From positions 992,001 through 1,056,000 of the forward strand of contig OY970320.1 of the NCBI GenBank assembly GCA_963716745.1: DNA of 64,000 nucleotides. Reading direction: 5' to 3'. Below the pieces are notes generated by a model. It ran no database searches and was not told where the DNA came from. It saw nothing but the letters and a program-made list of their open reading frames with translations. The translations under genes and the position numbers were made by a program. Of this stretch, positions 1 through 64,000 are shown one piece after another. Each line of letters starts with the position of its first letter. The first letter of the stretch is position 1. The DNA comes from an uncultured Gemmatimonadaceae bacterium. Lineage in GTDB: Bacteria > Gemmatimonadota > Gemmatimonadetes > Gemmatimonadales > Gemmatimonadaceae.

Positions 1-969
1 GAACTTCACGGCGTCGTCCGGATCGAACTTGCCGCTCGCGATGGTGTCCGGGTGGAAATGCCATTCGCACACGAGCTTCGTGCGCGTGGGCGAGATCGGC
101 CAGAGCGTATGGAACAGTCCGTAGTCGGGCAGCAGACTGAACAGCAGGTTCGGGAAGATCGAGTAGTACCACGCCTGCTGCTTCCCATCGGCGGGCGTAT
201 CGCTGAGCGGGACGCCGCACATGTTGCCGCTCACGGTGAGGCTGCCGCCCGGCTGCGTGATCTCCATGAATCCGCCGAGGAACGGCCCGTCGAACAGGTC
301 GTTCTCGCCGCTCGTGGGCGGCGTGAGCTTCACGAGCTGCGGATGCACGCCGGTGCAGTGATAGCACTCGGAATAATTCTGATGGATGAGCTTCCAGTTC
401 GCCTTGATGTCGTACTCGATGCGGCGGTGGAGCACGAGCTCGGGCAGTCCGAAGCGCGCGAAGCGGCCGAACATCGGCGCGAACGCCTCGGCGAACGGCT
501 CGGGCTCTCTCGAAAGATTGATGAAGATGAATCCTTCCCACTCCTCGGTGGCCGCCGCGTGGAGCGGATAATCCTTCTTGTCAAAATCCTCGAGGCCGCC
601 CATGTGCGGTGCGGAACGGCACTGGCCGTCGAGCGTGTAGCTCCAGGCGTGATAGGGGCACGTGATCGCGCCGCCGAAATTCCCGCGCAACTCTTCGCAC
701 ATGCGCGTGCCGCGATGACGGCACACGTTGAAGAACGCGCGCAGCGCACCGGCGTCATCGCGGGTGACGATGATGCTCTCGTTGCCGATCTCGCGAGTGA
801 TGAAATCGCCCGGTCTCGCCAGTTCGCTCACGCGGCCGGCGCAGATCCATCGCCGCTGGAAGATGCGATCGATCTCGCGCGCGTAGATCTCGGGCGAGGT
901 GTAGTTGCGCCCGGGCATCGTGCGCGCGCCCTGCGTGCCGAGTTGGTTGGCCTTGAGGAAGGTGCCCAT
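1..969 (-). CDS. Rieske non-heme iron oxygenase alpha subunit (GbcA/choline monooxygenase-like); runs off the window edge
   Basis: Not in ORF track. Manual translation from ATG 969 (MGTFLKANQLG...) gives Rieske ligands CRHRG...CPYHAW and mononuclear Fe motif NYSECYHCTGVH. Confidence 0.9.
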   Translation of the reverse strand, partial: MGTFLKANQLGTQGARTMPGRNYTSPEIYAREIDRIFQRRWICAGRVSELARPGDFITREIGNESIIVTRDDAGALRAFFNVCRHRGTRMCEELRGNFGGAITCPYHAWSYTLDGQCRSAPHMGGLEDFDKKDYPLHAAATEEWEGFIFINLSREPEPFAEAFAPMFGRFARFGLPELVLHRRIEYDIKANWKLIHQNYSECYHCTGVHPQLVKLTPPTSGENDLFDGPFLGGFMEITQPGGSLTVSGNMCGVPLSDTPADGKQQAWYYSIFPNLLFSLLPDYGLFHTLWPISPTRTKLVCEWHFHPDTIASGKFDPDDAVKF

Positions 970-1110
970 GCTGGTCTCCGGGAGTTCTTGCGCCCGCCCT
1001 AATCTGAACCGCGGACGGCCGCCGGGAAAGCGGGGCCGGGCGAACTGGCCAGGGCGCGCGACAGGCCGCAGATTCGCGGAAGCGCAGTCCTTCTCTCACC
1101 CGGTCGCAAC

Positions 1111-1467
1111 ATGATCTCGGTATTCTACATCCTCATCGGCCTCGCAGCCGGCGTCCTCGCAGGCCTCTTCGGGATCGGCGGCGGCATCCTGATCATCCCG
1201 GCGCTGGTGCTGCTCCTGAAGATGGACCCGCAGACGGCGACCGGCACGTCGCTCGGCGCGCTGCTGCTTCCCGTGGGTGCACTCGGCGCGTGGGCCTTTT
1301 GGAAACGCGGCCACGTGGACATCAACGGTTCGCTGCTGCTGGCGCTGGGACTCTTCGTCGGCGCGTATTTTGGCGCGCAGCTGAATCAGACGTTGTCCCC
1401 CGAGAGCGCGCGGCGGGCGTTCGCAGTGTTCCTGGTGTTGGTGGCTGGGAAAATGTGGGTGGGCTAG
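1111..1467 (+). CDS. TauE/SafE (TSUP) family membrane protein, half-size
   Basis: GVLAGLFGIGGGILIIPAL motif, about 4 TM helices. Confidence 0.85.
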   Translation: MISVFYILIGLAAGVLAGLFGIGGGILIIPALVLLLKMDPQTATGTSLGALLLPVGALGAWAFWKRGHVDINGSLLLALGLFVGAYFGAQLNQTLSPESARRAFAVFLVLVAGKMWVG

Positions 1468-1582
1468 GACGCGGGGCGCGGGGCTCGGGACTCGCCGCGG
1501 GATGTCGGGAAAAGCGACGTTGAGACCAGCGCGCCGTTCTCGCGTCCCGCGGCGCGTCCCGCGTCCCGCATCCCGCGCAGTT
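1468..1582. repeat. Palindromic intergenic repeat, family A (GGGACTC heptamers + GCCGCGGGA)
   Basis: ggggctcgggactcgccgcggga ... tcccgcggcgcgtcccgcgtcccgc between convergent genes; related copies at 41409 and 45015. Confidence 0.8.
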
Positions 1583-1587
1583 TTAGT

Positions 1588-3664
1588 TCAGTGGTTGACC
1601 CCCACCGTAAGCCCCGCGAAGTAGATGCGCTGCGGGGCCGGTTCGTAGTATTGGCCGCCGGTGGCGTTCACGACAACTGAGCCCACGTAGCGCGCGCCGA
1701 ACACGTTCGATACGCCGATCACCGGTTGGAGCCACGGGCGTCCGAAGAGCGCCGTGCCGCCCGCGCGCAGGTTCACCACCACGTAGCCCGGCGCCGACGC
1801 GGTGTTCGCGTCGTCCGCCCACACGGAGCTCTTGCCCACCACTTCGGCGGTGCCGAACAGGCTGTGCCAGTGGTACGTGCTCTGCACCTGCACCACGTTC
1901 TCGGGCACACCGGGCACGGTGTTGCCATCGTAACGGCTCGAGTCGACGACGAAATCCACGAACTGGAAGCGCGACAGACTGTAGGCGAAGCCGAACTCCA
2001 CGGGGCCGACATTCGTGTTGACGCCGAATTCGACCCCAAGTCGTCGCGTGCGGCCGGCGTTGCGGTAATACACTCGGCCGCCGCCGCCCACCACCTGGTA
2101 CGGGATGAGTTCCTGTTGCACTTCGGTATCGTAGAGCGCGAGATCGTACGCCCACTTCGCGCTCAGGATACCCTTGGCGCCGATCTCGTAGTTCCACGAG
2201 TGTTGCGGCTTGAGATCGGGATTGATGCCGGCGCTGCCATCAGGGTGATTCGCGAGTTCGGTCGCCGTCGGCGTCTCGAATCCCGCCGCGATATTCGCAT
2301 ACAGCGAGTGCAGCGGCGCGATGCGCGCGACGATGCCGAACATCGGACTCACGGCGCTCATGGTCGTGTGACCGGAGTTGTCGCCGTCGGAAAGGAAGTG
2401 GTCGTCCACGGTGAACTTGGTCAGATCGCCGCGGAGCCCAAGCGTGAGCGTGTAATCGCGCGCGACCTCCAGTTCGTCGCGCACGTAGGGGCCGGCCGTG
2501 GACACGATCTCCGTTTGATCGAGCGTGAGCGTGCCCTTTGTCATCGGGAGCACGGGACACGCGGCGGTGGGCGTGACGACGCCGTTGCAATTGTTCCAAT
2601 TCTGCCGGTCGTCATTCTGAAGTGAAGCGTCGATGCCGGCGGTGAATCGATTCAGCAATGTTCCAAGATGCCCGGGCCAGATGCCGCGAACGGACCCGCC
2701 ATAGGAGAATCGGTCGACGTTCACCACGCCGAAGGTGAGCGGATTGTACAGATCGCGCGTGCCGCCGAAGAGTTGCGCGGAGATCACGCCACCGCTGTCC
2801 GTGGCGCGCTGCGCCGAGAGTCCCACCTGGATCTGCTTGACCGCCTTGGAGGCATTCTTCAGCACCGAGCGCGGGTCGGCCATGCGCGGATTCGAATCCA
2901 GCTCGGCTTTGGTGAGCGCGCCCGGATTCTGCGCGAGCGGCATGTCGAGTCCCATGGCCTGCACGCCCAGGTCCCACTTCCCCGCGGCGAGCAGCGCGTG
3001 GCCGTAGCCGTTCGTGAGCTGCACGCTTGCGTGTTCGCGATAGCCGTCGCTGCTCGTGTAGCCGTAGTTCGCATCCCACCCACCGCCGGCGTACGCACCG
3101 CCGAGTACGCCGGTGAGTCGTTCGGAGTTGTAGCCGGCGAACGATGTGCGCACCTCGCCGGCAAGCGGATCCACCGGCGGCGGCGCGGAACGGAAATCGA
3201 TCACACCGCCGCTCGCGTTGCCATACAGTGAACTCGCCGCGCCGCGCATCGCCTCGATCCGGCCGATGTCCTCGAGATCCAGATAGTCAATCGGCGTCTG
3301 CCCATCGGGGAGCGTGAGCGGCATGCCGTCGCGCAGGATGCGAATGCCGCGCACGCCGAAGGACGAACGCGCGCCCACGCCGCGGATCGAGATGCGCGGA
3401 TCCTGCGACGGATTCGTGCGATCCGAGATGACGACGCCATTCAGCGCCAGCCCGGTCTCGCTGAGCTGCACATGCCGCTGGCCCGGCCGCTGGCTGTCGG
3501 GCGTTTGCGCACTGATCGCGTATGGCAGGTCGAGGGTCGACTGCCCCGCGTCACGCGCGACGGTGACGACGGGGGCGAGTTTCTGCGCGACGGCGCTGTC
3601 TGCTTGCGCGCACGCCGCGAAGGGCATTCGCCATGGACGCGAGGACTAAGAGATCTCGGCGCAT
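1588..3664 (-). CDS. TonB-dependent receptor (YncD-like); signal peptide split off by a frameshift near 3628
   Basis: Plug motif RISIRGVGARSSFGVRGIRIL..DG, IEAMRGAASSLYGNASGGVI; upstream MRRDLLVLASMA in another frame. Confidence 0.9.
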
Positions 3665-3681
3665 GGGGCGAATCTATCCGT

Positions 3682-3793
3682 ACTACGCGGGAAGCGGGAA
3701 GCGGGAAGCGCCGCGATGAGCGGGAACAGATGAGGGGCCCTCGTCAGTTCTCGCATCATCGCGGCGCTTCCCGCTTCCCGCTTCCCGAGCACT
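3682..3793. repeat. Palindromic repeat, family B ((GCGGGAA)3 ... (TTCCCGC)n)
   Basis: gcgggaagcgggaagcgggaagcgccgcgatga ... tcatcgcggcgcttcccgcttcccgcttccc; half copy near 33802-33832. Confidence 0.85.
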
Positions 3794-5936
3794 TCAGTTG
3801 CTCCTCCCCCCGCGCACCACGGTCAGTGAGTACGGCGCCACGATGAGCGCCGCACCTGCGTTGAGTGTAGAGCGCTCCGGCGGCTGATCGACGGTGGGAG
3901 CGCCGTTCTCTCCGGCAGCGTGCCAGACATACTGTTTGCTGGAGAATCGGATCACCGTGCGCGCGCCGTTCATCGCGCCGCCATAGCGGCTGCCGAACTT
4001 CAGCGACACGCGGTAGCTATGAAGCGGATCCTTGTTCACGAGCAGCGTGCTCCAGCTGCCGTCCGGCCGGTGGAGCACGTACGCCGAGAGCACTTCGTTG
4101 CCGAGCGAATCGCGCGCGTCGCTCTCGGCGGCGAACATTCCGTTCTTGCCCTCGAGCGCGGGCCAGTCGCGAGTCAACATGCGTGCGCCATGGTAGGTCG
4201 CGGTGTTGAAGCGGATCTTCCGGTCCTGTCCGGCAAGGAAGAGCATGTTGTTCCCCCACGAGTCGCAGTGCGGAGCGCGCTCGAGCCAGCTCGGCTCCCA
4301 GCCGTACAGATACGCCGTGCTCCCGCCGAGCGAGAGGAATCGGCCGACGATGTCGGCGTTGAGCAGCGCGCCTTCGATGTCCACCTCGGCGCGGCCGGCG
4401 AAGGCGGAATAGCCGTACTCCGCGATCACGCGCGGGATCGCGGCGGGCATTCCATCCTTCTCCACCTGGGCGAGGCGGTCGGTGAGACGCGCCGACGCCG
4501 CGGCGAGCTGCGGCGCGTACGGTCCGCAGATATCGTCGTACGGATACCACTCGAACGAGAAGAAGGTGAGATCGCCGGGACGCCCGCGCGCGCGCAGCGT
4601 GCGCATGAAGCGCGGGATCCACGGATCGCCCGCGCTGTCGTTGGGCCATGCGAACATCACGCGGCTCTCGAGCCCCTGCATGCTGGGACCGCCGAGTTGC
4701 GCATCGGGGCGTGCGGCGCGCAATGCGCGCGCGAATTGCGTGTAGAGCTCGCCGTAATCTTCGGGCGCGATGTACTGTCCGTCGGGCTCTTCGCCCATCT
4801 CGATGCGGCCAACGGCGTACCCGCGCTTCGCGAGAAAGCGGAGCTCCGCCACTGCATTCTCCGGCGTGCCATAGAGCACCGGCACAGGGATCATCGCGGG
4901 GCGGCCGCCCGTGAGTCCGCTCGTGAAGATCCGGTCGAAGCCGGGCTGCTCGAGGTCGAGATCGATATCCTCGGCGCGGTGCCAGGGATCCGTGGTGGAA
5001 GCGTAGGCGGTCGATTGCTTCTCGCGCGCTGGGGCGTGGCGCACGACATCGCGCAGCGTCGTGCCCTTCATCGTACCGATCTCGATCTCGCGGATCGCGT
5101 AGCCGGCGGAGTCTCGCGCGTCTTCGGCGAATCGCGGCGCGGCTCTCGCGCTCTGTGTCATGACGATGCGCACGAAGCGCGCGGTCACGCTGTCCTGCGA
5201 GAGACGGCGCAGTTCGATGCCGCCGCGTCCGTCATGTTCATCGCCGCCGCCGAACGTCACCCAACGGCCGGGCGGATTCTCGTCCACGTCGTTCACGATC
5301 ACGCCGCGCCAGTACTGCACGCGGAACGCCGCGGCCCACGGCACGCCCCAGTGGATGCGAATGCGCATTCACCGGCAGCGCGCGGCCGAGGTCCACGATC
5401 ACCCACTGGGGATAGGTCGAATCGGGAAGGCCGGTGAAGCGATGATCGAGGTACGGATTGCTCTTCCAGAATGTCGCGGTATCGCCGTCGTCGAGCCGGG
5501 AATAGCCGGTGTTGTCCGCCTGGTCGATCGAATTGCCCCGGCGCGGAAGGCGGTAGCCGTGCGCGAGGAGGATCGGGGTCGCCGAGGAATCGTCGGACGT
5601 CCAGTAGCCGCGGCGATGCGCGCTGTCGCTCCAGCGGCCGCTCGGATTCCAATGCCACGCTTCGATGCCGAGTTCGGTGCGCAGGCGAAGCGTTGCGAGC
5701 GAGAAGCCGGCATTCGACATCGCGCGGATATTCGCGGCGGTATAGATCTGTTTTATCGCGCCCTTCGCGTGGCCATCGAGGCCTGCGCCGAAGGTTTCGC
5801 GGGCGTCGAAGGTGTTTATTGCGGGGCGGTCGGAGCTGATCGTGATCGTCGCGTCGCGCGTTTGCGCGAGGGCGGGGGCGCAGAGGCATGCGAGCGTTAG
5901 AGCGACGGATATACTGCGGAAAGCGAACATCATCAC
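3794..5936 (-). CDS. Secreted glycoside hydrolase (clan GH-A-like) with discoidin/F5-8 domain; frameshift near 5365
   Basis: Signal peptide, PQWVIVDLG...IRIHW discoidin motif spanning ORFs 5238..5936 and 3794..5368; EMGEEPD and IAEYG catalytic-like motifs. Confidence 0.7.
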
Positions 5937-6188
5937 CAGAGCGCTTAGAATTGCAGTGAACAGTAAGCAGTGATCGAGTAACCGCCAGTCGACAGTCTAC
6001 AGTCAACAGGTCACAGAAGGCGGCGCCGCGCACATCGCAGGCTCATCGATGCCGATCCGCCGCCGAGAACCTGCGACGAGTGCGAAACCGTTTTCTGTGA
6101 CCTGTTGACTGTTGACTGTTGACTGGCAGTCACTCAAGGACTGTTGACTGTCTACTGCAATTCTAAGATCACTGGTGATGTAACCCGC
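5923..6188. repeat. 266-bp palindromic MITE-like element, copy 1
   Basis: Long self-complementary arms (catcaccag..cttagaattgcagt..cagtcaacaggtcacagaa / ttctgtgacctgttgactg..actgcaattctaag..ctggtgatg); homologous copy at 8010. Confidence 0.85.
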
Positions 6189-6229
6189 CGCCCCCTGTGC
6201 GGCGCGATGCATCACATTTACCCTTCAGA

Positions 6230-7022
6230 ATGAAACTCGCGGCCGCCGCGCTACTGCTCCTCCTCTCAACACGCGCCGCCGCGCAGACAGAATATTTCAA
6301 TCTCGATCCCGGCCGCCCGCTCCGCGTGCAAGATGCCTACGCGATCGAGCGCTACGGTTGGGACCTTCAGATCGGGCCCCGTGGTCTCGGGTCCGTCGGG
6401 CTCGGGCTCTACTTGGGCGCTCGAGACCGCGCTCGCGTGGGGCGCATTTCCGCGCACGCAACTCGAGATCGCAGCACCACTCGCGTCCGCGCCGGCGGCG
6501 GCCGGCGGCCACACCACCGGACTCGACGGCCTCGAGCTGGGCGCACTCTACAATCTGAACACCGAGACCACTTCCCTTCCCGCATTCGCGGTCGCGGCGC
6601 ACGTCACTGCGCCCGTCGGCACGCTGGGTCCGGCGAGCGCATTGCTCATGATGGAGGGGATCGCCACGCGCAGTTGGAGCGGACTGCGCGCGCACCTCGA
6701 TGCGGCGGCGACGATCGGTCCGGCCGGCGGCGGCACCGGAGCGCTGGAGCGGCCCCGCTGGTTCGTCGGCGCCGCGCTCGATCACACGTGGCCGCTGAGC
6801 TCGGTGCTCGCGGCGGTCGAGATCGTCGCGCTGCAGCCGCTCGCCGATAGCAGCGCGATCGCGTGGAGCGCCGGCGCGGGCGCGCGCGTGCAGTGGACGC
6901 CCGTGCTCGTGCTCGACGGCGGCGTGAGCCGGCGATTCACCGGCGCGGACCAGGCGTGGAGCGCCACGCTAGGCATCACGTGGAGTTTCGCGGTGCGGAC
7001 TCTCATGCCGGTGCCCAGGTGA
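6230..7022 (+). CDS. Secreted, probably beta-barrel outer-membrane protein; frameshift near 6378
   Basis: MKLAAAALLLLL signal, then alternating beta-strand pattern ending WSATLGITWSF in ORF 6333..7022. Confidence 0.65.
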
Positions 7023-8000
7023 GATCGCGCATCGTGGTCCTGCTGCTCGCGCTCGCGAGCGGGTGCGCGCGGCGCGCGCGCGCAGTGGTCCACGGTGTAC
7101 GAACAGGCGTATCTCCCCGGCACGTTCAATTGGCAATTCCATTCGAACTATCCGGCGGCCGAGCGGCTGTTCTACGCGTTCGACTATGGCCACGCGATCC
7201 TGTACGAGACGCTGCTCACGCGTGCGAACGCGGACACGTCGGCGCTCGAGACCGCAGCATTCGATTTCATCGTGGACACTTTGCTGCGCCATCCGCCGCG
7301 GTTGCCACTCGCCGAACGCGCGATCGATCCGGAATACGCGAAGCTCGTGCCGGAGGCGCAGGCGATGTTCGACTGGGCGCATCAGCTCCATCGTCAGATC
7401 TACGACGTCTGGAGCGATGACCGCATCCCGGTCGAGGACAAGGATGCGTGCGTCACCGAGTTGCTTCGCTACTACCGCTCGCGGCGCGATCTTGCTTTCA
7501 GCGCGCATCCCAAGAGCATGACGCTCATGGAGGGCCAGTCATATTCGCTCGCGTTCCGCAAACGCTATCCCAAGTTCAACGGCCTGATCTGGGCGTACCA
7601 CTGGCTGCAGGTGGGACTGTATGACGCGTTGCTGGCGGGCCGAACGCGTTCGGAGCGCGATGCGAACGTCGCGGCCGCGACGGCGCGCTTCTGGGAGATG
7701 ATCGCGCGGGCGCCCGCGCACATGCCGGAGATGATGCCGATGACGCCCGCCGTCGCGCCGCGTTTCACCGCGAGATATCCTGAGGCCGCGATCATTTTCG
7801 ACAATCTGCATGCGATGCATGATGTCGTGTCGGATATCCTTGCATCACCTTCGATCCCTCGCGACGCGAAACGGATCGCGATCCTCGCGGCGGCGGCGCG
7901 GTATCGGGATGATTCATCATTCGTCACGACCGAGCGCGAGTGGCGCGAGATGGCGACGATGATGGGGGCGGAGCGGATGGGTGGAGTTGCGGTGCCTTGA
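7019..8000 (+). CDS. His/Met-rich helical hypothetical lipoprotein; frameshift near 7070
   Basis: GTG overlaps the upstream TGA; lipobox-like LASGC; body is ORF 7095..8000. Confidence 0.7.
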
Positions 8001-8009
8001 ACGTTCACG

Positions 8010-8275
8010 GCGAACAGCATCGCCAGCGCGCTTAGAATCGCAGTGAACAGTACACAGTGATCGAGTAACGGCCAGTCTACAGTCTACAGTCAACAGGTCA
8101 CAGAAGGCGGCGCCATGCATGTCGCAGGTTCATCGATGCCGATCCGGCGCCGTGGGACCTGCGACGAGTGTGAGACCGGTTTCTGTGACCTGTTGACTGT
8201 AGACTGTTGACTGGCAGTCACTCGGGGACTGTTGGCTGTTTACTGCAGCTCTCCGAACCTGGTGATGATGTTCGC
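8010..8275. repeat. 266-bp palindromic MITE-like element, copy 2
   Basis: Ends gcgaacagcatcgccag / ctggtgatgatgttcgc; colinear with 5923..6188. Confidence 0.85.
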
Positions 8276-8286
8276 AGTCCCGAACC

Positions 8287-9210
8287 TCACCGCGCGAGCA
8301 GCGATTCCAGCAACGCCCCCAACCGATATCCCGCCACCGCGATCCGCCGTTCACTCACCTGCGTCGCATGATCCATATACCCCTCCGGCGCCGCCGCGCC
8401 GCGCAGGATCCCGCAGCAATACACCTCATGCTGCGCGAGCACGAGCGATTCCCGCCCCCACGCATCGAAACTCGTGATCGCGATAAGACTCGCCACCGAA
8501 TCGCGCGGCACCGCGGCCGTGACGATCGCGGACACGCGGTCAATGTAGGCTTCCTCGGACTCGCCCGCCTGCCGTGGATAGCGCGCCGTGAGGATGCGGT
8601 CCCAATACCAATGGAGCGACATCTTCCCATCGAGCGCGAACGTATTGCCGCCCTTATCGCCGTCCGGTTCTTCCGCCGTGACGCGGCCGCTCGCGTGCAG
8701 CGGCTGATGGATATCGCCCGCGAGGTGCATGACCCAGGCGAGCGCGATCGCGCGGTCCGCGGCGCTCGCGGTCGTATCGCGCACGATACGCGACTGGCGG
8801 TCGAGCTCGGTGAGGATATTCGCGCTGTCGGCATGGAGCGTCGTGGACTCGACGATCGCGCCGTCCGGCATCTCGCTCCAGAACCAATCGTGATAGTGCC
8901 ACGTGGGACAATGGTACGCGTGCCGCGCTTCCGGATCGCGTGCGCGAATGACGTCGGCCCACGTGCCCGCGCGCTCCGCGAACAGGAGTTCACTGAGCGA
9001 ATCGTCACCCATGGGCCGCAGATCGGCGAGCCCCGCGTCGCCCGGCGCGCGCGCGAGCAAGGCCGTCACCTGGCCACGCACTTTCGGGGACAACTGCTCC
9101 CAGGCGATCCGCACGATCACCATGTGACCCGTCTCGTCCCAGGCGCGGGCCGGCCGCGCGGCGAGTGCAAGAAGGATGGCGGCGGCTGCGACGCTGCGAT
9201 GTGTGCGCAT
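8287..9210 (-). CDS. S1/P1 nuclease
   Basis: Mature N-terminus WDETGH, WAD, WHY, HLAGDIHQPLH, GDKGGN, LHWYWD zinc-ligand motifs. Confidence 0.93.
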   Translation of the reverse strand: MRTHRSVAAAAILLALAARPARAWDETGHMVIVRIAWEQLSPKVRGQVTALLARAPGDAGLADLRPMGDDSLSELLFAERAGTWADVIRARDPEARHAYHCPTWHYHDWFWSEMPDGAIVESTTLHADSANILTELDRQSRIVRDTTASAADRAIALAWVMHLAGDIHQPLHASGRVTAEEPDGDKGGNTFALDGKMSLHWYWDRILTARYPRQAGESEEAYIDRVSAIVTAAVPRDSVASLIAITSFDAWGRESLVLAQHEVYCCGILRGAAAPEGYMDHATQVSERRIAVAGYRLGALLESLLAR

Positions 9211-9395
9211 GAGCGGATCGGCGAGAGGTGAAGGGACGCGGAATACCCGAGAAATGAAGGGACACGACGCGCGCGGGACAAGCGCCTCGCGCCTATTGCC
9301 AACGGTTCACGAAAATGCCAACGTATCGCGCAATCGGCGCCTCCGGCCGCCTTCCACGCAGGCACCTAATCGATTCCCCACGGGAGCAATCATCC

Positions 9396-10661
9396 ATGAA
9401 AGTCCTCCGTCTCGTCGGCGCACTGCTCGCGGCGGTCGCATTGATGTCGCCGCCCGCCGCGTCCCAAAGTTCCGGCACGGTTGACCTCGGCGTCTTCGCG
9501 CGGCTGAATTCATTGGACGCGAGCTACGGCACAGCCACGGGCGGCGGCGGTGGATTCCGGGCGGGCTATTTCATCTGGAAGAATCTCGAGCTTAACTTCG
9601 ACCTCTCGCAGAGCACGAACAGCTCGAACGTCGACAGCCTGGGCGACATGACGTATCAGCCGTGGCATCTGCGCGCCGAGTACTTCTTCCCGACGGGCGA
9701 CAGCTGGTCGCTGCTGGTGGGCGCCGGCTATGGGCACGAGACGTTCCGGCAGAGCGGCACGAACGGATCCGACAACGCGATCGCCTTCATCCTCGGCATG
9801 CGCGCGACGCTCGGGACTCGCGTGTACGCGATGCTCGACTACACGGGCGACTACTCCACCAGCCCCGCCGACAAGAGCGCGCGGACCAAGAACACATTGA
9901 ACAACGGGCTGGAACTCGGCCTCGGATTCCTGTTGTTCGGCAAGGAAGAGACCAAGGTGGCCGAGCCCGCGCCGGCGCCGCCGCCGGCCGCCGCCGCGGC
10001 CCCTGCCGCCGCGGCCGTCATGGCGCCCGCCGATGATGACAAGGACGGCGTCGTGAATACAGCGGACAAATGCCCCAACACGCCCGCGGGTGAGAGCGTG
10101 GATGCGAACGGCTGCTCGCAGAGCCAGCTCGACAATGATCACGACGGCGTGATGAATAATCTGGACAAGTGCCCCAACACACCGGCGGGCCAGCCGGTGG
10201 ACGCGAATGGATGCTCGGCGTCGCAGCGCGACAGCGATGGCGACGGCGTGATGGACGACAAGGACACGTGCCCCGACACCCCGGCCGGCACGGCAGTGGA
10301 TGCGACCGGCTGCCCGCTGCACCCGTTGGTGCTGGAGGGAGTGAAGTTCGAGAGCAACAAGGCCGTGCTGCTGCCCGGCTCGACGACGACGCTCGACAAG
10401 GTGGCGGCGGGACTCCTGGCGCACACCACTGTCCGGATCGAGATCGAGGGTCATACGGACAATTCGGGCACCGCGGCGTACAACATGAAACTGTCGCAGG
10501 AGCGCGCCGACGCCGTGAAGGCGTATCTCGTGTCGAAGGGAGTCGCCGCCGACCGCATCGTCGCCAAGGGTTACGGCGAAACGGTTCCGCTGGTGCCGAA
10601 CACGTCAGCCGCGAACAAACAGGAGAATCGGCGGGTCGAGGTGAAGCAGCTCAATCCGTAG
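9396..10661 (+). CDS. OmpA/OprF family protein with thrombospondin type-3 repeats
   Basis: Signal, beta-barrel, three DxDxDGVxxxxDxCPxTP repeats, EGHTD...LSQERA...NRRVE. Confidence 0.93.
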   Translation: MKVLRLVGALLAAVALMSPPAASQSSGTVDLGVFARLNSLDASYGTATGGGGGFRAGYFIWKNLELNFDLSQSTNSSNVDSLGDMTYQPWHLRAEYFFPTGDSWSLLVGAGYGHETFRQSGTNGSDNAIAFILGMRATLGTRVYAMLDYTGDYSTSPADKSARTKNTLNNGLELGLGFLLFGKEETKVAEPAPAPPPAAAAAPAAAAVMAPADDDKDGVVNTADKCPNTPAGESVDANGCSQSQLDNDHDGVMNNLDKCPNTPAGQPVDANGCSASQRDSDGDGVMDDKDTCPDTPAGTAVDATGCPLHPLVLEGVKFESNKAVLLPGSTTTLDKVAAGLLAHTTVRIEIEGHTDNSGTAAYNMKLSQERADAVKAYLVSKGVAADRIVAKGYGETVPLVPNTSAANKQENRRVEVKQLNP

Positions 10662-10685
10662 CCTTGTCGCGCTCGGGAATGCACG

Positions 10686-10719
10686 CCGCCCCGCCGGGAG
10701 AGTTCCAGCGGGGCGGTTT
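10686..10719 (+). terminator. Probable intrinsic terminator after the OmpA gene
   Basis: ccgccccgc...gcggggcgg stem followed by ttt. Confidence 0.55.
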
Positions 10720-10721
10720 GC

Positions 10722-10756
10722 ATCATGTAAATCTTGTCAATCCTGTCTAATGCAGT
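10722..10756. repeat. Family D 9-mer repeat (AATCMTGTH), half copy
   Basis: atcatgtaaatcttgtcaatcctgtc; related to 39441 and 58903. Confidence 0.7.
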
Positions 10757-10828
10757 CTCAATGGCTTTATATTCTGGGAACTCGAGACATTCCGCCCACA
10801 GCCAGTCCGCCCGCAGAGGAGCCGCGTC

Positions 10829-13139
10829 ATGCCACATATGCGCTTGCTGCTCGCCGCTCTCATCGCGCTCAGCGGGTCGCTGCGCGCGCAGGACCCCGAT
10901 TCTGCGCTGCAGGCCGCGGTGGCGCGGGATCCGTGGCCCCGCCACGTGCAGACCACCGCGGGCTACGCGACCATCTATCAGCCGCAGGTCGAGACATGGA
11001 CCGGGAATCAACTCACCTTCCATGCCGCGGTCTCCTTCGCCGCCACGGATTCCGGCGCGCCGACCTTCGGCGTCGTGTTCGCCACCGCGCGCACGGAGAC
11101 GGACAAGGAGAATCGCACTGTCACGCTCGAGGACATGAAGCTCACGGGCGCCAAGTATCCGTCGCGCCCCGATAGCGTGAGGCCGTACCTCGCGGCGCTG
11201 CGCGCGAAGCTTCCCGGAACGGCGCGTGTCATCTCGCTCGACCAGCTCCAAATGTCGCTGCTCGTGGTGAGCGACAAGAGCAAGATGAAAACGGTGCCGG
11301 TGAAGAACGATCCGCCCACGATCTACTTCTCGCAGCAGCCGGCGATCCTCGTGCTCATCGATGGCAATCCCGCGCCGCGCGCGGTGCCCGGCACGAGCGT
11401 GCAGCGCATCATCAACACGCGGGTGCTGCTCGTCTCCGGCGGCGGCGTCTACTACCTGAAGCTGTTCGACGGGTGGATGCAGGCGCCGCAACTCACAGGA
11501 CCATGGACGGTGGCGTTCCGCGCACCTACGGTGCTCGACAGTGTGCTCACGTGGGCCAAGACGCAGCCCATCGATCTCTTGCCCGGCGTCAGCCCCGATC
11601 CCGATGAACCGGCGCCAAGCATCATCACCGACACGCCGCCGCAGATCTTCACGAGCATCACGCCCGCGTCGCTGATCGTCACCGACGGTCCGGCCGACTA
11701 TGAACCGGTGGGCAATACCGACCTGCTCTATGTCAGGAACACGAGCGCGCACGTGTTCCAGTACATCGAGAACCAGCAAGTGTACGTGCTGATCTCGGGA
11801 CGCTGGTTCACCGCGCCCGCGACTTACGGTCCTTGGACGTACGTGCCGGGCGCGGAACTGCCTGCGGACTTCTCGCAGATCCCGCTCGATAGTCCCGTCG
11901 AACCGGTGCTCGCATCGATCCCCGGCACACCGCAGGCCGCCGAGGCCGCGCTCGAGAACGGCATCCCGCAAACCGGCGCGGTGCCGCTCACGACCACGAT
12001 GCCCGCGCCCGAGGTCGACGGTGCACCGCTCATGGGCAAGATCTCCGGCACATCGCTCAGCTACGTCACGAACGCGAGTGTGCCGATCATCCGCGGACCG
12101 CAGGGGAACTTCTACTCCGTCTACAATGGGATCTGGTTCGTGTCCGCGAATGCGACCGGACCGTGGGCAGTGGCGACGGCGATCCCCGCGGCGATCTACA
12201 CCATCCCGCCCAATTCGCCGCTGTATTACGTGACGAACGTGCAGATCTATGGCGCGACATCGACCGTCGTGTACGTGGGCTACACGCCCGGCTACTATGG
12301 TACGGTGATCGCGCCGGGCGGCGTGGTGGTGTACGGCACGGGCTACGTGTATCCGGCGTGGATCGGCTCCTACTATTATCCGCCGCCGATCACTTACGGA
12401 TTCGGCGCCAGCATTCGCTGGACGCCGTGGACCGGGTGGAGCGTGGGCTTCGGATTCGGCTATGCGTACGGCGGCGTCGCCATCGGCATGACGTTCGGCG
12501 GTCCGATGTGGGGCGTGCATCCGTACTATGGGCCGGCGTACTACGGCGGCTACTACGGTGCGCACGGCTACGTCGCCGCGGGCTACGGCGGCTGGGCCGG
12601 CACCACCGGCAACATGTATCACCAGTATGGCGCGACGAGCGCGGTCACGCGGCAGTCGGCCGGCTACAATGCGTACACGGGCAACGGATGGTCGCACAAC
12701 ATGGGCGCGTCGTACAACTCGGCGACGGGCATCGCGGCGGCGGGCCAGCGCACCACCGTGGCCAATGCTTACACCGGCGGCTATCGCAGCTACGCGAGCG
12801 GCACGGTGACGAACACCAACACCGGTCGCTCCACGAGCGTGGCCGGCGTGTCGTCCAACTATGGAAGCGCCGTGAAGGTGGGCAACAATGTGTACGGCGA
12901 CGCGAACGGGAACGTGTTCAAGGACAACGGCGGCGGAAGTTGGTCGCAGTGGGGCGGAGGCGGAGGCGGAGGCGGCTGGCGGCGGCCATAGCGCCGCTAG
13001 CGGGTGGGGCGGCTGGGGCGGATCGAGCGCGATGAACAACCAGGCGTGGTCGCGCGACGCCGGCTCGTCGCGCGCATCCAGTTTCGGCGGTGGTGGATGG
13101 AGTCGCGGCGGCGGTGGTGGGTGGGGGGGACGTCGGTAA
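10829..13139 (+). CDS. Large secreted hypothetical protein with Gly/Tyr-rich C-terminus; frameshift near 12985
   Basis: Signal peptide, repeated WF.A....GPW motifs; Gly-rich tail continues in ORF ending 13139. Confidence 0.75.
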
Positions 13140-13193
13140 CCTCAACGGCGGGTCTCGGCTGTTGGCTGTCGCGAGCTTGAACGGCGACGGTCG

Positions 13194-15705
13194 GTGAGCC
13201 GCGCGGCGAGTGCGGCCCTTGTAGTCATCACCGCGTGTCTCGCGGCCACCGCGGCGCGGGCGCAGGACTCCGTCTCCACGGCGGCGGGCGCCGAGTACGG
13301 GATCTCCGGTCCGCTCGGTTGGCTCGACCGCTGGCTGTTCGGGTCGCGCTATCGGACCCTGTGGACCGACACCGTGCGCGCGCACGTGCTTCGCGCTCCC
13401 ATGACGCTCGGCGGGCTGCGACCGCTGAGCGCGGACACCGGCCTGCGCAGCGGCGTGCTCAACCTGAGCGGGCCGCGTTCCGACGCGTACACATTCCGTC
13501 TCGTCGATCCGCCGGTGAGCTCGGCGCTGCCCGACGAGCTGCGACTCGGCGTGGTGATCGGACCGGTGCAGGATCTGGTGAGCGCGCTGCATCCGGGCGC
13601 CGCGCTCATCGTGCCGCCGCTCGCTCGCGCGGCCGGCGTGGGTGACTCGCCATCGGACATGGAATACCTGGCGGCTGACCGTTCGCTCGGCGCCCTCAGT
13701 TCCACCTTCGCGGACAAGCTCGGCTATTTCCAGACCGAGCCTGAGGTCGCACACTCGGCGTCGACGCGTGAACTCATCGAGAAGATCCGCAGCGCCGACG
13801 CGCCGCGCGTGGACGCTCACGCATACCTTCGAGAGCGGTTGTTCAATGTGTACGTCGGCGAGACCGAACTCTATCCGACGGAGTCCCGCTGGCGCCTGCA
13901 CGGCACGCCGCCGGTGTGGACTCCGGAGGCGCGGAACCGCGATGCGGCCTTCGCGAACTTCGACGGCCTGGTGACAGCGCTCGCGCGCATCGCGGTTCCA
14001 CAGTTCATGAGATTCGGACCCGCGTACGATCCATACCTCGGCGAGACCGCATATCTGCTCGCCGTGGACCGCACGCTGCTCGGCGCACTCGACACCGCGG
14101 CGTGGGACAGCACCGCACGCGCCATGCAGTCGTCGCTCACCAATGCGGCGATCGACAGCGCTATCGCCACGATGCCGCCCGCTTGGCGCATCACGAATGG
14201 CGCTCAGCTCGCGGCGGCATTGCGTGCGCGGCGCGACGGGCTGCCCAAGATCGCGCACGCGCTGTACCTGATGGTGGCCAAGCACGTGGATCTGTACGCG
14301 CCGGCAGCGGCGGGGCGCATCCTCGCCTGGCGCACCGAGCCCGGCGCGCTGCGCATCCGAGATGCCCGGCATGGATCGCACCTTCCTCTCGAGCGAGACG
14401 CACGAGGTGACGCTCTTCCTGGAGGGCGCCGATCACACCGTGCTCGTTCGAGGCGCAGCGTACGGCGGACCCGAACTTCGCGTGGTGACCGGCACGGCGC
14501 ACGCGACGATCATCGATTCGGCGACAGCGGTCGCGCGCACCCTCTCCGTGGACGACAGCTCCGGCCACGCGACTATCGACAGCGCCGCCGCGGGAGCACC
14601 GCCGCGCGTTTCACGGCGAACCGTCGTGCCGCCCGACGTCACGCCGAGCGGAACGGGTTCGGCCACGCGTCCCGCCGACGGCGTACGATACGGGCCGGTG
14701 ATCTGGTTCGATCTGTTCGGCAATCTGGGCGTGCTGTTCGGCGGCGGCGTGGAGCGCATCCGGTACGAGCACGGTTTCGCACCGTGGAGCTCGCGACAAC
14801 GGCTGCGCGCGGCGTACGCGACATCGCCTAATGAGTACGCGGTAGAGTATGACGGCACTTTCCGCTTTGAGCACGCGGCGTCCGACTTCAATCTCGCGCT
14901 CAGCCGGTCGGGCATCGGCATTCTGCGCTTCTATGGCTACGGCAACGCGACCGTGCGCACTCAGCCCGACGAGTTCTATTCGGCGAACCAAGTGGCGTAT
15001 ACCGTGGCACCCGCGGTGCAGCTGCCGTGGAGCGCGCGCGACACGCTGAGCGTGGGGCTCGTGTACAAGGATGTGAGCACGAGCACCACGGGGGATCGAT
15101 TCATCACCATTTCCAAGCCGTTCGGTTATCCCGAATTCCGTGAGGCGGGCGCGCGTTTGATGGTGCGGCGCGACACGCGCGACTCACCGGTGGCGGCGCA
15201 CAGCGGCTGGCTCGTGATCGCGGGGGGCGACTACTTCCCGAAAGCGCTCGATGTGCTGCGGCCGTTCGGCGGGGTGAACGCGGCCGTGTCCACGTACTGG
15301 ACGCCGCCGGCGCAGGACGCGCTCACGTTCGCGGTGCGGGTGGCGGGTCAGAAGATATGGGGACCGTTCCCGGTGTTCGAGGCGGCGTACATCGGCGGTG
15401 CCACCACGGTGCGCGGACTTCCTCCGCAGCGATACGCGGGCGATGCGAGCCTGTACAGCAATCTCGAAGCCCGACTGCGCGTAGGAAATCTGCCCTTCGT
15501 GGTGCGCTGGGATTTCGGCGTGAGCGCGATCATGGACGCGGGGCGGGTATTCGTGACCGGCGGAGAGGATCCGGACATTTGGCACACGGGATTGGGAGGG
15601 GGGATATGGGCGATCCTGCCGGATCGGTCGGCGATGGTTTATCTCACGCTCGTGCATAATGAGAAGACATGGGGGGTGGATGCAGGAACAAAGTTCATCT
15701 ACTAA
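13194..15705 (+). CDS. Omp85/BamA-TamA-like surface antigen with large N-terminal domain; frameshift near 14360
   Basis: IGGATTVRG...RYAGD and DAGRV...WHTGLGGG barrel motifs in 14362..15705; signal peptide in 13194..14831. Confidence 0.75.
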
Positions 15706-15790
15706 CGGCGTGATTGACGAGTCGTGCGTGTTCGACCACTGACGGCGTACGTACCGAGTCGTGCGTGTTCGACCACGACCTGCGTGAGTG
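15704..15790 (+). repeat. 37-bp unit array, left arm of the four-helix-bundle element
   Basis: Units start at 15710, 15747, 15784; core gagtcgtgcgtgttcgaccac. Confidence 0.85.
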
Positions 15791-15881
15791 AACTCGCACG
15801 GTACTGCGCGCCATGAAGGGATGAGGGGCAACGGCGGGCGGTGGAGTATAGTGCCGCGTCTCGAGCGAGTGGGGGCGTGGG

Positions 15882-16298
15882 GTGGGTTACGACAAGTGGG
15901 AAGCGTCCGTGCCGGAGGAGATGCGCAACGACGCGATTTGGAATATGCGGGTGTACCGCGCGGCGCTGTATGCGGCGGAACTCGGTACGCGCGATTCCGC
16001 GCGACTGCGCGAGCAGGGCGGCCCTCTAGACGTCGCCGACCAACTTCAGCGCGCGACGAGTTCTATCGGAGTGAACATCGCCGAGGGATATAGCCGCCTC
16101 AGCAAGCGCGATCGAAGCCGCTTCTACGAGTATGCGCTCGGCTCCGCCCGTGAATCGCGCGAGTGGTATTATCGCACTCGAGGAGGCCTAGGCAACGACG
16201 TCGCGAATGCGCGCATCGCCCTCCACTCGGCGATCACCCGAATCCTATTGGCGATGCTGAAGAACTCGCGCGAACCCGCCGCCCCGACCGCCGTCTGA
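15882..16298 (+). CDS. Four helix bundle protein (23S rRNA IVS/S23-like family)
   Basis: DQLQRATSSIGVNIAEG.SR...RFYEYALGSARE signature. Confidence 0.9.
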   Translation: MGYDKWEASVPEEMRNDAIWNMRVYRAALYAAELGTRDSARLREQGGPLDVADQLQRATSSIGVNIAEGYSRLSKRDRSRFYEYALGSARESREWYYRTRGGLGNDVANARIALHSAITRILLAMLKNSREPAAPTAV

Positions 16299-16318
16299 CT
16301 CCCGACGGTCGGGGCGCG

Positions 16319-16410
16319 ACTCACGCCATGCGTGGTCGAACACGCACGACTCGGTACTCACGCCGTGCGTGGTCAACACGCACGGACATCGGTCGGACTC
16401 ACGCCGTTCG
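16319..16410 (-). repeat. 37-bp unit array, inverted right arm
   Basis: gtggtcgaacacgcacgactcggtactcac is the reverse complement of the left-arm unit. Confidence 0.85.
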
Positions 16411-16413
16411 CAG

Positions 16414-17004
16414 TTAGCCGCGCGTGACCTTAACCGCCAGCGCCTCACTCGCCCTGATCACGATCCGATCCCCCACTTTCACCCTCGAGAACGCCGAAAC
16501 GCTCGGCGCCACGTGCACCGTCAGCATATTCCCCTGCGCCGTTTTTAGCGTCAGCACGCGCGTCGCTGAGTCCACGCCCGTCACTTCGGCGTCGGTCTCT
16601 TTCACGGTCACGTCGGTGATGGCCGGCAGTCCGGTGGGTTGCACGGTCACGGTATTCTCGGACGCGGTCACGGGCGGATCGGTCTGCTCGCGCAGGTACA
16701 CCGCGATCGATTCGATGTATTTCACGCTCACGGAGTCGCCGGGCTTCACCTGGGTGAGGTCCACGCCCTCCTTCCGCGCGGTGAACGCGTGCAGGTTGCC
16801 AGCCATCCCGCGCAGCACGACGTGCCGCGTCTTCTGGTCGACCGACAGCACGATGCCCTTCCATGTCTCTACCGCACCGACGACGCCGCCCATGACGGTG
16901 CCGTGCGGAGCGGGCGGCGGCGCCGCCGGCTGCTGCGCGCTCGCGCCGAGGGCGATCGCCGACACGAGTGCGGCGACGCTCATCAGGCTCTTGGAACTGT
17001 GCAT
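16414..17004 (-). CDS. Secreted hypothetical protein with two OB-fold-like repeats (paralog 1)
   Basis: GGGAGG RBS, signal peptide, duplicated VD..TR..L.....G...V..GD.V motif. Confidence 0.75.
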   Translation of the reverse strand: MHSSKSLMSVAALVSAIALGASAQQPAAPPPAPHGTVMGGVVGAVETWKGIVLSVDQKTRHVVLRGMAGNLHAFTARKEGVDLTQVKPGDSVSVKYIESIAVYLREQTDPPVTASENTVTVQPTGLPAITDVTVKETDAEVTGVDSATRVLTLKTAQGNMLTVHVAPSVSAFSRVKVGDRIVIRASEALAVKVTRG

Positions 17005-17179
17005 ACGCACCTCCCTTCAGGGCTCAGGAAATGGACCACTCCGCTCCGAACCTGGAGCAGAAGGCAGAATGTCCCGCTCCCCGGAGCGCGTCGCAAGTAG
17101 GCCCTAGGTCCTACTCTCGCGCGCATGCGCGCAACGCGGCGCGTGACGGGACCGCTCGTCCCGCCACGCGCCGCATACG

Positions 17180-17803
17180 TCAATTCGTGACGCCCACCAC
17201 CATCGGTTCGGTATACTGCACGGTCACTCGATCGCCGGGCTGCACGTTCGTCAGTCCAGAGACCTTCGGCGCGATCTTCACCGACCAAGGATTGCCGCTC
17301 GCGCCCTTGAGCATTAGGGTGCGCGTGGCGTCGTCCACGGCCACGACGGTTGCGGTCGTCTCGCGCACGGTCACGTTCATGATCTTCGGCCGACCCGCGG
17401 GAGCGATATTCACAGCCTTGGTCGAGAACTTGCCCGATCCATCGCCCGCCGACTGGATGCCGAGTCCGATCGGCTGCAGGACGCTCACGTTCACGGTCTG
17501 CCCGACGGCGAAGTCCTTGAAGCTCGTCACGTCCTTGTTCACGGGCAATTCACGCACGGTCCCGTCGGACTCACGCAGCGTGATCTCATGCGTGCCGGCA
17601 TCGATGTCGGTGATCGTGCCGCGCATTGTCGCGACTTCGCCGATCAGCCCTTCTGCAAGCGACTGGCCTCCCACATCACCACCGCCCACCGGGGCCGCCA
17701 CAGCCCCATGTCCCGCCGCCCCGGCCTGCGCCGTGGCGCCGGCCGCGCTCGCGGCCAGCACTGCGAAGGCGCCGAGCGCCTGGAATGCGATTCTCGTTTT
17801 CAT
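17180..17803 (-). CDS. Secreted hypothetical protein with two OB-fold-like repeats (paralog 2)
   Basis: Same duplicated motif as the 16414 and 32943 genes. Confidence 0.75.
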   Translation of the reverse strand: MKTRIAFQALGAFAVLAASAAGATAQAGAAGHGAVAAPVGGGDVGGQSLAEGLIGEVATMRGTITDIDAGTHEITLRESDGTVRELPVNKDVTSFKDFAVGQTVNVSVLQPIGLGIQSAGDGSGKFSTKAVNIAPAGRPKIMNVTVRETTATVVAVDDATRTLMLKGASGNPWSVKIAPKVSGLTNVQPGDRVTVQYTEPMVVGVTN

Positions 17804-17925
17804 ATGTACCTCACGGTGATCGGTTCTCATGCTCGGGAACGAGGCGTCCGCCGCGAACGACGGCGGCGCGTGGCAGGATCGCTATTCCTGCCACGCGCCG
17901 GTGGTTCCGCTTCGCTCGGCTCGGT

Positions 17926-18252
17926 TCACATCACATCCAATCCCTCGTCGTAGCGGCCGCCTGCCAGAGAGTCGCCGGCGTAATCGACGTACACGGTGGC
18001 GAGGCGGAGCTGGTTGAAGACCGTGCTCACTCCCGGACAATGCTCGGCGATGTTCTGCGCGAGCTGTGCATCCGCGAGGCTGTTCACCACGCCCAGGAGC
18101 GTGGCTTCTCCGTTGGCGACATACACATCCACATCGCGCGAATCGAGGTCCGCGCATCCGCGAAGCGCATCCGAGAGGTGCTCGCGCACCACGGCGTCGC
18201 TCCGCTCCGGGATCATGTCGCCATCGAACGGGTACCGTGCGATCGTGATCAT
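17926..18252 (-). CDS. BON domain protein
   Basis: SD..VREHL...LDSRDVDVYVANGEATLLGVV...A....PGVSTVFNQL; ATG overlaps the upstream stop. Confidence 0.85.
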   Translation of the reverse strand: MITIARYPFDGDMIPERSDAVVREHLSDALRGCADLDSRDVDVYVANGEATLLGVVNSLADAQLAQNIAEHCPGVSTVFNQLRLATVYVDYAGDSLAGGRYDEGLDVM

Positions 18253-18599
18253 GTGGTCACCGGTCGCCGCGCGAGCCTGCTTTGTTCTTCGATCCGGCGC
18301 GCGAGCCGCCGCTGCGTCCGCGCGGTTCGTCGCCGTTCTCGCCGATGCGATTGCCATCGATGTTCCGCGCCGGCTCGCCGACGGAGCGCGCGCTCTCGCG
18401 CTCGGTCTTCGTGAGCGCCGGCGCGCTCGTCGTATCCATCGGCGGGGTCTTTCATCTGCGGCCCGTTGGGCTCGGCACCGCCCTCATCCTCCCACGTCTG
18501 GATCTCTTCCTTCATCTCCGCCTTGCGCGCGCTCCGCTCGGTATGCTGCAGCGGCGCGTGCGACGGCTTGTCATTGCTCTTGGCATGCTGCTTCGCCAT
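18249..18599 (-). CDS. Hydrophilic hypothetical protein (WEDEGG motif)
   Basis: GGAGG RBS, ATGA coupling to the BON gene. Confidence 0.6.
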   Translation of the reverse strand: MAKQHAKSNDKPSHAPLQHTERSARKAEMKEEIQTWEDEGGAEPNGPQMKDPADGYDERAGAHEDRARERALRRRAGAEHRWQSHRRERRRTARTQRRLARRIEEQSRLARRPVTT

Positions 18600-18646
18600 G
18601 GCGTCATCCTCCAATCAAAGGGGATCGAATGGGATCGGCGATGCGG

Positions 18647-19363
18647 TCAGTTCCCGCGCGGTGCCGGCGGCGGGCTGACCCCATCTTCGACGTTGATCGC
18701 TTCCGCCGGCGCACCCCGGCCGCCGAGGATCACGATCGTGTATGCCTTGCCGGCTTCGAGATGCACCGGCTTGAGGATCATCGGTTTCACCGACTTCGCG
18801 TTCACGCGGACGTCGAGCGTGATCGTCGCAGGGGCGACGTCCTTGTAGCCCGCCTCGTCCGTGAAGTCGGCGCCCTGGAACAGCGCCGCCTTCTCGCCGA
18901 GCACCGCGAAATCGGCGCTCTTCACCGACGGCGATGCGTTGATGACGCGGATGCGCGCCTTGCCCGGATCGGCCGCGACATTGTCGCGCACGACGCGGAT
19001 CTGGGTCGCACCATTATCACCCGGCAGTATGAGCACCGTGTAACGCACGCCGTCGAGCATCATCTCGCGATCGTCGGCCAGCAGCTGGTTGTCATCCGCC
19101 GCCAGCGCGCGGAGCGCGATGAGCGAATCCCTCACCTGGGCGTAGGGCGTGACCTGCTTGTAGTTCACGCCGCTGAATAGCGTGCGATCGTCGCCGGTGA
19201 CGTCCACCTTCTTGCCGGACGGGAGCGCGTTCACGACGCGCACCATCGATCTCCCGGTGCGAGCGGCGTCCGTGCCGGAGGGACTCCCCTGCCGGCACGC
19301 GGCCGCCGCGGCGATCGCCATCGTGACGGCGAGCAACTGGGCCGAGGTGATCATTGCGCTCAC
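18647..19363 (-). CDS. DUF4397 domain lipoprotein
   Basis: AAAAC lipobox; VRVVNALP..VDV and IRVINASP repeats. Confidence 0.85.
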   Translation of the reverse strand: MSAMITSAQLLAVTMAIAAAAACRQGSPSGTDAARTGRSMVRVVNALPSGKKVDVTGDDRTLFSGVNYKQVTPYAQVRDSLIALRALAADDNQLLADDREMMLDGVRYTVLILPGDNGATQIRVVRDNVAADPGKARIRVINASPSVKSADFAVLGEKAALFQGADFTDEAGYKDVAPATITLDVRVNAKSVKPMILKPVHLEAGKAYTIVILGGRGAPAEAINVEDGVSPPPAPRGN

Positions 19364-19566
19364 ATCGTGGGGTACGAGCGCTCGAACTCGGCGACCTGAC
19401 GCTCGATCTCGTCGCGGCCTTCGCCGTACTTCCGCTGCAGCAGCCCCACGAGCTGGTCGCGCTTGCCGGCGATGTACTCGAGATCATCGTCGGTGAGCTT
19501 GCCCCACTTCTCGCGCACTCTGCCCCGCGCCTGCTTCCATGAACCTTCGATCTGATTCCAATTCAT
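19360..19566 (-). CDS. csbD: CsbD family stress protein
   Basis: MNWNQIEGSWKQARGRVREKWGKLTDDDL...G.RDQLVG.LQ.KYG; GGAGG RBS. Confidence 0.95.
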   Translation of the reverse strand: MNWNQIEGSWKQARGRVREKWGKLTDDDLEYIAGKRDQLVGLLQRKYGEGRDEIERQVAEFERSYPTM

Positions 19567-19597
19567 ATGGACCTCCTCGAATGCGTGCGACCAAGAA

Positions 19598-19703
19598 CAC
19601 AAAAGGCGCGCCCGAGCGCCGCGTGTGCGGCGTTCATGCGCGCCTTCGACTGGCAGACCGACTGCGCTGCCCGACAAGGCGACCCGGCCACCGACCCCCG
19701 GGC
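19598..19703 (-). promoter_or_regulatory. Structured leader motif, copy 1 (upstream of csbD)
   Basis: Sense: gcccgg..ccgggt cg CCTTGTCG ggcag..ctgcc AGTCGAAGGCGCGC..GCGCGCCTTTT. Confidence 0.8.
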
Positions 19704-19760
19704 CTCCGACTGCTGTGACCTTCCTTGTACCCTACGCACCTTTGCCCGGTTCCGTTGTGC

Positions 19761-20867
19761 TCACGAACTCAACAACACCGCCACCGGCTTCAGCCGGTCG
19801 ACATGGTCGCAGATCACCTTGATCATCACCGTGAGCGGCACCGCGATGATCGCCCCGGCCACGCCCCACACCCACGCCCACAGGATGAGACTGATGAATA
19901 GCGCCACCTTGTTGAGCGGCAATCCGCGCCCGAGTACCAGCGGCGTAACGATGTTCCCGGTGAGACTGTGCACGGTGAAGAAGGCGGCGCACACGATGAG
20001 CGTCTTCTCGATCCCGTCGAACGTGAGCAGGCACGCAGCACCGATGAACACCATGCTGATGATCGTACCGACGTACGGAATGAAATTCAGCACGGCGGCC
20101 AACGCGCCCCACAATGCGCCGTTGGGCAGGCCGGCCCATGCGAGCAGCCCCCATGTGAGCAGCCCCAATGCGACGCTGATCAGCGTCGTCAGCCCGAGAT
20201 ACCGAGCGGTCTGATGCTCGATCTCCGCCACCGCTTTCATGATCCGTTCCTGATCCTCGCGCTCGGCGAGCAGTCCGGTCACCTTGCGCTTGAACAGTTG
20301 GTCGGTGGAGGCGAGGAAGTATGTGAGGAACATCACGGTAATGAATCCCGCGAAGAAATCCATCGTGCCGCTCGTGAAGCGCGAGACCATGGCCGGCTCC
20401 TGCACGGCGACCTTCACCGCCGCTCCGGAGGAGGTATTCGCGGCGCGTTGGACCTGCTCCGCCGTCTGCTCGATGGTGGTGATCGGCCGCACCAGCTTCC
20501 GGATCTTCTGCTCGAGCTCGGGGATCGTCTCAGGCGCGCGCGTGAGCCATACCGTGGCCGGGCGGGCGAGCAGCACGCCGGCGGCCGTGAGCAGCGTGGC
20601 GCTGCCGAAGACCACGACGGCCGCGCCGATGGCGCTGGGCACGCCGAACTTCCTGAGCCCACGGATCGCCGGACCGAACAGCAAGCCGAGGAGCACGGAG
20701 ATCGTGATGGGCACCAGCACCGCGGACGCCCAGCGCATTGCCGCCAGCGCGATAATGACGAGGATCGCCACCTGCGGCGCGTTGCCGCGCATCAGCCTCA
20801 CGATCGGAGCGCGCGACCGGCGCGCGCCTTCGCGTGGGACATTGACGACACGCGGGAGAGCAGTCAC
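19761..20867 (-). CDS. AI-2E family transporter
   Basis: Multi-TM; LNFIPYVG, WGVAGAIIAVPL. Confidence 0.92.
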   Translation of the reverse strand: MTALPRVVNVPREGARRSRAPIVRLMRGNAPQVAILVIIALAAMRWASAVLVPITISVLLGLLFGPAIRGLRKFGVPSAIGAAVVVFGSATLLTAAGVLLARPATVWLTRAPETIPELEQKIRKLVRPITTIEQTAEQVQRAANTSSGAAVKVAVQEPAMVSRFTSGTMDFFAGFITVMFLTYFLASTDQLFKRKVTGLLAEREDQERIMKAVAEIEHQTARYLGLTTLISVALGLLTWGLLAWAGLPNGALWGALAAVLNFIPYVGTIISMVFIGAACLLTFDGIEKTLIVCAAFFTVHSLTGNIVTPLVLGRGLPLNKVALFISLILWAWVWGVAGAIIAVPLTVMIKVICDHVDRLKPVAVLLSS

Positions 20868-21133
20868 GCCACGGCCCGCTCGCGTGCGATCCGCGCCGCG
20901 CGCGACGCGCGCATGCGGCGCAGGACTTCCCGTGCGCGGCGCACATGCCTCGCGCGTTCGATCACCGCGTTCATCACCAGCGCCAACACGAGACCGACGC
21001 CCACCAGCGCCATGATCCCGTACAGCATTGCACGCCCGCTGCCGACCGGCGCCGAGTGGATGCGCGAAAAGCCGAGCGACGCCGCGGTGCCGCCCTGGAG
21101 CAGCAAGAAGATCGTAGACGGACGCATAATCAC
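20864..21133 (-). CDS. Small membrane hypothetical protein
   Basis: TM segment; 4-bp overlaps with both neighbours. Confidence 0.55.
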   Translation of the reverse strand: MIMRPSTIFLLLQGGTAASLGFSRIHSAPVGSGRAMLYGIMALVGVGLVLALVMNAVIERARHVRRAREVLRRMRASRAARIARERAVA

Positions 21134-21321
21134 CTCACCCGTTGATTGGCGGCCTTGTTCACCCAGAGCGGCAGACCGGCGGGCAGCGCCTGCGCCGCCG
21201 CGATCAACAACCGCCGCACTTCGGACGCTGGATTCTTGGTCTCGCGCCGGCGCGCTGGGACGCGCCGGGATTCCAACACACGCTCAAGTACCGCGATCTC
21301 GGACTCCTGCTCATGGCTCAT
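21130..21321 (-). CDS. Small hypothetical protein (63 aa)
   Basis: AAGGAG RBS before ATG 21321; coupled to the next gene. Confidence 0.5.
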   Translation of the reverse strand: MSHEQESEIAVLERVLESRRVPARRRETKNPASEVRRLLIAAAQALPAGLPLWVNKAANQRVR

Positions 21322-21348
21322 CGGTCGTCTCCTTAATCTCGATCGCCG

Positions 21349-21455
21349 AAAAACGAAGGCGCGTTGGCCGCCTCCGAGGAGAGCGACCAACGCGCCTTCG
21401 ACTGACGAAGCCTGCGCTTCGTCCGACAAGGGAGGCCGGCCGTTGCACCGGCCCT
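21349..21455 (-). promoter_or_regulatory. Structured leader motif, copy 2
   Basis: Sense: ggccgg..ccggcc tc CCTTGTCG gacgaagc gcag gcttcgtc AGTCGAAGGCGCGttgg..ccaaCGCGCCTTCGTTTTT; CATAAT just upstream. Confidence 0.8.
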
Positions 21456-21496
21456 CGCGTCATTATGACTGCACCGCCCCGAAGGGCCGAAATTTT

Positions 21497-21646
21497 CTAC
21501 CGCGACTTCTTCGTGCGCTTGCGGTTCGATTTTCCCGCCTTCTGCAGCGCGATCGCTACCGCCTGCTTCTGGGGCTTTCCCTCATGCATCTCGGTCTTGA
21601 TGTTCTCCGAGACCGTCTCGCGCGAGGATCCTTTCTTGAGCGGCAT
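21497..21646 (-). CDS. Small basic protein (49 aa), below the ORF-track cutoff
   Basis: [59 protein letters not shown]. Confidence 0.8.
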
Positions 21647-21671
21647 GGCTCCCTCCCGTCTCATATCCCAT

Positions 21672-21770
21672 AAAAAAGAAAAGGCGCGTGAGATCGGTGT
21701 GGCTGATCTCTTCGCGCCTTCGACTCGCGAGTCGCTTCACTCGCCCGCCAAGGTGGCCGCTCACGCGGCC
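21672..21770 (-). promoter_or_regulatory. Structured leader motif, copy 3
   Basis: Sense: ggccgc gtga gcggcc a CCTTGGCG ggcgagt..actcgcg AGTCGAAGGCGCG..CGCGCCTTTTCTTTTTT. Confidence 0.85.
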
Positions 21771-21880
21771 TATGTCGCCCTGCTGGTTGTGAAATTATAC
21801 AGACCCATGAATCGCGCAAGAGGTCCAACACAAGAATTTTTCTAATGTGATGCTCCGCACACACGCTCTTATAATATGGA

Positions 21881-22612
21881 TTAAACGTGCTCCAGCAGCA
21901 GTTCCAGTTTGTGCCGCAGATCGCCGAGTGCCTTGGACTTGAACGCCCCCTTCGTCTCCTCGAGCACGGCCACCGTTTCCTTCACCGCGATCTGGAATTG
22001 CGCGCCACGCGGGCAGTTCATGAGCTGACACGGGTGCTGCTCAACCGATTGGTTCGTGAGCGCCTTGCCCAGCTGCTCGAGATCGGTGAGCGAACCCATC
22101 ACATTGCGCAGTGTGAGCGTGAGGAAGAGGTCCACCGGCACCTGGCCATCCGCGCCGCCCATCTTCGAGATGTGCTGGAACTCGTCGCGCCAGCCGCTCA
22201 GCCGCTCCTCGGTCTGGCGCATGGCCTGGAACGACCTAAAGCGCTTCACCGCGCGCGCCACCCGCTCGAGCAATTCGGGGAACGCGACGGGCTTCGTGAG
22301 ATAGGCCACCACGGGCAGGTCGATCGATGCGATCGCGCTGCGGACGGACGGGAATCCCGTCAGGATGATCACCGGCAATCCCCCGCTCTGCTCCGCGATC
22401 TTGCGCACCAGTTGGAGATCGGAGTTGCCGGGCATCTCGAGATCGGTGATCAGAAGGTCGAACGATTCGCTCGCCGCGGCCTTGAGCGCCGCGTCACCAT
22501 CCTGAACAGTGGTGCATTCGTATCCTTCCGCGCGCAACAGATCCGCGGTCGCGCTCAGGAAGGTCGGTTCGTCGTCCGCCAACAGGATCCTGCCGAGTGA
22601 CTTCCCGTTCAT
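21881..22612 (-). CDS. Response regulator with unrecognised helical output domain
   Basis: ILLADDE...ITDLEMPG...ILTG...YLTKP receiver; AAGGAGG RBS. Confidence 0.9.
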   Translation of the reverse strand: MNGKSLGRILLADDEPTFLSATADLLRAEGYECTTVQDGDAALKAAASESFDLLITDLEMPGNSDLQLVRKIAEQSGGLPVIILTGFPSVRSAIASIDLPVVAYLTKPVAFPELLERVARAVKRFRSFQAMRQTEERLSGWRDEFQHISKMGGADGQVPVDLFLTLTLRNVMGSLTDLEQLGKALTNQSVEQHPCQLMNCPRGAQFQIAVKETVAVLEETKGAFKSKALGDLRHKLELLLEHV

Positions 22613-25504
22613 GCCGTGTCCTCCTTCGTTGCGTGCAATGGTAGCGTGACGACGAACTCGCACCCTTCGCCGTCCACATCGTGTACGCCGATGGTGCCGC
22701 CGGCGGCCGTCACGGTGCGGCGCACGAGCGCGAGCCCGAGCCCCATGCCCCCGGTGCGCAGCCGCCCGCTCTTCGTGCTATAGAAGGGCTCGAAGATCCG
22801 TTCGCGCGACTCAGGCGGAATGCCCGCGCCGTGATCGCGCACGCGCAATTCGAAATGTCCGTTGTTCGCAATGGTGCGCACGGTCACGGTGCCGCCGCTT
22901 GGCGACGCCTCGATCGCGTTCTGCACCAGGTTGTAGGCGATCTGCCGGAGCAGCGCGCCGGGCAGCGGCAGGATGAGCGGCCCGCGACCGAGTTCCACCA
23001 CCACATGCACGCCGGTCGCGCGGTTCACCTGCTCGAGGAACGACACGCGCGTCGCCGATCACGGTCGCGATCGCCGCGCCGGCCTGCGAGTCGTGCTCCG
23101 GCCGGTACGTCTCGTAGAGTTGACGCGTCACCGCCGCGATGCGCGCCACCTCGCGCTCGATCGCGCCAACGTACTTGTAGTGCGGATGCGTCGCGGGGAT
23201 CGCGCCCTTGATGAGCAAGAACGAATTCTGGATGCCGGCCAGCGGATTGTTGATCTCGTGCGCCACCTGCGCGGCGACGCGCCCCATGGTGGTGAGCGTC
23301 TCCACCTCGCGCAGCGTCGCCTCGGCGCGCCGTCGTGCCGTGAGATCGCGCGCCTCCAAGAGCAGCTGCGTGTGTTCCTCGCTCTCGCCCGTGAGCGCCT
23401 TCACCGCGATCTCGATATGCGTCGCCTCGCCTGCCGGACCGCTGAATTCCTCCTCATACCGGCGCGTGAGCCCGCGTGCCGCCGCCGCGGTGGCGGAGCG
23501 CAGCCGCTCCTGCGCCTCGGGATTCCCGTGCCACCAGAGCGTGTTCCATGCGAGCTTGCCCCGCACGTCGTCGGCCGCGACGCCGAAGTCGTCCAGCGCG
23601 TGTTGATTGATCTCCACCACCAGGCCGCCGCGATCGAGCAGCAATTGGAATTGGAAGCCGCTGTCGAATACTTCGCGGAAGCGCTGCTCGGCGGCCTCGC
23701 GCGCCTGCGTGGCCGAGCGCGCGACCGTGACGTCGGCCTTGATGCCGACCATGCGCGCGGGATGGCCGCTGGCCGTGCGGTCCACCACGCGGCCGCGGTC
23801 CACGATCTGATGCCATTTGCCATCGCGCGCGAGCACGCGGTATTCGGCCTCGTAGCTGGGCCGCGCACCGCTGAGATGCTCCTCGATCTCACGGGCGAGG
23901 CGCGGCTGATCCTCGGGATGCACGAGCGCGATCCACGCGTCGCGGATCGGCGGCACCGATTCCGGATCGTATCCCAGGTAGCGCCAGATGCCCGGACTGT
24001 GCACCGATCCGCCGGTGAGCAGATCCCACTCCCAGATCCCGTCGGTCGTGCGCTCCAGCGCAGCGGTGATGCGCGAACGTTCGAGGTCGCGCACGCTCCG
24101 GAGCGAGCGCTGCGCGAAGCGCACGCTCACCGGCACCAGCCCGCTCACCGCGAATCCCATGAGCAGCACCAGCAGCGGCAGACTCGACCGCACGCCATCG
24201 ACGGTATCCTGCGTGGGCCATGCCGCGAGCGTGGCGTGCACCGCCCCGAGATCCAGACCAAGCCACTGTATCCACTGCCGCGTCGCGTCCGAATCGGCGG
24301 TGGGGCCGGCAAGGCGGCCAGCGCGGCCAATGATCGCGTAGTGGAATCCTCGCGAGGTATCGGGTATCACATCGCGGAAGAGCCGCGCGGTGCGCATTAC
24401 CGCGACCATCGTGCCGCTGCAGACATTGATCGCGCACGCCGGCGCGAGGATCACGAATCGCTTCGTCGCCGAGTCGAGCGGCAGGAAGGCGATGCTGTCG
24501 GGCAGCCTGGCATTGCGATTCACGTACGCGAGGGTCACCGAGTCCGCCCCCACGCCCGCGAGCGATGGCGAGGTGACCGTATCGATCACGCCGAGCGATG
24601 AGATCCAGCCGGCGGCCTCGAGACCGGGCACGTCGCGTTGCAGCGCTGCGATATCGCGGCGCTGCTGGTCGAACGACGCGCCGGACGCGCGCCACTCGCT
24701 CGCGCGATGGAGCGAGTGCGCCGTGACCACCGCCTCGCGCACGAGCACGCGCCGCCGCTCTTCGCCCGCTTGGCGCGTGAGCGCCACGACCTGATCGTTC
24801 TCGCGCGATGCGAGACCGCGCCAGAGCACGATGACCGTGACGACGCCCGCGATGCCGAGCGCCGTGGGCAGCCAGGTGGCGGAATCTCCGGAGAGCAGGC
24901 CGCGTGACCAGACGAGCGCGACATAGCAACTCCCGATCAGGAAGCCCGCGATCAAGACCTGGAGCGACGGGCCGGCGCCGAGCATGTCGATCGTGGTGTG
25001 CGTGATGCCGGTCGCGCGCGCGATGAGGAGCGTCGCCGCCACGGCGAGCAGCACGAACCCGGCGATGCCGACCGATGCATCTTCCGGTAGCAGCCGTCGA
25101 CGCGCCGAGACGACGGCCAGCGGCGTCGCGGCGGCGAGCACCAGTACCGCCGAGGCGAGCGCCATTGCGTCATGCGAGATCGTGGTGGGCGCGACCTGCG
25201 CGAGGAGACTCAGCACCGCGGTCAACTCCGCCATCAGCGCGGCTAGGAATGCGGAACGGTACCGCTGCTGAAGGAATTGCCAGAGCGCGAAGCCGATCGC
25301 GACCAGCGCGATCGATGCGAGCAACGGAAGGCGCGGCCAACCGGCCAAGGGCTGCGCGAGCCGTGAGAGCCCCGGCAATTCGCCCAGCATGCCGGCGATG
25401 CCCATGAGGCCGCTGACCACGGCATACACGTAGCCCGACCGGTACGCCGCGAGGGCGAGCGGTGACGTGAGTTCGGTTCGACGCGGTGAGTCCGATTCCG
25501 TCAT
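22609..25504 (-). CDS. Membrane PAS-PAS sensor histidine kinase; frameshift near 23045
   Basis: TM region, GIWEWD/VHPED PAS, H-box AHEINNPL; N/G boxes (NLVQNA, DHGAGI, FEPFYSTK, GLGL) in ORF 22609..23046. Confidence 0.92.
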
Positions 25505-25728
25505 TGCGCAGGGTATAGATGAACGAAAAGGCACGAACGCCGCGCAACGCTCGCGCGGAGATCCGTGCCTTCGGCTTTCGGAGCTCGCCTCCGCCCGCCA
25601 AGACTTATTGCCATGTGCGATCCCTACAATAGTAAGGTATAGCGCCGAGTTTTCATGTGCGCAAGAGTCCGCGAATGCGGGGCTTGCGCCGTGGAACAAG
25701 CGGGCCTACGTTGGGTTTCAAGACACGC

Positions 25729-25829
25729 AGCCCCGCGGTTCGGGGCTCCTTGGCGGACGAGTGAAGCTGGCTCGTGAGTCGAAGGCGCGAACGGGATCGG
25801 TTCACCGATCTCCCGCGCCTTTTTTATTT
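25729..25829 (+). promoter_or_regulatory. Structured leader motif, copy 4
   Basis: agccccg..cggggct CCTTGGCG gacgagt..gctcgtg AGTCGAAGGCGCG..CGCGCCTTTTTTATTT. Confidence 0.85.
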
Positions 25830-25867
25830 CCGGTGGCTTCGGCCGCCTGATGGTATAGATGACGAAC

Positions 25868-25978
25868 GGACCGGCGATGCGGCCGGTCCCCTTAGCGGGC
25901 GAAGCAGCGGCTTCGTCAGTCGAAGGCGTGTTGGCGGTTCCCGATCCCAGGGAACCGCCGGCACGCCTTCAGTGCTTT
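25868..25978 (+). promoter_or_regulatory. Structured leader motif, copy 5 (tandem with copy 4)
   Basis: ggaccgg..ccggtcc CCTTAGCG ggcgaagc agcg gcttcgtc AGTCGAAGGCGTG..CACGCCTTC; weak U-tract. Confidence 0.8.
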
Positions 25979-26023
25979 CCGGCAGCCGCACGCCGGTCAA
26001 TCGAATTCTTCAGGAGGTGTGCC

Positions 26024-26203
26024 ATGTTGCGTTGGGCCCTCGGGTTCCTGGTGCTGGCGTTGATCGCCGCCTTCTTCGGCTTCGGTGGCATCGCCGCCGC
26101 GTCCGCCGGCATCGCGAAGACGTTGTTCTTCCTGTTCCTGCTCATCTTCGCCGTCACGCTCATCCTGGGGCTGATGGCGGGAAGAAAAGTCACCGATCTC
26201 TGA
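26024..26203 (+). CDS. DUF1328 (YtjA/UPF0391) membrane protein
   Basis: AGGAGG RBS; MLRWALGFLVLALIAAFFGFGGIAAASAGIAKTLF. Confidence 0.93.
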   Translation: MLRWALGFLVLALIAAFFGFGGIAAASAGIAKTLFFLFLLIFAVTLILGLMAGRKVTDL

Positions 26204-26268
26204 CGGCGTTCCACGAACCCGCCGCGCGGACGACCATCCGCGTGGCGGGCCTCTTACCTGAGTGATCC

Positions 26269-26712
26269 ATGCCAGAGGCCAAAGCGACGAACGGCTCGAC
26301 GCACGCCGGCTTCTCCGCCGGATTCCGCGCATTCGCGGAACGCACCGAGACCGTGCTCGGTTCGCCATGGGCCTTCGGCGCGGCACTCGGCGCCGTTTTG
26401 CTCTGGGCGGCCCTCGGGCCGCGCTATCACTACTCGGAGACGTGGCAGATCGTGATCAACACCGGGACGACCATCGTCACCTTCCTAATGGTCTTCCTCC
26501 TGCAGAACACGCAAATGCGCAGCTCCACAGCGCTGCACCTGAAGATCGACGAACTATTGCGCGCGGTGGGCGATGCGCGCACCGGACTCGTCGGATTGGA
26601 GAACAAGCCGGACGAAACGCTCGAGCGCGTCGCCCATGAGTTCGATCAGATCGCCAAGTCGCAAACGGACGTCGTCATTCCAGCCCCATCTACCCGAACA
26701 CAGGGAGCATGA
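26269..26712 (+). CDS. Low-affinity iron permease (Fet4-like) family protein
   Basis: SETWQIVINTGTTIVTFLMVFLLQNTQ...LHLKIDEL. Confidence 0.92.
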   Translation: MPEAKATNGSTHAGFSAGFRAFAERTETVLGSPWAFGAALGAVLLWAALGPRYHYSETWQIVINTGTTIVTFLMVFLLQNTQMRSSTALHLKIDELLRAVGDARTGLVGLENKPDETLERVAHEFDQIAKSQTDVVIPAPSTRTQGA

Positions 26713-27095
26713 ACATGCCACACACCAGCCCACTCACCGGCGCGATCGACTCGACGCGCGATGCGATCGTGGACACGAAGGACAATCTGGCCGACGCGGC
26801 GTCGCGCGTGCAGGACAAGGTCTCGAGCAAGTTCGACAACGGCCGCACGGCTGCCGCGAACAAGCTCGCGGACGCCGCGGAGAGCCTGCACGAGCGCGTC
26901 AACCGGATCGGCGAGATCGGCCACGACGCCGCCGACAGAGTCGATGCCACCGCGCGCTATCTCAAGAAGCACTCGGCCAAGGAAATGGCGAGCGACCTCG
27001 GAGAGCTTGTGAGAGCCCATCCCGGGAAGTCACTGCTCGTCGCCGCGGCCGCCGGCTTCATCGTCGCGCGCGCGTTCCGGAGCAGCAATGACTGA
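26709..27095 (+). CDS. ElaB/YqjD (DUF883)-like tail-anchored protein
   Basis: Helical repeats ending VRAHPGKSLLVAAAAGFIVAR. Confidence 0.7.
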   Translation: MNMPHTSPLTGAIDSTRDAIVDTKDNLADAASRVQDKVSSKFDNGRTAAANKLADAAESLHERVNRIGEIGHDAADRVDATARYLKKHSAKEMASDLGELVRAHPGKSLLVAAAAGFIVARAFRSSND

Positions 27096-27474
27096 ACCCG
27101 CCGTCGCGGCCGGCAGCGTGCGCCGCCCCGTTTCCGACATCGTGCGCGACCTCCTGGGCAATCTCGACCGGATGGTGCGGTCCGAGGTGCGCCTCGCCAT
27201 GGAGGAAGCACGTGAGGACATCGGAGCGTCGCGCGCATCGGCGACGATGCTCGTTGCCGGCGCGGCGCTCGGGTATCTCGCGATCGGATTCCTTCTCCTG
27301 GCCGCGTTCCTCGTCATCGAGACCGCGGTCGCCCCGTGGCTCGCGGCATTGCTCGTCGCCGTGGGCGCCGGATCCGCCGCGACCGGCGTGATCCTCACCG
27401 GCCTCGACCGCATCCGATGCGCACGCGCCGCGCGAGCGACGGAATTCGAACCCCGACGGGAGCACACGCTATGA
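27088..27474 (+). CDS. YqjE-like 'phage holin family' membrane protein
   Basis: VRSEVRLA..E motif plus two TM helices; follows ElaB-like gene. Confidence 0.8.
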   Translation: MTEPAVAAGSVRRPVSDIVRDLLGNLDRMVRSEVRLAMEEAREDIGASRASATMLVAGAALGYLAIGFLLLAAFLVIETAVAPWLAALLVAVGAGSAATGVILTGLDRIRCARAARATEFEPRREHTL

Positions 27475-27854
27475 CGACGATCACGGGACGATTGCGGCGC
27501 GAGATCGCCGCCGAACAGCACGCGATCGGAGAGCATCTGCATGAACTCGAGACGCGGGTGCGCGACGTGGGTGACTGGCGCGTCCAGGTGGACCGCCGGC
27601 CCCTCGTGATGCTCGGGCTCGCGTTCGGAGGTGGCGCGGCGCTCTCCGCACTCGCGGGGCCGCGGCGGCGCCGCCGCCGGCACAACGGGGCCGCACCACT
27701 CGCGGACGAAGCGCAGCGCGCACCGGCCGAGCCGTCCGCCTCGAGCGAGGCGTGGCGCCGGTTCAAAGGCGCGCTGCTCGCGACGGTCGCCGTGCAGGCC
27801 GCCGAAGTGATCGGCGAAGTGCTGCCCGGATTCCGCGACGAATTCACGTCGTGA
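27471..27854 (+). CDS. Hypothetical protein (DUF3618-like position in operon)
   Basis: ATGA coupling; DWRVQVDRRPLVMLGLAFGGG. Confidence 0.65.
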   Translation: MTTITGRLRREIAAEQHAIGEHLHELETRVRDVGDWRVQVDRRPLVMLGLAFGGGAALSALAGPRRRRRRHNGAAPLADEAQRAPAEPSASSEAWRRFKGALLATVAVQAAEVIGEVLPGFRDEFTS

Positions 27855-27872
27855 CCAGCCCAGGAACGGACC

Positions 27873-28301
27873 ATGCCCAAACGAGCGCACCACAAACGCG
27901 ATATCGCGGTATCGCAGTTGGAGACGGCGCTGCGGTTGCACGATGGGCTGGACGATGACTACGCCGTGATCAACCTCGCGGGGGCCGCGGAGCGCATCCT
28001 TGGCGGTCTCGTGGCCGACCGCAGCGTGTCCGGCCGGTTCCCCGCGCTGAAACGCTCGAAGAGCCGGCTCAAGCGATGGCTCAAGCGCGCGGGGCGGCGC
28101 TCGAGTGGGCGGCGGCGCGCACTCAACGCGGCGCTGCGCGCGGTGCAGGACCACGAACTGGGAGATCCGCAGGAGGTCATGTTCGACGCGCGCGAACACG
28201 CGGCCGAACTCTTGCACCGCGCCATCGTGCATGTGTGGGCGCTGGAGCAACTCGCCTCGCCGAGCATGGTCGCCTTCTCGGCCGCGCGCGCGAGCGGCTG
28301 A
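27873..28301 (+). CDS. Hypothetical protein
   Basis: K.DIAVSQLETAL.L...VINLAGAAE.ILG looks protein-like; operonic position. Confidence 0.6.
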   Translation: MPKRAHHKRDIAVSQLETALRLHDGLDDDYAVINLAGAAERILGGLVADRSVSGRFPALKRSKSRLKRWLKRAGRRSSGRRRALNAALRAVQDHELGDPQEVMFDAREHAAELLHRAIVHVWALEQLASPSMVAFSAARASG

Positions 28302-28311
28302 CCGCGCGGCG

Positions 28312-29515
28312 TCAGCGGTCGAAGCGGAACATCGCGGCGTCGGGGTCGGCGCGCCCCGTATGCAGCGCGGTGATCATCCGCGCCGCGATCATGCTGAAGG
28401 TGATGCCGTTCCCGCCGTAACCAAGCGCAAAGTAGGCGCCCGGGCACGCCGCGCACTCGCCAATGTATGGGAGCCCGTCGGGGCTCTCGCCGAACGTGCC
28501 GGCCCAGGCATACGCGGGATCGAACCGGATCTCCGGGAACGCGCGGCGGAAGTACCGCGCGAGCGCCGTAGCCTTCGCGGGCAGCCGCGCGTCGCGTAGC
28601 CGCGCGTTCTTCCAAGGGATGTCGCCGCCCCCGATCATCGCGCGCATGTCCGGCGTGGTGCGCATGTAGTGGTATGGCCGCGCGGATTCCCAGATCAACG
28701 CGCGGTCGGGCCACCCATGCATCTCGCGCACCGGCTCACTCACCATGGCATACGTGCTGTGCAGTGCGCCCACGCGCCGTCCTACGTACTGTTCCGACGC
28801 ATAGCCGGTCGCGAAGACGATGCGGTCGGCGATCACTCTCGGCCCGTCGGCAGTTCGCAGTGCCATGCGCCGCTTGGACGCCTCGAACCGCACCATCTCC
28901 GTGCGCTCGTACACGCGCGCACCATGCACGATCGCGTGCGCGAGCAGCCGGTGCGTGAAGCGCACCGGATCGATCTCGCCATCGCCGCGCGAGACGATCG
29001 CGCCCGCATTGCGCAGCGTGGAGCGCCGCGCGATCGCCTTGCGGTCGAGGAATTCCACGTCGAATCCGTGCTGCGCGAGTGCGCCATACACGGTCTTGAG
29101 CCGGCTGACGTCCCAGCGCCGGCGCGCGACATACCATGAATCGCGGTGCTGCGAAGCCGCAGGTATCCGCGATGTCGATCGTGAGACGCCGAATGGATTC
29201 GATCGCGTCGAGCCCGAGCCGCAGCGCGCGCACGGCATACGCCTCGCCCACCCGGGCGATGAGATCGGGCAGCTCGACATCGACTTCGTACTGCAGCAGC
29301 CCGGTGCTCGCCGCCGTGCTCGCCGCGCCGATATCGCCGCACTCGAGCACGACGACATCCACGCCGGCATCCGCCAACTGGTGCGCCATGAGCGCGCCGG
29401 TCACCCCGCCGCCTACGACGCACACCTCACAACGTTCATCCCGCTTGAGTGCGGGGTACGCGGCGAGGATGCCGTTCTTGAGCAGCCAGAACGGATGTCC
29501 CGAGCGCAGCTTCAC
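28312..29515 (-). CDS. FAD-dependent oxidoreductase (DadA/PuuB-like); frameshift near 29145
   Basis: VVGGGVTG, ASTAASTGL; DGLPYIG, GYGGNGIT. Confidence 0.88.
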
Positions 29516-29517
29516 GC

Positions 29518-30003
29518 TCAGTCGATGCGCGGCGGATCGATCCCCAGCGCGGTCGCCAGATCGGAGAGGTGCTCCTGCTCGTCCTTGAGGATCTCGCGGA
29601 TGTGCTCACTCATCGCGAACTCGCCCAGCGATTCGCACTGCGCGATCCGCTTGCGGTATTCCCCGATCGTGACGCGCTCGTTCTCGAGGTCGAAGCGCAG
29701 CATCTGCTCCGCCTTGTCCGATGTCTTCACGATCTTCGCGACGACCGGCGGGTCGCCGCCGAGGTAGTCGATCTGTTTGGCGATGATCAGCGCGTGCTTC
29801 AATTCCTCCGCGGCGTGCTTCTCCAGCTCCGCAGCGATGGACATATACGCCGCGCCCTTGAGCACCTGCGAGTACACGACGTAGGCGATGATCGCCTGAT
29901 ACTCGCGCGAGAGGTCCTCGCCGAGCGCGGCGATGAGGTCGGCACGCGTGGTGGATGGGGCGCCGCTGGGGGCAGCGACGGTCGCGCTCTCTTTCTTCGG
30001 CAT
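29518..30003 (-). CDS. Ferritin-like/bacterioferritin domain protein
   Basis: EYQAIIAY, EELKHA, E..TIGEY, DEQEH diiron motifs. Confidence 0.9.
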   Translation of the reverse strand: MPKKESATVAAPSGAPSTTRADLIAALGEDLSREYQAIIAYVVYSQVLKGAAYMSIAAELEKHAAEELKHALIIAKQIDYLGGDPPVVAKIVKTSDKAEQMLRFDLENERVTIGEYRKRIAQCESLGEFAMSEHIREILKDEQEHLSDLATALGIDPPRID

Positions 30004-30029
30004 GATGAGTCCGGTGAATGGTTGGTGGA

Positions 30030-31924
30030 TCAGTCGGTGACGCGCAGCCGGCGTACGACGGCCGCGGTGATCGCGCGGCGCGCACGCGCGAATTCGCGCC
30101 AAGGATCTTCGCGCTGCGCATCGAGCCGCGCGGGTACGTTCTGCACATTGAAATGATCGAAGCGGCGATCTTCGTCCAACTCGTTCCAGTGGATCGGCGT
30201 CGCGACCGGTGCGCCGGCGCGCGCGCGCACGGAGTATGGCGCCACTGCGGTGGCGCCCTCGGCGTTGCGAAGCCAATCGATGAAGATCTTCCCCGCGCGC
30301 TTGGCCTTCGAAGCCGTCGCCACATAGCGATCGGGCTGCGCGGCGGCCATCGATTCCGCGACCGCGCGGCAGAAATCCTTGGCCTGCGTCCACGTGATCG
30401 TCGGACGGATCGGCACCACCACGTGAAGTCCTTTGCCGCCGGTGGTCTTGAGGAACGGCCGGAGGCCGGCGCGTTCGAGCGTCGTCACGCAAGGCGAGCA
30501 CACCGTCCACCACCGCTTCGCCAGCTGCTGCCTTCATCCGGATCGAGATCGAAGATCAGGATGTCGGGATGCTCGAGATGCGGGGCGCGCGATCCCCAGG
30601 GGTGCAGCTCCACGACGCCCCACTGGACGAGCGACGCGAGCGCCTTGGCCGAGCCCGCGCTCGCGTAGGTCGCGCTGCCCCCACTCTCGTGCACGCGCAC
30701 TCGCTTCACGGCCGCGCCGACGGCTGCCTCAATGTGTTTCTGGAAAAAGCAGTGCTCGCCCACGCCATCGGGGCATCGCAGGAGGCTGAGCGGGCGCTCG
30801 CGCAAATGCGGCACGAGCGCGGGCGCGACGCGCACGTAGTACTCGGCGAGTTCGCGCTTCGTGGGACCCGCGGGAGGAAAGATGAGTTTGTCGGGGTGCG
30901 AGATCGCGACGCCCGCCACCTTGCCGCTCTCGCGCGCGCGCGCCGGCTTCACCTCGGCCTCTCGCTCTCGCACGACGTCTTTCGCTTGCTTGTCCATACG
31001 CAGTCCCGTGAACGATGGATGGCGCAACGCACCGTCCTCGCTCCATTCGGTGAACTCCACTTCGGCAACGAGCTCCGGCTTCACCCAGTGTACGCCTTTC
31101 GCGTCGGCTCCGCGCGGCGGGTCCGCGAAGGGAGGCTCGGCACGCTCGAGACGCCGGAGTTTCTCCGAGAGCTCGGCAAGCATCGCCTCATCGAACCCGG
31201 TCCCGACCCGCCCCGAATAGCGGAGATCGTGCCCATCGTACACGCCCAGCAGGAGTGCGCCGAACCCACGACGCGCACCCTGCGGATCCGTGTAGCCGCC
31301 CACGACCATCTCCTGCCGGCGCGTACACTTCACCTTCACCCAATCGGCGCTGCGCTCGCCGCTGCGGTACGGCGAGTCGACGCGCTTGGATATCGCCCCT
31401 TCGAGGGAGAGCGCACAACTCTGCCGGAAGAACTCCGTGCCGGAGCCGCTCACTTCCGGTCCGACGCGCACATGGGCGCTTCCGCGTCCGACGATCTTGT
31501 GCAGTTCGCGCTTGCGCTCCCGCAGCGGCCGGTGCCGGAGATCGATCCCGTCCAGGTACATCACATCGAAGAGCATGAGCGTGAGGTCACGCGCGCGAGT
31601 GCCGGAGAGCCCGTTCTGCAGCGCCTGGAAGCTGGAGCGGCCGCGGGCGTCCATGACGACGAGCTCGCCGTCGAGCCATGCGTTCGACAGGTCGAGCGCG
31701 CCGAGTTCCTTTGCGATGACGGCGAGTTGCGCCGTCCATTCCTTGCCGTTGCGCGAGAAGACGCGCGCCTCGCCGTCCTCGATGCGGCTTAGCATCCGGT
31801 AGCCGTCGTACTTGATCTCGTGCAGCCAACCCGTGCCCGCGGGCGCGCGTTTCACGAGCGTGGCGAGCATAGGCTGCATGCGCGCCGGCAATTGCCGGCG
31901 CTCGAGGCGGTGCGCGGTGCTCAT
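30030..31924 (-). CDS. ligD: DNA ligase D (ligase + polymerase domains); frameshift near 30490-30530
   Basis: EIKYDGYR, EGAISK, WVKVK; FDLDP, KTTGGKGLHV, IFIDWLRN. Confidence 0.93.
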
Positions 31925-32769
31925 GCGTGTTTGCGGCGGTGCATGACCGCGCGCCGAGGCGCGGCCGTCTGCTTCTTCCCGAGGCTCCGCTCGAGCAGCG
32001 CGGTGAGATCGAGCACCTTGGTGCCGCCCGTCTCAGCTCCACTCTCCTGTTTCGGCTCGGCGATCCGCTCGGTGTCGCCCTTCTTGATCTTCCGGCGGAT
32101 GAGCGCGAGCAGGTCGCGGTGGTACGAATCCACGAAGCCCGAAGGATCCCACTCGCCCGCGAGATCATCCACGAGACGTTTGGCGAGCTGCAGGTCCTTG
32201 GCCGAGATGGCGGCCCCCTTCTTCCCGGCGGCGGGCAGATCGAGCCCCTTCGTACCGCGCAGCTCGCTCTCGTAGCGCATGATGTTGAGCATGAGCGCGG
32301 GCCCGTTCACCACGATCGCGCACAGATGCTGCGTCGTGTGCATCACGATCTGTGCGACCGCGGCGAGCCCTGTGTCGCGGATCGTCTCGCGGAAGAGCAC
32401 GTAGGCCTTTTCGCCGCGCTTGCCGGGCACGAGATAGTACGGTGTCTCGAAATACCAGGGCGGGATATCCTGCGCGGGTACGAAGTGTTCGATGTCGATC
32501 GTCTGCGTCGCCTTGACGTTCGCTCGCTTGAAATCCGCGTCGCTGAGCACGACGTAGCGATCCTTCTCGTATTCGTGTCCCTTCACAATGTCGTTCCAGG
32601 CCACCTCTTTGCCGCTGCGCTTGTTGTAGCGACGGTAGCCCACGGGCGACAGATCGTTCTTGTCGAGCATCGTGAAGGAGAACGCGCGGCGGTCCTCGGC
32701 GGGATGGAGTTCCACCGGGACGCTGACGAGTCCGAAGGAGAGCGAGCCACTCCAGAGTGCACGGGCCAT
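31921..32769 (-). CDS. ku: Ku NHEJ protein
   Basis: RALWSGSLSFGLVSVPV, IVKGHEY, PYYLVP, LDLTALLERSL. Confidence 0.95.
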   Translation of the reverse strand: MARALWSGSLSFGLVSVPVELHPAEDRRAFSFTMLDKNDLSPVGYRRYNKRSGKEVAWNDIVKGHEYEKDRYVVLSDADFKRANVKATQTIDIEHFVPAQDIPPWYFETPYYLVPGKRGEKAYVLFRETIRDTGLAAVAQIVMHTTQHLCAIVVNGPALMLNIMRYESELRGTKGLDLPAAGKKGAAISAKDLQLAKRLVDDLAGEWDPSGFVDSYHRDLLALIRRKIKKGDTERIAEPKQESGAETGGTKVLDLTALLERSLGKKQTAAPRRAVMHRRKHA

Positions 32770-32795
32770 GGGTCACCGAATGGTTCGCGGAGATG

Positions 32796-32889
32796 AAAAA
32801 AGGCGCGAGAGACCGGAGTGACCGATCTCATCGCGCCTTCGACTCGCGGCCCGCCTGCGCCGCGCGTCAAGGTGGCCGCCGAAGCGGCC
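32796..32889 (-). promoter_or_regulatory. Structured leader motif, copy 6 (upstream of ku)
   Basis: Sense: ggccgc ttcg gcggcc a CCTTGACG cgcggc..gccgcg AGTCGAAGGCGCGA..TCGCGCCTTTTTT. Confidence 0.85.
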
Positions 32890-32942
32890 TATTTCGTGCT
32901 ACCCCAATATCGGGTGGCCGGTCCGGCCACGCAACCCGATTA

Positions 32943-33497
32943 CTACTTCGTGATGTCGATCGCCGTCGCCTCGTTGTAACTCAGGATCATCTGGTCGCCT
33001 ATCTTTGCGCTGTTGAATGCCGTGACGCCAGGGTTCACTTTGAACGAATAGATCTTCCCGTTCGGATTGGCGAACGCGATGGTGCGGGTCTTCATGTCCA
33101 CGCCCGTGATCTTGCACACCACGTTCACGATCTTCACTTCATTGATGTCCGGCAGCCCGGCCGGTGTCACCGTGATCTTCTCAGGCGGCGCCGCGACCGA
33201 GGCATCGCCGGGGCGCCGCATCCAGAGCACCGTGGACTCCACGAACCTGACCGTCACCGTGTCGCCGACGTTCACCTTGAACTGATTGGTCGCGGCCGCC
33301 GGCAGCGTGAACTCATGCATTTGGCCGTTGGAGCCCTGCACCGTGAGCAGGTGCGCCTGGTAATCGTTGCCTAGCACGATCCCTTTCCAAACCGAGACAT
33401 CGCTCGGCACCTTCGGCTTCTCCTGCGCCACCGCGATCCCACATACCGCGACCAGTAGACCCGCCGCGATCCTGATCAATGCACGCATGGTGTTCAC
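32943..33497 (-). CDS. Secreted hypothetical protein with two OB-fold-like repeats (paralog 3)
   Basis: Shares WKGIVL, ITVTPAGLP.I motifs with the 16414 gene; start GTG 33497 or ATG 33488. Confidence 0.75.
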   Translation of the reverse strand: MNTMRALIRIAAGLLVAVCGIAVAQEKPKVPSDVSVWKGIVLGNDYQAHLLTVQGSNGQMHEFTLPAAATNQFKVNVGDTVTVRFVESTVLWMRRPGDASVAAPPEKITVTPAGLPDINEVKIVNVVCKITGVDMKTRTIAFANPNGKIYSFKVNPGVTAFNSAKIGDQMILSYNEATAIDITK

Positions 33498-33554
33498 CGT
33501 GTAGTTGTAGTTGAAGGCAACAGCCGACAGCCAACAGCCAGCCGTTAGTCGCGG

Positions 33555-33764
33555 CTACCCTTCGTACTTGAAGGACACCTTCACCTTCGCCCGGTACGCC
33601 TCCACCTTGCCGTCCTTCATCGTCATGTCGAGCTGAGCGACTTCGGCCACGCGCAGCCCGCGGATCGTCTTCGCAGCGCGCTTCACCGCCGCGGCCGCCG
33701 CCTTCTCCCAGCTCTCGGTGCTCGTGCCAACCAATTCGATGACTTTGTAAACACTTTCCGCCAT
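33555..33764 (-). CDS. Dodecin
   Basis: VYKVIELVGTSTESWEKAA...YRAKVKVSFKYE. Confidence 0.93.
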   Translation of the reverse strand: MAESVYKVIELVGTSTESWEKAAAAAVKRAAKTIRGLRVAEVAQLDMTMKDGKVEAYRAKVKVSFKYEG

Positions 33765-33946
33765 AAGAACCCCCGTAGTTCGCGTGTTCGAAGTTGCGCA
33801 TGCCGCGGCGCTTCCCGCTTGCCGCATCCCGCGCCGTTCGTCCCGCGTAGTATACGGAAGTCCCGGTATGCGCGCGACCTATTGACTCGCCCCCGCCGCG
33901 GAGCTTGAATATGCGGCGACTCTATTTCCGCTCTCTGAGGACCGAC

Positions 33947-34744
33947 ATGGCGCAGGCGCAGCTCCCCGTGATCCACCGCGGGTTCGGCGAAACGATGCGG
34001 ACCGACGCGTGGTGGATCAGGCCGGTGATCATCGTGATCGTGCTCGGCGGCTTCCTCGCCTATGCGAACTGGGCGGCTTGGCAGGGCGATCACTACCAGT
34101 TCGGGAACTACCTTTCGCCGTTCTATTCGCCGCTGCTCTTCGGCAGTTCGTCCTTCTCGTGGTTCGGCGCCCGACCCGCGTGGTTCCCGGCTTGGATCTC
34201 GCCGGCCCTCCTGATCCTCCCCTTTCCGGGTTTGTTTCGGGTCACCTGCTACTACTATAGAGGTGCGTATTACCGGTCCTTCTGGGCGGACCCCCCGGGC
34301 TGCGCCGTTGGCGAGCCCCGGAACACCTATCTGGGGGAGAAGTCATTTCCCCTCATTCTCCAGAACGTCCACCGCTATTTCCTGTATGCGGCGCTCATCT
34401 TCCTGGTGATCCTCGCCACGGATGTGTGGCGCGCACTCTGGTTCGCCGACCCGGCGACGGGCGTAGAGCATTTTGGCGTCGGCGTGGGCACGATCGTGCT
34501 CGCGGTGAACGTCGTCCTGCTCAGCTGTTACACATTCGGCTGTCATTCCCTGCGCCATATCGTTGGCGGTCATCTCGATTCGCTCGCCGGCCGCCCTGTT
34601 CGGCAAACTGCGTACGCCTGCTCGAGCTGCCTCAACCGCAAGCACATGTACTGGGCGTACGCGAGTCTCCTCTCGGTGGGATTCGCGGACATCTATGTCC
34701 GCCTCTGCTCCATGGGCATTTGGACGGACTGGAGGCTCTTCTAG
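33947..34744 (+). CDS. Succinate dehydrogenase membrane anchor, Sdh1 (Rv0249c)-type
   Basis: SPFYSP, FRVTCYYYRGAY, NVHRYF, YTFGCHSLRH. Confidence 0.85.
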   Translation: MAQAQLPVIHRGFGETMRTDAWWIRPVIIVIVLGGFLAYANWAAWQGDHYQFGNYLSPFYSPLLFGSSSFSWFGARPAWFPAWISPALLILPFPGLFRVTCYYYRGAYYRSFWADPPGCAVGEPRNTYLGEKSFPLILQNVHRYFLYAALIFLVILATDVWRALWFADPATGVEHFGVGVGTIVLAVNVVLLSCYTFGCHSLRHIVGGHLDSLAGRPVRQTAYACSSCLNRKHMYWAYASLLSVGFADIYVRLCSMGIWTDWRLF

Positions 34745-36562
34745 ATGGCCGAATTCGAAACACAGGATCACGACGTCCTCGTGATCGGCGCCGGCGGCGC
34801 CGGACTTCGCGCGGCCATCGAGGCCGCCAGCGCCGGCGTGAAAGTCGGCGTCGTCTGCAAATCCCTGCTCGGCAAGGCGCACACGGTGATGGCCGAAGGC
34901 GGCGTGGCGGCCGCGCTGGGCAACGTGGACGACCGCGACAACTGGCGCGTCCATTTCGCCGACACGATGCGCGGCGGACAGTATCTCAACAATTGGCGCA
35001 TGGCCGAATTGCACGCCAAAGAAGCGCCGGCGCGCGTGAACGAGCTCGAGGCGTGGGGCGCCGTGTTCGACCGCACTCCCGACGGCAAGATCCTCCAGCG
35101 CAATTTCGGCGGGCATCGATATCCCCGCCTCGCCCACGTGGGCGATCGCACCGGCCTCGAGATCATTCGCACGCTCCAAGACCATGCGATCCACCAGAAG
35201 GTGGACGTGTTCATGGAATGCACGGTGATCGCACTGCTCAGAGACGAGGGGCGGATCGCGGGCGCGCTGGGCTATGATCGCGAACGGGGTCGCTTCAAGC
35301 TCTGGCGCGCCAAGGCGGTGGTGCTCGCCACCGGCGGCATCGGAAAATCGTTCAGCGTCACCAGTAATTCGTGGGAGTACACGGGCGACGGCCACGCGCT
35401 CGCGTACGTGGCGGGCGCCGAGCTCGTGGACATGGAATTCGTGCAGTTCCATCCCACCGGCATGGTGTGGCCGCCGAGCGTGCGCGGACTGCTCGTGACG
35501 GAGGGCGTGCGCGGCGAGGGTGGCATCCTTACGAACAAGGATGGCCGCCGCTTCATGTTCGACTCGATCCCCGACAACTACAAGTCGCAGACCGCCACCG
35601 ACGAAGAGGAAGGCTGGCGCTACACGCAGGGCGACAAGAACGCGCGCCGCCCGCCCGAGCTGCTCACGCGCGACCACGTGGCGCGCTGCATCATGCGCGA
35701 GGTGCGCGAAGGGCGGGGGTCGCCGCACGGCGGCGTGTTCCTCGACATCTCGTGGATCAAGAACCGGATCCCCAACGCCGCCGAGCACATCCGCAAGAAA
35801 CTCCCGAGCATGTACCAGCAGTTCAAAGAACTCGCCGACATCGACATCACCGCGGAGCCGATGGAGGTGGGACCCACGACGCACTACATGATGGGCGGCG
35901 TGCGGGTGGATGGCGACACGCAAATGTCCACCGTGCCCGGGCTCTTCGCCGCGGGGGAAGTGGGCGCGGGACTACACGGCGCGAACCGGCTGGGCGGCAA
36001 TTCCCTCTCGGATCTCCTGGTGTTCGGCAAGCGCGCGGGCGAATTCGCCGCGAGGTTCTCGAAGGACCACAAACGCCCGATCGTGGACGCCCAGGACGCC
36101 GAGCGCGAGATGAAGACCGCGCTGCTGCCGTTCGAGCGCGAAGTGGCGAACGGTGAGGGGCCGTTCTCGATCCAGCATGACCTCCAAGGCGCGATGCAGG
36201 ACCTCGTGGGCATCGTGCGCGACGACACACACATGCGGAAGGCTCTCGACGCGATCGAGGCACTCAAGACGCGCACGAAGCGCGTGGCCGTGAGCGGGCA
36301 TCGCGAGTACAATCCGGGATGGCATACCGCGCTCGATCTTCGCAATCAACTCATTGTGAGCGAGGCGATCACGCGCGCGGCGATCGAACGGAAGGAGAGT
36401 CGCGGCGCACAGTTCCGCGAGGATTTTCCGGACAAGGATCCGGAGGCCGCGAAGTTCAACATCGTGGTTCGGCAAGGCGCGGGCCAGCGCATGGAGCTGC
36501 AGCGCCGCACGATCCCGCCGTTGCCCGCTGAGCTGGCCCAGATCATTGAGGAGATGAAGTGA
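34745..36562 (+). CDS. sdhA: Succinate dehydrogenase/fumarate reductase flavoprotein
   Basis: GAGGAG, KAHTVMAEGG, QFHPTG, HYMMGG, HGANRLGGNSL. Confidence 0.95.
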   Translation: MAEFETQDHDVLVIGAGGAGLRAAIEAASAGVKVGVVCKSLLGKAHTVMAEGGVAAALGNVDDRDNWRVHFADTMRGGQYLNNWRMAELHAKEAPARVNELEAWGAVFDRTPDGKILQRNFGGHRYPRLAHVGDRTGLEIIRTLQDHAIHQKVDVFMECTVIALLRDEGRIAGALGYDRERGRFKLWRAKAVVLATGGIGKSFSVTSNSWEYTGDGHALAYVAGAELVDMEFVQFHPTGMVWPPSVRGLLVTEGVRGEGGILTNKDGRRFMFDSIPDNYKSQTATDEEEGWRYTQGDKNARRPPELLTRDHVARCIMREVREGRGSPHGGVFLDISWIKNRIPNAAEHIRKKLPSMYQQFKELADIDITAEPMEVGPTTHYMMGGVRVDGDTQMSTVPGLFAAGEVGAGLHGANRLGGNSLSDLLVFGKRAGEFAARFSKDHKRPIVDAQDAEREMKTALLPFEREVANGEGPFSIQHDLQGAMQDLVGIVRDDTHMRKALDAIEALKTRTKRVAVSGHREYNPGWHTALDLRNQLIVSEAITRAAIERKESRGAQFREDFPDKDPEAAKFNIVVRQGAGQRMELQRRTIPPLPAELAQIIEEMK

Positions 36563-37326
36563 TGCCCACCGAGACCAAGGCGACCTTCAAGATCTGGCGC
36601 GGCGACCGGGACAAGGGCGCCCTCGTGGACTACACGATCCCGATCAGCGATGGCATGGTGGTTCTCGATGCGGTGCACCAGATCCAGGCCGAGCAGGCCA
36701 ACGATCTCGCGGTGCGCTGGAACTGCAAGGCCGGCAAATGCGGCTCATGCTCCGCGGAGGTGAATGGGCACCCGAGCCTACTCTGCATGACGCGGCTCAG
36801 CGATCTGGACCTCGAGAAGCCGGTGACGGTGGAGCCGATGCGCGCTTTCCCGCCCATCCGCGATCTCGTCACGGACGTCTCGTGGAACTATCGAGCGAAG
36901 AAAGGGATCAAGCCGTTCACGCCGCGCAAGCCGGATGCGCCCGATGGCACGTGGCGCATGCAGCAATCCGAAGTGGATCGCGTGCAGGAGTTCCGGAAGT
37001 GCATCGAGTGCTATCTTTGCCAGGACGTGTGCCACGTGCTGCGCGACCACGGCAAGCACGAGGAGTTCATCGGACCGCGCTTCTTCGTCTACTCGGCGGC
37101 GCTCGAGATGCATCCGCTGGATGTGGCCGATCGCGTGCCCGATCTGAAGGAGAGCCAGGGGATCGGGTACTGCAACATCACCAAGTGCTGCACCGAAGTG
37201 TGTCCCGAGCACATCACGATCACCGACAACGCGATCATCCCGCTGAAAGAGCGCGTCGTGGATGAATTCTTCGATCCCATCGGCAAGTTGGTGAAGATCT
37301 TCAGCCGGAAGAACGCCGGAGCCTGA
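36559..37326 (+). CDS. sdhB: Succinate dehydrogenase iron-sulfur subunit
   Basis: CKAGKCGSC, CIECYLCQDVC, CNITKCCTEVCP. Confidence 0.95.
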   Translation: MMPTETKATFKIWRGDRDKGALVDYTIPISDGMVVLDAVHQIQAEQANDLAVRWNCKAGKCGSCSAEVNGHPSLLCMTRLSDLDLEKPVTVEPMRAFPPIRDLVTDVSWNYRAKKGIKPFTPRKPDAPDGTWRMQQSEVDRVQEFRKCIECYLCQDVCHVLRDHGKHEEFIGPRFFVYSAALEMHPLDVADRVPDLKESQGIGYCNITKCCTEVCPEHITITDNAIIPLKERVVDEFFDPIGKLVKIFSRKNAGA

Positions 37327-37342
37327 GCGGCAGGAGGCTTGG

Positions 37343-37846
37343 ATGACGTTCCCGATCAAACCGATCTCCAAGAGCGGCATCGCGGCGGCGCTGATGAAGG
37401 CGGAGCGCTATCGTCTCATCAACGACCCGAGTGCGGCGGAGAGCATCTGCCTGGACGTGCTATCGGTCGAGCCCGACAACCAGCAGGCGCTGGTGGACAT
37501 GATCCTGTCGATCACCGATCAGTTCACCAAGGCGCCCGCGGTGGAGTACGGCCGGGCGATCGAGCACCTGCCCCGGCTGCAGGACGAGTACAAACGCGCG
37601 TACTACGAAGGGATCATCTGCGAGCGGCGCGCACGCGCCCATCTCGCGCTCGGTGCGCCGGGCGCCGCCGAGATGGCGTACGACTGGATACGGCGCGCCA
37701 TGGCGCACTACGAGCGCGCCGAGAAACTCCGGCCGCACGGGAACGACGAGGCCATTCTGCGCTGGAACACCTGCGTGCGGATATTGGAGCGAGACAAGCA
37801 TCTGCGCCCCGGCATTGAGCAGGAGTACGAGCCGAGCTTCGAGTAG
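37343..37846 (+). CDS. Helical (TPR-like) hypothetical protein, last gene of the sdh operon
   Basis: AGGAGG RBS; 16 bp after sdhB. Confidence 0.8.
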   Translation: MTFPIKPISKSGIAAALMKAERYRLINDPSAAESICLDVLSVEPDNQQALVDMILSITDQFTKAPAVEYGRAIEHLPRLQDEYKRAYYEGIICERRARAHLALGAPGAAEMAYDWIRRAMAHYERAEKLRPHGNDEAILRWNTCVRILERDKHLRPGIEQEYEPSFE

Positions 37847-37850
37847 CGCG

Positions 37851-38865
37851 CTACGGCGCGCGAGCGCACTTCGCCGATCCGGCGAGTTGGATACTGGTGC
37901 CGCTGAATCCGAGGCCCACGTGAAGCCGGACGAGAGTGACTGAAGCCGCCGGCTGCGGCTGAACGTTCGATCCCACGATCGTGCCCAGGCGTGCCTGGTC
38001 GCTATCGGACATGCCGCTCGAGCCGACGGCCACCTTGATGGGTGAACCAGTGGAATCGAAGGTCACTGTCACGTCGGCGCCGCCGCGCGCGAGCGGTGGA
38101 GAAACGCCATTGAGGAGCATGACCGTGAGCGCCGTGTCGACGTAGTCGCTCACGGCGCCGCGCGGCGCGGGCGTGGTGTCGCGGCACGGCTCCGAGACTA
38201 AAGCAGTTCCGGCGCCGCCATCCGCCCCCGCGTCGAGACCTTCGAAATGAGCGGTCCAGAAGACCTGCCGAAGCGACATGAGGTCGGACTTGTAGGTGCT
38301 ATTGATCCAGATGTATGCGCTAGGGAGATTGCCGACCGAAGCCCACCGGATCACGGCGAGATAGTGCCGGCCGACATCACTGCCGTTCGTCATCGCGGCA
38401 GCCTCCTTGTCCCATTTCCATGTGGTGATCTCCGCGGGCCGGCCCGCAATGACCGTCGTGCACGACGATTCCAACGTATGGTCGTAGGAGGCGCCGCCGG
38501 TCGACAGGCCGCGTCCCAGTGACTGCATTCCTCCGCCGTTGACCTCGTTCCCGCCGCCGGCAACGCTGTAGTAGAACGTCTGCGGCACGGATATGCCCTG
38601 GTCGCCGATCACAAGCCCGATGAAACGGTTGCCGGCACGGTATGTCGCGGCGCGGCCGCCACTCGATCCGGCGAACTTGTACGCGCTGGGGACCTTGAGA
38701 CCCAGCGCCTGTAGCGTGGCGGGCGTCCACTTCGCCGTATCGTCGTGCGGCACCGTGCACATGTTGTCACCGCTCGCCACGATCGCTACGTGGCGCTCCG
38801 CGTCTCCGGGCAGGGCGGCGGCGAACGATCAGCATCGAGACTGGAAGGACGGCGAAAAGGCGCAT
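37851..38865 (-). CDS. Secreted hypothetical protein; frameshift near 38825
   Basis: ORF 37851..38780 plus upstream signal MRLFAVLPVSMLI in another frame. Confidence 0.6.
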
Positions 38866-38953
38866 GGCAGACTCTGCCCGGCAGTTGGGGTCGGCGCCAA
38901 ACATATGGCCCAGCCGCCGTCGCCGCACCATCGATCCATTGCGCGAAGAACCC

Positions 38954-39453
38954 TCAGAGCGCCGCCTTCGCTCCGTCGCCTTTCGTGTACGAGATTGCTC
39001 GTCTTCTTCCCGCCCGTGACCGCCTGCACGATGTTCACCTGGTCATCGAAGAGATCACAGAGCATCTGATCGGAGACTCGCGCGCTGGACGGGACCTTGG
39101 CTGCCCGCACGCAAAGGAAGGTGACGTCGCCTTCCTCGCGCGTGCCGCACGACGTCCAGGCTATCACACGACCGGATGCGTCCGCGAGCTGGAACGTGGC
39201 GGCGAGATACGCGAACGCCGCCGCATCATCCATCGGACGGGATGATCCCGAGCGCTTGGCCACCGCCAGCGCGAGATCGCTCGTGAAGACACGAATGCTC
39301 GCGTCGAGCTGCAACGAGACAGGATCGTAGTTCATCTGCGCGAGCGTCGTGTGCAGCGGATGCGCCTCGGCGCTCCCGCACCAGGATGCCAGACAGGATC
39401 ACGCGTGGCAGAGATCGCCAAATGAGCCTTCCGCCGCGAGCAGTTCCAATCAT
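38954..39453 (-). CDS. DUF6702-like exported protein; frameshifted at both ends, start uncertain
   Basis: AEAHPLHTTLAQMNYD...IRVFTSDL...LFDDQVNIV. Confidence 0.65.
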
Positions 39454-39534
39454 GTCAATCATGTTAATCCTGTCCAATGCGGTTGTTCGTGAACTGCTTT
39501 GACAGGATTAACATGATTGACATGATTGGAACTA
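39441..39534. repeat. Family D palindrome (9-bp period)
   Basis: agttccaatcatgtcaatcatgttaatcctgtc ... gacaggattaacatgattgacatgattggaact, long perfect inverted repeat. Confidence 0.88.
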
Positions 39535-40138
39535 CCACGGCGCGCGCTCGATGGCCCATCGGGCGGCGATGACGGCCACCACGGCGGAAACGGCGACAAC
39601 ACGCAAGCCTGAGCGGCGTCGGCGATCGTGCGGGCAACTTCAGTCTCGCGATCGTCCTGTCCACCACATGGAACAGCGTGAACGCGAGGAGCAACACCAC
39701 GATCTGTCCGCACTCGATGCCCACGTTGAAGCCGAACAAGGGGAGCGCCACGTTGTCCACGAAGAGACTCTTCAAGTACGTCGCGAAACCGGCGCCGTGC
39801 ACGAGGCCGAACAGGCCCGCGAAAATCACGCGATAGCGGCCGCCCCACAGCGCGGCGCCACGGTCGGGCACCGCGAGATTCTCCACCGCCGTCGCGACGA
39901 TCGTGAGCGGGATCAGGAATTCCACGATGTCGCTCGGGATCGACAACGCGCCCGTGACCGCCAGTGCGAGCGTGATCGAGTGGCCGATCGTGAACGCGGT
40001 GATCACCCAGAGCGTCTGCCGCCAGTCGCTCACCCGATAGATCGCGGCGAGCACGAGGAGAAAGAGGATGTGATCCATCGCGCCGGCATCCACGATGTGC
40101 CGGAAGCCGAGCTGCACGAACGTCGCGAATTCGCTCAT
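39532..40138 (-). CDS. HupE/UreJ family membrane protein; frameshift near 39600
   Basis: GFRHI...DHILFL, TAFTIGHSITL, FGLVHGAGF, FNVGIECGQ. Confidence 0.9.
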
Positions 40139-41396
40139 CGGGCCCCCGCGACGTACAGGTCGGGATCGATCGCACGTGCCCGTGCCATCTCGCCGGCCGC
40201 CTCGCGCGCGCGGCCGAGCGCCGCATCGATCGCGGCCGCGTGATAGAACAGCATCTCATCCTTGGTGCCGAGTGCGAGCGCGTGCGTCATCATCTCGCGC
40301 GCTTCCGCGTCGCGGCCCTTCTTGTGCAGCGCCCACGCGACGACATCGTAACCATAGATGTCGCGCCGCGTCGCAAGATCTTCCTGCGACCGTGCGAGCA
40401 CGTAGTCGGTGCGCCGGCCATGATCCAGCAGGAACAGACTCCACGCGCGATGGTACGCCGTGGCCTGGCGTGAGACCGCCACCTCCATCGCTCTCGCGTT
40501 CTCCTCGGCGCGCACGCGGTCGCCGAGCGCCGCATACGCGTCGCTCATCGTACCGAGCGTCGCCGGATCGAGACTCTGCGCCACCGCGCGCGATCCGAAG
40601 TCGATCGCGCTCTGCCAATGGCGCTGCGCTGCCTCGACGCGTGCCATCGCGGCGAGCAGCCGGTAGTCCTCGGCGTGCACCTGCAGGCCGCGGTCGTACG
40701 CGTTGCGCGCGTCGGCGAATAGCCCGCGCCGGAACTGCACATCGCCGATCCGCAGCCAGAACCACGCCTGCTGCTCGGCCGGCACATCTTTCCGGTCGAG
40801 GATCTGCAATAGCGACCCGTTCAGGAGCCGGTACGATTCTTCAGGCCGCCCCTGCAGCTCAGCCCAGCGCGCGAGGCGCGGCGCGACGGAGAGGTCGTTC
40901 GTCTTTCCGGCTACCGACGGCGAACGATGCGCGCGCCGAGTCATACTGGCCCAATTCCATTCGGATCTCACCGAGCGATGCGCGGAACGCCGCGTTCGAC
41001 GGATCGCGATCGGCCAGCTCGCGCGCGATACTGAGTGCGTCGGTGAATCGGTGCTCCGAGAGAAGCGACGACGCGAGCGCCTGGTGCGCCTTGGTATTGT
41101 GCGCCGAGCGGTTCGCGAGCGAGCGCCGCGCGGCTTCCTCGGCGCGCAGCACGTCCTCGTAGTCTCCCGTCGCGCGCGCGCGGCGCATGTACATGAGCGC
41201 GAGCGTGCCGGGCGCCATGGCGCCGGTGGGATCGCGTCGGGCGACGCCTTCGTAGAAGACGATGTTCGAATCGAGTATTGCTGCGGGCGACGGGCGGGCG
41301 TGCGGCCGCGATGGGCTTCGCGGCGTGCGACAGACTCATCGCGATCGCCGCACAGAGCCCAATGGAGCTCGCGATCAATAGTGGCTTGCGAATCAT
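40135..41396 (-). CDS. TPR protein; several frameshifts
   Basis: Segments in ORFs 40968..41498, 40859..41218, 40135..40971 (EHRFTDAL, RRDIYGYD..AWAL). Confidence 0.75.
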
Positions 41397-41408
41397 GAGT
41401 GCCTCCGA

Positions 41409-41491
41409 CGTTCGGGACTCGGGACTCGGGACTCGCCGCGGGACGCGCGTCCCGATTCCCGCGGCGAGTCCCGAGCCCCGAATCCCGAACG
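41409..41491. repeat. Family A palindrome
   Basis: (gggactc)3gccgcggga ... tcccgcggcgagtcccgagccccgaatcccg. Confidence 0.85.
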
Positions 41492-41494
41492 CGA

Positions 41495-42061
41495 TCAAGC
41501 TGGTGGTTTCAGGTAGGGGAACGTCGACGTATGCCGCATGGGATCAGCGACGTTGTCCGTGCACAAGGGGAGCGCAAAATTCGCGCACACTTGATGCCCC
41601 GGGTCTCCAAGCAGCGGACCAAAGATCGCCGTCAGTCCGGCGTCCACGACGTCGTCGCTCGTGTTGCGCCCGCCCCAGCCGTCCGCCAGCGCCCAACTCA
41701 GCCAGCCCGAGGTGTTCGTGGGCTTGTCGAGCTGTACGATCAGCATGTCGGGCAGCAGCACCGCCGCGAGCGTGTGACCGATGATCGTGTCGCGGCCGAA
41801 GGCCGTCGGGAATGCTTTCACCGTGCTCGCGAACGCGGCCACATCGCTAGCGGGTCCGATCGACCCGTGGAACGCGTGATCGCGCTTCATCAGGAACACC
41901 TCGCTCACGAGCGGATTCCCCAGGCGCTGCACCTGGTCATATGCGCGCGTCGTGGGCGCGGTGGTGTTCGAATTGTCGCTGCAGGCGGCGAGCGCCAGCG
42001 CCGCAACGATGAGGGCCGCATGTCGCATGGATCGATTCCTCGTCAGGATATGGGTGGTCAT
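41495..42061 (-). CDS. DUF4331 family lipoprotein
   Basis: LAAC lipobox; QVQRLGNPLV, LLPD.L, GGR..SDDVVD, FPYL. Confidence 0.85.
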   Translation of the reverse strand: MTTHILTRNRSMRHAALIVAALALAACSDNSNTTAPTTRAYDQVQRLGNPLVSEVFLMKRDHAFHGSIGPASDVAAFASTVKAFPTAFGRDTIIGHTLAAVLLPDMLIVQLDKPTNTSGWLSWALADGWGGRNTSDDVVDAGLTAIFGPLLGDPGHQVCANFALPLCTDNVADPMRHTSTFPYLKPPA

Positions 42062-42062
42062 G

Positions 42063-42821
42063 TCAGCGGCTGATCGTGCCCCAGACGCCGATCTTGTCGG
42101 TGGCGCCGCGGAGCTCGGAGCTCGGGAGTTCGATCACGATGGAGAGCACGTTGAACGGATGGCCGCCCGTGCCGCCCAGGATGTCCACCGCCGCGCCCGG
42201 CGCGCGGAAGCTGCTCGCGGTCGGCGTGTCGGGCAGCATCGAGAGCGGGCCCGTCACCGGCTTGCGGTCGGGGATGATCCGGAAGAACTGCTCGAGGTCA
42301 ATGAAGAAGGGATCCTGCCGTGCGCCGGCGAACACCTGCATGCCGGTGGAACTGCCGAGCACCGTGTTGATCTTGCCGCTCACCGTCGGCGTCGATGTCG
42401 AGAGCGTGTTCTGCATCGCGCCCGCGACCGGCGGCGCCATCGGGCCGCGCACTTCCACGGTCTCGTCCACGCCGGTGCCACGGAATACGACCTGGATCAC
42501 CTGATCTTCCACCGCGTCGCCGTTGTTGTCGATCTTGAACTGGTATAGCAGGTTGTTGTCGAAATCGGTGACGCCCGGCTGCGCTTCGGCCGGGGTGAGC
42601 AGCGCCCAGCTGTTGAGGATGAGCACGATGCGGCCCGGCGCCGATCCCGGGAACGCGTACACATCCGTCATGTCCATCGACGGATTCAGTTCGACGTCGG
42701 CGGTATCCTGGTGGTCCGACGCGCGCGCGTGCCTCAGGGCGACGCCGCTCGTCGCGACGATCGCGGCGAGCCCGGCGGCCCAGAGCCAGCGATGCGTCCT
42801 GACATTCGCGATCCACTTCAT
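42063..42821 (-). CDS. DUF4331 family protein
   Basis: ASDHQD...DMTDVYAF, YQFKIDNNGD, FAGARQDPFFIDL. Confidence 0.88.
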   Translation of the reverse strand: MKWIANVRTHRWLWAAGLAAIVATSGVALRHARASDHQDTADVELNPSMDMTDVYAFPGSAPGRIVLILNSWALLTPAEAQPGVTDFDNNLLYQFKIDNNGDAVEDQVIQVVFRGTGVDETVEVRGPMAPPVAGAMQNTLSTSTPTVSGKINTVLGSSTGMQVFAGARQDPFFIDLEQFFRIIPDRKPVTGPLSMLPDTPTASSFRAPGAAVDILGGTGGHPFNVLSIVIELPSSELRGATDKIGVWGTISR

Positions 42822-42860
42822 GAGTGCCTCCCGGCTTGGTAGATGGGTGCGACCACCATC

Positions 42861-42886
42861 TACGCCGGGAACGCCGAACTGGATCT
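42861..42886 (-). promoter_or_regulatory. Candidate ECF sigma promoter AGATCC-N16-CGTA
   Basis: Minus strand agatcc agttcggcgttcccgg cgta between the anti-sigma gene and the DUF4331 gene. Confidence 0.5.
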
Positions 42887-42896
42887 GTGCCGCGCG

Positions 42897-43708
42897 CTAC
42901 TTGCCCGCGGCGCCCCACCAGGAAGGGCGTGGTGCTCGGCTGCTTGGAGCCGCCGGCGGGCTCGTCGGTCACCGCGATCGCGACGAGGGAATCGCTGGGG
43001 AGCGCATAGGTCGCGCGCACGAAGGCTCTCCCGTCGGGGGCGGCGGCGAAGGTGCCAGCGCTCACCTTCTGCTGGTCCTTCGTGATGAGCCAGAGTTGGT
43101 ACGTGCGGCCGGGCGCGTTCGCCGGGAGATCGTACGCGACGAACGTCCACTTGTTCGCCGGCTGGTCCCAGAACATGCGCGCGAACGGCTTTCGCACGCC
43201 GGCCGCGGCGGCATTGATGACTTTCACGCCCGGGCCGGTGAGCGCGTCGATCGTGGCTTGTTGCTCAGCGATCCTGGAATTGAGGACTTGGTACGCCGAA
43301 TCGGCGTCCGCGAGTCGAAGAGCCTCCCTCGTTTCTTCCCGCGCGACTCCCGTGTACCAGCCCCCGAGCCACCCGAGCACGAGCGCCGCCGCGAGCAATG
43401 CGTAGCGCGCCGCCGGCTGCTGGACCGGCTTCCGCACGCGCGATCCGAGCGACGGCATTCTCCTTGCTATGCGCGACGCGGCGCTGGAGCCGGGCCATCA
43501 CGCGCTCCTTGCGCTCCGGGTCCATCGGCTTGAGCGGGATGGACGAACCGACGCGCGCGGCGACGTCGCGCAGTTCGGCCAGTTCCTTCCGGCAGTCCGC
43601 GCACCAAGCGATGTGCGCTTCCACGGCCGCCGCATCCTCGGGCGACAGTGCGTCCAGCGCGGCCAGCGCGAGCAATTCGCGCGCGTCCTGATGATTCATC
43701 GCGCTCAT
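42897..43708 (-). CDS. Anti-sigma factor, RskA-like; frameshifts near 43460 and 42912
   Basis: ZAS-like HIAWCADC, TM helix, TYQLWLI, AVTDEPAGGSKQPS. Confidence 0.85.
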
Positions 43709-44325
43709 GACGCGCCGCCGCGATGCAGTTCCAGCGGTGCGCGCAGTTTCTCGAGCGCCAAGCGCACGCGCGTCTTCACCGTGCCGAGCGGGAGCGATGT
43801 CTTCTCGGCGATCTCGCTATGGCTCAGACCGGCGAAATACGCGAGCTCGATCACCTCACGCTGATCCGCGGGCAATACGGTGAGCGCGGCCACGACATCG
43901 CGGGCGCGCTCCCAATGTTCGGCCGACGTGTGCGCGTCCGCGTGCGCGGCCGGCGCCTCGGTGCTGAATCCCCGCTGCGGCGCAGCCTTGGTGGGAGGCT
44001 GATCGAGCGGCTCCTCGGCGCGGCGGCGGCGCGAGCGCAGCCGGTCGAGCGCCCGGCTTCGCGCGATCGTCGAGAGCCACGTGGATACTGCGCCACGCGT
44101 CCCATTGTAGCGCCCAGCCTGACGCCAAGCCTGCCAGAAGGTCTCCTCCACCACATCCTCCGCCTCGTCGGCATCGCCGAGCAGGTGAAAAGCGAGCGTG
44201 TGCACCGTGTCGACCCACCGATCGTACAACTGGCCGAGCGCCTGCTCGTCGCCGCGCGCCATGCGCGCGACCACGGCCGCGTCGGTGTTCTCATCATACG
44301 TGTGCTGATCGGGAGGCGGATTCAT
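43705..44325 (-). CDS. ECF sigma-70 factor (SigK-like)
   Basis: AEDVVEETFWQAW, WLSTIARSRALDRLR, LPLGTVKTRVR. Confidence 0.93.
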   Translation of the reverse strand: MNPPPDQHTYDENTDAAVVARMARGDEQALGQLYDRWVDTVHTLAFHLLGDADEAEDVVEETFWQAWRQAGRYNGTRGAVSTWLSTIARSRALDRLRSRRRRAEEPLDQPPTKAAPQRGFSTEAPAAHADAHTSAEHWERARDVVAALTVLPADQREVIELAYFAGLSHSEIAEKTSLPLGTVKTRVRLALEKLRAPLELHRGGAS

Positions 44326-44436
44326 TCTTCCATCAATGTAGACCGGTGGTCGCGGCGCGCCAGACCGCGCTCTGGCGCAATTTTCCGGCGGCCGATAGTA
44401 TCGCGAAGCATCCCGACCATTCGATCAGGAGGCTCC

Positions 44437-45018
44437 ATGCGCCGTCGCCTGCTCGCTCCCGCGATCCTCGTTGCCGCGCTCGGCGCGTGCGTCACCGCGA
44501 GCGTGGAATCGCATCCGATCTCGCCGGCCGATCTGTACGCGCCGGGCAAGGGCGACACGCTCGAGGGCGTGATCTTCTATCAGCCGCGCCCGTACATGCT
44601 GACGTACGTGTTCACGCAGTTCGATCCGGCCGTGTCGAAGAACCCGGCGGACAAGAACGTTCCAGCCACCGACAGCTGCTGGCGCACCGTGCAGCATACG
44701 GAGCTATTGATCCTGCCGGATTTCGCGCACCCGCGCATCATGACGCCGGTGCGCCACGGGATCGGCACCGTGAAGCTCTCGGTGACCATGTCGGGCGGAC
44801 TGATCACGGCGGTGAATTCGGACGGGACATCCACCGCGGCGGATGCACTGAAGGCGATCACCGGAGGAGTGGCGGATATCGCGGGCGCCGTGCGTGCGGT
44901 GGCGCCGGTGCCGCCGAATGCGCGGCGGTGCAATACGGGCGCCGTGTTGTCCGTGATCGAGCCGGTGGATTGGGCGAAGCTGCCGATCCGGTTCGGGCGT
45001 GATACGGCTAACTACTAA
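44437..45018 (+). CDS. Hypothetical lipoprotein
   Basis: AGGAGG RBS, MRRRLLAPAILVAALGAC lipobox. Confidence 0.7.
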   Translation: MRRRLLAPAILVAALGACVTASVESHPISPADLYAPGKGDTLEGVIFYQPRPYMLTYVFTQFDPAVSKNPADKNVPATDSCWRTVQHTELLILPDFAHPRIMTPVRHGIGTVKLSVTMSGGLITAVNSDGTSTAADALKAITGGVADIAGAVRAVAPVPPNARRCNTGAVLSVIEPVDWAKLPIRFGRDTANY

Positions 45019-45138
45019 CTACGCCGGGGCTCGGGACTCGGGACTCGCCGCGGGACGCGAGAGATGCGCGATGGAACCATCGCGCACTTCTCGAATCCCG
45101 CGGCGCTAGTCCCGAGCTCCCGAGTCCCGCGTAGTTAG
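45015..45138. repeat. Family A palindrome
   Basis: ctaactacgc..gggactcgggactcgccgcggga ... tcccgcggcg..gcgtagttag between convergent genes. Confidence 0.85.
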
Positions 45139-45142
45139 TGCG

Positions 45143-47249
45143 TTAAGCTTTCTTCTCCAGATACGCCGCCGTCGCTGAGTCCGCGACCATCCAACTCGAG
45201 TGCAGCAAGAACCCGTGTATCTCATCCGGGAACACGATCAGCTCGTATGACACCCCCGCCGCGTCGAGGCGGCGCGCGAGGTCAACGGTCTGCGCGAAAT
45301 GCACGTTCCCGTCGGCATCGCCCTGGATGAGCAGCACCGGACTCTTCCAGCCGGCGATCGAACTCACGGGCGATGACCGCCACGCGACAGCCTTGGCGCT
45401 GTCGAGATCGCCGCGCTCGTAACGCCATCCCGGCGGCGCGTACGCATCGCGGATGTCGGACAGCCAGTCGTGCACGCCGTGCAAGTCCACGCCGGCGGCG
45501 AACACGTTCGAGTTCTTCGCGAGCGCCATCGCGGTAAGGAAGCCGCCGTACGATCCGCCCCAAATGCCCACGCGCTTCGGATCCACGTTCGGCAGCGCCG
45601 CCAGATATTTCCCGGCCGCGAGCACGTCCTGGTACTCTGCGGCGCCCGCCGGTCCCGCGTGCGGCGGATGATGGAAATCATGTCCGTAGCCGATGCCCAG
45701 CCGATAGTTAACAGTCACCACCACGAATCCCCGGCTCGCGAGATACTGATTCACCGCATAGCCGTTCGAGTAGTAGTCCATGTAGTGCCAGCCGAGCATC
45801 ATTCTGACGCGGCGGACCGCCGTGCACGAACACGACGGCGGGGCGCTTGCCGGCGAAGGCCGGGTTCTCGAAGAGCTGACCGTGGACCACCGTGCCGTCG
45901 GCCGCCTTGTATGACACGGCTTTGGGGATCACGAATCCCACTCCGGGCCAGTCGGCCGGCAGACGATCTTCGCCAATGAGGCGCGGCCCCTGCGCGGAGC
46001 CGAACGTGTAGACCGCCGGGAGCGGCGGCCGTTGTGCCTCGGAAGAGATGAACACCACGTCCTTCATGTCGCCGGTGATCACCGGCGTCCACTGGATGCC
46101 AGCGCCCCTCGTGATCGCCGTGAGTTCGGTGCGGTCCACGGCGAGCCGGAAGATGTGCCGCCGCTCATCGTCGCCCGCGTAGCCGCCGGTATTCGCGCTG
46201 TACACGATGAACTTGTGATCGCTCGACATCGACACGTGCTCCACCATGAAATTCCCGGCGGTGAGCAGCGTGGGTGCGCCACCCGCGGCGGGCACGCTGT
46301 ACAGATGCGGCCAATTGTCGAGATCGGCGAGGAAGATCAGCACGTCGCCCGCGCCCCACGCCAGATTCGCACTGCCGGCGGTCTCGGGGAACGATCCGTG
46401 CAGCGTCTTGGGACTCTGCCACGCGAGGTGGTCCGCGCCCGTCGCGACATCCGCGACACGAATGGACCACGGCGATGGCGTGAGCTTGAGGTACGAGTCC
46501 GGCGCGCCGCCCTGCCCCGGCACGCGGACGAACGCGATGCGCTTCCCATCGGGCGACCATTTGGGACTGAAATCGTACGACGCCGCCGGCGCGAGGAAAC
46601 GGATCGGCGCGGAATCGGAGGTGAAGACGCCGATGAACGAGTGATCGCCGCGCTCCGAGACGAACGCGAGCTGCGAACCATCGGGCGAGAATGTCAGCTC
46701 GCTGTTCGTGCCACGCGCGTAGAACAATTGCGCGGCGGGTTTGCCGCTGGTGAGTGACACCCAGTACACCTGGCCGCCGCGCGTGAACACCACGCGGTCG
46801 CCCTTGGGTGACACGACGGGCGCGTCGCCCTCGGTGAGCAGCCGTGGCGCCGAATCCGCCGCGACATTCACCGCCCAGATCCCGACTCTCGGCTGCACCG
46901 TGCCGAGCGTGGGATTCGGCGCGTCGTTCGGCCAATTCGAATCGTGATCGCCGCCGCGCACGAACACCACCGTCTTGCCATCGGGCGTGAAGGCAAGTTG
47001 GCCGAGTTCCTGACCGTCCTCCACCACGTAGCGCGTGAGTTTGCGCGCGGCCCAGTCGGGTGCTTGTGCCTCGTAGATATTCCGAACGCCCTGCTCATTG
47101 AACACCCACGCGACCGCAGCGCCGTTGGGTGCGGCGGTGAGTTCCAAGGGATACGGATAACTCAGCGCTTGCTTGAGCGTGAAGGAGGGAGGGGATTGGG
47201 CGCTGAGTGAGAACGCCGCGGCTGCAGAGAGAACGAGAAGCTTCTTCAT
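45143..47249 (-). CDS. S9 family peptidase with PD40 propeller; frameshift near 45803
   Basis: Signal peptide, FSPDG/WSPDG repeats, HGGP, GGSYGG, DEIHGF. Confidence 0.92.
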
Positions 47250-47301
47250 GGAGGCCTCGATGGGAGTCGGGCGGAATATGCGGTACGAAGGGCGTGCATG
47301 G

Positions 47302-47436
47302 AACCGCTGACGGCGTTCGCGGTACCGCGAACGGCGCGCGTGGCGTTGGCGTTGGGAGCGGCGGGCAGCACGGAGAAGCAGTCCCATACGCCAACGCTAA
47401 CGCGCCGTTGGCGGTACCACCCGCGCCGTTAGCGGT
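47302..47436. repeat. Family C palindrome, copy 1
   Basis: accgctgacggcg..ggtaccgc..ttggcgttggg / ccaacgc..gcggtacc..cgccgttagcggt. Confidence 0.8.
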
Positions 47437-49670
47437 CAGTTCCCGACCCGTTCCCGTAAAGCGATGAACCTCGGCTCCGCGCGGATCTCGATCATCCGTG
47501 AGTCGGTCTTGAGGAGCATCATAGAATGTGATTTCTCCTCGTACGCCTTCTCGAGCAATTCGAACGTGCGTTCCTTATCGCCCAGTGCCAGGTGTACCGT
47601 GGCGAGTTCGAAGCTCGAGACGTACCGCTGCTTCGCGACCTCGGCGAGTTCGCCAAGCAGCGTTTCCGCTTCGGCGCGGTGACCGGCGAGCGCGTGGACA
47701 CGCGCGAGTGCGGCGAGCATCGTGGGATTCCGTTGCGAGAGCGCGACCGATCGCTCCATCTGCGCCTGCGCTTCGGAGAGGCGGCCCAGCGCCGCGTAGT
47801 TCAGGCCCATCCACCAGGTGGCGACCAGGAAGTCCTCGTCGAGATCGAGCGCGGCGCGATAGTGCGGGATCGCCTCCTCGAAGCGGCCGGCCAGATGGTA
47901 GCAATGACCCATCGCGGCGAGCATGATGAGCGCGAGCGGCTCGAGTTCCAGCGCCTGCCGCGTGAACGCGAGCGCCTCCTCCGTGAAACCCCGCAGCATC
48001 TGCAGATTCCCATAATAGAACGGCGCCGTCGGATAACGCGGGTTCAATACCATCGCGCGTTTGAGGTCGCGCGCCGACCCATCGAGATCCCAATCGTAGT
48101 ACAGCTTCGCGTATCCCCGCGCCGCGTACGCCTCCGCGACCGTCGGGTCCAGCTCGCACGCTCGATCCATGGCCGCGTGCGCGAGCGGGAATGCCTCGCG
48201 TGGCGCCATGTAGTCCCAGAAGCCCAAAATGTTATAGCTGTCAGCCAGCCCCACATGGGCGCGCGCATACGTCGGATCCTTCGCGATCGCCTGTTCGAAA
48301 TAACCGACTCCCCGCCGCAGCGCCGTCTCGTTCCGCTTCGCCCAGTAGTAGCGGCCCTTCAGATAGAGCGCATACGCATCGACGTTCTCGGTGGGCTTCT
48401 TCACGAGCGTCGCATCGGGGTCGCCGAGTAGCTTGATCTTGAGCACGTCCACGATCGCGCGCGCGATCTCATCCTGGATCGCGAACACATCGTGCAGCTC
48501 ACGGTCGAACGTGTCGCTCCACAGGTGGTAGCCATCGGCGACGTCGATGAGCTGCGCGGTGATCCGCAGACGCGTGCCCGACCGGCGCACGCTCCCCTCG
48601 AGCACCGCGGCGACGTTCAGCCGCTCGCCGATCACGCGCACATCCTCGGTCTTGCCCTTGAACGCGAACGCACTCGTGCGCGCGGCGACGCGCAGCGACG
48701 GGATGCGCGTGAGCGCGTTGATGATCTCTTCGCTGATGCCGTCGCTGAAGTACTCGTTCTCGGCGTCGGCGCTCATGTTCGCGAAGGCAAGCACCGCGAT
48801 GGACTTCGCCATCGCCGGGCCGGCGCGCGCGGGGGTGACCTCCGTCGACGCCAGCGCCGTGCCGAATTCGGCGGCGGTGGAGTACCGATCGTCCGGCCGC
48901 TTGGACATTGCGCGCGCGAGCGCCTGCACGACGCCGTCAGGCGCCGCCGCGCTCACGCGCCGGAGACTCGGCGCCGTCTCGGTGAATCGCTTGATCATCA
49001 CCGCCTGCGATGTGGCGCCCATGAAGGGCGGCTCGCCCGCGATCATCTCGTACGCCATGGAGGCGAGGGAGTAGATGTCGCTGCGCCCATCCACGTCGGC
49101 ATCGCCCGCGATCTGCTCGGGGCTCATATAGGCGGGTGTCCCGATCGCGAGCCCCGCCTCGGTGAGCGTGGACGTGCCCGACCCGCTCACCGCCTTCGCG
49201 ATCCCGAAGTCCGCCACGAGCGCTTCGCCGTCCTGCAGCAGGATGTTCTCGGGCTTCACGTCGCGGTGGATCACGCCGCGGCGGTGCGCGTAGTCCAGCG
49301 CGGACGCGACGGCGCGCGCGATGCGGATCGTCTCGCCGGGTGAGAGCCTCCCCTCGCGCAGCATGCGCGCGCGCAGCGTCTCGCCCTCGATGAGCGGCAT
49401 CACATAGTACAGGAGCCCGTTGCACTCTCCCGAATCGTGCACCGGCACGATGTGCGGATGCTGCAATCCGGCTGCGATCGTGATCTCGCGCAGGAACCGG
49501 TCGGGCCCGACCGCCGCCGAGACATCGGGTCGCAGCACCTTGAGCGCGACGCGCCGGTCGAGCTTCACATCACGCGCGACGAAGACGACGGCCATGCCGC
49601 CGTGGCCGATCTCCTTCTCGACGATATAACGGTCGCCAACACCGGCGTGGAGGCGTTCGATCAATTCCAT
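47436..49670 (-). CDS. Ser/Thr protein kinase with TolB-N-like and TPR domains
   Basis: GHGGMAVV, VALK, HRDVKPEN, DFG, GTPAYMSPE; SIAVLAFANMS. Confidence 0.95.
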   Translation of the reverse strand: MELIERLHAGVGDRYIVEKEIGHGGMAVVFVARDVKLDRRVALKVLRPDVSAAVGPDRFLREITIAAGLQHPHIVPVHDSGECNGLLYYVMPLIEGETLRARMLREGRLSPGETIRIARAVASALDYAHRRGVIHRDVKPENILLQDGEALVADFGIAKAVSGSGTSTLTEAGLAIGTPAYMSPEQIAGDADVDGRSDIYSLASMAYEMIAGEPPFMGATSQAVMIKRFTETAPSLRRVSAAAPDGVVQALARAMSKRPDDRYSTAAEFGTALASTEVTPARAGPAMAKSIAVLAFANMSADAENEYFSDGISEEIINALTRIPSLRVAARTSAFAFKGKTEDVRVIGERLNVAAVLEGSVRRSGTRLRITAQLIDVADGYHLWSDTFDRELHDVFAIQDEIARAIVDVLKIKLLGDPDATLVKKPTENVDAYALYLKGRYYWAKRNETALRRGVGYFEQAIAKDPTYARAHVGLADSYNILGFWDYMAPREAFPLAHAAMDRACELDPTVAEAYAARGYAKLYYDWDLDGSARDLKRAMVLNPRYPTAPFYYGNLQMLRGFTEEALAFTRQALELEPLALIMLAAMGHCYHLAGRFEEAIPHYRAALDLDEDFLVATWWMGLNYAALGRLSEAQAQMERSVALSQRNPTMLAALARVHALAGHRAEAETLLGELAEVAKQRYVSSFELATVHLALGDKERTFELLEKAYEEKSHSMMLLKTDSRMIEIRAEPRFIALRERVGN

Positions 49671-49703
49671 GGGCCACAATCTAGCTTCTTAGGGCGTGTG
49701 TCG

Positions 49704-49865
49704 AACCGCTGACGGCGGGGTTGGTACCGCCAGACGGCGGGACGTGGCACCGTTGGCGTTCGGGATTGGCATTGGGACCTCCAAGGAGCCCGCGGTACCG
49801 AACGTCAACGCCACCACGCCGCATCGGTACCAATCCCGCCGTTCAGCGGTGCCAGCACCGCAGTT
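49704..49865. repeat. Family C palindrome, copy 2
   Basis: accgctgacggcggggttggtaccg ... cggtaccaatcccgccgttcagcggt. Confidence 0.8.
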
Positions 49866-50773
49866 CAGGCCCTCACGAAATCCTTCCCCTCATGCCCGAA
49901 CTTGAACGCCTCAGGATGCAGGATCTCTGCGAGTATCTCCGCACTCTCGACGATCCTCGGCCCGGAGCGGTTGAAGTATGCGTTCCCATCGGCGAGGTAC
50001 ACTCGCCCCGCGCGCACGGCCGGCAGCTCCTTCCAGCCGTGGATTTGAGTCAGCGCCGGATACTCCTCCCTTGTGCGATCGAGATCGAATCCGCACGGCG
50101 TCACCACGATCACGTCCGGTGCTGCCGCGGCCAACGCGGAGGGCTCGCATACCGGACTGTGCACACCCGGCTTGCCGAGCAGCGGCACGCCGCCGGCGAT
50201 CTCGACCAGCTCGGGCATCCAATTGCCGCCGGTGAAGATCGGCGCGATCCACTCGATCACGGCGACGCGCGGATGAGGCAAACCGCGCGACGTCGCCGCG
50301 ACCGCGTCCAGACGTCCGCGGAGCGACCTGATCAATTCCTCGCCGCGCTGCGGAATCCCGATCGCCGCGGCGACTCTGGCGATGTCGCCCCAGATGTCGG
50401 CGAGCGTGTACGGCGAGAGATCGACGATCGGCGTCTCGTGACCCAGCCACGCGCCGCAGGTGGCCGCGAGATCGCCGGGACTCACGGCGCAAACCTCACA
50501 CTGGGTCTGGGTGACTAATACATCGGGGGCCAGACCACGCAGCTTCTCCGAGTCCACGCGATAGACCGAGAGTCCTTCCTGAAGCACCGCTTGCACCTGC
50601 TGGTGGATCTCGTAGCTCGTGCCATCGAACGGATACTTCGGCGACGTGACCTGGGGGAGCGCTTTCACGCCGGCGGGGTAGTCACACTCATGCGAGCGGC
50701 CGACGAGGAGGCGCTGTTCGCCAAGAGCGCAGACGATCTCGGTGCCCGATGCAAGAAGAGAGACGATACGCAT
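49865..50773 (-). CDS. BtuF-like/cobalamin-binding ABC-type substrate-binding protein, no signal peptide
   Basis: MRIVSLLASGTEIVCALG..LVGRSHECDYP, QCEVCAV, YFNRSGPR. Confidence 0.88.
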   Translation of the reverse strand: MRIVSLLASGTEIVCALGEQRLLVGRSHECDYPAGVKALPQVTSPKYPFDGTSYEIHQQVQAVLQEGLSVYRVDSEKLRGLAPDVLVTQTQCEVCAVSPGDLAATCGAWLGHETPIVDLSPYTLADIWGDIARVAAAIGIPQRGEELIRSLRGRLDAVAATSRGLPHPRVAVIEWIAPIFTGGNWMPELVEIAGGVPLLGKPGVHSPVCEPSALAAAAPDVIVVTPCGFDLDRTREEYPALTQIHGWKELPAVRAGRVYLADGNAYFNRSGPRIVESAEILAEILHPEAFKFGHEGKDFVRA

Positions 50774-50833
50774 AGTTTGAAAACTAACAGTCGTTGGTCG
50801 TACGCGTTTGGAACTGACCGGAGCGAAATCGTC

Positions 50834-51838
50834 ATGAGAATGCGAATGCTGTCCCTGGCCGCGCTCCTGCTCTGCGCACATACGCTCCCCGCCCAGGACG
50901 CGCCGGCGATGCCGCATGTGGATCGCGTGCGCATCGCGGAGGCGTTCCGGCTCGCGGATGCGGTGCAGGACAAGATCTGGCCGGGCTGGAGCAGCGCGCC
51001 GTTCGCGGTACTGCTCGTCACGCCGAAGTATGAATTCCTGATCCGGCATCCGAAGCCGAGCGAGGATTTCACGCTCATCGGGTACGACAGTGTGATGCAG
51101 GAGAAAGTGTGGTATCGCGAGCGGCAGTATTCCGTGAGTTTCCTCGCGACGTTCCCGGCGGTGGGCGGCGTGCCGACGATCGTGATCGGCGAGGCGGAGT
51201 ACACCACGGCGAAGACCAGCACGCCGTGGGTGGTCACGCTGGTACACGAGCACTTCCATCAGCTGCAATATTCACGGCCCGGTTACTACGACGGCGTGAC
51301 CGCGCTCGGCCTCTCGCACGGCGATCAGTCGGGGATGTGGATGCTGAACTTCCCGTTCCCCTATGCGGATTCAGCGGCGCAAGTGAGGTTCGCCGCCGCC
51401 GCGCGCGCACTGGGCGCTGCGTTGAACGCGCGCGGACAGCCACGTTTCCCGGCGGCCGTGGCTGCGTTCCGCCGCGACGACAGAGCGTTCATGTCGAGAG
51501 TGGCTGCGGAGAGTGCGAAGTACTTCGCCTTCCAGTTGTGGCAGGAGGGGATAGCGCGTTATACCGAGTATCGCGTGGCGGCCGCGGCGTCGAGGGGCTA
51601 CGAGCCCGGCCGCGAATTCAAGGCGCTCAAGGATTACACCGCGTACTCCGCGGTCGCGGCGAGCGTGCTGCGCAACATTGAGTCGGAACTCGCGAACGAG
51701 CAGCTCGGGCGGGATCAGCGAGTGGTCGTGTACAATTACGGCGCGTCGATCGGCTTGCTGCTGGACCACGCGGAGCCGAAGTGGCAGGCGAAGTATTTCG
51801 CGGAGCCGTTCGATCTTGAGAGGTACTTCAATCACTGA
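50834..51838 (+). CDS. Secreted protein with HEXXH zinc-metallopeptidase motif
   Basis: Signal peptide; LVHEHFHQLQ and downstream QEGIARY. Confidence 0.7.
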   Translation: MRMRMLSLAALLLCAHTLPAQDAPAMPHVDRVRIAEAFRLADAVQDKIWPGWSSAPFAVLLVTPKYEFLIRHPKPSEDFTLIGYDSVMQEKVWYRERQYSVSFLATFPAVGGVPTIVIGEAEYTTAKTSTPWVVTLVHEHFHQLQYSRPGYYDGVTALGLSHGDQSGMWMLNFPFPYADSAAQVRFAAAARALGAALNARGQPRFPAAVAAFRRDDRAFMSRVAAESAKYFAFQLWQEGIARYTEYRVAAAASRGYEPGREFKALKDYTAYSAVAASVLRNIESELANEQLGRDQRVVVYNYGASIGLLLDHAEPKWQAKYFAEPFDLERYFNH

Positions 51839-51847
51839 TCAAGCAGG

Positions 51848-51952
51848 ACTGCGGGACTGGCACCGCTAACGGCGGGATTGGCGTTGGGGGTCAACCTGCG
51901 CGGGTCCGGTCACCAACGCTAATCCCGCCTCCAGCGGTACCAGTTCCGCGGT
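51848..51952. repeat. Family C palindrome, copy 3
   Basis: actgcgggactggcaccgctaacggcgggattggcgttgg / ccaacgctaatcccgcc..agcggtaccagttccgcggt. Confidence 0.8.
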
Positions 51953-51973
51953 CAGCGGTGCGACTCACGCCTT

Positions 51974-53632
51974 TCACGTCGTCGCTTCAGCTGCTGCGCG
52001 TCCCGCGACGCGTCCTGAGAACAGACACCCGCCCAGGAACGTCCCCTCGAGCGCTCGATAACCGTGCATCCCGCCGCCGCCGAAGCCGGATGCTTCGCCG
52101 GCGGCGTATAGTCCTGGCAGCGGCTGACCATCCGCGCCAAGCACGCGCGCAGAGAGATCGGTCTCGAGTCCGCCGAGTGACTTACGTGTGAGAATGTTCA
52201 AGCGAACCGCGATGAGCGGACCGGCCGCGGGATCCAGCAGCCGGTGCGGCTTCGCGACGCGAATGAGCCGGTCGCCAATGTAACGTCGAGCGCGCCGGAT
52301 CTCGCGCGCCTGCCAATCGGTTGGATCGGCGCTCATCATCTGCTCGTCGCGCACGCTGATCTCGCGCGCGACCTGCGCGACATCCAGCAGCGCTGATCCC
52401 GCGAGCGCGTTCATCGCGTCGACCAGTTCGGGCAGTGTGCGCCGCACGACGAAATCCGATCCGCGATCGACGAACGCCTGCACCGGCGGCGGCGCGCCGC
52501 CCATCAGTCGCGTGCGAATGAGTGACAACACGCTCTTGTTGGTGATGTCCGGATTCTGCTCCGATCCGCTCAGCGCGAATTCCTTCTCGATCGTCCGCTG
52601 CGTGAGCACGAACCACGTGTAGTCGTAGCCCGTGCGCGTGATGCGCTCGAGCGTGCCAAGCGTGTCGAAGCCGGGGAAAATGGGAGACGGCAGGCGCCGC
52701 CCGGTCGCGTCGAGCCAGAGCGAGCTCGGCCCCGGGATGATGCGGATCCCGTGATCGCTCCAGATCGGCGCCCAGTTGTGCAGCCCCTCGGTGTAATGCC
52801 ACATGCGATCGCCGTTCACCACGCGCGCACCAGCGCGCTCACTGATCGCGAGCATCCGGCCATCCACGTGATCGGGCACGCCGCACACCATGGTCTTCGG
52901 CGCGGCGCCGAGACGCGACGGCCAGTTCTTGCGCACCAGCTCCAAGTTCGCGCCAATGCCGCCCGACGCGACGATCACGATCGGCGCACTGAACGCGAAG
53001 GCGCCGGCCACCAGACGCGAACTCTTCGCGCCGCGCGCCACGGCACTCGCCTCCAGGACATCACCGCTGACGCCCGTCACCGCGCCATTCGTGACGACGA
53101 GGTCATTCACGCGGTGCCGGAATCGGAGCGTCACGAGTCCTCGCGATTCCGCCACGCGCACACGGCGCACGAACGGCGCGAGCACGCCTGGCCCCGTGCC
53201 CCACGTGAGATGAAATCGCGGAACGGAATTCCCCACCGGGCTCCCCGCTACTCCACCGCGCTCCGCCCAGCCGACTACCGGGAAGAATCGGATGCCCTGC
53301 GCGCGCACCCACGCGCGTTTCTCTCCCGCCGCGAAATCCACGTACGCCTCGGCCCACTTCCGAGGCCATGCATCCTCGGCGCGATCGAATCCCGCCGTAC
53401 CCATCCAGTCGCGCAACGCGAGTTCGCGCGAATCGCGGATGCCGAGGCGACGCTGCTCGGGCGAGTCGACGAGAAAGAGACCGCCGAGCGACCAGAACGC
53501 CTGGCCTCCGAGTGATTGCTCGGGCTCTTGATCGACGATGATCACATGGCGACCGGCGTCGGCGAGCTCGGCAGCCGCAACGAGGCCGGCAAGTCCGGCG
53601 CCAATGATGATCACATCGGCATCGAGAGGCAT
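51974..53632 (-). CDS. FAD-binding dehydrogenase (COG3573-like)
   Basis: GAGLAG, GGQAFWSLGGLF, PRFHLTWGTGPG, HGYRALEGTFLGGC. Confidence 0.9.
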   Translation of the reverse strand: MPLDADVIIIGAGLAGLVAAAELADAGRHVIIVDQEPEQSLGGQAFWSLGGLFLVDSPEQRRLGIRDSRELALRDWMGTAGFDRAEDAWPRKWAEAYVDFAAGEKRAWVRAQGIRFFPVVGWAERGGVAGSPVGNSVPRFHLTWGTGPGVLAPFVRRVRVAESRGLVTLRFRHRVNDLVVTNGAVTGVSGDVLEASAVARGAKSSRLVAGAFAFSAPIVIVASGGIGANLELVRKNWPSRLGAAPKTMVCGVPDHVDGRMLAISERAGARVVNGDRMWHYTEGLHNWAPIWSDHGIRIIPGPSSLWLDATGRRLPSPIFPGFDTLGTLERITRTGYDYTWFVLTQRTIEKEFALSGSEQNPDITNKSVLSLIRTRLMGGAPPPVQAFVDRGSDFVVRRTLPELVDAMNALAGSALLDVAQVAREISVRDEQMMSADPTDWQAREIRRARRYIGDRLIRVAKPHRLLDPAAGPLIAVRLNILTRKSLGGLETDLSARVLGADGQPLPGLYAAGEASGFGGGGMHGYRALEGTFLGGCLFSGRVAGRAAAEATT

Positions 53633-53665
53633 GATTCTACTTACCATAGCCGCACTGCAAGGACG

Positions 53666-53813
53666 GCGGAACTGGTACCGCGAGCGGCGGGGTTGGTACC
53701 GCGAGACGGCGTGTGTGGCGTTGGCGTTGGGAGCTGCGTGCTCAATGGAACTCGCGGTGCCCAACGCCAACGCTAACGCGCCATTCGCGGTACCAGCCCC
53801 GCCGTTCGCGGTT
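53666..53813. repeat. Family C palindrome, copy 4
   Basis: ggtaccgcgagcggcggggttggtaccgc..ttggcgttggg / cccaacgccaacgc..gcggtaccagccccgccg. Confidence 0.8.
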
Positions 53814-56520
53814 CACTCCGCGCGCAGTGCCTCCGTCGGCTCAATGCGCGCCGCGCGCCTCGCCGGCACCCAACTCGCGATGAGCACCGCCCCCACCAGC
53901 ACCGCCACAATGCCGATGAACGTCACAGGATCCGATGGCTCCACGCCGTACAGGAGAGACCCGAGCACGCGCGTGGAGATCAACGCACCCGCGAGTCCGA
54001 TCGCCGCGCCTGCCGCGGCCACGCCTATTCCCTGGCGCACGATGAGCCGCACCACATCCCCGCGCCGCGCGCCGAGCGCAATGCGCACGCCGATCTCGCG
54101 CGTACGCTGGCTCACGGCGAACGAGATCACGCCGTACGTGCCCATCGTCGCGAGCGCGAGCGCCATCACGGCGAAGAGCGCGAGCAGCAGCGCGCGGAAT
54201 CGCATGGCCGCGGTCGCGTCCGCCACGCGCGAGCCCATCGTGCGAAGATCGTATAGGGGCGCGTCCGGATTCATCTGGTGGGTCACCTGCCGCGCCGCCG
54301 CGGCGAGCGCGAGCGGATCGCCGGTGGTGCGCACGAACACCATCATGCGGCCGCGCGTCGACTGGTAGTACGAGAGATAGACCGCGGCCTCCGGCATCGA
54401 GTCGAGCGTCACATAGCGCACGTCGCCGATCACGCCCACGACGCGGGCCGTGTCATTCCAGAATCCGCCCTGCCCCACGCTGATCGGTTTCCCGATCGGG
54501 TCCTCGCCCGGCCAGAGCCGGCGCGCGGCCGTCTCGTTCACGAGGACGACCTTGGGCGCGCCGGCGCGATCCTGCTCCGAGAAGAGCCGTCCTTTCACGA
54601 GGGGCACGCGCGTCGCGACGCGTCCATTGCGGCGTGATCCAGTGGACGCCCACCAGCGGCTCGCTGCCCTGCGCGACGGGCGGCCGGTCGCGAAGACCCG
54701 CAATGGTGATGTTGCACCCGCCATTCAGCGGCGGACAATCGGTCAGGCCTACGGCCGTGACGCCGGGCAACGCCGAGAGCCGCTGGATCATGCCGTCATA
54801 GAAATTCGGGAGCGAGTCTTTGGCGGCGGCCGCCGGCGCGTTGAAGCGCATCGTGAGCAGCTGCGATCCGTCGAAGCCGGCGTTCACACTGAGCAGCCGC
54901 TCGAGGCTGCGCACCATGAGTCCCGAACCCGCCAGCAGCACGAGGGAGATGGCGATCTCCGCCACCGCGAGCGTGTTGCGGCTCGTGAGCCAGCGGCGTT
55001 CGGCGCGCGGCGCGTCGCCCTTGAGCGCGCCGCTGAGCGCGGGCCGCGTCGACTGGAGCGCAGGCACGAGTCCGAACATCAGGCCCGTGACGATCGCGAG
55101 CAGCGCGGCGAATGTGAGGGCCGTGCCGTCCAGGCTGATCGTGCTGAAATTCACCGCGCCGATCCCGGCTTGGTCATTGAGCTGGAGCGCGGTGGTGGGA
55201 TTGAGCGTGGTGAGGAGCTTGACGCCGCCCCACGCGACCGCGATGCCGGCAGCGCCGCCGGCGCACGAGAGCAGCAGGCTCTCGGTGAGCAATTGACGGA
55301 CCAGCCGCGAGCGGCCGGCGCCAATGGCAAGCCGTACGGCGATCTCGCGCCGGCGTCCCGACGCACGAATGAGGAAAAGGTTCGCGACGTTCGCACATGC
55401 CGCGAGCAGCACGAGTCCCACCGCGGCGAGGAGCACCAGCAGCGACCGCCGTACGACGGGATCGGCGCGCGTCGCGTCGAGTTCGCGCGCCACCGCGCTC
55501 CAATGGATCGTTTTCACTTCGGGATGCGGATACTGCGCATCGATCACCGCTCCGTAGCCCTTCACCGCCTCCTTCGCTTGCGCGGGCGTGACGCCGGGCT
55601 TGAGCCGCGCGGTGGCGCTGAAGCTATGGCTCCAAGCCTGGTTGAGCATGTCGGCCGGGAGCGACATGACCGGCAAGAGCAGATCCGCGCGGCCGGACAG
55701 GCCGCGGAAGCCGGGCGGCAAGACGCCCACCACGGTGTATGGCGCGCCATCGATCACGATGTTCCGTCCGAGCACCGCGGGATCGGCGTTGAACTCCCGC
55801 TTCCATAGCGCGTCGGCGAGGATCGACGACGTGCGCGGTACCCGGCGTGACGTCCTCGTCTGGCAGGAAATTCCGTCCGAGCGCGGGCTGGATACCGAGC
55901 AATGGGAGATAGCGCGCGCCGACCATCTCGTCGACGAACCGCTCCGGCTCCTCGCCGCCGGTCATTGTCCCCTGGTACTCCATGGAGAGCGCGACATCGC
56001 TGAACACCGTCTGCGCCTCACGCAGCGTCGCGAATTTCGGGTACGACCAGGGCAGTGCATCGCGCGCCGGCTCGCTCCCCATTGCGGGCCGCGCGAGGTT
56101 GAGCGCCATGAGGCGCGCCGGTTCACGGAAGGGGAGCGGGCGCAGCAGCATGGCGTTCACGGCGCTGAAGATCGCCGTGTTCGCGCCGATGCCGATCGCG
56201 AGCGTGAGGACGGCGACCACAGTGAAGCCTGGCGTGCGACGGAACGCGCGGAACGCGAAGCGCAGATCCTGAGTGGTGGTGTCGAGCCATGAGAGTCCCG
56301 CGGTCATGCGCGCCTCCTCCTTCACATTGGTGATATTCCCGAACCGGCGGCGCGCGGCGTAGGCCGCCTCATCGCCGCTCATCGTGCCCCGCCCCGCGGC
56401 CTCACGCTGCATCGCCTCGAGCGCGAGATGCATGCGGATCTCATCCTCCATCTCGCGCGCGTGGCCCTCCGGATCGCGCAGCACGCGCCAGCGGTAGCGG
56501 AGCGAATCGAAGAGGGACAT
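53813..56520 (-). CDS. ADOP/MacB-like duplicated ABC permease; frameshifts near 55820 and 54620
   Basis: [50 protein letters not shown]. Confidence 0.9.
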
Positions 56521-56529
56521 GACCCGTGC

Positions 56530-56871
56530 CTATGCGCGCCGCATCACGCGGCCGATCGCCGCGAGCACACGGTCGAAGCTGACGATCTCTTGCCCCAGTT
56601 GCCGCCGGCCGGCCGCGGTGATGGTGTAGTACCGCGCGCGCCGTCCGGTGGGTGACTGGCCCCACTTGGACGTGACCCAGCCCCGCTTCTGCAGCCGCTC
56701 GAGCGCGGGATACAGCGAACCCTGCTCCACCGACAACACATCGCGCGAGCGCGCTTCGATCTGCTGCGCGATCGCGTAGCCATGCATGGACTGCATGCTG
56801 AGGGTCTTGAGGATCAACATGTCGAGGGTGCCCTTGAGCAGTTCGGCTCTCTCGGTGGCGGATCGGGCCAT
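56530..56871 (-). CDS. PadR family transcriptional regulator
   Basis: GTLDMLIL..L...MHGY.I, GSLYPALERL, RRARYY.IT..GR. Confidence 0.95.
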   Translation of the reverse strand: MARSATERAELLKGTLDMLILKTLSMQSMHGYAIAQQIEARSRDVLSVEQGSLYPALERLQKRGWVTSKWGQSPTGRRARYYTITAAGRRQLGQEIVSFDRVLAAIGRVMRRA

Positions 56872-56897
56872 CAGTGGACCTCGGATAGGAAGAATGA

Positions 56898-56915
56898 CTA
56901 CCTATTGATAGGTAG
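56898..56915. promoter_or_regulatory. Palindromic operator candidate upstream of the PadR gene
   Basis: CTACCTAT-tg-ATAGGTAG, perfect 8-bp inverted repeat. Confidence 0.6.
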
Positions 56916-56958
56916 ACACTCGTACTATCACAAGGGTTGCCATGGTTGAACCGCAGAA

Positions 56959-57060
56959 TGCGGGACTGGTACCGCTGACGGCGGGATTGGCGTTGGGTAC
57001 CGCCGTTCCCAACGCCAATCCCGCCTCCAGCGGTACCAGTCCCGCCCCCAGCGGTACCAC
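56959..57060. repeat. Family C palindrome, copy 5
   Basis: gcgggactggtaccgctgacggcgggattggcgttggg / cccaacgccaatcccgcc..cagcggtaccagtcccgc. Confidence 0.85.
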
Positions 57061-57123
57061 GCACGCCGTTCCGATCCCACGCTATAATTCGGCATCACGT
57101 TGAGCCCCCGCACGGAGCCCCGC

Positions 57124-58895
57124 ATGCCAGCGCATTTGGCCGATCCCGATCACAATCCCAGTTTCACCAAATCCGTCTTCCTCGGTGAGATCCGCGAGGA
57201 TCTCGTCTTCCCCTTCCCGGTGCTGAGCCCGGAAGAATCCGAGAACCTCAACGCGATCTTGGATTCCTTCCGCGCCTGGGCGGCCGAGAACGTCGATTCG
57301 CACCAGCAGGATCACGACGGGAAGTTCCCCGACGCGGTGCGTACCGGCATGGCGCAACTCGGGCTCATGGGCGTGAACATGCCCGAGGAGTACGGCGGGT
57401 TCGGCGCGAGCGCCATGACGTTCAATCGCGTGTTCGCCGAGGTCGGCGCTACGGATGCGGCGCTCGCCGTCTACTTCGGCGCGCATCAGTCGATCGGCGC
57501 CAAGGGCATCACGCTGTTCGGTACCGACGAGCAGAAGAAACGCTGGCTCCCGCGCTGCGCCTCGGGCGAGCTCATCGCGGCCTTCTGTCTCACCGAGGCC
57601 AGGCTCCGGCTCCGACGCGCAGGCGATGCACACGACCGCCGTGCCGAGCGCCGACGGCACGCACTACATGCTGAACGGCCAGAAGATCTGGATCTCGAAC
57701 GCGGGCTATGCCGGCGTGCTCACGGTGTTCGCGAAGGTGCCGGTCGAGATCGATGGCAAGAAGAAGCTGCGCGTCACGGCGTTCATCGTGGACGCGCACG
57801 CACCCGGCGTCTCGCTCGGCAAGATCGAAGAGAAGATGGGGATCAAGGCGAGCGACACGCGCACGGTCTCGTTCGAGGATGTGCGAGTGCCCGCCGAGGA
57901 CATGCTCGGCGATGTCGGCCACGGATTCAAGATCGCGCTCGAGATCCTGAACTCGGGGCGACTCGGCTTGCGCGCCGCGAGCCGCGCAGCGGCGCGCAGC
58001 GCATGCGCGGCCACGGCGCTCGCGTACGCCAAGGAGCGGCGAGCAGTTCGGCCGTGCCGATCGGGTCGTTCGAGATGATCCAGCGCAAGTTCGCCATGCT
58101 CGCCGCCGACTGCTACGCGGCCGACGCGGCGTGGATGCTCACCGCGAGCATGGTGGACCGCGGCGGCATCGATTTTTCGCTCGAGACGGCGGCCGTGCAA
58201 GATGTTCGCGCTCCGAACTCGCCTTCCGCGCCGCCGACCGATTGCATGCAGATCGCCGGCGGCATCGGCTACTCCAAGGAGTACCCGTACGAGCAGGCCG
58301 GTGCGCGACGCGCGCATCAACATGATCTTCGAGGGGACGAACGAGATCCTGCGTGCGCTCATCGCGCTCACCGGCGCTGCAGCAGCCCGGCGAGCATCTC
58401 AAGGCGATCGGCAAAGCGCTTCAGCGACCCGCTCCATTCCATTGGCGCGATCAGGACATACATCGCGGGCCGCGTGAAGCGCCAGGTGGTGAAGTCAGTG
58501 TTCACGCAGGTGCACCCCGCCCTCGAGAAAGAGGCCGATCTCGTCGCGACGGTGATCCACGATCTCGCGCTCGGCGTGGAGAAGCTGCTCATCGAGCACG
58601 GCAAGGAGATCATCGAGCACCAGTTCCACCAGGAACGCATGGCGAACGCGGCGATCGATATCTATCTCTCGACCGCCGCGCTCTCGCGCGCGACGGCGGC
58701 GCTCGAGGCGGCCGGCAGCGTGGAGGGCGCGCAGGCCGACGTGGACAACGCGCGCATCTTCATCCCGCCGCGATGCGGCGCGCCCGCCGCTCGGTGCGCG
58801 CGTTCGAGCGCAACCAGGATGCGCGTCTCAAGACACTCGCCGAGCGCGCGCTGGAGACAGGATCGCTCACCGTGAAGACACCGACCGATCGGTAG
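57124..58895 (+). CDS. Acyl-CoA dehydrogenase (ACAD9/VLCAD-like); many frameshifts
   Basis: AHQSIG, AFCLTE-GSGSDA, LNGQKIWISN, EKMGIKASDT, IFEGTNEILR across frames. Confidence 0.88.
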
Positions 58896-58902
58896 TAATA
58901 AG

Positions 58903-58962
58903 CATCTCAATCATGTAAATCCTGTCAAATGCTTTCGACAGGATTAACATGATTCAGATGAT
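58903..58962. repeat. Family D palindrome
   Basis: aatcatgtaaatcctgtc aaatgctttc gacaggattaacatgatt. Confidence 0.8.
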
Positions 58963-59006
58963 TTCAACAACGAACGACTGAACATCCCTAAACCCGGAGA
59001 ATTCCA

Positions 59007-59429
59007 ATGGATCGCACGTCCAACGCCCGCTGGGAGGGTGACCTCAAGGCGGGCAACGGCAAGGTGAAGCTCGGCAGCGGCACCTTCGCGGGGAATTACT
59101 CATTCGGCACGCGGTTCGAGAACGCGCCGGGTACGACACCCGAGGAGCTCCTCGGTGCGGCGCACGCCGCGTGTTTCTCGATGGCCCTGGCGGCCGGACT
59201 CGCGAAGGATGGTCACACGGCCAAGAGCATCGACACGACGGCCACGGTGCATCTCGAGAAGACCGACGCCGGATTCTCGATCACGAAGATCGATCTCGTG
59301 ACGGTGGGCGAGGTGCCGGGGCTGGCGGCCGCCGATTTCGGCAAGGCCGCGGAAGACACGAAGAAGAATTGCATCGTGTCGCGGGCGTTGGCGTCGGTGC
59401 CGATGACGGTAAAAGCGACACTGAAATAA
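59007..59429 (+). CDS. osmC: OsmC family peroxiredoxin
   Basis: WEGDLKAGNG, RFE..PGTTPEELLGAAHAACFSMAL, KKNCIVSRAL. Confidence 0.93.
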   Translation: MDRTSNARWEGDLKAGNGKVKLGSGTFAGNYSFGTRFENAPGTTPEELLGAAHAACFSMALAAGLAKDGHTAKSIDTTATVHLEKTDAGFSITKIDLVTVGEVPGLAAADFGKAAEDTKKNCIVSRALASVPMTVKATLK

Positions 59430-59586
59430 CTGCGGGACTGGTACCGACTAACGGCGGGGTTGGCACCGTTGACGACGTGTGAGCAGTTGACGTCGCGAAC
59501 TGCGCGACTCCAACGACTGCGCAGTCCCGGTGCCAACGTACCGCGACCGTTCGCGGTACTAGCCCCGCCGTTTGCGGTGCTACGCA
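59428..59586. repeat. Family C palindrome, copy 6
   Basis: aactgcgggactggtaccg..aacggcggggttgg / ctagccccgccgtttgcggt. Confidence 0.75.
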
Positions 59587-59629
59587 CGCCTGCCTTGCGA
59601 TGCTCCCTCCGCGACGGCAGAATCGTGTC

Positions 59630-61681
59630 ATGAAATTCTCTCTCTCCGCCGCCACGCTCTGCGCCGTCGTTCTGCCCCTCGCTGCGCAGCATGACTACCC
59701 CGCTCCACTCATCAGCGAATCCACCGTCGCCGCACTCAACAACGAGTTGAGCGGCGCCGCGGCGAAACGCACAGTGGAATTCATCGCGCAGCTCAACCGC
59801 CCGCGCGGATCGAAGACGTTCAACATTGCGTCCGATCACATCGCCGCTGAACTCACGCGCTATGGTCTCGATGGCGTCACGGTGATCGAGATCCCAACGG
59901 ACGGCCGCACAATGTATGGCACGGAGAAATCGCGCCCGGCGTGGGACCCGCAATTCGCGGAACTGTGGGAAGTGCGCCGCGATGGCGCGAAGACGGTGGA
60001 CGTCACGCGCATCGCGAGCTTCGAGGATGAACCGGTGGTGCTCGCCGAGGACAGCGACAGCGGCAGCGTCACCGCCGAGATCATCGACGTAGGCGACGGC
60101 ACCTCGGAATCCGATTACGCCGGCAAGGACGTGCGCGGCAAGCTCGTGCTCATCGCCGCGCAGCCAGGCGCGGCCGCGCCGCTCGCGGTGGACAAGTTCG
60201 GCGCCGCCGGCATGGTGAGTTATGCGCAGAACCAGCCCACCGCGTGGAGCGGCGAGGACGAGAACCTGATCCGCTGGGGCCACCTCGATTCGTACTCGCC
60301 GCGCAAGACATTCTCCTTCATGCTGTCGCTCAAGCAAGCACGCGCGATGAGAGCGCGGCTCGCCGCGGGCGAGCATGTCACGCTGCGCGCCACGGTCATC
60401 GCCGCTCGGCATCCCGGCTCGTACCGCGTGGTCACCGCCGTGATCAAAGGCGCCGATCCCGCGCTGAGCGCCGAAGAGATCGTCTTCAGCTGCCACCTGG
60501 ACCACCAGCGTCCCGGCGCGAACGACAACGCGAGCGGCTGCGCGACGATCCTCGAGGTCGCCCGCACGCTCGACAAGCTCGTGCGCGAAGGCCGCATTTC
60601 GCGCCCCGCGCGCACGATCCGCTTCATTTGGCCCGCCGAGATCGAAGCGACGATGGCGCTCTTTCATTACCGCGCCGACATGCGCGCGCACTTCAAGGCC
60701 GCGGTGCAGATGGACATGGTGGGAGGCAACGCGAACACGAAGGCGATCTTCCACGTGACACGCGGGCCGCCGAGTTTGCCGAGCTTCGCGTACGATGTAG
60801 GCGAAGCGTTCGGCGCGTACGTGAACAACGAATCGGACGGCTACGCGTCGGGCACTGGCGGACAGTATCCGTTCGTGTCGGTGGAGGGCGGAAAGGAGGC
60901 GCTGCTCGCGAACCTGGCCGAGTTCACGATGGGCAGCGACAACATCATCTACGCGGAGGGCTCGTTCCGCATCCCGGTGATCTACTTGAACGATTGGCCC
61001 GACCGGTACATCCACACGAATTTCGATACACCGGCGAACATCGACGCGACGAAGCTCCAGCGCGCGGCGTTCATTGGCGCGGCGAGCGGGCTGTATCTCG
61101 CGAACGTGCGCTCCGCCGGGGTCGCGGCGCTCTGGCATGCGATGAAAGGACAGGCATTGCGTCGCGCGGCGGTGGTCATGGATCGGCGCAACACGCTCCC
61201 GGCGGCGGAAGCGAGCGTGCTCACGCGTGCGCAGATCGCGATCGAGCGCGCCGCGTTCGCTTCGATCGGCTCCTTCGCGCCGATCCCCGACAGCGTGAAG
61301 ACGGATGCCGAACTCTTCTTCTCGCGCCTCGAGACGATGCTCGGCCCGGTCAATGCGGTGCCGGCCGCCACCGGCGACGGCGCGCTCGTATATGCGCGAA
61401 CGCCGCAGGCCACCGGACCAATGACGCTGTTCGTTGGCTATGATTATTTCGCCGACCACTACAAGGGGCCGCAACCTCGACTCATAGACTATCAGGGCCT
61501 GCGCGGCGCGGGCGGCGAATACATCTACGAGACGCTGAACCTCGTCAATGGCAAGCGAAACGCGCGCGACATTCGCGATCTCGTGAGCGCCGAGTATGGG
61601 CCCGTGCCGCTGGATCTCGTCGTCGAATATCTCAAGGCGCTGCAGACCGCGGGCGTGCTCAAGCTCGCCGCCAAGGAGTAG
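59630..61681 (+). CDS. M28 family peptidase with PA domain (DUF4910-like)
   Basis: Signal peptide; SCHLDH, GANDNASG, PAEIE, DMVG, YIHT..DTP. Confidence 0.88.
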   Translation: MKFSLSAATLCAVVLPLAAQHDYPAPLISESTVAALNNELSGAAAKRTVEFIAQLNRPRGSKTFNIASDHIAAELTRYGLDGVTVIEIPTDGRTMYGTEKSRPAWDPQFAELWEVRRDGAKTVDVTRIASFEDEPVVLAEDSDSGSVTAEIIDVGDGTSESDYAGKDVRGKLVLIAAQPGAAAPLAVDKFGAAGMVSYAQNQPTAWSGEDENLIRWGHLDSYSPRKTFSFMLSLKQARAMRARLAAGEHVTLRATVIAARHPGSYRVVTAVIKGADPALSAEEIVFSCHLDHQRPGANDNASGCATILEVARTLDKLVREGRISRPARTIRFIWPAEIEATMALFHYRADMRAHFKAAVQMDMVGGNANTKAIFHVTRGPPSLPSFAYDVGEAFGAYVNNESDGYASGTGGQYPFVSVEGGKEALLANLAEFTMGSDNIIYAEGSFRIPVIYLNDWPDRYIHTNFDTPANIDATKLQRAAFIGAASGLYLANVRSAGVAALWHAMKGQALRRAAVVMDRRNTLPAAEASVLTRAQIAIERAAFASIGSFAPIPDSVKTDAELFFSRLETMLGPVNAVPAATGDGALVYARTPQATGPMTLFVGYDYFADHYKGPQPRLIDYQGLRGAGGEYIYETLNLVNGKRNARDIRDLVSAEYGPVPLDLVVEYLKALQTAGVLKLAAKE

Positions 61682-61687
61682 CGCACA

Positions 61688-62683
61688 ATGTGGTGGATCA
61701 GCTATCGCGGCGAAGCGAGCCACGGGATCAACAACATCGGCGTGTTCGAGGATGATGGCGCGCCACGCCGCGTCCATCCGCTGCTCCTCGATCCGTCGCC
61801 GACGGCGCATCCGCTGCATATCGCGCGCGGCTTCGCGCTCGTGGGCGACGACCTGTACATCGCGAACGCGTGGCGCAAGGACAGCCACGTGGCGCGCTAC
61901 CAGCGGCGCGGCGACACGTTCCACTTTGCCGACGTCGTGGTCGCGAGTTCGCACATCTCGGCAATGGTCCATCCGTTCGACGTCGAGTTAGGCGACGATG
62001 GCCGGCTGTACGTCTCGTGCCAGGATACGAATACCGTGGTCGCGATCCTGCCCGAGACGCGCACGCCCGCACCGATCGCGCTGCACCTGCGCAAGCAATT
62101 CCCGCAGGGGAATTTCCTGCCGGGTACGCAGGTCGCGTCGGCGCAGGGGAATCTGCCGGAAGTGGGTGAGAGCGTGCCGTCGGATGTGCCGGCGCCGCAG
62201 GGGCTCGCCGTGGTGCTCGACAAGCGCGGCAAGCCGCGCCATTCGGTGCGCGGGATCATCGTGCACCGCAAGCACCTGTACGTCGCCGACGAGGCGGGCG
62301 ACATGGTGAAGATCTTCGAGCTGCGCTCCGGCCGCCTCGTGGGGCGCATCAAGGGGAAACGCGTGAGCAAACCCGTGCATCTCATCCTGCACGGCGAGAC
62401 GCTCTACATCGGCGCGTCGGGCTCGGGCAGCATCCTCGCGTTCGACATTCCGAAGAAGGCGCCGAAGGGGAAGTACAAGCCGCGCACCGTCATCGATCGC
62501 AAACTCGACGCCCCCTCCGGTTTCGCGATCGGCCCCGATGGGGATATTTACGTGGCCGAACGGAAGAAACAGCGCGTTCGGAGATTCACGGCGGAGGGGA
62601 AGAAGAAAGGGACGTTCATTCGGGACCTACCCGATTGGCCGGAGTTCCTGCTGCATGTGCCGGACTCACTACGAACGACGTGA
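61688..62683 (+). CDS. NHL-like beta-propeller protein
   Basis: Repeated P.G.A...LY(V/I)A blades. Confidence 0.7.
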   Translation: MWWISYRGEASHGINNIGVFEDDGAPRRVHPLLLDPSPTAHPLHIARGFALVGDDLYIANAWRKDSHVARYQRRGDTFHFADVVVASSHISAMVHPFDVELGDDGRLYVSCQDTNTVVAILPETRTPAPIALHLRKQFPQGNFLPGTQVASAQGNLPEVGESVPSDVPAPQGLAVVLDKRGKPRHSVRGIIVHRKHLYVADEAGDMVKIFELRSGRLVGRIKGKRVSKPVHLILHGETLYIGASGSGSILAFDIPKKAPKGKYKPRTVIDRKLDAPSGFAIGPDGDIYVAERKKQRVRRFTAEGKKKGTFIRDLPDWPEFLLHVPDSLRTT

Positions 62684-62940
62684 GTACCGAGTCGTGCGTG
62701 TTCGACCACGCATGGCGGGAGTACCGAGTCGTGCGTGTTCGACCACGCATAGCGTGAGTACCGAGTCGTGCGTAGTCGACCACCAACTTCATACGTACCG
62801 AGTCATTCGTAATCGACTCACGCTGTTTAGTGGGCCCGGACGCACGACTCGGTACTCACGCTCATGCGTGGTCGAACACGCACGACTCGGTACTCCCGCC
62901 ATGCGTGGTCGAACACGCACGACTCGGTACTCACGCCGTC
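62674..62940. repeat. Inverted arrays of 37-bp units with no enclosed gene
   Basis: gtgagtaccgagtcgtgcgtgttcgaccacgcatggc at 62680, 62717, 62754 and degenerate 62791; inverted units 62840-62940. Confidence 0.92.
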
Positions 62941-63012
62941 CATGCGTTGAAACCCAACCCCGCAAGCGGTGTAAAACAGTGAGTAGCATCCCCCCATCCA
63001 TGGAGGGCCTCA

Positions 63013-63336
63013 ATGCGCTCACGAACTCTTCGCGTGGCGACCGCTGCGCTCTTGATAGCAAGCTCCTCGTTCGGAATTTCCGCGTGTTACAGCGCCGAGG
63101 CGGGCGGAATGTATGTGGCGTTCGCCCCGCCCGTGCCGCCGGTGGAAGAGGTGATCGTCCAGCCCCAGCCGAATTTCGTGTGGGTGCCCGGCTACTACTC
63201 ATACGCCAATACGCACTACGTATGGGTGGGCGGCCGCTGGGCGGCTCCGCCGGACGGCTACCATCGCTGGGTCGAAGGCCATTGGCGCGAGACCAAGAAA
63301 GGCTGGCACTTCGAAGAAGGGCGCTGGGAGAAATAG
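63013..63336 (+). CDS. YXWGXW repeat lipoprotein
   Basis: GGAGG RBS; ISAC; FVWVPGYY, YVWVGGRW, RWVEGHW. Confidence 0.85.
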   Translation: MRSRTLRVATAALLIASSSFGISACYSAEAGGMYVAFAPPVPPVEEVIVQPQPNFVWVPGYYSYANTHYVWVGGRWAAPPDGYHRWVEGHWRETKKGWHFEEGRWEK

Positions 63337-63398
63337 TGCATCGCGCATCGTGCATCGTGCATCGGCGTCTCAATGCGCGATGCACGATGCCCGATGAA
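63337..63398. repeat. Heptamer palindrome (TGCATCG)n/(CGATGCA)n
   Basis: Between convergent stop codons. Confidence 0.75.
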
Positions 63399-63400
63399 CG

Positions 63401-64000
63401 TCAGTCGTCCCTCAGCGCGATCGATGGATCCAGCCCCGCCGCGCGACGCGCCGGCAGCCAGCAGGCCAACGCCGCGATCGCCACGAAGAGCACGGCCACG
63501 GCACTGAACGTCACCGGATCCGTTGGCGCGACGCCCACGAGCAGACTTCGCATCACTCTCGTGAGCGCGAACGACGCGACCAGTCCCACGCCGATCCCGG
63601 CCAGCGCTCAGCTTCATTCCCTGCCCGATCACCATCGAGAAGATCCCCGTCTTCGGCGCGCCGAGCGCCATGCGCACGCCGATCTCCGCCGTGCGCTGCC
63701 GCACCGCGGTGCTGAGCACACCGTAGAGTCCCACGCCGCTCAGGATCACGGCGATCGCCGCGAACGCGCCAATGAGCACGAGCGCGAAGCGCGTCGGCGC
63801 GCGCATGCTCTGTCCACGAAGCTCTCCATCGGCCGCACATCGGCAGATGGTGGCACTCGGCTCCAGCGCGCGCACCGCTTCACGCGCCGCCGACGTGAGC
63901 GCCGCCGGGTCGCCCTTGGTGCGCAGCGACCAACCGCCCAGGTTGCCGAAGAAGAACTGACCGTCGGTGAAGTACATCGTCTCGCGTCCGGGCGCCGCGA
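63401..64000 (-). CDS. ADOP/MacB-like ABC permease, C-terminal part; frameshifted
   Basis: GLYGVL..AVRQRTAEIGVRMALGA, PARRAAGLDP. Confidence 0.88.

Follow-up and report, generated by a model that had tools for sequence, protein, structure and literature searches.

Several operons in our window, a 64-kb stretch of a Gemmatimonadota genome, begin with similar leaders that end in an apparent intrinsic terminator. Why would the genes of a stress island start with a terminator, and what would let transcription pass it? The first-pass annotation had described six copies of this leader and proposed an ON-type switch. We find that this ~100-base leader RNA, which lies ahead of many stress genes in Gemmatimonadota, is a previously undescribed family. 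We propose that it is part of a new system of two-component antitermination that governs a general-stress regulon, and we would give this chain, taken as a whole, an even chance of being correct.

Leader copies and the genes behind them

The six copies that had been claimed are all present on the strands and at the places given (Table 1), except that P1 of copy 1 begins one base earlier, at 19704. Their alignment contains 30 invariant columns, among them CCTT, CG, and AGTCGAAGGCG. The count of six was incomplete, as a seventh, more degenerate copy (a UCUU variant) precedes the histidine kinase gene. Exact AGTCGAAGGCG occurs six times in the window, always at a leader copy. If up to one mismatch is allowed, the window has seven matches, where 2.95 would be expected; at least as many occur in 5 of 100 shuffles. 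The longer pattern CCTTRNCG-N15-35-AGTCGAAGGCG has six matches in the entire genome (3,292,296 bases), and its backwards control has none. A covariance model from three copies scored the six copies at 34.8-116.4 bits (next match, 17.7 bits). A broader model (R2) scored the seven window matches at 43.2-83.6 bits (next match, 18.8 bits). The earlier statement that no copy lies outside the island holds within the window but not genome-wide: there are four further copies (C1:129423, 955868, 3118070, and 3150062), for a total of 11. No Rfam 15 family matched the leader at gathering scores, in agreement with the view that it belongs to no known riboswitch class.

Table 1. Positions of the leader copies, the two-component genes, and the genes that follow a leader. 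Bit scores are from the broader covariance model (R2).
Feature	Position	Strand	Remarks
Leader copy 1 (P1, P2, terminator)	19595..19704	-	upstream of csbD; 62.1 bits; ECF-like GGAAC promoter upstream
Leader copy 2	21348..21455	-	upstream of 63-aa/89-aa/AI-2E operon; 64.2 bits
Leader copy 3	21672..21770	-	directly downstream of response regulator gene, upstream of 49-aa ORF; 83.6 bits
Leader copy 7 (UCUU variant)	25520..25620	-	leads histidine kinase and response regulator operon; 43.2 bits
Leader copy 4	25729..25829	+	first of tandem pair upstream of DUF1328; 73.8 bits
Leader copy 5	25868..25978	+	second of tandem pair upstream of DUF1328; weak U-tract; 52.0 bits
Leader copy 6	32792..32889	-	upstream of ku-ligD; 81.4 bits
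csbD	19360..19566	-	PF05532, E 1.7e-19; led by copy 1
63-aa, 89-aa, AI-2E transporter operon	19761..21321	-	transporter PF01594, E 1.1e-49; led by copy 2
49-aa lysine-rich ORF	21497..21646	-	led by copy 3; conserved in L039 and L058
Response regulator, 244 aa	21881..22615	-	receiver (PF00072) and uncharacterised helical output domain of ~120 aa
Sensor histidine kinase (PAS_3, PAS_4, HisKA)	22811..25504	-	ATG at 25504
DUF1328, Iron_permease-like, unknown, holin-X-like operon	26024..27474	+	led by copies 4 and 5
ku and ligD	30485..32769	-	PF02735; PF01068/PF04679/PF21686; led by copy 6

The sense orientation and the downstream genes (CsbD, the AI-2E operon, the 49-aa ORF, DUF1328 behind the tandem copies, and Ku-LigD) are as had been claimed, and family assignments bear out the stress-type character of the set. 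We found no family for the 63-aa and 89-aa ORFs, and no Pfam or NCBIfam family for the 49-aa ORF. Among 130 leaders whose first downstream gene was scanned, these genes were NtrC-type regulators (23), CsbD (16), DUF1328 (11), DUF892 (6), outer-membrane barrels (6), LuxR-type regulators (5), or of no family (61). Genes of the CsbD, DUF1328, DUF892/YciE-type, and Ku-LigD types are typical members of general-stress regulons. Together with small hydrophilic or membrane proteins, they make the set behind the leaders resemble the regulons of sigma-B, RpoS, or EcfG/PhyR.

In contrast to those sigma-driven regulons, most leaders sit behind housekeeping-type promoters, and the shared element is the leader RNA. 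The consensus TTG[CA]N-N15-19-TANNNT was found upstream of 66 of the 150 best leader matches versus 0.3% of 1500 random stretches. Each copy is preceded by a promoter-like site, such as an extended -10 (TGTATAAT) for copy 3 or CTTGCG-N17-TATACC for copy 7, and ends in a terminator. The start codon, with a Shine-Dalgarno sequence, follows about 10-140 nt after the U-tract, and no second promoter was evident between them in the flanks that we inspected. Instead of being scattered without regard to orientation, all 11 copies in the genome are ahead of ORFs and in the sense direction. If the leader defines the regulon, then membership would be decided at a step that follows initiation and not by an alternative promoter common to its genes.

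Two folds that share one AAGG

In the leader, two hairpins, P1 and then P2, are followed by an intrinsic terminator, in which the AAGG of P2 is used again. P2 has the form 5'-CCUU-GNC-G...A-GNC-G-AAGG-3', in which CCUU pairs with AAGG at the base, followed by a bulged G, a GNC/GNC helix, a G.A mismatch, and a top that varies. Its conserved core is nearly two-fold symmetric. The conserved bases lie in the stem, the bulge, and the mismatch, and the loops vary in both sequence and length (4 to >10 nt). Three unpaired or bulged bases are near-invariant among the 150 matches: G70 (149/150), A117 (142/150), and G122 (149/150).

Covariation across these 150 relatives supports this architecture. We found that 94.0% of the pair cells are paired, versus 78.2% in shuffles and 33-52% in slid controls, and that 18 of the 21 pairs have double changes (481 cells, versus 116 in shuffles). 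An alignment that was not fitted to the model (MAFFT and RNAalifold, 40 diverse sequences) recovered P2a, P2b, and the full terminator, with compensatory changes in 12 of 17 pairs.

The first-pass annotation had suggested that CCUU and the base of the terminator compete for AAGG, and the three tetramers do covary. The triplet is CCUU/AAGG/CCUU in 113 of the 150 sequences, CCCU/AGGG/CCCU in 6, and CCUC/GAGG/CCUC and CCUG/CAGG/CCUG in one each; a divergent copy in a distant genome has CUCG/CGAG/CUCG. The pairs at the base of the terminator are 99.2% paired. Because AAGG covaries with both partners, the hairpin (CCUU/AAGG) and the base of the terminator (AAGG/CCUU) compete. For each of the 11 copies in the genome, the fold of minimum free energy is the terminator conformer, and forcing the base of P2 costs 4.1-11.4 kcal/mol in the eight copies for which the constraint was computable. 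The default state is therefore OFF, which fits the proposed ON-type switch. The leader is very probably a terminator/antiterminator attenuator.

We suggest the following mechanism. Each copy would be transcribed from its own promoter and would act in cis to attenuate transcription. The two folds would exclude each other over AAGG, and the stable terminator fold would keep the gene OFF. A factor acting in trans would clamp the complete P2 and so withhold AAGG from the 3' CCUU of the terminator. This would shift the U-tract off the foot of the hairpin, and RNA polymerase would then read through into the gene. A hairpin of CGCG and the upper stem still remains when P2 is complete, so the loss of termination is an assumption of this model.

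A response regulator that accompanies the leader

As to the factor, the first-pass annotation had left the choice between a ligand and an RNA-binding protein. The evidence leans towards a protein because the leader is co-inherited with one family of response regulators and adjoins it across distant lineages. The member of this family in the window is encoded at the center of the island. Of 80 regulator loci, 76 contain at least one of the best 150 leader matches. In 63 of 78 loci, a copy follows the regulator gene at a distance of 61-288 nt (median 125), and the other 15 have none just downstream. A same-strand copy precedes the kinase gene in 27 of 72 related loci. The kinase and the regulator are the only regulators common to the loci.

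Among 150 sampled genomes from the phylum, 16 contain the motif and 17 contain the C-terminal domain of the regulator: 15 have both, one has the motif alone (G149), two have the regulator alone (G106 and G042), and 132 have neither, but these counts overstate the link since kin genomes are not independent. G106 has a divergent leader copy 31 nt after a regulator-like gene. G149 has two leader copies and no regulator that was found with the query used, and G042 has a 32%-identical regulator with no copy within 16 kb. Regulators of ~46% identity to ours are encoded on metagenome contigs of lower GC content (53-59%); in five of nine such loci, the core follows the gene at 37-144 nt, and the other four have no copy just downstream. 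The adjacency could reflect merely a shared regulon or island.

PF00072 was the sole family found by profile search of the regulator. Its output domain, which has the conserved motifs C-x4-CPR and TKxxFKSKxLGxLR, lacks a Pfam family in 90 of 90 members. We detected no ANTAR or other RNA-binding signature in this domain, and a residue count of the translated sequence indicates that it is not basic overall. Three longer members have a PAS domain ahead of the output domain, and the receiver was not found in two of these, which is the pattern expected of an effector module. The HATPase_c part of the kinase lies in a different frame (22609-23046), which implies a frameshift in this assembly.

The response regulator is our leading candidate for the antiterminator that acts on the leader, and we give it an even chance of being the effector. 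The PAS histidine kinase encoded next to it would activate it, and it would recognize the nearly two-fold symmetric GNCG/GNCG core. The copy ahead of the kinase-regulator operon would then provide positive feedback. In many genomes, the gene led by the copy downstream of this regulator is itself a regulator (NtrC-type or LuxR-type), and a cascade would result. Together, these components would switch on the general-stress regulon.

Other explanations and related systems

P2, in which a G is bulged, a G.A mismatch is present, and the N.N position pairs loosely, might instead be a small aptamer; a small molecule or an ion linked to stress, for example a nucleotide second messenger, would stabilize it against the terminator. 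The kinase-regulator operon would then be merely a regulated target. We consider such an ON-type riboswitch unlikely. Like terminator-coupled riboswitches, the leader acts in cis, sets an aptamer-like hairpin against an intrinsic terminator, and occurs in many copies ahead of unrelated genes, with 11 in this genome and as many as 13 in relatives. Some of its copies are in tandem, and tandem copies ahead of genes resemble second-messenger riboswitches. It has the near-invariant unpaired or bulged bases noted above, and lineages that differ widely in GC content retain its core sequence. Small aptamers embedded in terminators do exist, such as that of the HMP-PP (thiS) riboswitch, as far as it is described in PMC6478431. 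However, the leader has no Rfam match and very few conserved unpaired bases from which to build a pocket, and its symmetric core would suit a dimeric protein. Also, from genome to genome, the leader goes with a single regulator family, whose gene it adjoins even at ~46% protein identity; a metabolite sensor would not need this. The adjacent copy usually follows the regulator gene instead of preceding it.

It seems somewhat less probable still that the attenuator depends on another RNA-binding protein, or acts on the polymerase like put or EAR, while the regulator works elsewhere (on a protein partner or on DNA). This explanation shares the RNA-level evidence with ours, and it would account for an output domain without a recognizable nucleic-acid-binding signature and for the motif without a regulator in G149. 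But no other gene consistently adjoins the leader (the first downstream genes vary), whereas the kinase and the regulator are common to the loci. Also, the leader overlaps a terminator, with three-way covariation, and to our knowledge, put and EAR elements do not. We see very little chance that the copies are stand-alone small RNAs that act in trans, with the downstream genes transcribed independently. Each copy does have a promoter-like site and a terminator, and what comes behind copy 4 is another complete unit instead of a gene. But the copies are always sense to the next gene, the start codon is close to the U-tract with no evident second promoter, and all of the loops, which are the candidate seed regions, vary. 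Equally improbable is a passive dispersed repeat that provides stabilizing 5' hairpins and leaky terminators without a regulated switch. The leader is repeated and GC-rich, has several hairpins, and strongly favors the terminator fold, but its placement is not scattered, distant lineages share its core, with changes that are compensatory and three-way, and it is tied to a specific regulator family.

A leader with a similar layout is the motif called yjbJ (WRC-39-1), a weak riboswitch candidate with two hairpins, the second of which is a terminator (PMC11109978). It lies upstream of a gene whose product was likened to the CsbD family, and its 40 representatives are reported only from Streptococcus. 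As far as that report describes the motif, its sequence and host are unrelated to those of our leader, and no Rfam match connects the two.

The antitermination that we propose resembles two known protein-dependent systems. In the BglG/LicT/SacY family, as in our leader, the hairpin is imperfect, quasi-symmetric, and interrupted by internal loops, and it overlaps the terminator's 5' side. The LicT-RAT hairpin is clamped by a protein dimer, which its symmetry suits, and we propose a similar clamp here. In contrast to RAT, the leader is found without sugar or PTS genes, its sequence and size differ, and the candidate protein is a two-component regulator; CAT_RBD (PF03123) had no match in the genome (89.8% complete).

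The logic that we propose is the same as that of the ANTAR regulators (EutV, AmiR, and NasR/NasT), in which a two-component regulator binds a hairpin in the nascent leader. The 3' side of this hairpin is needed by the intrinsic terminator, so binding gives read-through. ANTAR targets have two hairpins with hexaloops that contain a conserved A and G, whereas the conserved bases of our leader are in one hairpin's stem, bulge, and mismatch, and its loops are variable. Even with E values of up to 10 allowed, the ANTAR domain (PF03861) was not found in the regulator, and it had no match over the cut-off genome-wide. The regulator has a similar organization, in that it combines a receiver with a long helix and a small, helical output domain. 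When the model of the regulator (pLDDT 90) was compared with known structures, the longest match was EutV (6wsh_A, Z 20.1, model residues 5-169), and another EutV structure, 6ww6_B, has a query-normalised TM of 0.52; both matches cover the receiver and the linker helix only.

Copies and competing folds of the leader

The first-pass annotation proposed six copies of a leader RNA of about 100 bases in the window, and all six are present at the positions and on the strands that it gave. Their alignment has 30 invariant columns, including CCTT, CG, and AGTCGAAGGCG. In the window, exact matches to AGTCGAAGGCG number six, all of them in leader copies. The pattern CCTTRNCG-N15-35-AGTCGAAGGCG has six matches in the genome as a whole (3,292,296 bases in one contig; the window is C1:992001-1056000) and none in the backwards control. 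We worked with two covariance models: R1, based on copies 3, 4, and 6, and the broader R2. R1 scored the six copies at 34.8-116.4 bits and found three further copies elsewhere in the genome. R2 found 11 copies in the genome, of which seven are in the window (43.2-83.6 bits; the next match there scored 18.8 bits). The annotation's statement that no copy lies outside the island holds for the window only, as four of the R2 copies are outside the window; they precede a lipoprotein-like ORF, a 125-aa ORF without a family, a DUF6600 protein, and an AHSA1/SRPBCC protein.

Features of the window and of other loci (positions without a locus number refer to the window)
Feature	Position	Strand	Remark
Leader copy 1	19595-19704	-	
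Leader copy 2	21348-21455	-	
Leader copy 3	21672-21770	-	
Leader copy 4	25729-25829	+	
Leader copy 5	25868-25978	+	
Leader copy 6	32792-32889	-	
Seventh leader copy	25520-25620	-	UCUU variant; promoter CTTGCG-N17-TATACC; leads the kinase gene (ATG at 25504)
GCAG ... GACAUA segment (example)	21771-21790	-	Also in loci L039-L118
GGAAC box site	19745-19775	-	Copy 1
GGAAC box site	25690-25725	+	Copy 4
Response regulator (244 aa)	21881-22615	-	
C-terminal domain of the regulator	21881-22249	-	
PAS histidine kinase	22811-25504	-	PAS and HisKA frame ends at 22811
HATPase_c frame	22609-23046	-	E 1.8e-28; ends at the regulator's start
Ferritin-like/rubrerythrin (339 aa) and DAO-family FAD oxidoreductase (352 aa)	28312-30537	-	After ligD, same strand
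Second regulators behind a leader (examples)	~7000-8700 in L070, L073, L076, L077, L082-L084, L091, L092, L094-L098, L101, L102, L109, L110 and others	+	
Leader copies in G149	L124:5308-5411; L125:5742-5845		50.9 and 46.9 bits
Regulator-like protein of G106	L123:2965-3756		MR where others read DD at receiver start (alignment A11)

Each copy consists of a hairpin P1, a hairpin P2, and a two-part terminator. P1 is GC-rich and varies in sequence and loop length. P2 starts one base 3' of P1 and reads 5'-CCUU-GNC-G...A-GNC-G-AAGG-3': a CCUU/AAGG base, a bulged G, a three-pair GNC/GNC helix with loose pairing at its middle position, a G.A mismatch, and a hairpin of variable length on top. With GNCG on both strands, the core of P2 is nearly two-fold symmetric. 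The terminator abuts P2 without a linker, and the AAGG of P2 is also the start of the terminator's 5' strand (AAGGCGCG...CGCGCCUU); a U-tract follows (weak in copy 5).

For a larger alignment we used the loci that encode relatives of the regulator, a 244-aa response regulator encoded mid-island. Such relatives occur in 122 stretches of species genomes, from which we kept 80 loci. In these loci (886 kb), R1 gave 180 matches at E up to 1, and the best 150 of the 180, which are spread over 76 of the 80 loci, form alignment A6. Among these 150, the core columns are nearly fixed (G65 in 142, C68 in 146, G70 in 149, A117 in 142, G119 in 149, G122 in 149, and C121 in 124 with U in 21). The lower stem AAGGCGCG/CGCGCCUU is 99.2% paired and is followed by U-rich columns, as in an intrinsic terminator.

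In many matches, a further single-stranded segment, GCAG ... GACAUA, is conserved about 5-25 nt upstream of P1. Its place is 3' of the probable transcription start, and most instances are in the copy that follows the regulator gene. Within 25 nt upstream of the best 150 of the 180 matches, ACAT occurs in 50 (4% of controls) and GCAG in 62 (15% of controls). By eye, we found no pairing partner for this segment.

The first-pass annotation held that the hairpins vary yet keep their pairing, and the larger alignments bear this out. In A6 (the best 150 of 180 matches), which was fitted to R1 and so makes some of the covariation statistics depend on the model, standard pairs fill 94.0% of cells versus 78.2% in shuffles, both sides change in 18 of 21 pairs, and there are 481 double-change cells versus 116 in shuffles. 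When partners were slid by 1-3 columns, 33-52% were paired. We also used MAFFT and RNAalifold on 40 sequences (39 matches less than 62% identical to each other, and the copy from locus L138), which gives an alignment that is not fitted to the model. This recovered P2a, P2b, and the complete terminator, with compensatory changes in 12 of 17 pairs; P1 was not recovered, owing to misalignment.

The annotation also proposed that CCUU/AAGG competes with the base of the terminator. In the best 150 of the 180 matches, we compared three tetramers, namely the 5' one, the middle one, and the one that follows the 3' CGCG of the terminator, and the middle one co-varies with both of its partners. Most matches (113 of 150) have CCUU/AAGG/CCUU; the others include CCUU/AAGG/CUUU (10), CCCU/AGGG/CCCU (6), CCUC/GAGG/CCUC (1), and CCUG/CAGG/CCUG (1, and 3 more of this kind that are misaligned), and the few left over are mixed. 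Changed triplets are few, and some of them are probably orthologues; an independent and strongly diverged copy, from genome G106, has CUCG/CGAG/CUCG and keeps the bulged G. So the upstream helix and the terminator share bases and both pairings have been kept in evolution, as in an attenuator.

The minimum-energy fold places the tetramer in the terminator in all 11 genome copies, so termination should be the default. Forcing the P2 base costs 4.1-11.4 kcal/mol in 8 copies (our script located the core in 8 of the 11). Alignments and predicted folds together give good support to the leader being a terminator/antiterminator attenuator that is probably OFF by default. Given this default, stabilization of P2 should be the ON signal. 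We also considered that the core might be a DNA operator and rejected this reading: the halves are anywhere from about 16 to over 60 nt apart, and in the RNA the changes compensate each other.

Promoters and genes behind the leader

A promoter-like site lies a few to about 20 bases upstream of every copy in the window, and about 25-45 nt separate the U-tract from a start codon with a Shine-Dalgarno sequence. The promoter just upstream and the start codon soon after imply that the leaders are the very 5' ends of mRNAs. Most of the sites are sigma-70-like; copy 3, for instance, has the extended -10 TGTATAAT. Among the best 150 of the 180 matches, 66 have TTG[CA]N-N15-19-TANNNT within 66 nt upstream, versus 0.3% of 1500 stretches taken at random from these loci. 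A common leader behind promoters of the housekeeping type points to control after initiation.

In copies 1 and 4, a -35-like GGAAC box precedes GGT(A/T) by about 16-17 nt, an arrangement that looks ECF-like, while the other copies look sigma-70-like. Judging from these motifs, the same leader may be fed by two classes of promoter.

In the window, the genes served are those for CsbD, the AI-2E operon, a 49-aa ORF, the DUF1328 operon, Ku-LigD, and the operon of the regulator and its PAS histidine kinase. For the best 150 of the 180 matches, a first downstream ORF was predicted in 148 cases, and 130 of these were scanned against Pfam. In this tally, which is biased towards the regulator's neighbours because the loci were chosen around the regulator, the first ORF encodes an NtrC-type sigma-54 activator in 23 cases, CsbD in 16, DUF1328 in 11, DUF892 in 6, an outer-membrane beta-barrel in 6, a LuxR/GerE-type regulator in 5, a PAS histidine kinase in 2, and a protein without a family in 61. 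We take the 18 unscanned ORFs (at least 850 aa) to be the kinase by position, since all of them end at the regulator's start.

The leader that follows the regulator gene heads the gene of an NtrC-type activator in 23 loci, a LuxR/GerE-type regulator in 5, and a NarL-type regulator in L138. This suggests a regulatory cascade via second regulators. In the window, the ferritin-like/rubrerythrin and DAO-family genes after ligD may be part of the ku-ligD transcript.

Association of the leader with a response regulator

Of the 78 loci with room for it, 63 have a same-strand leader copy behind the regulator gene, at a distance of 61-288 nt (median 125). Ahead of the kinase gene, there is a same-strand copy in 27 of 72 loci and a divergent copy in 18 of 72. 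Nearly all of the 80 loci are labelled Gemmatimonadota, Gemmatimonadales, Gemmatimonadaceae, or Gemmatimonas (the exceptions are one "bacterium" and one Kuenenia bin), and the closest relative of the regulator (98% identity, L039) is labelled an uncultured Gemmatimonadaceae bacterium.

We then compared the presence of leader and regulator in 150 other genomes of the phylum, which were drawn evenly; related genomes among them are not independent. R2, with 27 candidates scored per genome, found the leader in at least 16 of the 150, and 17 encode a relative of the regulator's C-terminal 120 aa. With leader counts as lower bounds, 15 genomes have both, one has only the leader (G149), two have only the regulator (G106 and G042), and 132 have neither. 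Within a genus, leader and regulator come and go together: of the four genomes of genus g35, three carry both and G096 carries neither, and of the five of g49, two carry both and the others neither. The regulator-like gene of G106 (30% identical to the window's regulator, E 6e-24) is followed after 31 nt by the strongly diverged leader copy with CUCG/CGAG/CUCG. For the regulator of G042 (32% identical), no leader copy was found within 16 kb. G149, which is 97% complete, has two good leader copies; no relative of the regulator's output domain was found there at E up to 1e-5.

More distant members of the regulator family also come with the leader core. P0145 (46% identical) has nine full-length relatives in metagenome contigs of 53-59% GC, and in five of the nine the regulator gene is followed at 37-144 nt by the core, which reads CCUUG.CG ... 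AGUCGAAGGC or AGUCAAAGGC and has a terminator behind it. Locus L138 has the kinase gene first, then the regulator gene, the leader (51.5 bits), and the gene of a NarL-type regulator.

Searches of other whole genomes for the leader scored 27-101 candidates per genome, which makes the motif counts lower bounds: a genome-wide search with the RNA model found it in at least 6 of 41 relatives, versus 76 of 80 regulator loci by the locus-based search. Two pattern searches were set aside. A degenerate DNA pattern matched 59 of 151 phylum genomes, mostly without a hairpin, and its backwards control was comparable. A regular expression with a hairpin scan gave 66 genome matches versus 34 in the reversed control and missed known copies, so we preferred the covariance-model matches.

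The regulator, known classes, and candidate effectors

The regulator has the receiver domain of two-component systems (PF00072, E 4.5e-23), and a PAS/HisKA/HATPase kinase is encoded directly upstream, both here and in L138. Its C-terminal part (about 120 aa) has no match in Pfam or NCBIfam. This part matches 664 proteins in one database, where the annotation is receiver protein only, and 855 cluster representatives in another (E up to 0.001), where most are regulators of about 245 aa. In three longer members it is preceded by a PAS domain, and in two of these no receiver was found. The predicted model of the regulator (from 90 diverse sequences; pLDDT 90.0, pTM 0.76) consists of the receiver, the long helix 112-152, and four other helices. 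Across 90 members (24-65% identity), the motifs C-x4-C-P-R and T-K-x-x-F-K-S-K-x-L-G-x-L-R hardly vary; the member from L138 lacks the two cysteines of the former. A sequence profile against the PDB matched receiver domains only (the third best, 1s8n_A, residues 4-141, is a "putative antiterminator"), and receiver domains filled the lists from Foldseek and VIA-align. A protein atlas held no usable match to the output domain.

The novelty of the leader, which the first-pass annotation had left to an Rfam search, stands: Rfam 15 gave no matches at gathering scores over the whole window. In E-value mode (19000-33500), there were only chance-level matches, the best being Chloroflexi-1 on the terminator of copy 2 (25.6 bits versus a gathering score of 80, E 0.14). 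The yjbJ motif, reported from Streptococcus only, is a different element (PMC11109978).

Among antitermination systems, the ANTAR regulators are the nearest comparison. In both, the second hairpin overlaps the terminator (here, the P2 base and the terminator base share AAGG). The predicted architecture of the regulator, a receiver, a long helix, and a small helical bundle, would also be parallel, and the longest structural match of the model is EutV, covering the receiver and linker only. ANTAR targets are two hairpins with conserved hexaloops, whereas the P1 and P2b loops of the leader vary in length and sequence. The ANTAR domain (PF03861) was not found in the regulator, whose only matches at E up to 10 are PF00072 and a weak one to FleQ, and the ANTAR domain's best match genome-wide (16.1 bits versus a cut-off of 27.3) is elsewhere than in the regulator. 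The CAT RNA-binding domain of BglG/LicT-type antiterminators (PF03123) had no matches at E up to 1 in this genome, which is 89.8% complete. By the defining features tested, the system is neither ANTAR nor BglG-type.

We consider the adjacent regulator to be the most likely effector, an assignment that could fall either way. It is favoured because no other regulator stays with the leader across deep divergence, because its operon itself carries a leader copy, because its architecture parallels that of ANTAR regulators, and because the quasi-symmetric RNA core fits a dimer. The regulator would then act on the leader of its own operon as well, and together with the leader would switch on a general-stress regulon. 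A small ligand acting on the leader as a riboswitch seems unlikely to us; if a ligand were the effector, the leader would still be a new and well-supported riboswitch-like class. We find another protein effector, or a mechanism directed by the polymerase, rather improbable, with the regulator as the one that accompanies the leader. That the copies are stand-alone small RNAs would be very surprising, as they appear to begin mRNAs, and we give equally little credence to passive elements; the pairings of both folds have been maintained.

With slightly less than even confidence, we propose that the regulator and leader represent an unrecognized two-component antitermination class, in which a new RNA-binding output domain acts with its cognate leader by a four-base strand exchange with the terminator. 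This class would be a general-stress master switch in Gemmatimonadota and at least one lower-GC lineage, in the role that alternative sigma factors have elsewhere. If so, a stress regulon (CsbD, DUF1328, DUF892, Ku-LigD, porin-like proteins, and secondary regulators) would be defined by a leader RNA and not by a promoter, there would be a second and unrelated family of antiterminating response regulators beside ANTAR, and a large orphan family of output domains would have a function. Among open-access papers, screened by title and opening of the abstract, we found nothing relevant on stress-gene control, riboswitches, or antitermination in Gemmatimonadota. The leader is small and well conserved, and with its clean three-way covariation the mechanism is directly testable with few mutants.

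Judging by the residues at its receiver start, the regulator-like protein of G106 may be a pseudo-receiver. In the window, the kinase is in two frames, which is either an assembly frameshift or a real disruption; the kinases of L058 and L071 are single ORFs of about 960 aa.
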